DNA from: a virus
Taxonomy: Duplodnaviria > Caudoviricetes
Direction: 5' to 3' (one strand)
Length of the DNA: 25,366 nt
Virus record (IMG/VR): IMGVR_UViG_3300032073_000224
Span: 1-25,366 of that record
The position numbers and the translations under genes are program-made. The notes under the pieces were generated by a model that was not told the origin of the DNA, made no database searches, and worked only from the letters and a program-made list of their open reading frames with translations. This document shows, piece after piece, positions 1 to 25,366 of the stretch (its first letter is position 1; every line of letters begins with the position of its first letter).

Positions 1-11
1 TGTTTGGCTTC

Positions 12-497
12 ATGGGGCTCGACAAAGAACGTGCGTCACTGGCTGACTGGCTCAGTGAAATGCAGCGAGTTCCAAATGCGGAAGCAAGTGCAGAGCGAGC
101 TAGAAGATCAAGGGCAAACAAACGCAACGCTCCTTTTGAAAGTGCTGTCGCTGACTTGCCGGCAACAGCAAGCCCGTCAATAGAAATGGACTGGGTTAAG
201 TCGCACCCAGCTATGACAAGAAAAGATCGTCAGAAAAACACTTCCGACAAAATTCTTATCACGCCCGACGACATTCTTAAAGCTCCGAACGGCAAATGCC
301 CCAGTCGATCAGCCGCACAAATGTTGCAGCACTACGCCAACAAGCCTGATGCGTTTTTCAAGGAGTTGCTTTCTGAAACAAAGAAGGCAAAGAGCCAGGA
401 AGATGAGGCAGAGGCAGAGAAACGCGCGCTAAAAACCAACTCCGAAATTTCAGACATGCTCGACGCCTTGTTCCCTCCCCCCGAAGATGGATTATGA
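12..497 (+). CDS. Putative terminase small subunit (possibly 5'-truncated)
   Basis: 161-aa charged, helical ORF overlapping the large terminase start by ATGA (494-497). The frame is open back to the window edge (ttt ggc ttc atg), so the true start may lie upstream. Function is inferred from position only. Confidence 0.5.
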   Translation: MGLDKERASLADWLSEMQRVPNAEASAERARRSRANKRNAPFESAVADLPATASPSIEMDWVKSHPAMTRKDRQKNTSDKILITPDDILKAPNGKCPSRSAAQMLQHYANKPDAFFKELLSETKKAKSQEDEAEAEKRALKTNSEISDMLDALFPPPEDGL

Positions 498-2395
498 GCG
501 AACTTTACAAAAGAGTCCCAATGGACTTGGAAGGGAACCTGAGATGGAGGCAGGTCGTTCAGACTCGCTGCATAGACGACTTGGGGTTTCGCGATGCCAT
601 GATGCAGGCATGTGCCGAAGATGCACTGTTCTTTTTCAATGGCTTTTGCTGGGTGTATGAGCCTCGTCCAAGGAAACTCAATGGTCGTTTATTGCCCAAG
701 CAAATACCTTTCATTGCGTGGGACCATCAAGTGCCTGCCATACAAGAGATCGACAAGCACTTGGGGCTCAGTGACACGGGCGTAGAGAAGTCTCGCGGCG
801 AAGGTGCAAGCTGGATGGGCGTTTTGTTTGCTGTGCGGGATTTTATCTTCAATCCAATGAGTGCGGTCGGAATCGTGAGCAAGGACGAAAGGGCGGCTGA
901 TGATCCGAAGAACCCAGACAGCATCGGATGGAAGATTGACTGGGAGCTAACGCGACTGCCGCGATGGATGAGCGGCGAGAAGAACGTCAACTACAAGCGT
1001 GAACTGGCGAACCACAGTTGGACGAACCTCGACAACAAGTCAACGATCAGTGCGTTTGCTGCAACCGGAAACGTGGCTTCTGGTGGTCGCAAAAGCTGGT
1101 TCCTCATGGATGAGCTTGCTAAGTTCCCGAGAGGTCCAGACGAAATGGCAATGGCATCAACTCAGCATGTCACAGACTGCCGACTTGTCGTCTCGACGCC
1201 GCTTGGTAGCGATGGTGCGTATTACGAACTCATGCACACTCCTAGCAACATGGTCAAGGTGATTTTGGATTGGAAGCAAAATCCAATCCGAAATCGCGGG
1301 CTATACCGCATGGAAAAGCACATGCCGGTTGCACTGGACCCAGAAAGCAATCCGCTTCCTGATGATTACAGCCCGCCCACCGATGAAGTCAAAGCAAAGT
1401 TTGATCGCCTGCGTCGCAGGGGCTTTAAGCTGGAAGGCACTGAGCGATCGCCGTGGTATGACGACCAGTGCGACCGAGGTGGTGCGACTCCGCAAAACAT
1501 TGCACAAGAACTGGATCGCGATTATGGAGGATCGAGCTACAGGGTCTTTGGGCATGAGTTTAATTCTTTGGCTGAGAAAACCATATTGCCTACTACGCAT
1601 GAAGGTGACATTGACTTTGACACGCGAACGCTTGAGCCCCGAATTGACCGGATGGAAAATGGACCATTGAAACTCTGGTGTGCGTTAGATCAGTTTGGGC
1701 GTCCACCCCAAAGGCAGTATGTAATCGGCTGCGATGTTAGCAATGGTCTTGGCGGTTCGTTTACCTCGTCATCAACTGCGATGATCTTTGAAATGGTTGG
1801 CGATGAATTGCAGCAGGTTGGCGAATGGACTGGAAGAACAACCCCACCTCAAGAGTTTGCCGATCTTTGTATTTCGCTTTGCAAGTATTTTAGCGGTGCG
1901 TACCTAGCTTGGGAGCATAACGGCCCAGGCGCAGCGTTCACGAGAAGGGTCATACACCAGCAGTACACAAACATTTACTACCGTCGATCGCTGACAAGAC
2001 GTAAGCGAACAAAGCGAACCGAGCCTGGGTGGTGGACAGACGAAAGAACAAAGGTCGTGATGTTTACTGACTTTCGGCAGGGCGTCAAAGAAAGCAAAGT
2101 AATCATAAGATCAAAAGAACTCCTAAAGGAATGTGGAGTTTACGTTTACAAGAACGGAAAGATTGAACACGCATTGGTTGCTGGTGCAACAGACGACGCC
2201 AAAGGAGTAAGTCACGGCGACCGTGTGATCGGAGCAGCTATCGCGTTGCAAGGAAGCAAGGACTGTGCGTCCAGTAGTCCTAACTCTGAGTTTGCCGCTG
2301 TAGCGAAAGCACCGTCAGGGTCGTTTGCAGAAAGGCACAATCAATTTCTATCTGATTCGCAACAAAAGGATTTCAGCGATGAGTGGAAAGACTAA
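494..2395 (+). CDS. terL: Terminase large subunit
   Basis: ATPase motifs: Walker A-like VEKSRGEGASW, Walker B WFLMDE, coupling motif VVSTP. C-terminal RNase H-like nuclease motifs: YVIGCDVSNG, WEHNGPG, HGDRVIGAAIA. Lies upstream of the portal gene. Confidence 0.95.
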   Translation: MSELYKRVPMDLEGNLRWRQVVQTRCIDDLGFRDAMMQACAEDALFFFNGFCWVYEPRPRKLNGRLLPKQIPFIAWDHQVPAIQEIDKHLGLSDTGVEKSRGEGASWMGVLFAVRDFIFNPMSAVGIVSKDERAADDPKNPDSIGWKIDWELTRLPRWMSGEKNVNYKRELANHSWTNLDNKSTISAFAATGNVASGGRKSWFLMDELAKFPRGPDEMAMASTQHVTDCRLVVSTPLGSDGAYYELMHTPSNMVKVILDWKQNPIRNRGLYRMEKHMPVALDPESNPLPDDYSPPTDEVKAKFDRLRRRGFKLEGTERSPWYDDQCDRGGATPQNIAQELDRDYGGSSYRVFGHEFNSLAEKTILPTTHEGDIDFDTRTLEPRIDRMENGPLKLWCALDQFGRPPQRQYVIGCDVSNGLGGSFTSSSTAMIFEMVGDELQQVGEWTGRTTPPQEFADLCISLCKYFSGAYLAWEHNGPGAAFTRRVIHQQYTNIYYRRSLTRRKRTKRTEPGWWTDERTKVVMFTDFRQGVKESKVIIRSKELLKECGVYVYKNGKIEHALVAGATDDAKGVSHGDRVIGAAIALQGSKDCASSSPNSEFAAVAKAPSGSFAERHNQFLSDSQQKDFSDEWKD

Positions 2396-2885
2396 TCTTC
2401 GTCTGCACCGACCAACGAAGAATGATTACCCATACGGGATGCTTAGTCCCGAGGCTCGGCTTGCTCTCGGCATACGGCAGACCGCGATAGTCACTAATGA
2501 GCAAGTAGCTAGTGAGCTTGGATGCACTGTCAGGCAACTGAAAACCTTTGAGCGAAATCTCGCCAAAGATGAGATTTGTGGCTGGGTAAGAATGAATGGG
2601 CTTCCTGCTTCGTTTGGCGAGCCTGTCGCAAATAGGGTCCAATGCGTCTCTTGCAAGAACTGGATATTTCACGTTCCCTGCGTCCAATGCTGCACTTATC
2701 AAGGCAGCACATGCCGCAACGATTCAGAACCGGAGTTGCCTTTTGACCCGCTGGCAACCGATGCTATCCCTGGCTCGCAGCACAAGATCGAGATAATGGC
2801 AGACCGCGTTTCAATGGGCTTTAGCATTTTCTCGCCCAGAGATCGCTGCGATTTTACCCCGCGAACCGAACCAGTGAGCGATTAA
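2379..2885 (+). CDS. Hypothetical protein with HTH-like segment, CxxC...CxxC Zn-finger and a C-terminal TDAIPGS..K...R motif
   Basis: Start re-called to ATG 2379 (AAGGA about 8 nt upstream) instead of 2325. TNEQVASELGCTVRQLKTFER is HTH-like; CVSC-x8-CVQC is a likely zinc site. Confidence 0.65.
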   Translation: MSGKTNLRLHRPTKNDYPYGMLSPEARLALGIRQTAIVTNEQVASELGCTVRQLKTFERNLAKDEICGWVRMNGLPASFGEPVANRVQCVSCKNWIFHVPCVQCCTYQGSTCRNDSEPELPFDPLATDAIPGSQHKIEIMADRVSMGFSIFSPRDRCDFTPRTEPVSD

Positions 2886-4808
2886 ATGGACGATCAAAGC
2901 AAGTCTGACAACCCGTCGCAAAGAAACCAGCAGGATTCGGACACCACGAATCCGGCAGGAGTTGGGGAGTACGAGAATGTTGCCGACTTGCCAGAAGATG
3001 ACCAAGAGTTCTTAGAAAACGAAGTTTCTGAATCTGGCGACACAGGCAATCCCGAGCTTCCGTCCTCCGATCTGATGACGGAAGAACGAAAGCAGCGGTT
3101 GTTTAAGGCTGTTGAGCATAGCTATCGCGAATTGCGTCAATTCAGGGACTTAAACAAATCGCTGATTGAGGACTACGCAGGCCCAGCCTACACAGGTGAC
3201 GACACTCAGCCAGTGAAGTACATCAACCTAATGGCTCAAGCTGTTGAGGCTTACACGATGCTGCTGGTGGGTAGTAACCCGCAAGTATGCGCGGAAACTT
3301 ACGACCCTAGCTTAAAGGGCTTTGCCAATCACTTTGTTGTCGCACTAAACAACCTGCTTGACGAAATTGAAGTGCGAGACACATTCAAGGAGTGGGTTCG
3401 TAACTCGTTCTTTGGCATGGGCGTCATAAAAATCCACATGGCAGACTCGGGCGAAGTTGTTGCAGAGGGCGACGTTCTGATGGACCCAGGTTCTCCGTTT
3501 GCTTCCGTCGTTTCCCTTGACGACTGGGTGCATGATGCCAGTGCAAGAAAGTGGACAGAGTGTACGTTCCAAGGCGATATGTACCGGATACCGTTTGATG
3601 AGCTAGACAATGGGTTCTTTAATGAAGAAGCGGTAAAAGACCTACAGCCCAGTGGAACAATTAGCGAAACCGGAGAAAGAGTGGACAATCTTTCCCGTGA
3701 AGGCAATGCTAATCAATCAGAGTTTGAGGACATGATTGACCTCATCGACATTTACATTCCTCGCGATGGACTGATCTATACGTTTGTCATAGATGATCGA
3801 CGCATCTGTTCTCTAAAAGGTGACGCGATCGCAGTGACCGAGTGGATTGGCGATGAAGTCGGCCCTTACAAAAAGCTGTGCTTGACGAGCGTTCCTGACA
3901 ACACAATGCCGATACCTCCTGCTTCAATGTGGAGTCCGTTGGACAAGCTGGCAAACAACCTCATGCGAAAGGCTGCTCGTCAGGCAAAGCGAGCAAAGCA
4001 GGTTTTGACATACACTCCGCAGGGGGCCGAGGGTGCGAGCAGGATTAAACAGGCAAGCGATGGAGCAATGGTCGAGGTACAGGACGTATCTGAAGTTCAG
4101 CCGGTGTCGCTCGGAGGTGTTGATCCCGCAGTAAATGCCTTCATGCTGCAATCAATGGAACTATTTGACAGGATGAGCGGCAATCTGTCTGCAATCCTTG
4201 GACTGGGTACGTCAGCCGAAAGCGTAGGTCAGGAAAAGCTGATTCATGGTGCAACTAGCCGAATGGAAGAATCCATGCAGGCAACTGTCATGTACGCTGC
4301 AAATCAGGTGGTGAAGGAGCTTGCTCAGTTGTTATGGGAGGATAAGTACAAGACCATCAAGGGGCAAATGTCTCTCGATGGTCATCCAAGCATGACTGCT
4401 GAATCCAACTGGACACCAGACGACCGTGAAGGCATGTTCTCTGACTACAAGATTCAGCTTGATATTTACTCAATGAGCTACCAAGGGCCAGGTGAGAGAA
4501 TGATGGTTATCAACCAACTCTTGCAGCAAATGTACGCTCCGCTTCTGCCAATACTACAGCAGCAGGGTGGAACGATCGACATGCAGGCGTTGACTGCGAA
4601 GTACGCACAGATGCTAAATCAGCCTTCACTTTCTGAGATTGTCGTTTTCAATGAGCCTGTGCAAATGCCAGAGGCAGGACCGTCGCAAGAAGGGCAAGGC
4701 AAATCACCTGTATCAAACCGGACATACACAAGACGCAATGAGTCAGTCGGTAACAACTCTGGCGTCCCAGACATCCCTATTCCTCAGCAAGCCGAGCCAA
4801 AAACATGA
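2886..4808 (+). CDS. Portal protein (P22-like size and position)
   Basis: 640 aa, between TerL and scaffold/capsid. Contains FFGMGVIKIH, V-S-x-D-D-W-V-H-D-x-x-A and GTSAESVGQE (cf. T-A-T-E motif of podoviral portals), a helical C-terminal region and an acidic, disordered N-terminal extension. Confidence 0.85.
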   Translation: MDDQSKSDNPSQRNQQDSDTTNPAGVGEYENVADLPEDDQEFLENEVSESGDTGNPELPSSDLMTEERKQRLFKAVEHSYRELRQFRDLNKSLIEDYAGPAYTGDDTQPVKYINLMAQAVEAYTMLLVGSNPQVCAETYDPSLKGFANHFVVALNNLLDEIEVRDTFKEWVRNSFFGMGVIKIHMADSGEVVAEGDVLMDPGSPFASVVSLDDWVHDASARKWTECTFQGDMYRIPFDELDNGFFNEEAVKDLQPSGTISETGERVDNLSREGNANQSEFEDMIDLIDIYIPRDGLIYTFVIDDRRICSLKGDAIAVTEWIGDEVGPYKKLCLTSVPDNTMPIPPASMWSPLDKLANNLMRKAARQAKRAKQVLTYTPQGAEGASRIKQASDGAMVEVQDVSEVQPVSLGGVDPAVNAFMLQSMELFDRMSGNLSAILGLGTSAESVGQEKLIHGATSRMEESMQATVMYAANQVVKELAQLLWEDKYKTIKGQMSLDGHPSMTAESNWTPDDREGMFSDYKIQLDIYSMSYQGPGERMMVINQLLQQMYAPLLPILQQQGGTIDMQALTAKYAQMLNQPSLSEIVVFNEPVQMPEAGPSQEGQGKSPVSNRTYTRRNESVGNNSGVPDIPIPQQAEPKT

Positions 4809-5233
4809 GCTACCCATTCATCGACGATGAAGGAAATGTCCACAACCTTGACTTTGAACAGATGATTGAAGCCAAGGACGGGTTCTACCAGCTTGACGAT
4901 GGCACTTGGCTGCGACGAGTCAGGGGCGATTCTGTTCGGGCTCCCAAAGGTATTCGCCAAAGGACGGAAATCATTTCCGACTCAATGGGGTTTATCGAGA
5001 AGCAGTTGCCTGACATGCAAAAGCATCTCAAGCAGTCAGGGGTAAGAGGCGTTGAGTTTGTAAGAGACAAGACTGAGCCTAAGTTCTTTCAAGTCAAGTG
5101 TGACTCTCCAAATGTTTTGCAGAAGTATCTCAAGTCACGCCAGATGGCAGATTACAACACAAAAAACGGATCGGGAGCAATGCTTTCAGAGCAGCAACTT
5201 GCCGACGCAAAAGAATTGGTCTTGAGAAAATAG
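4805..5233 (+). CDS. Hypothetical protein
   Basis: 142-aa ORF coupled to the portal stop by an ATGA overlap. No recognisable family. Confidence 0.7.
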   Translation: MSYPFIDDEGNVHNLDFEQMIEAKDGFYQLDDGTWLRRVRGDSVRAPKGIRQRTEIISDSMGFIEKQLPDMQKHLKQSGVRGVEFVRDKTEPKFFQVKCDSPNVLQKYLKSRQMADYNTKNGSGAMLSEQQLADAKELVLRK

Positions 5234-5297
5234 TTTCACATCGACCACATTTATGGCAAATCGTCTCTTTTTTATGTAACTCGGGAATAAATAAAAA

Positions 5298-6245
5298 ATG
5301 GCAGAAGAAGAAATCCAACTCACCGCTGACGAAATCGCGATCGCAGAAGAACCGATCAGTGGTGACGCTCCGGTTGTTGAGGAAGCGGTCAGCGAGCCCG
5401 AAGCTCCGGTCGCTGAGGATGAATCTCCGGCGGACGATGAACCTGCTGATGAGCCTGCTGATGAGCAAAGCGACCCTGAGGAAGTTGGTCTATCTGATTC
5501 TGATTACACGCTGGGCGAAAGCTACGGGCTGACAAAAGAAGAAGTTGACGACCTTGGCAGCAGAGAGCTACTAGAGAAGTTTGGCAAGATTGCCGCTCGT
5601 CAAGTGAGCGAAGCAAAGCCTCAAAAGCAAGAGCCTGAGAAAAACGACGATGACGGCAAAGAGAGCGATGAGGATTCGCCCCCTGCTTGGGACTTGTCTA
5701 AGATCGACCTCGACGAATACGACGAAGTAACAAAGAGTGCGTTTAACGCGATCGACAGTTTGCAAAAAGAGATTCTTGGTCTTAAAGAGCAAAACAGCCG
5801 TCTAGAATCAACTCACGACGATTCCGCCTTGAAGGAATTTGGCAGCGAGCTTGACGCTCTTGATCCTGATTTTTTTGGGGTCCAGTACGGAAAGGGAAGC
5901 AAAGCCAAGAGATTGGGCAAGGAGCAAATGGATCGTCGCATGAAACTAGCGGAGGCGATCGACGTAATGACCGCTGGGTATTCGTCTCAGGGCAGGCCCA
6001 TCCCCGATCTAAACACACTCGTTAAGGACGCTGCTGCGATCACGTTCAGGGATAGGGTTGCAGAAGTAAGCAAGAAAGACGCAGTTGCCAAGCTCAAAAA
6101 ACAAGCCGCAAGGCGTCAATCTTCGGGGAGCCGGTCAAGAAAGCCAGCGAAGCCAGCCACTCATTATGACGACGACGAGCAGGAGATTCAGAGAATTTTG
6201 GCAGAGACGGACGATGCGTACCAACGCATGATAGAAGAAAACTAA
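5298..6245 (+). CDS. Putative capsid scaffolding protein
   Basis: Very acidic, low-complexity N-terminus, coiled-coil middle, basic patch and short C-terminal helix; lies directly upstream of the major capsid gene. Confidence 0.75.
   Translation: MAEEEIQLTADEIAIAEEPISGDAPVVEEAVSEPEAPVAEDESPADDEPADEPADEQSDPEEVGLSDSDYTLGESYGLTKEEVDDLGSRELLEKFGKIAARQVSEAKPQKQEPEKNDDDGKESDEDSPPAWDLSKIDLDEYDEVTKSAFNAIDSLQKEILGLKEQNSRLESTHDDSALKEFGSELDALDPDFFGVQYGKGSKAKRLGKEQMDRRMKLAEAIDVMTAGYSSQGRPIPDLNTLVKDAAAITFRDRVAEVSKKDAVAKLKKQAARRQSSGSRSRKPAKPATHYDDDEQEIQRILAETDDAYQRMIEEN
5436..5465 (+). repeat. 12-nt tandem repeat encoding DEPA-DEPA-DE
   Basis: gatgaacctgct gatgagcctgct gatgag, read directly from the sequence. 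Confidence 0.85.
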
Positions 6246-6308
6246 CCATTGATATTTGCGCTCGGGAAATGCGTGTGCTTCCGGCTTGTGTCGGGGCAGC
6301 ATGAATGG

Positions 6309-6326
6309 GGTCGCCCCACGGCGACC
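6309..6326 (+). promoter_or_regulatory. Perfect 7-bp GC hairpin in the capsid gene leader
   Basis: GGTCGCC-CCAC-GGCGACC with no U-tract, 27 nt upstream of the capsid ATG. Confidence 0.55.
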
Positions 6327-6352
6327 GTTACATTAGCCAAGAGGCAAGTAAA

Positions 6353-7393
6353 ATGTCTGTGGGATTAACCCCTGACCAACTGGACGATTTCGTTCAGTTG
6401 ACGCTCAAGAAGTTCCATCGGAACAAATGGACTGACATCTCCCTGCCGTACCAAAAGTACGTCGCAAGTCGATTCATGTCCAAGCAGAAAGTTGAAGAAC
6501 GAGGCGGCGAGCAAATCTCGTGGCGCGTTCAAGTCAAAAACTCCGGTCTTGCTCGCAATACCGGAATGTTTGCGACCGACGTTACTGGCGTCGAGGATGT
6601 GATGATTTCTGCTAACGTCCCTTGGGCGATGCAGACCGTCAATTACTCCTACGACATCGACGAGCCGGAGTTTCAGAGTGATCGCGAGACGATCATCCGA
6701 ATCTTGAAGGTTCGCGAGCATGATGCCATGAACAGCATGGCAGAGTTGAACGAAGAAAACCTTTGGTCAGCACCAACAAGTTCCGCTGACAAGCGACCAA
6801 TGGGAATCCCATTCTGGTTGCAAAAGGACACCAGCACCGATGGTGCGTTCAATGGTGGAAACCCAGGCGGCTTCTCAGGTGGCTCAGGTGGAATTGACAG
6901 TACCCAGTACCCTCGTTGGCGAAACTGGACTTTCGGTTACTCTGGATACACCGAAACCGACCTGATTAAAAAGGTCAAGAAAGCCTTGGTTTTCACTCAC
7001 TTCATGCCGCCAGTTCCTCATCCGAACATGGCACAAGGAAGCAGTGATTACGAGATTTTCACTACCTACATTGTTCAAGACGAGCTTGAGCGAATTGCAG
7101 AGGGTCGCAATGACCGTCTCGGTAGCGACGTTGCTCGTTACATGAATCAGGTCACGATTGGTGGCGTTCCACTGTCTTGGGTTCCTTACTTGGAAAACAA
7201 CGACACCTCAAACCCTCTTTATGGCATTAACTGGTCGGTGTTCCGTCCATTCGCCAAGACGGGTTGCCAGATGCGACGAAGCAAGCCGAAGGTCAGTCCT
7301 TCGCAGCACAATGTTCGCACTGTCCACATTGACAACTGGTGCAACTACATGTGCGTCGATCGTCGTGCATGTTGGGTTGGATCGCAAGCGTAG
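6353..7393 (+). CDS. Major capsid protein (HK97 fold)
   Basis: 346 aa from ATG 6353 (GAGG about 8 nt upstream; preferred over 6305). Follows the scaffold. GGEQISWRVQ, EENLW...PMGIP and GIDS..YPRWRNW patterns resemble podoviral capsid proteins. Confidence 0.85.
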   Translation: MSVGLTPDQLDDFVQLTLKKFHRNKWTDISLPYQKYVASRFMSKQKVEERGGEQISWRVQVKNSGLARNTGMFATDVTGVEDVMISANVPWAMQTVNYSYDIDEPEFQSDRETIIRILKVREHDAMNSMAELNEENLWSAPTSSADKRPMGIPFWLQKDTSTDGAFNGGNPGGFSGGSGGIDSTQYPRWRNWTFGYSGYTETDLIKKVKKALVFTHFMPPVPHPNMAQGSSDYEIFTTYIVQDELERIAEGRNDRLGSDVARYMNQVTIGGVPLSWVPYLENNDTSNPLYGINWSVFRPFAKTGCQMRRSKPKVSPSQHNVRTVHIDNWCNYMCVDRRACWVGSQA

Positions 7394-7454
7394 CGTCCTT
7401 TACGGCGTTACTTCAACAATCGCATACTTCAATTTGATTAGGACTTGAAAAGTC

Positions 7455-8276
7455 ATGTTAAACTTACTTTCTCCCGCATTGTTCACGAACCATCGTGGTC
7501 AAAGCAAAGCGGACGCCCCCAGCAACCGAATTTGGTCGCGAATTAAGGGCGAAACCGTTTCCCCTGATGGGACGGCATCTGCCCGTGGAATCATCAGTAA
7601 CTTTCAGGGCGGTGGCTGTAACGTCACAAACACCACTGGTCTTACTGGTGAAGGTTACTCGGCATTTGGCGATGCCGGTTGTGGGGCTGTTTCCCAAGCT
7701 GACGGCAGTGGGCTTCGTCTCACATGCACTGGAACCAACCTTGAAGCCAATATCATCTCTGGTGCTGGCGTCGGAGGAATTGGCACTTTGTCGCTTGATA
7801 GCACTCTCGCGTTTGAGACTGTTGTAAAGCTGACTCCTGCGGCTACCACCAACTTTTCGTTGCTGGCAGGCGTGATTGAGCCTGGCTCTGGTGGCAACAA
7901 TGCCATTGTTGACACAACTGGCGTTCCAAAAGCGTCCACTGACTTTGTTGGCTTCTATGTCAAGAAAGACAACGTGATCCGCTTTGGTTACGTCAACGGT
8001 GCTGGCACGATCAGCGATGTTTCTGGTGCGACCAAAACCATTGTCAGCGGAACCAGCTACAAGCTGGGTTTCTTGATCGACTCCAACAGCAAAGATGAAC
8101 TCCTCAAGGTGTTCATCGACGGTGTTCAGGTCGGCCAGAAAACGCGAGCAGAGTTGCTTGCCGATGCTGAGTGGCCTGATGACACCAACTTTGCAGCGAT
8201 TGTCGCAACAAAGTCGGTTTCTGGCTCGGCATCAACCGCTGACGTAAAGTTCGCTCACTGCGTACAGGTCAGCTAA
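7455..8276 (+). CDS. Putative capsid decoration/structural protein with a ConA/LamG-like beta-sandwich
   Basis: G/T/S-rich, all-beta character; YKLGFLID...LKVFIDGVQVG is a lectin-like strand pattern. Lies between the capsid gene and the terminator. Confidence 0.55.
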   Translation: MLNLLSPALFTNHRGQSKADAPSNRIWSRIKGETVSPDGTASARGIISNFQGGGCNVTNTTGLTGEGYSAFGDAGCGAVSQADGSGLRLTCTGTNLEANIISGAGVGGIGTLSLDSTLAFETVVKLTPAATTNFSLLAGVIEPGSGGNNAIVDTTGVPKASTDFVGFYVKKDNVIRFGYVNGAGTISDVSGATKTIVSGTSYKLGFLIDSNSKDELLKVFIDGVQVGQKTRAELLADAEWPDDTNFAAIVATKSVSGSASTADVKFAHCVQVS

Positions 8277-8315
8277 TTTCCGGCGTAGAAAATACGCTGG
8301 TCCGAGGACTACGCT

Positions 8316-8354
8316 GATGGCGGCATGGCAATAGCTGTGTCGCCATCTTTTTTT
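8316..8354 (+). terminator. Rho-independent terminator closing the head operon
   Basis: 14-bp stem GATGGCGGCATGGC / GCTGTGTCGCCATC (3 G-U pairs), loop AATA, followed by TTTTTTT (8348-8354). Confidence 0.9.
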
Positions 8355-8375
8355 GACTCGGGACAGGAAAGAACA

Positions 8376-9020
8376 TTGATTCATCCAAGAAATGCAGACC
8401 AGATTGAGCAAATGACAGGTCGCAGGGAGCAGCAGCTTCCAGCGGGATTTGATGATGAGTACATGGAGCAACTGAGGATGTTCCATCGCGTGAACAGCAG
8501 TGGAGGTCCACTGCCTATCGAGCTATTGATCCCGATGCTTCGCGAGTTTGAGATCGGTGGTCCTACTGAGGAAATACGGGAAGCGAACAAAACTCGTTGG
8601 GCTGAACAACCAAAGGGCGTGAAGGTTTTGTTGAACAAGGGCGGGTTTGACAAAAAGGGAATTTTTGTTGGCGTAATATCGGGCGGAACGATTGGCGTAC
8701 AGCTTGACGGAGAGGAACGGGTCATTGAAGTTCGCCCATCGACAGTAAAGCTCGACCGCTCGATCCCGTCTGACATAAACCAAGGCTCCCTTGTTGACGA
8801 CTATACGGACGAAGTGTCCGCCAAGCAGGTTGAACTGCTAGATGAATTGCCTGTTCATTGGCAGGAGATCAAACCGGCGCATCCTGTTTCCGTTGACGGG
8901 AAGGCAGGTGCTTATGTGGGAAGTACGCCAAACAGCCCCGAAGAAGTTACGGTCGAGATCGACGGGGAGTTTCAGAGCGTTGACAAGGCTCAGGTAACTT
9001 TACAAAAAACTCCGAGGTAA
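8376..9020 (+). CDS. Hypothetical protein with two small beta-barrel (SH3/KOW-like) repeats
   Basis: The track ATG 8325 lies inside the terminator stem; in-frame TTG 8376 has AGGA 7 nt upstream. Internal repeat W..x.G..V...G.xVG....V.lDGE...V....V.L occurs twice. Confidence 0.6.
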   Translation: MIHPRNADQIEQMTGRREQQLPAGFDDEYMEQLRMFHRVNSSGGPLPIELLIPMLREFEIGGPTEEIREANKTRWAEQPKGVKVLLNKGGFDKKGIFVGVISGGTIGVQLDGEERVIEVRPSTVKLDRSIPSDINQGSLVDDYTDEVSAKQVELLDELPVHWQEIKPAHPVSVDGKAGAYVGSTPNSPEEVTVEIDGEFQSVDKAQVTLQKTPR

Positions 9021-9023
9021 GAG

Positions 9024-9368
9024 ATGCAACGCCAAACAGCAATCAACAAAAAAGCCGCGATATTCACAGAGCATGTGAATGGCGGGACAGGCCCAGCCGT
9101 CTTTACAAAAGACGCTGACCCAGATGAGTTTTGGTGCGTCGGTCGCGTGGACTGGTCGTACAGCGGTGTTCCTTCTGGGGGCAGGCTGACTGTTGCTTAT
9201 GCAGGAACAGCACTGTTGGAAATTGACATTGTGTATGCAGGGTGCGGTCACATTGACTTTACGTTTCCCGACTACCTGCACAACAACTTTGCAAAAAACG
9301 AAGCACTTACGGTCACGCTGGCTGACGGTGGAAGCACAACGCAAAAGATCACTGTCCGATACTGCTGA
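9024..9368 (+). CDS. Hypothetical beta-rich virion protein
   Basis: 114-aa ORF with GAGG upstream, inside the structural operon. Confidence 0.65.
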   Translation: MQRQTAINKKAAIFTEHVNGGTGPAVFTKDADPDEFWCVGRVDWSYSGVPSGGRLTVAYAGTALLEIDIVYAGCGHIDFTFPDYLHNNFAKNEALTVTLADGGSTTQKITVRYC

Positions 9369-9377
9369 GAGTGAGCT

Positions 9378-10046
9378 ATGTCGCTAACGGTCGATTACAA
9401 CGAAATTCAAAGGTCCGTAGCAAGACGGCTTGGCTACCCCATTGCCTCTGCAAACCGCAGCACTGACGAGCAAGACTCGATCAATGATGCGATACGGACT
9501 GGCTTGCGTTGGTTTTACTTTCCAACTGGCGAGATGACGCACGAATGGAGTTTCTTGGTGAAGCTCTATCAAGAAACTCTCGTTTCAGGCCAGAACTGGT
9601 ACTTATTGCCTGACGACTTTGAGCGAGTAGCTTCGTCAGTGGACTCGTCGTTGACCGACCATCCTTTGACTGCAACGACCGAGGACAGCATAAGGCTAAG
9701 GATCGCAGGCGAGGGATTGTCTGGTGGACCGGAGTATTGTGCGGTCAGGAACAGGCAGGTCGAGGGAGACACAAGGTATGAATTTGGCGTTTACCCTACG
9801 CCAGATTCAGCAGGCACTCTTTCGTTTTGGTACTTGTTCTCGCCAAGCATTATCTCGGAGTCAAATCCTGAGCCTTTGGGTGGTGCTGTTCACGCTGACA
9901 CGATCATGCTTGGTTGCTTGGCTGCGGCAGAAGCTCAGATGAATCCTGAGATGCTGGCAGGCGAGGGTGGCGTTCACTATCAACTGTTCAATGAAAAACT
10001 GGCTGCGGCTGTAATGTCAGATCGCATACAGCGGGGAGTGCAGTAA
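9378..10046 (+). CDS. Head-tail adaptor / tail tubular protein A-like ring protein (copy 1)
   Basis: Helical N-terminus, then H-E-W-S-F-L, Y-x-L-P-D-D-F, G-x-P-x-Y and Y-P-T-P-D motifs of T7 gp11-like / crAss ring-like adaptors. C-terminal PLGGAVHA..I..CL helices. Confidence 0.7.
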   Translation: MSLTVDYNEIQRSVARRLGYPIASANRSTDEQDSINDAIRTGLRWFYFPTGEMTHEWSFLVKLYQETLVSGQNWYLLPDDFERVASSVDSSLTDHPLTATTEDSIRLRIAGEGLSGGPEYCAVRNRQVEGDTRYEFGVYPTPDSAGTLSFWYLFSPSIISESNPEPLGGAVHADTIMLGCLAAAEAQMNPEMLAGEGGVHYQLFNEKLAAAVMSDRIQRGVQ

Positions 10047-11323
10047 TGGTTTGGCCGATTGCGGAAGCGGAATACGGAAATTACCACTGGCTTCGGAAGG
10101 AAGTGGCAGCAGCAATGCCCGACTATCCGAAGGATGCTGCTTTACTGGATCACACTCAGCGGTCGATCATTGACTCGATCATTGAAGGTGGGCTGTATCG
10201 GTTTTACTTCCCACCCCCAGGCGAATTTACGATACCCGACGCAACGGAGGCTCAAAAGGAGCGTTTGCGTCGTGCGCCGCATAGCTGGTCGTTTCTCCAA
10301 CTGTTGACTGAGATAACAACGGTTGCTACTCAATCGGAGTACGACCTTCCGACCGACTTTGGAAATTTCATTGGCGAACCAACGACTGCACGAACTGACA
10401 GCAATCGCCTCGCCATAGCTCAGGAGTCGCACCTAAGACAGCTTATTGCATCAGAAGGTCGCACTGACAATCCGCAATACGTTGCCAAGAAGATCATCAG
10501 CGGTGAAGGTACAGCAAAGAGCCGCTGCTCTCTTTTGCTTTACCCAGTACCGACGACTGCCGAGGTAATCACCCTGCAATACTCGGTAGTGCCTGCACGA
10601 CTGAGCAATGAAAGCCCTTGGCCTTTGGGCGGCATTGAACACGCACAGACGATACTTGCCTGCTGCCTTGCGGTAATGGAAGAACGCAATGGCGGCGAGG
10701 GGCAGGTCTACAAAGCAAAGATGATGGAAACCATCGCTTCGTCAGTGATGCTTGACATTGAGTCAGCATCCAGTACGACCGAGGGCATCTGGCCTGACGA
10801 CACTGATCCGTCGTTGCTTACGAGCAGGGGGCAGATACTCAAGCGAATTGGTGTCCACGTTGGGGCTGGTCCGAACAGCAAGGTTTGGACGGCATCTCAG
10901 GCTGCGAAGATCAAAGAGATTTTTAAGGAAGGGATGCGTCTCGCCTGCAATCCGCCGCCTATTCCCGACATGCGTTACCCACATCAATGGGGCTGGCTTA
11001 CGCCACTGGCATCAATCACTACGGTTGCAAATACGTCAACATACGACCTTCCCGCCGACTACGCATATATCGAGGGACCGCTGACGCTACAGCCAAGTGA
11101 TTACATGCTGTACCCGCCGATCCAGATTCAAGGCGAGTTTCAGGTGCGGAACTTGTTGCAGGAAAGTCAGGCGACAGGGCGACCGACGACAGCGGCAGTT
11201 CGCGTGAAAGCACCGCTTGATGACAACGATCCTACACGGTACGAGCTTGTAGTTTGGCCTTTGCCTGACGGTGTTTACACGCTTGATTATCGCTACCGAA
11301 TCAATCCCGATGTTCTGTCATAA
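10046..11323 (+). CDS. Tandem two-domain adaptor/ring protein (copies 2 and 3; copy 3 lacks its C-terminal helices)
   Basis: Two paralogous units: HSWSFL..YDLPTDF..YPVPT..PLGGIEHA, and from about 10811 HQWGWL..YDLPADY..WPLPD..YRINPDVLS-stop. Confidence 0.75.
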   Translation: MVWPIAEAEYGNYHWLRKEVAAAMPDYPKDAALLDHTQRSIIDSIIEGGLYRFYFPPPGEFTIPDATEAQKERLRRAPHSWSFLQLLTEITTVATQSEYDLPTDFGNFIGEPTTARTDSNRLAIAQESHLRQLIASEGRTDNPQYVAKKIISGEGTAKSRCSLLLYPVPTTAEVITLQYSVVPARLSNESPWPLGGIEHAQTILACCLAVMEERNGGEGQVYKAKMMETIASSVMLDIESASSTTEGIWPDDTDPSLLTSRGQILKRIGVHVGAGPNSKVWTASQAAKIKEIFKEGMRLACNPPPIPDMRYPHQWGWLTPLASITTVANTSTYDLPADYAYIEGPLTLQPSDYMLYPPIQIQGEFQVRNLLQESQATGRPTTAAVRVKAPLDDNDPTRYELVVWPLPDGVYTLDYRYRINPDVLS

Positions 11324-11338
11324 GCACAAGGTAGAGAA

Positions 11339-11950
11339 ATGACAATCACATACGAACGTGACGTAAAGGAATTGGCCGACCAAGGGTTGACTGACGACCA
11401 AATCGCGCAGCACTTGTCAGCAAAGACAGCAACGGCAATCCCTTGCGGTGACGCACGAACGCTTCTTTTAGAAACCCAGGCGATTGTCATTGATCCGGTC
11501 ACTGGTCAGAGGACTGGTCCGATCATCGACTATTACTTGACTCTTGACGGTGAATCAAAGCACTTGGTCGGATGGTTTATTTCGCATGTCCTTGGGAGTG
11601 GTGAGTCTGTTTCCACAGACGAATACCCTCGGTCGGTTCAATTTGACGGAGTAATCTCTTTGCTGCCTGTTGAGTTGCAGTCAGTTGGCGAAGCTCTTGT
11701 CCAACTGGGAAGCGGCAAGCCACATGCCGGAACAACGATTGACGACGTTACGCAAGCTCGCGATGTCTATGATGCAGAAGTTGCACAGCAAGAGGCAGAC
11801 GAAGCTGATGCTGCTGCAACTGTTTTGCAGCAAGTGAAGTTCAACGACAAGATCGCTCAGTTCATTGGCCCTTTGATTTCTTCAAACGACAGTGACGACA
11901 ACAACTGGATCAACGCAATTCAGAACATTGCTACTACATGGAGTGAGTGA
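11339..11950 (+). CDS. Hypothetical acidic helical protein (possible fibre assembly/adapter factor)
   Basis: 203-aa ORF whose stop overlaps the start of the LamG fibre gene. Function is a positional guess. Confidence 0.6.
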   Translation: MTITYERDVKELADQGLTDDQIAQHLSAKTATAIPCGDARTLLLETQAIVIDPVTGQRTGPIIDYYLTLDGESKHLVGWFISHVLGSGESVSTDEYPRSVQFDGVISLLPVELQSVGEALVQLGSGKPHAGTTIDDVTQARDVYDAEVAQQEADEADAAATVLQQVKFNDKIAQFIGPLISSNDSDDNNWINAIQNIATTWSE

Positions 11951-14900
11951 TGCCGCTCGGTGTAAATTTTCGGCTGACTACTGGATACGCCACTGATCCA
12001 GTAGGTTTTGTTGTGCAGACGGACAATGCACTGTACTCTCCGTCGCGTGGGTACGGGTACATAGTCAACGCTGGTGTAGGCACTGCAAACAGGAGCAATA
12101 CCGTACCCGACCAGCTTCGCGGGGTTCAAACCGTTTCGTCGCATGGATCGTCGTTTCGGATGGATTTGCCCAATGGTGCAGGAAAATACAGAGTAAAGGC
12201 AGCGTTCAGCGATACAACTTACGGGCAGGTGCTTGGTTGGCGGTTTTTTGACGGTGACAGTGGTGTTGAAATAGCTGCTGCGAAAAATGGTGGTACAAGC
12301 ACTTCGTATTACCAAACCATTCTTGGAAACTCACCTGCCCATTCTGACTTTGATGCAACCAAAGAAGATTACATTGAGCATGAGTTTGTCTCAGATCACA
12401 TATTAGTGTTCAGAGACACATATATGCAGAGCGGCAACTCCATGATTAGCTCTCTTTGGGTTGAGCCTGTAACTGCCGGTCTTGGGGATGAGAAGTTGTG
12501 GTTATGTCCTAGTATCAACGACAGTGCCAATGACATCAGCGGTAATGAGAACCACGGAACCTACAACGGTGGCATGGGAACTGTCACCTCTGACGGCAAA
12601 CTTGCTTATGACTTTGATGGGACTGACGACTTTATTGACTGTGGCTCATCAACCGGCATAGGCCAATCCAGCACGTTCTCCGTGTCGGCTTGGTTCAGTG
12701 CTGACGCATTTTCGTCCAGTGCTGGTCTTGTCACGGCATACGGAAACGTATCTCCCTACAGCAACCAAAGGGGTTGGATGATACGGATGCCGTCAAGTCC
12801 GACCTTCTTAACCAATGCAGCAAAGAGCAGTTCTAGTTTTAATAGCACGATCACATCGTCGCAGTCGCTCTCCACTAACACATGGCATCACATCGTCGCG
12901 ACATACGATGTATCGACAGGCGCGATGGAGATGTTCATCGACGGCGTGTCTGTGGCTACTGGCTCATCTGCGGGAACCATCTCGTCACCCACTGTTCCTT
13001 TCCGCATCGGAAAGTACGACAGCAACGAGTTCAATGGCAAGGCAGATGACGTTAGAGCATACAACCGTGTCCTAACCCAAGAAGAAATAACCCACTTGGC
13101 AAGCAGTCGAGGGATTCAAGGTTCACCATTTGGAAAAGGTCTTGGCGGCGAAAGCCTTTGGATTTGCCCAACGATCACAAATACAAAAGAGGATATATCT
13201 GGTCACAACATAACAGCCACGCTGAATGGAGGAATGTCGATAGTCAGCGACACCAACAACGGTGGGTCTAAATGCTTTGAATTTGACGGGTCCAATGACT
13301 ATATCAGCACCGACATGCAAGGCGAAGCATCGTTTTTCTCCAAGACGGGCAAATGGTCAGTTGCGGCATGGGTCAAGTTTGATGACGGTTCCAGCACCGC
13401 ATCTCATGGGATTATAGGTACGAGCGTTGGGAGCAGCGGGTACGGATTTAACTTGTGGATGAGCAGTCTAGCAGAGGGTTTGCGTGGCGATGTAGCTGAC
13501 GGATCGTACCTGTGCTACCCGAGCGAAGGATCGGCTTGGCCCGACTCTGGCTGGCATCACGTTGCGTTCGTGTCCGATGGAACGACAGCTACTCTATATC
13601 GCGATGGTGCGTCAGTGGCTACACAGGCTCTTGCATCTCTTAACACCGCGTGGGTCCAGCCAGTGTCGTATCCAGTTCTGTTTGGTGCTTACACCAGTGG
13701 TGGAAGTCTTGCAGGAGTAATGGATGGACGTATGGATGATATTCGCATCTTCCGTCGCCCGTTGTCACAGGCTGAACTTACCAAACTGGCATCGCAGAGG
13801 GGGGTGTTAGGAAAGGCGAATCCAGATGGTCTTGGAGACGAGGCGTTTTGGTGTTCACCGACTCACACTGGTACAGTCGCAGACATTTCAAACAACGGTC
13901 AAGCGTATCTTGGAGGAAAACAACAGGCAAAGTTTTTAGGCAATGCAGAAATAGTTTCTAGCACTGGCTCTGGCGGCACAGACGCATTTGAATTTGGCGG
14001 CGGCTCGGAGCGAGTGAGGCTTGACCAAAAGATTGGATTTCGGAAAGACAAAAACTACTCTTTGTCTTTTTGGGCAAAGCCAAGTGCGGTATCTGCGCTT
14101 CGCATTTTTGTGGCAAAGATGGAAACGAGCGGGCAGTACACAGGATGGAACATACAGCACAGCTCGGGTGGTAGTGTCGTTTTTGAAGCGTTGCGTAATG
14201 GTACAACTAGCGCAAGAGTTAGAGCCGAGACGCCTAGTGGTGTCGTTTCTAATAACACATGGGCGCACATTGCAGTTACATGGGACGGGTATGACTCGAC
14301 GACTTTCCAGATATTCGTTGACGGTGTGAAGCAGACGCTCACGCATACCTACAATAACTGGGGTACAAACCAAAATATGTACACCCACGAAGAATTTGTC
14401 ATCGGTGGTCGTGGCGGTCACTCGGCGTATGCGTATCTTGGGCAGGTTGATGATATTCGTGGCTACGCAAGGGTTTTAGACGAAGCAGAAATCGCACATC
14501 TCTCTACCTCGCGATCCGTTACCGGCAAACCTCCGAAGCAAACGCAAGTTATTAACGAAGCTGTCGCCTACGTTCCAATGCAGGAGCAAGGAACGACGTT
14601 TTACTGCCAAAAGACAAACATTGCAGGAACGCTGTCAGACACAAATTCCACGGGCAGGCACGTTGCTGGTCCGACCGAATTTTTGAGCAATGCGGTCAAG
14701 TTTGACGCAAGCAGACAGCGAAGGATTGCTTTTGCCAGCGTACCCTCCGGTCTTGCCGGAATGACTAAGTACACGGTGTCGGCTTGGGTAAAGGCTCAGA
14801 TTTCTTCCACGACAAACCGATGTGTTGTTTCCTTTGAAGGAACTGCGTCCTCTCGTAGTTACCGCTTAGACACTCATGTATCTGCAAGCACCCTAAAAGG

Positions 14901-17586
14901 ACCGTCGTTTTTCCATGCGAACAGTCAAATCCTAAACCGAAACAAACTTGACAACACAAATCAGTGGACGCACGTTACTGTCACGGTTGATACTACTACA
15001 GGAACACGCCAGTCATACATAGACGGGCAGCTTGACGTTGAGTCAGCAGGGTCGCCATACGCTGCTGTTCACGCGACGTTGAACTACTTTGCGATTGGTG
15101 CGACGACCCACGGAGGGGTAGGAAACTACCACGACGCTGCAATAGCTGGCGTCGGAATCTGGGACAAGATTCTGTCACCCACGGAAATTAACTCACTGTA
15201 CTCCGGCTACGGTCGCAAGCTGAAAGGCTTGCGTGATGAGAAGTTGTGGATCGTTCCAAGCAGGACCGGCGACCGATCCAATGTCATGTACCCTGCTCAT
15301 GCTGACACTGAACTGAACGGATCGCTTTCAATCATCGACGACGTTGACGAAGGCGGCACAAAAGCGATTCAGTTCAACGACCAATCCAGCACCAGCAATT
15401 ACCTTGAGTGGGACGACAATACCGACTCTGATCCAGTGACAGTTGCGTTCTGGGTCAAAGCTCCTGCCTATAGCACATACGACATGACGGCGTTAATCGG
15501 AAAGTCTGGTAGCGGCAGCTTGCGTGCGTTGCTTGACACAAGTGGTTATGGAATGGGAGGTACGCTGAGTTTCTCTGGTGACTCTAATCCATACGCAGGA
15601 ACGGCGTGGTTCAACACTAATTTTGGAAGTGCAACGTGGCATCACGTTGCTATGGTTCGTGATTACCAAAGCAGCACAAAGTTCTATGTGGACGGAACGC
15701 TGGTTCACACCGGAAGCGCAGACGACACTACTGCTGGCGACTGGGATGCAGCAGAGTATTTCATTGGGATTGATAAGTCCACGAACTATTCAGACAACAA
15801 CCTTTACGCAGACATTGATGATCTTCGTGTAATTGACGGTGCTGCAACTTCCGATGAGATAGCTCACATTGCTCAGTTTCGCGGCATACTTGGTGGTCCG
15901 TACATCGAGTGCGATGCTGGTGAGTTTAATGTCACGGGAAACAATGTAAATCTTCGTATTCCGGTCAGAATGTCTGCTAGTGCAGCTACGTTCACGCTGA
16001 CTGGTCAAGTCGCACACGGGAACTGGATTCCAGCGGGTCTTGGGACTGAATTGATGTGGGTTTGCCCGACCTACACAGGCGACCGAAGCAACCTTGCACC
16101 AAGTCAAAATGCGACGAGTAATGGCGGAACGCTGTCAGTAATCAACGACACCACTAACCAAGGATTGCGAGCGTTTGATTGCACTGTTACCAATAATGCG
16201 AACAACTATTGGAGGTTTAACTACGGTTCCAGCAGGCCAGGTACGCTCACCTTTTGGATGAAAAAATCCAGCACCGGAAACTGGTGGCAAACGATGGCAA
16301 GGCGAGTCACCAGCGGAAATGCGGTACAAATACAGGTTCGTTCATCGACAAATTCAAACACAAACTTTGATTATTTCTACTATTGGAACGACAATCAAGG
16401 TTCTAACCAGACTACGACATTGAATGGCACATGGCATCATGTCGTCATGGAGCGGGACAGGGGAGGGCTAAATCGCTTTTTTGTTGACGGTGTAGCGTAT
16501 GGCAGTTACACAGGTGGAGCAGGTAGTGCGTCAGATGAGTTTGCTGGGACTATGCAGTTCATTGCGTCGTCCTCAAGCAGTCATACCTCCGGTGCTTACA
16601 ACTTCACGGGCTTGATCGACGACATTCGCCTGTTTGATACTCAGCTAACCAGTGCTGAGATTGCCCACCTTGCATCGCGTCGTGGCGTTCAGGGTCCAGC
16701 AAGTACCTCAGCGTCAATGTCAGCAGACGTTGTGACGTTTACCCTTGCGGGTCAGGCAGTGGCTTTCCGCCAAGGAATAAAACTATCGGCTGGTATCAGT
16801 GCGTTCTCTTTGTCTGTCGCAAGCGCAGACCTAGACATTGAGCTTAACGGATCGGCTCAGTCTTACTTGCTTTCGTCGCAAGGCACTGATCTTGACATTG
16901 AGCTTAATACGACAGCAGGCAGCTTCACGCTAACGGCAGCGACCCAAGTTCTTGACGTTGAATTAAACACGGCAGTCGGGGCGTTTTCTCTTTCAGGAAC
17001 CGCAGCAGAGCTTTCCGTTGCTCAATCAATTCCTGCATCTGCTGGCTCTTTCGTTTTAACAGGAGTGCCAACGGACGATCTTGCGATTGAGCTAAACACA
17101 AGTGTCGGGACATTTGCGGCTACAGGGACCGCAGCAGAGCTTTCTGTCTCTAAGGCAATGCCTGCATCTGCTGGCTCTTTCGCTCTGACTGGAACCGAGA
17201 CAGACGATCTGGCGATTGAGCTAAACGCAGATGTTGAGTCATTTGCGCTTACAGGGGTTTCTGCAAACTTGCAGACCAGCAACGCCAAGCAACTTGGTGC
17301 TGATGCAGCGGCGTTTGCTGTTACTCCACAGAATACAACAAGATTCTTGGTTGAGTTTAACCAAACAGTAGGGTCGTTGGCAGTTTCGGGCGTGAACGCC
17401 CCGCTTGATATAGCAACAGTCGCGTCTGCCGTCAGTTTTTCCGTCGCAAGCCAGTCAGCATTTCTTGGGCTGACTTTTCAACTTACGGTTGGTACTTTTC
17501 AGGTTACAGGAACCTCGCTGCCGCCCATCCCAGGCACTCAGCGACCAAACCCATACTACTACCGTTTCTTGATGCAGGACGAATAA
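11947..17586 (+). CDS. Giant multi-LamG (ConA-like) tail fibre / adhesin
   Basis: N-terminal galactose-binding-like sandwich (YSPSRGYGY...FRMDLPNG.GKYRV); six LamG-like domains with FDG, S.SAW.K, W.H.., .F.DG and DD.R.. motifs; C-terminal ~20-aa beta-repeat stalk. Confidence 0.85.
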   Translation: MMPLGVNFRLTTGYATDPVGFVVQTDNALYSPSRGYGYIVNAGVGTANRSNTVPDQLRGVQTVSSHGSSFRMDLPNGAGKYRVKAAFSDTTYGQVLGWRFFDGDSGVEIAAAKNGGTSTSYYQTILGNSPAHSDFDATKEDYIEHEFVSDHILVFRDTYMQSGNSMISSLWVEPVTAGLGDEKLWLCPSINDSANDISGNENHGTYNGGMGTVTSDGKLAYDFDGTDDFIDCGSSTGIGQSSTFSVSAWFSADAFSSSAGLVTAYGNVSPYSNQRGWMIRMPSSPTFLTNAAKSSSSFNSTITSSQSLSTNTWHHIVATYDVSTGAMEMFIDGVSVATGSSAGTISSPTVPFRIGKYDSNEFNGKADDVRAYNRVLTQEEITHLASSRGIQGSPFGKGLGGESLWICPTITNTKEDISGHNITATLNGGMSIVSDTNNGGSKCFEFDGSNDYISTDMQGEASFFSKTGKWSVAAWVKFDDGSSTASHGIIGTSVGSSGYGFNLWMSSLAEGLRGDVADGSYLCYPSEGSAWPDSGWHHVAFVSDGTTATLYRDGASVATQALASLNTAWVQPVSYPVLFGAYTSGGSLAGVMDGRMDDIRIFRRPLSQAELTKLASQRGVLGKANPDGLGDEAFWCSPTHTGTVADISNNGQAYLGGKQQAKFLGNAEIVSSTGSGGTDAFEFGGGSERVRLDQKIGFRKDKNYSLSFWAKPSAVSALRIFVAKMETSGQYTGWNIQHSSGGSVVFEALRNGTTSARVRAETPSGVVSNNTWAHIAVTWDGYDSTTFQIFVDGVKQTLTHTYNNWGTNQNMYTHEEFVIGGRGGHSAYAYLGQVDDIRGYARVLDEAEIAHLSTSRSVTGKPPKQTQVINEAVAYVPMQEQGTTFYCQKTNIAGTLSDTNSTGRHVAGPTEFLSNAVKFDASRQRRIAFASVPSGLAGMTKYTVSAWVKAQISSTTNRCVVSFEGTASSRSYRLDTHVSASTLKGPSFFHANSQILNRNKLDNTNQWTHVTVTVDTTTGTRQSYIDGQLDVESAGSPYAAVHATLNYFAIGATTHGGVGNYHDAAIAGVGIWDKILSPTEINSLYSGYGRKLKGLRDEKLWIVPSRTGDRSNVMYPAHADTELNGSLSIIDDVDEGGTKAIQFNDQSSTSNYLEWDDNTDSDPVTVAFWVKAPAYSTYDMTALIGKSGSGSLRALLDTSGYGMGGTLSFSGDSNPYAGTAWFNTNFGSATWHHVAMVRDYQSSTKFYVDGTLVHTGSADDTTAGDWDAAEYFIGIDKSTNYSDNNLYADIDDLRVIDGAATSDEIAHIAQFRGILGGPYIECDAGEFNVTGNNVNLRIPVRMSASAATFTLTGQVAHGNWIPAGLGTELMWVCPTYTGDRSNLAPSQNATSNGGTLSVINDTTNQGLRAFDCTVTNNANNYWRFNYGSSRPGTLTFWMKKSSTGNWWQTMARRVTSGNAVQIQVRSSTNSNTNFDYFYYWNDNQGSNQTTTLNGTWHHVVMERDRGGLNRFFVDGVAYGSYTGGAGSASDEFAGTMQFIASSSSSHTSGAYNFTGLIDDIRLFDTQLTSAEIAHLASRRGVQGPASTSASMSADVVTFTLAGQAVAFRQGIKLSAGISAFSLSVASADLDIELNGSAQSYLLSSQGTDLDIELNTTAGSFTLTAATQVLDVELNTAVGAFSLSGTAAELSVAQSIPASAGSFVLTGVPTDDLAIELNTSVGTFAATGTAAELSVSKAMPASAGSFALTGTETDDLAIELNADVESFALTGVSANLQTSNAKQLGADAAAFAVTPQNTTRFLVEFNQTVGSLAVSGVNAPLDIATVASAVSFSVASQSAFLGLTFQLTVGTFQVTGTSLPPIPGTQRPNPYYYRFLMQDE
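16996..17226 (+). repeat. 129-nt-period (43-aa) intragenic tandem duplication in the fibre stalk
   Basis: accgcagcagagctttc, cctgcatctgctggctctttcg (17032/17161) and gcgattgagctaaac (17083/17212) each recur exactly 129 nt apart. Confidence 0.9.
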
Positions 17587-18042
17587 ATGGCTGCTTTTAA
17601 CAAGTTTAATTGCTTCGTCGAGGACTTGACGAAAGGCAAGCACACGCTGGACACCACTGCGAGCGGCAATGGCGACACATTAAAAGTCGCGCTGGTTGCC
17701 ACTGCCCCAGTCGCAACAAACACCGTCTACAGTAATTTGGCGGGGGAACTTGGTGCTGCAAACGGCTACTCGGCGGGCGGCGCAACCTGCACAGTAAGTG
17801 CTTCATCGCAGACAAGCGGGACTTACAAGCTGGTCATTGACGGCGACCCTGTTTTTACCGCAAGCGGCGGCGACCTTGGAGGGACCGGCGATGCCTTTCG
17901 GTATGTCGTTCTTTACAACAACACCGACTCAACAAAGCCGCTCATTGGGTACTACGACTACGGCAGCAATGTGACCATTTCTGACGGCAACACGTTTACA
18001 GTGGACTTTGACGCTTCCGCTGGCGTGTTCACTATCGCTTGA
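17587..18042 (+). CDS. Small fibre-associated virion protein
   Basis: DTLKVAL...NGYSAGG...F.ASGG...Y.VLYN.T...LIGY.DYG...G.TFTV.F pattern, which I recognise as a widespread small phage structural protein found next to fibre genes. Confidence 0.65.
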   Translation: MAAFNKFNCFVEDLTKGKHTLDTTASGNGDTLKVALVATAPVATNTVYSNLAGELGAANGYSAGGATCTVSASSQTSGTYKLVIDGDPVFTASGGDLGGTGDAFRYVVLYNNTDSTKPLIGYYDYGSNVTISDGNTFTVDFDASAGVFTIA

Positions 18043-18070
18043 TCCAGATAATCGCCAAATCGTCGAGTAA

Positions 18071-18619
18071 ATGTTCAAGAATACCGCAGGCCAGTCGTAT
18101 CGCGTATTTGCCTTCAACCGGACCACAAGTGAGCCGGTGACTGGCATCGCCGCTACGATTACGGCAAAGCTGTCCAAGGACTACGGAAGTCTTGCTGCCT
18201 CGTCGGACGTAAATCCAACCGAGACAGAGGATGGCTACTACCTGTTTGCGTTAAGCCAATCGGAAACCAACTGCGACGACTTGGCTATCTATCCTGAAAG
18301 CGCAAACAACGGCGTTTCCGTTATTGGTTGTCCAGCGAATCTTCACCCAAGAGTGGACAATGATCGCGGATTCTTAGTGAACCTGACTATCAAACTAGCA
18401 AATAATGCCATCGTGCCTTATTGCGAAGTGATTGTCACGACAAGCAACACCAATGACACTACTGACGTTTTCAGAAAAGCTAATTGCGACGAGTTGGCGA
18501 AGGTAGATATTCACCTCCCAGCGGGTACTTATTACCTCTGGCGTCGTAAGGCGAATGTTACTTTCAGCGATCCAAAAACGCTTACCGTCTCTGCGACGGG
18601 CGCAACAACCATCTCATAG
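18071..18619 (+). CDS. Two-domain Ig/prealbumin-like virion protein (possible fibre docking)
   Basis: N-terminal P.TG....A..SKD.G.....E...GYY.F.L...ET sandwich and C-terminal L.AGTYYLWR carboxypeptidase-regulatory-like strand pattern. Confidence 0.55.
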   Translation: MFKNTAGQSYRVFAFNRTTSEPVTGIAATITAKLSKDYGSLAASSDVNPTETEDGYYLFALSQSETNCDDLAIYPESANNGVSVIGCPANLHPRVDNDRGFLVNLTIKLANNAIVPYCEVIVTTSNTNDTTDVFRKANCDELAKVDIHLPAGTYYLWRRKANVTFSDPKTLTVSATGATTIS

Positions 18620-18628
18620 GAGACTGCC

Positions 18629-18928
18629 GTGACAGACGTAATCGGTGGAGTCAAGGAAGTTGTTACGCTCGACAAAGTAATGCGAGGAACAGCGGTACAC
18701 GCAAGGATGATCTTGGAATCATGTCTAGTCACTGCGGATCGCATGGCAGGCGTAGAAGGAATCCATGAGCGTTTGTTTATGGAATCGCTGATCGCTTCTG
18801 TTCGGCATGACCAGATGCAGGAATCACCAAGTTCGCTTGGGTACAACTACGACAAATCGGATCGTATGGATCGTGGTTACGACCACCACGACTGGCAGAA
18901 CACAGGCGTCACCTACAACGGATCATAG
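18629..18928 (+). CDS. Detached C-terminal part of adaptor/ring domain 3
   Basis: GTG start with AGGAG (18618-18622). GTAVHARMILESCLVTADRMAGVEGIHERLFMESLIASVRHD aligns by eye with GGAVHADTIMLGCLAAAE...GEGGVHYQLFNEKLAAAVMSD (9378 gene) and GGIEHAQTILACCLAVMEE..GGEGQVYKAKMMETIASSVMLD (10046 gene). Confidence 0.75.
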   Translation: MTDVIGGVKEVVTLDKVMRGTAVHARMILESCLVTADRMAGVEGIHERLFMESLIASVRHDQMQESPSSLGYNYDKSDRMDRGYDHHDWQNTGVTYNGS

Positions 18929-18930
18929 TC

Positions 18931-19293
18931 ATGGCAAACGAAGCAACCGCAACCGTATCGCTGTCTTACAAAAAAGGCGGACGCGAAGAAGAAATGCACA
19001 GCGTCTCTGTTCCGTCTGACGTTGCTGGCGAGCAATACGCCAAGACTACGATGCTTGTTGGGACAGCAGGCACTTCTCTCAAGCTCGGCGGCGTGGCGGC
19101 ACTTGGCGGTCTTATCTCAGGTCGCGTGTTAAGCACGACTGGGACAGTCACGTTCTATATCAACACCGAGACAGATTTCCTGACGTTGAACGCTGGCGAT
19201 CCGTTCCTTTTTCGGCTGGTGTCTGGTGCGGCTGTATTAGTGAAGGGCAGTTCTGCCGACAGGGAAATTGAATATCTGCTATTGGAGGCGTAA
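18931..19293 (+). CDS. Hypothetical beta-rich virion protein
   Basis: 120-aa ORF coupled (TAATG) to the next gene. Confidence 0.65.
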   Translation: MANEATATVSLSYKKGGREEEMHSVSVPSDVAGEQYAKTTMLVGTAGTSLKLGGVAALGGLISGRVLSTTGTVTFYINTETDFLTLNAGDPFLFRLVSGAAVLVKGSSADREIEYLLLEA

Positions 19294-21146
19294 TGCCACA
19301 GCAAGACGTTCCCCTGCCGTTCCCGCTGCGAGGCGTTGACAAATCGCTGTCTCATTTGGCTGGCGATCCTGAAACCACTGTGTATGCTCGCAATGTCTTT
19401 CCTAAAGACGTTACTGAGTCTCGTATTCGTGGTGGATCACGGAAAGGTTTGGCAAAGCGTTTCCCTGACTTGCTTCGCGGCACACCGCAGTTCTTGCTTG
19501 AAGTATCAAAGATCACTTCCAGTTTTGACGAGCCATATCAATTTTTGTTGATTGGAACCACTGCGTCTATTTACATATCGAGCGCGACTCGCTCAACGGT
19601 AAATGGAAACATCCAGTACAGCGAAGTCCTGAATGAAATAAACGGTGCGATTACAGATCAGAGCGGGGCAACGATAACTGACCACAATAGCGAACTGATC
19701 GAGACGACTTCGTTTGTGCTGACAGGCGAGGGAAACGCATACGCTGGAAACGTCACAGTGCATCAAGGTGCAGTTATATTTTCCCAGCCTTCCGAGACTG
19801 TGTTTAGCGGGACTGGAACACTGACGAACGGAACACTTACCAGTAGCGGAGTGGCGGACTTTACGTTAATTGGTGCAGACAAGTCTCAGCATGTAGTGAA
19901 CATCACGGTAGGGCAGACGGGGACACTGCTTGGCAGTTACAAGATGTCGTCGATCACCTCTGGGTCAATCGTCTTTGCAACAAGCTCGACTGGGACAAAT
20001 GGTGCAGTCAGTTTTTCAGTTGTAAACGCCCCAAAAACGGTTGACGTTGAAAACCGAACAGTTGACGTTGTTACCCCCACAGCAGGTACGTTTCCCAGCG
20101 GATCGACTTCTATCATCACTACCTATCGGGACCGATTAGTTTGGGCAGTGGACCGTGTGTGGTACATGAGCCGAGTCGGTGACGCTGGTGATTACAATTA
20201 CTCTGCTGATGTAGCTGACAATGGCAGGCCGGTTGCGGGAACAAACAGTGACGCTGGACTCCCAGGTGATCCAATCACTGCAATGGCAGCGGTGGGATAT
20301 GACTTCTTGCTTATGTTCTCCGAGCAATCAACGTGGGTGCTGCGAGGCGATCCTGCCTTTGGTGGTCAGCTATTTAACCTCAGTAGAAAGGTGGGTTGCG
20401 TTTCGCCTGACGCTTGGTGCTACGGTCCAGACGGAGAGATTTACTTTCTTTCAAAGGACGGGCTTTACGTCGTGTCGCCTGAAATGTCGTCGCCTCCGGT
20501 TTCGTTAAGTGATGGCAGGATGCCTGCTGAATTAAAGCAGCGAGACTCGGAGAACTACGACACTGCTCTGGCTTACGACATGACGGAGAACGCGGTGGTC
20601 ATCTTCGTTACGCCACGGGACGGGGTGACTGCTGGTTCTCACTGGTGGTTTGACACTACAACAGCTTCCTTCTGGGAGTTTCAATTTGCAGACGCTCAGA
20701 AACAGCCAGTTGCAGCTTTGTCCTATTCAGGCGCACCAACTCGTCAGCGTGGAACAACGGTCCTGTGTCCAGATGGCTATGTCAGAGAACTGGCTGGAAC
20801 AACTGACGATGGCGATGCTATATCGTCCCGCATCCTGATCGGGCCTTTGCTTATGTCGCAAACAATGGGAAGCGAAGGACTGCTTACTCAGTTGCACACG
20901 GAGCTAGGCAAAGGAAGCGGATCGGTGACGGTTGAGGTTTATGCAGGCGACAATGCCGAGGAATTGCTGGATGAAGCTGTACTGGGAAACTCACCTGGCT
21001 TTACCCGCAGCATCTCAGAAGGCAGAAGCAAGACAATCAGGCCGAGGCTTCGCGGGGCTTACGCTGTCCTTGTCATGCACAGCAATGAGTCGTGGTCGTC
21101 TGAATCGCTTTTGGCAACCGTAGCACAAGTAGGGAGGACAAGATAA
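19293..21146 (+). CDS. Tail nozzle / tail tubular protein B-like (P22 gp10-like stabilisation) protein
   Basis: 617 aa; N-terminal P.P.RGVD; beta-propeller-like blades (YRDRL...W.S..GD...Y, GD.ITAM, VGCVS, IYFLSKDGLY); C-terminal R.RG.Y. Lies after the adaptors. Confidence 0.75.
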   Translation: MPQQDVPLPFPLRGVDKSLSHLAGDPETTVYARNVFPKDVTESRIRGGSRKGLAKRFPDLLRGTPQFLLEVSKITSSFDEPYQFLLIGTTASIYISSATRSTVNGNIQYSEVLNEINGAITDQSGATITDHNSELIETTSFVLTGEGNAYAGNVTVHQGAVIFSQPSETVFSGTGTLTNGTLTSSGVADFTLIGADKSQHVVNITVGQTGTLLGSYKMSSITSGSIVFATSSTGTNGAVSFSVVNAPKTVDVENRTVDVVTPTAGTFPSGSTSIITTYRDRLVWAVDRVWYMSRVGDAGDYNYSADVADNGRPVAGTNSDAGLPGDPITAMAAVGYDFLLMFSEQSTWVLRGDPAFGGQLFNLSRKVGCVSPDAWCYGPDGEIYFLSKDGLYVVSPEMSSPPVSLSDGRMPAELKQRDSENYDTALAYDMTENAVVIFVTPRDGVTAGSHWWFDTTTASFWEFQFADAQKQPVAALSYSGAPTRQRGTTVLCPDGYVRELAGTTDDGDAISSRILIGPLLMSQTMGSEGLLTQLHTELGKGSGSVTVEVYAGDNAEELLDEAVLGNSPGFTRSISEGRSKTIRPRLRGAYAVLVMHSNESWSSESLLATVAQVGRTR

Positions 21147-21724
21147 TGCCTGCTGATCCAAGCATTGTAGTTTCCGGTCATGTGTCCGACCTTCCGTTTC
21201 ATCCTCCTGCAACGGATGACAAGCGAGACGCAGAGCTTGCATTTGATCGTCTCGACAAAAAGATTGCTGGCAGCGTAACTCGCGTCACAACACTTGAAAC
21301 AGGTCTGACGACAGCAAACGCAAGCATTGCAACAAACGCAACAAACATTGCAACAAACGCAACAGATGTTGCGACCAATGCAGCGAACATTGCGACGAAC
21401 GTATCAAACATTGCAACCAATGTTACTAATATCGCAACTAACGCTTCAGACCTTACCTCTGCTGTTAGCACAATAAACACTGCTCTAGCTGCCAAGGTAG
21501 ACGAAACCACGATAGCAGCGGCAAGCGTTCCAAATTCCGCATCGACAGGCGTGGTCAACACTGGGTGGGGGATTACATACCAAAACTCATCATACAACCT
21601 TGACGTTGTTGACTGGAACAACAGTCAAATGGATGCTTTTTTTGACAGTCAATTTTTCTTCATCCATGAAAATATCCTGCACTTGCAGACGAAGATAAAC
21701 CAAATTATTACAGCGATAGGATAG
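21146..21724 (+). CDS. Trimeric coiled-coil tail needle/fibre (P22 gp26-like position)
   Basis: Six consecutive (I/V)ATNxxx heptads; follows the nozzle gene as gp26 follows gp10 in P22. Confidence 0.6.
   Translation: MPADPSIVVSGHVSDLPFHPPATDDKRDAELAFDRLDKKIAGSVTRVTTLETGLTTANASIATNATNIATNATDVATNAANIATNVSNIATNVTNIATNASDLTSAVSTINTALAAKVDETTIAAASVPNSASTGVVNTGWGITYQNSSYNLDVVDWNNSQMDAFFDSQFFFIHENILHLQTKINQIITAIG
21326..21451 (+). repeat. Six 21-nt heptad-coding repeats
   Basis: IATNATN IATNATD VATNAAN IATNVSN IATNVTN IATNASD; the first two units are nearly identical in DNA (attgcaacaaacgcaaca). Confidence 0.9.
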
Positions 21725-21728
21725 GAAG

Positions 21729-22484
21729 ATGCCACAGTTCAATTCATACGCATCTGCGTCAGCCTTGGGAAATTCTGACACTTTGCTTGTTTATCAGGGT
21801 GGTGCAGTCAAGCAGGCGACTGTGCAGCAGGTCGAGACTTCTGTTAGCGATGCTTCGCGGTGGGTCACGGTTGCTCCCAGTAGCTACACATCGACGGCAG
21901 CGAGCGCGACAACTATCACCATGAGCGATACAACGGGGCTTGCCGCAGGCTTGCCGCTGCGTGTTACGAACAGTTCTGGAAGTTTGTACTGCATCATTGA
22001 GTCTGTGGCTGGCAGCACTGTCACGGTTCGCGGCCCAGTAATTAACGGTGCAGGAATTACAGCACTTGCATACGGCAAGCCAGAGCAGATCAGCGAGATG
22101 TCATTGTTTGTTGCTTCGTATTTCTCACTGACTACCAGTACAACGCTGATGTCATCGCTGATGGAGGCGTACTTTAAGTGGAGAGGGCCGTCTGCCTATA
22201 TCGTTCAGGCTTGTTTTGTAAACGATCAAGCTGACGGAACCAGCAATCCACGAATGAACGTGCTTCGGACTCCAAGCGGCGGCAGTTCTGTGAGGGTGGT
22301 TGCAGACAATGCAAACGCTGGCGTTGATCTAGCTGGTGCTGGGGTTTGGGCAGAGTCAACTAATGTGCAGTCTGCAAACTATCAGATTTCCCGTGGAGAT
22401 TCACTGGAACTGGAAGTGGTTGCGGCTGGCGGTGACGGTGGTGCAAGCAATCTTACAGTTTCTCTGACCTTCGTGTTGGCATAA
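21729..22484 (+). CDS. Putative tail fibre/spike component
   Basis: S/T/A/G-rich beta protein with an N-terminal D.LLV.Q.G..K..T fibre-joint-like motif and a C-terminal beta-sandwich. Confidence 0.55.
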   Translation: MPQFNSYASASALGNSDTLLVYQGGAVKQATVQQVETSVSDASRWVTVAPSSYTSTAASATTITMSDTTGLAAGLPLRVTNSSGSLYCIIESVAGSTVTVRGPVINGAGITALAYGKPEQISEMSLFVASYFSLTTSTTLMSSLMEAYFKWRGPSAYIVQACFVNDQADGTSNPRMNVLRTPSGGSSVRVVADNANAGVDLAGAGVWAESTNVQSANYQISRGDSLELEVVAAGGDGGASNLTVSLTFVLA

Positions 22485-23617
22485 TGTTTAACGTCAGCTT
22501 TCCTGCTAAACACTCATGGAATCCTCTCTCAAAAGAGTTGCAGGATGCGGTTGGTTTTGTTGCTGGAAGTCATTTCAGCCCGTACTTGAAGGCTCACGTT
22601 TACACTCCGTCTACGGGAGTGACGGCATCATTCCAGCCCGCTACTCTGCCGACTGCCGCAGGACATGCAACAGCCAGAAAGCAAGGAAGGTGGGTTGCGT
22701 TTGTAGCTGGCGGTTATTTGAGTGTTTATGCGTTCAATGCTTCTACTGGATTTGGAAGTCGATCATCGCATGTTGCAATAACCGGCGTTTCGGAGTGCGA
22801 ATTTTCGCACGACGGTTCAATGCTGCTTGTCCTTACTGCGTCAGGCTACCAGATATACGACTTCAATCATGGAACGGGACTCGGCTCGCTGTTGACTACA
22901 GCAGCATCGTCTGTCTCGGGAACGCTCAAAAGTGTTGCCGTGTCTCCCGATGGCGGACATTTCATTTTGTCAGGGACAGGAGGATCAATGATTGAACGTC
23001 GTTCTTTTGATGATCTTTTAGGGTCAGGATTGACTTGCTCTACAACACCTCCCGCTGCCGGTGCTACTTACAGCAGCAGCGGGTACAACATTGCGAGCAA
23101 GGGACTGTGCAAGCTCAGTGGCGTTTGTGCAAACGGAAAGTCCTACTATGCTTACACTTCAAGCCGTTATTGCTACTACGGACTGGTAAACGCTGACGGG
23201 TTGGGCGATCCAAGCGTTATTGACATGGTGTATGTACTGCAAGGCATAGATTTTATTCCTGAGTACAACATGATTGCCGTGGGAGCAGCTACGGACCCAG
23301 AGGGCAGGAGTCAGGGAGCCGATTTGCGGCTTTTTGCTCTGTCGGACACTCCGACTGATCTTGGCAGAAGCAACAATGTTAGCAACTACTCCTGCACTGG
23401 AAATGGTGGAAGTGCTGGCGATGACTCAAACCCAGGCGGTGCGCCGTGGAGTGTCGAGTGGATCAAGAGCATGTCGTCGTTGATCGTAGGGCTTGGGTAC
23501 GGATGGAACAACACTCGTCCATTCCATTCCATCGCAGTAGCCAGTAACGGGTCTTTAACTAGCCAGTCTTATCCGACAAACAACCCGAAAGGTGTTGAAT
23601 CTATCGACTGGTTCTAG
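22484..23617 (+). CDS. Putative beta-propeller receptor-binding protein
   Basis: WD40/YVTN-like blade signatures (EFSHDGSMLLV, AVSPDGGHFIL, IDFIPEYNMIAVG); Gly/Ser-rich with several Cys. Confidence 0.55.
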   Translation: MFNVSFPAKHSWNPLSKELQDAVGFVAGSHFSPYLKAHVYTPSTGVTASFQPATLPTAAGHATARKQGRWVAFVAGGYLSVYAFNASTGFGSRSSHVAITGVSECEFSHDGSMLLVLTASGYQIYDFNHGTGLGSLLTTAASSVSGTLKSVAVSPDGGHFILSGTGGSMIERRSFDDLLGSGLTCSTTPPAAGATYSSSGYNIASKGLCKLSGVCANGKSYYAYTSSRYCYYGLVNADGLGDPSVIDMVYVLQGIDFIPEYNMIAVGAATDPEGRSQGADLRLFALSDTPTDLGRSNNVSNYSCTGNGGSAGDDSNPGGAPWSVEWIKSMSSLIVGLGYGWNNTRPFHSIAVASNGSLTSQSYPTNNPKGVESIDWF

Positions 23618-23710
23618 TCATTTTCGGAGTAGGATTTTGCTCAGGCACTCGTTCAAATACGGTCTTTGGTGACATTTTGTCCCAAAACCTGAACATTAAC
23701 GAGGCTTGCA

Positions 23711-24334
23711 ATGGCGATTACAATCCCAATAACTTCTTTTGCGGGAAATGCCAGAGGCAGTAGTTCCGGCAATGCTTCTAAGTCCACGAGCGAGAGCAAC
23801 ACCTTTTTCTCTCCCGAGATGAAAAAGCTGTCTGAGAAGTATTTTGGTGCTGCGGCTGAATCTACACAGGGCTATCAAGACCAGTTAAGCCAGCTTGCTG
23901 AAAACAGAACCTCTGGTCTTTCCGACAATTACGCAGGACAGCTTTCACTGCTGCAAGGGATCGGAAACGCCCAAAGAGATAGGATCAATCGAGACTTCGC
24001 TTCGCAGGCAGGGGGCGTAGGAGCCGCTCTTGCTGGCACTGGGCTCTACAACACCACAGTTCAGGGCAATATGGCTCAAGGCGTTGAGCGAAATCGCCAA
24101 GAAGCATTAGGGCAGCTTTCTGAGATGCTTTCCCAGCAGCAGCTAGGGGCTCTACAAGGTAGCGGTCAACAAATTTCGGCTGCTCAGGGCGATGAAATGT
24201 CCGCACAGTTAGCCCTTGCCCAGTTGCTTTCTGGTCTTTACGAGTCGCAGGCTTCTTTCATGCCGACTCTTTCACAATCTTCCTCCCAGTCCGAAAGCGG
24301 GTCAAATTCATACACTCGCGCGGGCAACCGATAA
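23711..24334 (+). CDS. Putative DNA ejection / internal virion protein
   Basis: Q/S/G/A-rich helical protein (QAGGVGAALAGTGLY) with a GAGG RBS; position after the tail genes matches podoviral ejection proteins. Confidence 0.55.
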   Translation: MAITIPITSFAGNARGSSSGNASKSTSESNTFFSPEMKKLSEKYFGAAAESTQGYQDQLSQLAENRTSGLSDNYAGQLSLLQGIGNAQRDRINRDFASQAGGVGAALAGTGLYNTTVQGNMAQGVERNRQEALGQLSEMLSQQQLGALQGSGQQISAAQGDEMSAQLALAQLLSGLYESQASFMPTLSQSSSQSESGSNSYTRAGNR

Positions 24335-24356
24335 CAGCCCACATGCGAGCTTGAAA

Positions 24357-25366
24357 ATGACACGCTTACCTAGTAACGGATTGCGTTCCGCGTTTGCACG
24401 AAGAATGAGGAACGCAGATGGTCAGGAAGTCCTAGTAGATGGAGGGCCAGAGGCAGAGCGAGCATTTGCAGAGACTCAGTTATTGCAAAAGCAGCTTAAA
24501 GGAAACTCTCAAGACAAGCTCATGTCTGCTTGGGGGCAGGCATCACAGATCGCGTCTGAAAACATTGCAAGGCAGCAGTCAGAGCGAGAGGCGTTGCGAG
24601 TAGACGCTGAACGGAAGTCGCGTCTTGCTCTTGATGAAGATGCACAGCGAGAGCAGTCTACGCAGAACAGGGCGAGAATTGAGATAGACGCAGCGGATCG
24701 AGAGCAACAGAACCAGTTGCGATTGAACGACCAAAACCTCGCAAGGGATAGGTACGCGGCTGCTGCCCAGCTTGATTCCGACAAGCTAAATCAGTCTGCC
24801 ACCCAATTTGCAAAAAACTTGGCATTGCAGGAAGGTCAGCTTGAGGACAGAAGGCGAAAGGCTGACTTTGACCAAAAGAAGGAAACAGATCGCGTAGCTG
24901 AGGGTTTGCTAAAGCAGATGCGAGGCAAGAGGCTTACAGACGAAGGAAAGAAAGCTGTAGCCGAATTGTCGTCCGTGTATCGCAGCATTTCAAAGAACAA
25001 AAACGCGATGCGAGGGCATCAGTATGACTCTATGATGCAAGATTGGCTCGATCTCGCAGAGTCAGCAAACATTGACCAATACTCAGTGCAGCAGCAATCG
25101 GTTGGCAGTCAGTTTGAAGGCGAGTTTGAGATTGTTCCTGTGCAGGGCAAGGATGGAATCGTTCGTCAATATGAAGTTCAACGAGATGCTGATGGCAACC
25201 TAAGCTACGAAAGGCTTGAGCAGCAAGAGGGAAGCCCGATGTACGGGAGCTTGCAAGAAAGAGCGATGGCGGTTGCTAATAACAAGGAAGCTCAAATTGC
25301 TTTAACGGAGAGAGCTAATGCAAACCTGTTGCAAAGGAACGCAGACAACCCAAATTATCAGCCGAC
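24357..25366 (+). CDS. Partial long helical protein, probable second ejection/internal virion protein (3'-truncated; absent from the ORF track)
   Basis: Manual translation from ATG 24357 (MTRLPSNGLRSAFARRMRNADGQEV...) is open to the window end; Q/E/R/A-rich coiled-coil character. Confidence 0.7.
   Translation, partial: MTRLPSNGLRSAFARRMRNADGQEVLVDGGPEAERAFAETQLLQKQLKGNSQDKLMSAWGQASQIASENIARQQSEREALRVDAERKSRLALDEDAQREQSTQNRARIEIDAADREQQNQLRLNDQNLARDRYAAAAQLDSDKLNQSATQFAKNLALQEGQLEDRRRKADFDQKKETDRVAEGLLKQMRGKRLTDEGKKAVAELSSVYRSISKNKNAMRGHQYDSMMQDWLDLAESANIDQYSVQQQSVGSQFEGEFEIVPVQGKDGIVRQYEVQRDADGNLSYERLEQQEGSPMYGSLQERAMAVANNKEAQIALTERANANLLQRNADNPNYQP

What the first reader, a model, noticed from the sequence alone, without database searches (positions are those of the whole stretch)
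10811..18928. Split tail-adaptor gene: a 7.3-kb fibre cassette sits inside adaptor domain 3, and the severed C-terminus survives as its own gene
Seen in sequence: adaptor copies 1 and 2 run ...Y-x-x-x-P-x-x-(I/L)-S, then 7 residues, then GG-x-x-HA-x-x-I-x-x-C-L and two helices. Copy 3 stops exactly at YRINPDVLS-TAA (11323). The missing part (TLDKVMR-GT-AVHARMILESCL...GIH..LFMESLIASV..D) is encoded at 18665-18928, in the same reading-frame register, behind its own AGGAG RBS and GTG start, with essentially no residues lost and no stops or frameshifts. Four intact genes, including the 1879-aa LamG fibre, lie between the halves. Inference: this is a natural gene fission in a core virion ring protein in which both halves are retained and presumably re-associate during assembly, so the break point acts as a landing site for receptor-binding cassettes. 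A less likely alternative is that the halves are rejoined by DNA excision or RNA processing, giving fibre-plus and fibre-minus virions. I see no recombinase, intron, intein or convincing flanking repeat (only TCATA at both gene ends).
Basis: partly seen in the sequence, partly recalled or inferred. Interest (0 to 1): 0.9.

Follow-up and report, generated by a model that had tools for sequence, protein, structure and literature searches.

The report
Phage tail adaptor split by fibres
In this uncultured marine phage and its relatives, the gene for a ring protein of the head-tail joint is cut in two by a block of likely fibre genes; both pieces are kept by selection and are predicted to clip back together as proteins, so an essential virion gene can likely host swappable host-recognition genes inside it.

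Summary
The split is real, old and conserved. The 425-aa protein at 10046 is a two-unit podophage adaptor whose second unit stops after its beta domain. The 99-aa ORF at 18629 is the missing end: a profile of 57 intact relatives finds it at E 2.5e-28. Six intact loci lack the cassette. Six distinct split loci, down to 53% identity, keep both halves around 3.1-7.6 kb of fibre genes. The small piece is under strong purifying selection (dN/dS 0.011), and a co-fold places it on the orphan helices (0.69 against 0.02 for the best control; possibly from likeness to intact adaptors).

Corrections: the shared reading frame is chance; no junction repeat is conserved; the piece has 12 extra leader residues; relatives look like variants of one old cassette, not repeated landings.

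New: the piece carries a tail found only on terminal units, likely the portal-gripping arm, which would make it essential.

Best reading: gene fission with the two proteins re-associating. Closest published case: the split nozzle of phage A1002. A new variant of a known kind.

The parts
9378..10046 (+). Adaptor A: one complete ring unit without the terminal tail
   Evidence: Pfam PF24175 SU10_adaptor E 5.9e-16; ends right after its last helix in 8 of 8 loci printed
10046..10810 (+). Adaptor B, first unit (complete) and linker
   Evidence: PF24175, 2 stretches, E 1.4e-16 for the protein; alignment with relatives
10811..11323 (+). Adaptor B, last unit, N part: two helices plus beta (fibre-dock-type) domain, then stop
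   Evidence: 11 aligned relatives stop within about 3-7 residues of the same strand; 9 continue in frame into the C piece sequence
11339..11950 (+). Cassette gene 1 (203 aa, no family); optional
   Evidence: Found in the window, L002, L003, L013, L029; not in L004, L012, L014, L039
11947..17586 (+). Cassette gene 2: 1879-aa protein with six LamG stretches and a C-terminal run of short beta repeats (likely the rope of a chain-like fibre); variable head, conserved end
   Evidence: PF13385 E 4.4e-115, 6 stretches; 9 of 13 repeat-motif hits lie in the last 380 aa; relatives of 1930, 1502, 589 and 791 aa end alike
17587..18042 (+). Cassette gene 3 (151 aa): small beta protein, a lead to GP4 gp80-like fibre subunits; constant
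   Evidence: phrog_644 E 5.3e-18; Atlas nearest named cluster PF23140 Gp80, score 0.87, family on 23% of members; VIA-align Z 5.6, rmsd 3.7, 116 aligned to 8jou_a, rank 5, model pLDDT 60; Foldseek not significant
18071..18619 (+). Cassette gene 4 (182 aa): predicted beta-rich protein, possible fibre anchor; constant
   Evidence: Present in all six split loci at 53-97% identity; dN/dS 0.07-0.10; Atlas neighbours are viral, some with CarboxypepD_reg
18618..18622 (+). AGGAG ribosome-binding site overlapping the stop of 18071
   Evidence: Sequence; purine-rich sites also before the piece in L029, L003, L004, L012
18629..18928 (+). C piece (99 aa): conserved leader, the last two helices of the bundle, and the SLGYNxD...TYNG tail
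   Evidence: dN/dS 0.011; co-fold; tail on 82 of 104 terminal and 0 of 162 inner units
18931..21146 (+). Right flank: 120-aa gene and 617-aa likely nozzle gene; these follow the intact adaptor directly in empty-site relatives
   Evidence: L017-L020: intact adaptor followed directly by the 18931-like gene, nozzle-like gene downstream; L015, L016: intact adaptor then nozzle-like. The nozzle label is inferred from position and size; no family hit

Best explanation
The gene for a two-unit head-tail adaptor is cut between the beta domain and the last two helices of its terminal unit by a block of four genes, likely a fibre module, and the two products likely re-associate as proteins to rebuild the helix bundle. 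Shown: the cut, intact empty-site relatives, conservation of both halves, variable cargo. Inferred: the fibre module entered a loop that was already lengthened in this lineage; the upstream part gained a stop and the downstream part its own start and ribosome-binding site; both are made from the same late operon. The 99-aa piece would lay its two helices on the orphan helices at about residues 258-307 of the 425-aa protein, and its tail would grip the portal as the C-terminal embracing arm does in T7 and SU10. That would make the piece essential and hold the cassette in place. Later recombination likely exchanged the variable left part of the cassette between conserved flanks.
For: Intact relatives: 9 of 28 homologues carry the piece in frame; 6 intact loci run straight on to the downstream genes, and none holds a 17587- or 18071-like gene in the DNA fetched. 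Split relatives with both halves seen: the window, L029, L003, L004 group, L012 group, L039. Selection on the piece: 12 synonymous and 0 non-synonymous changes against L029; 46 and 4 against L003, dN/dS 0.011, against 0.044 for the N part. Fold: the model of intact L017 (pLDDT 82.5) puts the break in a lower-confidence linker, residues 431-451, between the last strand and two helices, and matches adaptors of VP1, A4, Pa223, GP4, crAss001 and SU10 (E 4e-6 to 2e-4). Co-fold: score 0.69, best of 3 controls 0.02; the mark was reached by 116 of 157 solved complexes and 2 of 215 mismatched pairs; runs agree in at least 66% of contacts, partner pLDDT at least 58; the interface is helices 258-307 on piece residues 21-40 and 50-65. 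The pass may come from likeness to intact adaptors. Tail on 82 of 104 terminal units and 0 of 162 inner units; adaptor A lacks it; the C-terminal arm binds the portal in T7 and SU10 (PMC6702177 passages; PMC9509320 section 10). Linker of 11 residues in 34 of 50 measurable intact proteins, 16-44 in the 13 nearest, 23 summed here.
Against: No expression, proteomic or structural data exist for this phage. The portal-arm role is by analogy; the tail is low-confidence in the monomer model. The history is not clean: P0016 keeps the start of the C helices in frame, then loses the frame, yet sits inside the clade of shortened proteins, and three intact tails nest with two stand-alone pieces (96/93), so there may be several breaks or re-fusions; the AU test does not reject one clade (p 0.16). 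A split relative encodes a tyrosine recombinase elsewhere.
Confidence: 0.76

Rival explanations
1. The piece has changed job: it is kept as a small portal- or tail-binding protein, but does not complete the bundle of the cut unit, which folds or stacks without it or borrows helices from a neighbour.
For: Some N parts continue into unrelated domains at the break (P0013, Ig-like by eye; P0021, resembling 9024 by eye), so the N part tolerates other ends. The piece has a conserved leader absent from most intact proteins.
Against: The helix residues of the piece are kept as in intact proteins. The co-fold puts it on the orphan helices. P0013 and the stand-alone piece P0174 share a longest-contig length of 71058, which suggests that even fused N parts keep a separate piece.
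Confidence: 0.12
2. The halves are rejoined before translation, by site-specific DNA excision or RNA splicing, giving a full-length adaptor and fibre-minus particles.
For: The window's gap is in frame, and TCATA lies at both ends. A tyrosine recombinase is present in 1 of 4 split records searched, about 37 kb away.
Against: The frame is not conserved (0, 0, 2, 1, 1). No in-frame junction repeat of 5 bases or more is shared beyond the window and L029, and junction codons vary synonymously. A crossover at TCATA would still read TCA-TAG, a stop (sequence). No Rfam intron or ribozyme: 1 weak unrelated hit. No long flanking repeat among those listed. No joint skipping the cassette in contigs of 8 of 8 runs laid, though contigs drop rare variants. 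The recombinase also occurs in the intact record G406; no resolvase in 0 of 5 records. The piece has its own start and ribosome-binding site in the five loci examined.
Confidence: 0.05
3. Stop-codon readthrough fuses the 182-aa cassette gene to the piece, so that the fibre anchor is grafted covalently into the adaptor ring.
For: In the window, L029, L003 and L004, 18071 ends 9 bases before the piece, in frame; the stop is TAG in all four. Fusion of fibre parts to a split half occurs in A1002 gp39 (PMC13730344 section 9).
Against: In L012 the two genes overlap out of frame, and in L039 likewise (that locus is frameshifted). The 9-base gap is what a ribosome-binding site overlapping a stop gives. 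6 of 21 window genes end in TAG, so TAG is a normal stop.
Confidence: 0.04
4. Misassembly, or a decaying remnant of a dead duplicate.
For: L039 carries many frameshifts across the module, so at least one copy is error-rich or decaying.
Against: The same layout occurs in separate contigs down to 53% identity. Contigs of run X7, not flagged as a source, bridge both junctions (10743-11463 and 17720-20386); one contig of X1 spans everything, but X1 may be the source. dN/dS 0.011.
Confidence: 0.01

Closest known systems
Split nozzle of Pseudomonas podophage A1002: gp39 nozzle-rope and gp42 nozzle-base, with fibre dimers gp40 and gp41 (PMC13730344; sections 9, 11, 12 and passages read)
   Same: One ancestral tail protein is made as two polypeptides that complement each other. 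A rope with GP4 gp80-like fibre dimers is tied to the split. By gene numbering the fibre genes lie between the halves (my inference).
   Different: There the nozzle is split and the rope is fused to one half. Here the adaptor is split between its beta domain and last helices, neither half is fused to cargo in this genome, and the cassette varies from 3.1 to 7.6 kb across a clade.
T7 gp11 / SU10 gp11 adaptor family (Pfam PF24175) and phicrAss001 ring proteins R1-R5 (PMC6702177, PMC10172136 passages; PMC9509320 section 10 and passages)
   Same: Helix bundle from N- and C-terminal helices, central beta dock domain, C-terminal arm; several paralogous rings as in crAss001.
   Different: In the passages read, each ring protein is one single-unit chain. 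Here units are fused in tandem (1-7 per chain in the wider family) and the terminal unit is in two genes.
nrdA split by the mobE endonuclease into NrdA-a and NrdA-b (PMC3045599, abstract read; the phage name Aeh1 is recalled)
   Same: An essential gene cut by an insertion; both pieces made; function restored by protein assembly with no splicing; new terminal tails matter.
   Different: An enzyme cut by a selfish endonuclease, not a virion ring cut by fibre genes; no nuclease gene is evident in this insert.
Chain-like fibres of GP4 (gp80 dimers on a separately encoded rope; PDB 8JOU) and VP1, as described in PMC13730344
   Same: A small beta protein of about 140-150 aa next to a long protein with short beta repeats.
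   Different: The match of 17587 to gp80 is only a lead (Z 5.6, low-confidence model); the long protein here also bears LamG heads.

Membership tests
T7/SU10-type podophage adaptor (PF24175) | Sequence match above the Pfam cut-off | tested here: met
   9378: 59.9 bits; 10046: 62 bits; cut-off 27
T7/SU10-type podophage adaptor (PF24175) | Helix bundle plus beta dock fold | tested here: met
   Model of intact relative L017 matches 8zkk, 9k09, 9nwi, 8jov, 7qoj, 7z47 at E under 2e-4
T7/SU10-type podophage adaptor (PF24175) | Encoded in a portal-capsid-nozzle module | tested here: met
   Terminase, SU10_portal just under cut-off (29.6 against 30), major head protein; nozzle inferred only
T7/SU10-type podophage adaptor (PF24175) | C-terminal arm that binds the portal; dodecameric ring | not tested
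   Only the distribution of the tail was tested; no portal co-fold was run
Split proteins reassembled in trans (A1002 nozzle, NrdA-a/b) | Two open, separately started genes that together cover the intact homologue | tested here: met
Split proteins reassembled in trans (A1002 nozzle, NrdA-a/b) | Both pieces under purifying selection | tested here: met
   dN/dS 0.044 and 0.011 against L003
Split proteins reassembled in trans (A1002 nozzle, NrdA-a/b) | Physical complex of the two products | tested here: inconclusive
   Predicted only: 0.69 against 0.02, possibly from likeness to intact adaptors
Excision element interrupting a gene (site-specific recombination) | Conserved in-frame direct repeats at the ends and a linked recombinase | tested here: not met
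   No shared repeat, frame not kept; no recombinase family among the 24 window proteins scanned
Self-splicing intron or split intein | Group I or II intron RNA structure, or intein domains at the new termini | tested here: not met
   No relevant Rfam hit up to E 1; no intein family in Pfam; the overhangs are only 4 and 19 residues
GP4-type chain-like fibre | gp80 fold in the small subunit; rope protein | tested here: inconclusive
   Atlas 0.87; VIA Z 5.6, rank 5; no significant Foldseek, PDB-sequence or Pfam hit

The most novel reading that the evidence does not exclude
The loop between the beta dock and the last helices of the portal-binding adaptor is a reusable and reversible graft point. 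Fibre modules enter it, the severed portal-gripping end becomes a free 99-aa clip with its own conserved leader, cargo can fuse to the N part, and the gene can re-fuse when the cassette is lost. The new free ends would themselves dock the inserted fibre, so fission of ring proteins would be a general route by which tailed phages wire new fibres into the virion.
Probability: 0.3. Interest if true: 0.8.

Novelty: new variant of a known kind. Interest (0 to 1): 0.6.

Why it matters
It shows that a core virion ring gene can be cut inside a folded domain and stay under strong selection across a clade spanning about 50% protein divergence. It names a natural split point in the T7/SU10-type adaptor fold and separates the likely portal-gripping arm into its own small protein, which makes the role of that arm and the order of tail assembly directly testable. 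It also warns annotators: a 99-aa 'hypothetical' gene after a fibre block can be the end of an essential gene several kilobases upstream. With the A1002 nozzle, it suggests that fission around fibre genes recurs in podophage tails.

Tried and rejected
Rejoining signals: repeats (only the 20 largest direct families and 25 longest inverted pairs were shown), Rfam, promoter and terminator scan (5 and 9 sites, below the shuffle means of 8.7 and 12.3) and joints in 8 runs gave nothing at the junctions. The one RNA run (X24) held 9 short contigs and says nothing on expression. Search for forms of 962-2745 aa with alignment A1: none among 7999 candidates; this is weak, since the profile search did find such long tandem proteins. 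No locus was found for P0013, P0012 or P0174 in viral contigs, so the context of the fused and deeper-branching forms is unseen. No match in 50,697 GenBank phage records or in PDB sequences with A1, A7 or A8. L012's first cargo gene begins MTDVV like the piece; this is not seen in the other first cargo genes printed, so I treat it as unexplained or chance. The Pfam hit Toxin_R_bind_N on 11947 overlaps the LamG match and reflects the shared fold; there is no sign of a toxin. dS is saturated against L004 and L012, so those ratios were not used. 12 of 18 short proteins were set aside by eye as contig-edge fragments of intact genes. 13 of 63 linkers could not be measured by the pattern. Paper searches for a split adaptor found only A1002 and the nrdA case; the library lacks most subscription papers, and no supplements were read.
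Full report
Setting. The window is a one-strand structural operon of a podovirus-like phage: terminase at 494 and major head protein at 6305, an SU10-type portal at 2886 just under the Pfam cut-off, and two PF24175 adaptors at 9378 and 10046. The 8 runs that hold half or more of the stretch are all marine metagenomes. A split relative lies at the end of a 484-kb contig of a Pirellulaceae MAG (L039), and 2 of 401 genomes of that family, this one included, hold a homologue. A planctomycete host is therefore a lead, not a result.

Observation. The ORFs, the stop at 11323, the AGGAG and GTG at 18618-18631 and the four intervening genes are as described. The 99-aa ORF matches the helical ends of both paralogous units (E 5e-9 and 7e-6). 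A profile made only from 57 intact relatives ranks it first among 508 six-frame segments (E 2.5e-28). Two details fail. The in-frame register is not conserved (gap modulo 3: 0, 0, 2, 1, 1). And the piece has 12 more residues than the canonical linker needs.

Relatives. Of 28 homologues of the 425-aa protein, 13 are 420-428 aa (11 aligned, all ending at the same strand; 2 classed by length only), 9 are intact, 2 continue into unrelated domains, 1 keeps the start of the C helices and then loses the frame, and 3 are fragments. Six intact loci (L015-L020) run from the full adaptor straight to the 18931-like or nozzle-like gene. Six distinct loci show both halves around a cassette: the window (7305 bases), L029 (7584), L003 (6179), the L004 group (3148), the L012 group (3400, N part 53% identical) and L039 (about 6.7 kb, frameshifted). 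Three more (L002, L013, L014) show the short N part and the start of cargo. All six end the insert with 17587- and 18071-like genes, which were found in no intact locus fetched (flanks up to 10 kb). The fibre varies from 589 to 1930 aa but ends alike in five. So the cargo looks like one old module with an exchangeable left part.

Selection. By my own Nei-Gojobori script, the piece shows 12 synonymous and 0 non-synonymous changes against L029, and 46 and 4 against L003 (dN/dS 0.011; N part 0.044; nozzle-like gene 0.037). More distant pairs are saturated. It is not decaying.

Structure. An AlphaFold2 model of intact L017 (36 sequences, pLDDT 82.5) shows for the last unit two helices, a beta domain, a lower-confidence linker at 431-451, two helices and a disordered tail. 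The break maps to the linker. Foldseek gives 11 matches at E under 0.001, all portal-tail or virion chains of VP1, A4, Pa223, GP4, crAss001 and SU10. The co-fold of residues 252-425 with the piece scored 0.69 against 0.02 for the best of 3 controls. The mark was reached by 116 of 157 solved complexes and 2 of 215 mismatched pairs; the runs agree in at least 66% of contacts; partner pLDDT is at least 58. The contacts join helices 258-307 to piece residues 21-40 and 50-65. Halves of a split gene tend to pass by likeness, so this shows compatibility, not binding.

What the piece carries. A profile search found 1491 proteins, of which the best 150 were listed. They include chains of 1 to 7 tandem units. 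In 105 multi-unit proteins the tail after the last helix is reached by 82 of 104 terminal matches and 0 of 162 inner ones. Adaptor A lacks it in 8 of 8 loci printed. In T7 a C-terminal embracing helix surrounds the portal stem (PMC6702177, passages); in SU10 a C-terminal embracing loop wedges between portal clips (PMC9509320, section 10). I infer that the piece is this phage's only portal-gripping arm, which would explain its conservation. The other units would stack as further rings, as in crAss001 (PMC10172136, passages). Neither inference was tested directly.

History. The linker is 11 residues in 34 of 50 measurable intact proteins and 16-44 in the 13 nearest, so the loop likely lengthened before or with the break. 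In the N-part tree (34 rows) the 20 non-intact rows form one clade (97/96), but it includes P0016, which looks intact up to a frameshift. Six stand-alone pieces came from the 50% library; five start M(T/S)(D/N)(V/L)(I/L/V)G. In the piece tree, three intact tails nest with two stand-alone pieces (96/93), and the AU test does not reject one clade (p 0.16, 83 columns). One break with re-fusions, or several breaks in one loop, both remain open. P0018/P0159 (2249 bases) and P0013/P0174 (71058) share longest-contig lengths, which hints at a split with at most about 0.7 kb between halves and at an N part fused to cargo with a separate piece; those contigs could not be fetched.

Rejoining. No conserved in-frame junction repeat, no intron family, no joint in contigs of 8 runs. 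A crossover at TCATA would leave a stop. A tyrosine recombinase exists in 2 of 5 records, one split and one intact, so excision is not excluded by lack of an enzyme, but nothing points to it.

Cargo. 11947 has six LamG stretches and a repeat-rich end. 17587 has weak links to the GP4 gp80 fibre subunit (not significant). In GP4 such dimers are joined by a separate rope protein (PMC13730344, section 11). A chain-like fibre is therefore my reading, at lead level.

Novelty. Five paper searches found no split adaptor, but they did find the principle: the A1002 nozzle is rebuilt from two proteins, and a fragmented nrdA assembles without splicing (abstract). Earlier notes of this scan describe adaptor and crAss ring genes split by fibre genes; these are unchecked AI notes and not support, but they lower the rarity. 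Verdict: real, a new variant of a known kind; re-association 0.76; interest 0.6.

Noticed in passing
P0034, P0035, P0043, P0048, P0063, P0099: The family includes polyproteins of five to seven tandem adaptor units (up to 1683 aa), which would build a multi-ring tail barrel from one chain.
   Followed up: partly
P0013 and P0021: N parts that run in frame, at the same break, into other domains: Ig-like in P0013 and 9024-like in P0021, both judged by eye.
   Followed up: partly
window 18071-18928; L029, L003, L004: 18071 and the C piece are in frame, separated by TAG plus 9 bases, in four close loci but not in L012 or L039.
   Followed up: partly
L012:2289-2300: The first cargo gene begins MTDVV, with 11 bases matching the start of the window's C piece.
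   Followed up: partly
window 12476-13101 and 16800-17250: Population variation inside the fibre gene: divergent LamG alleles and contigs that skip 60- and 129-base repeats, so rope length may vary.
   Followed up: no
L016:74-2620, L017:585-1679, L043 (reverse strand 3607-4878): Adaptor A or single adaptors with long N-terminal additions (848, 364, 423 aa); several family members also have inserts inside the beta domain.
   Followed up: no
L039 / G001:C5: The prophage-like module in the Pirellulaceae MAG is full of frameshifts (sequencing error or decay) and has a different, multi-gene cargo.
   Followed up: partly
window 21146-21724: Gene with coiled-coil repeats and a weak tail needle hit (phrog_1219, E 0.002).
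   Followed up: no
L019:11497-12225: The 18931-like gene is duplicated in tandem after the intact adaptor.
   Followed up: no
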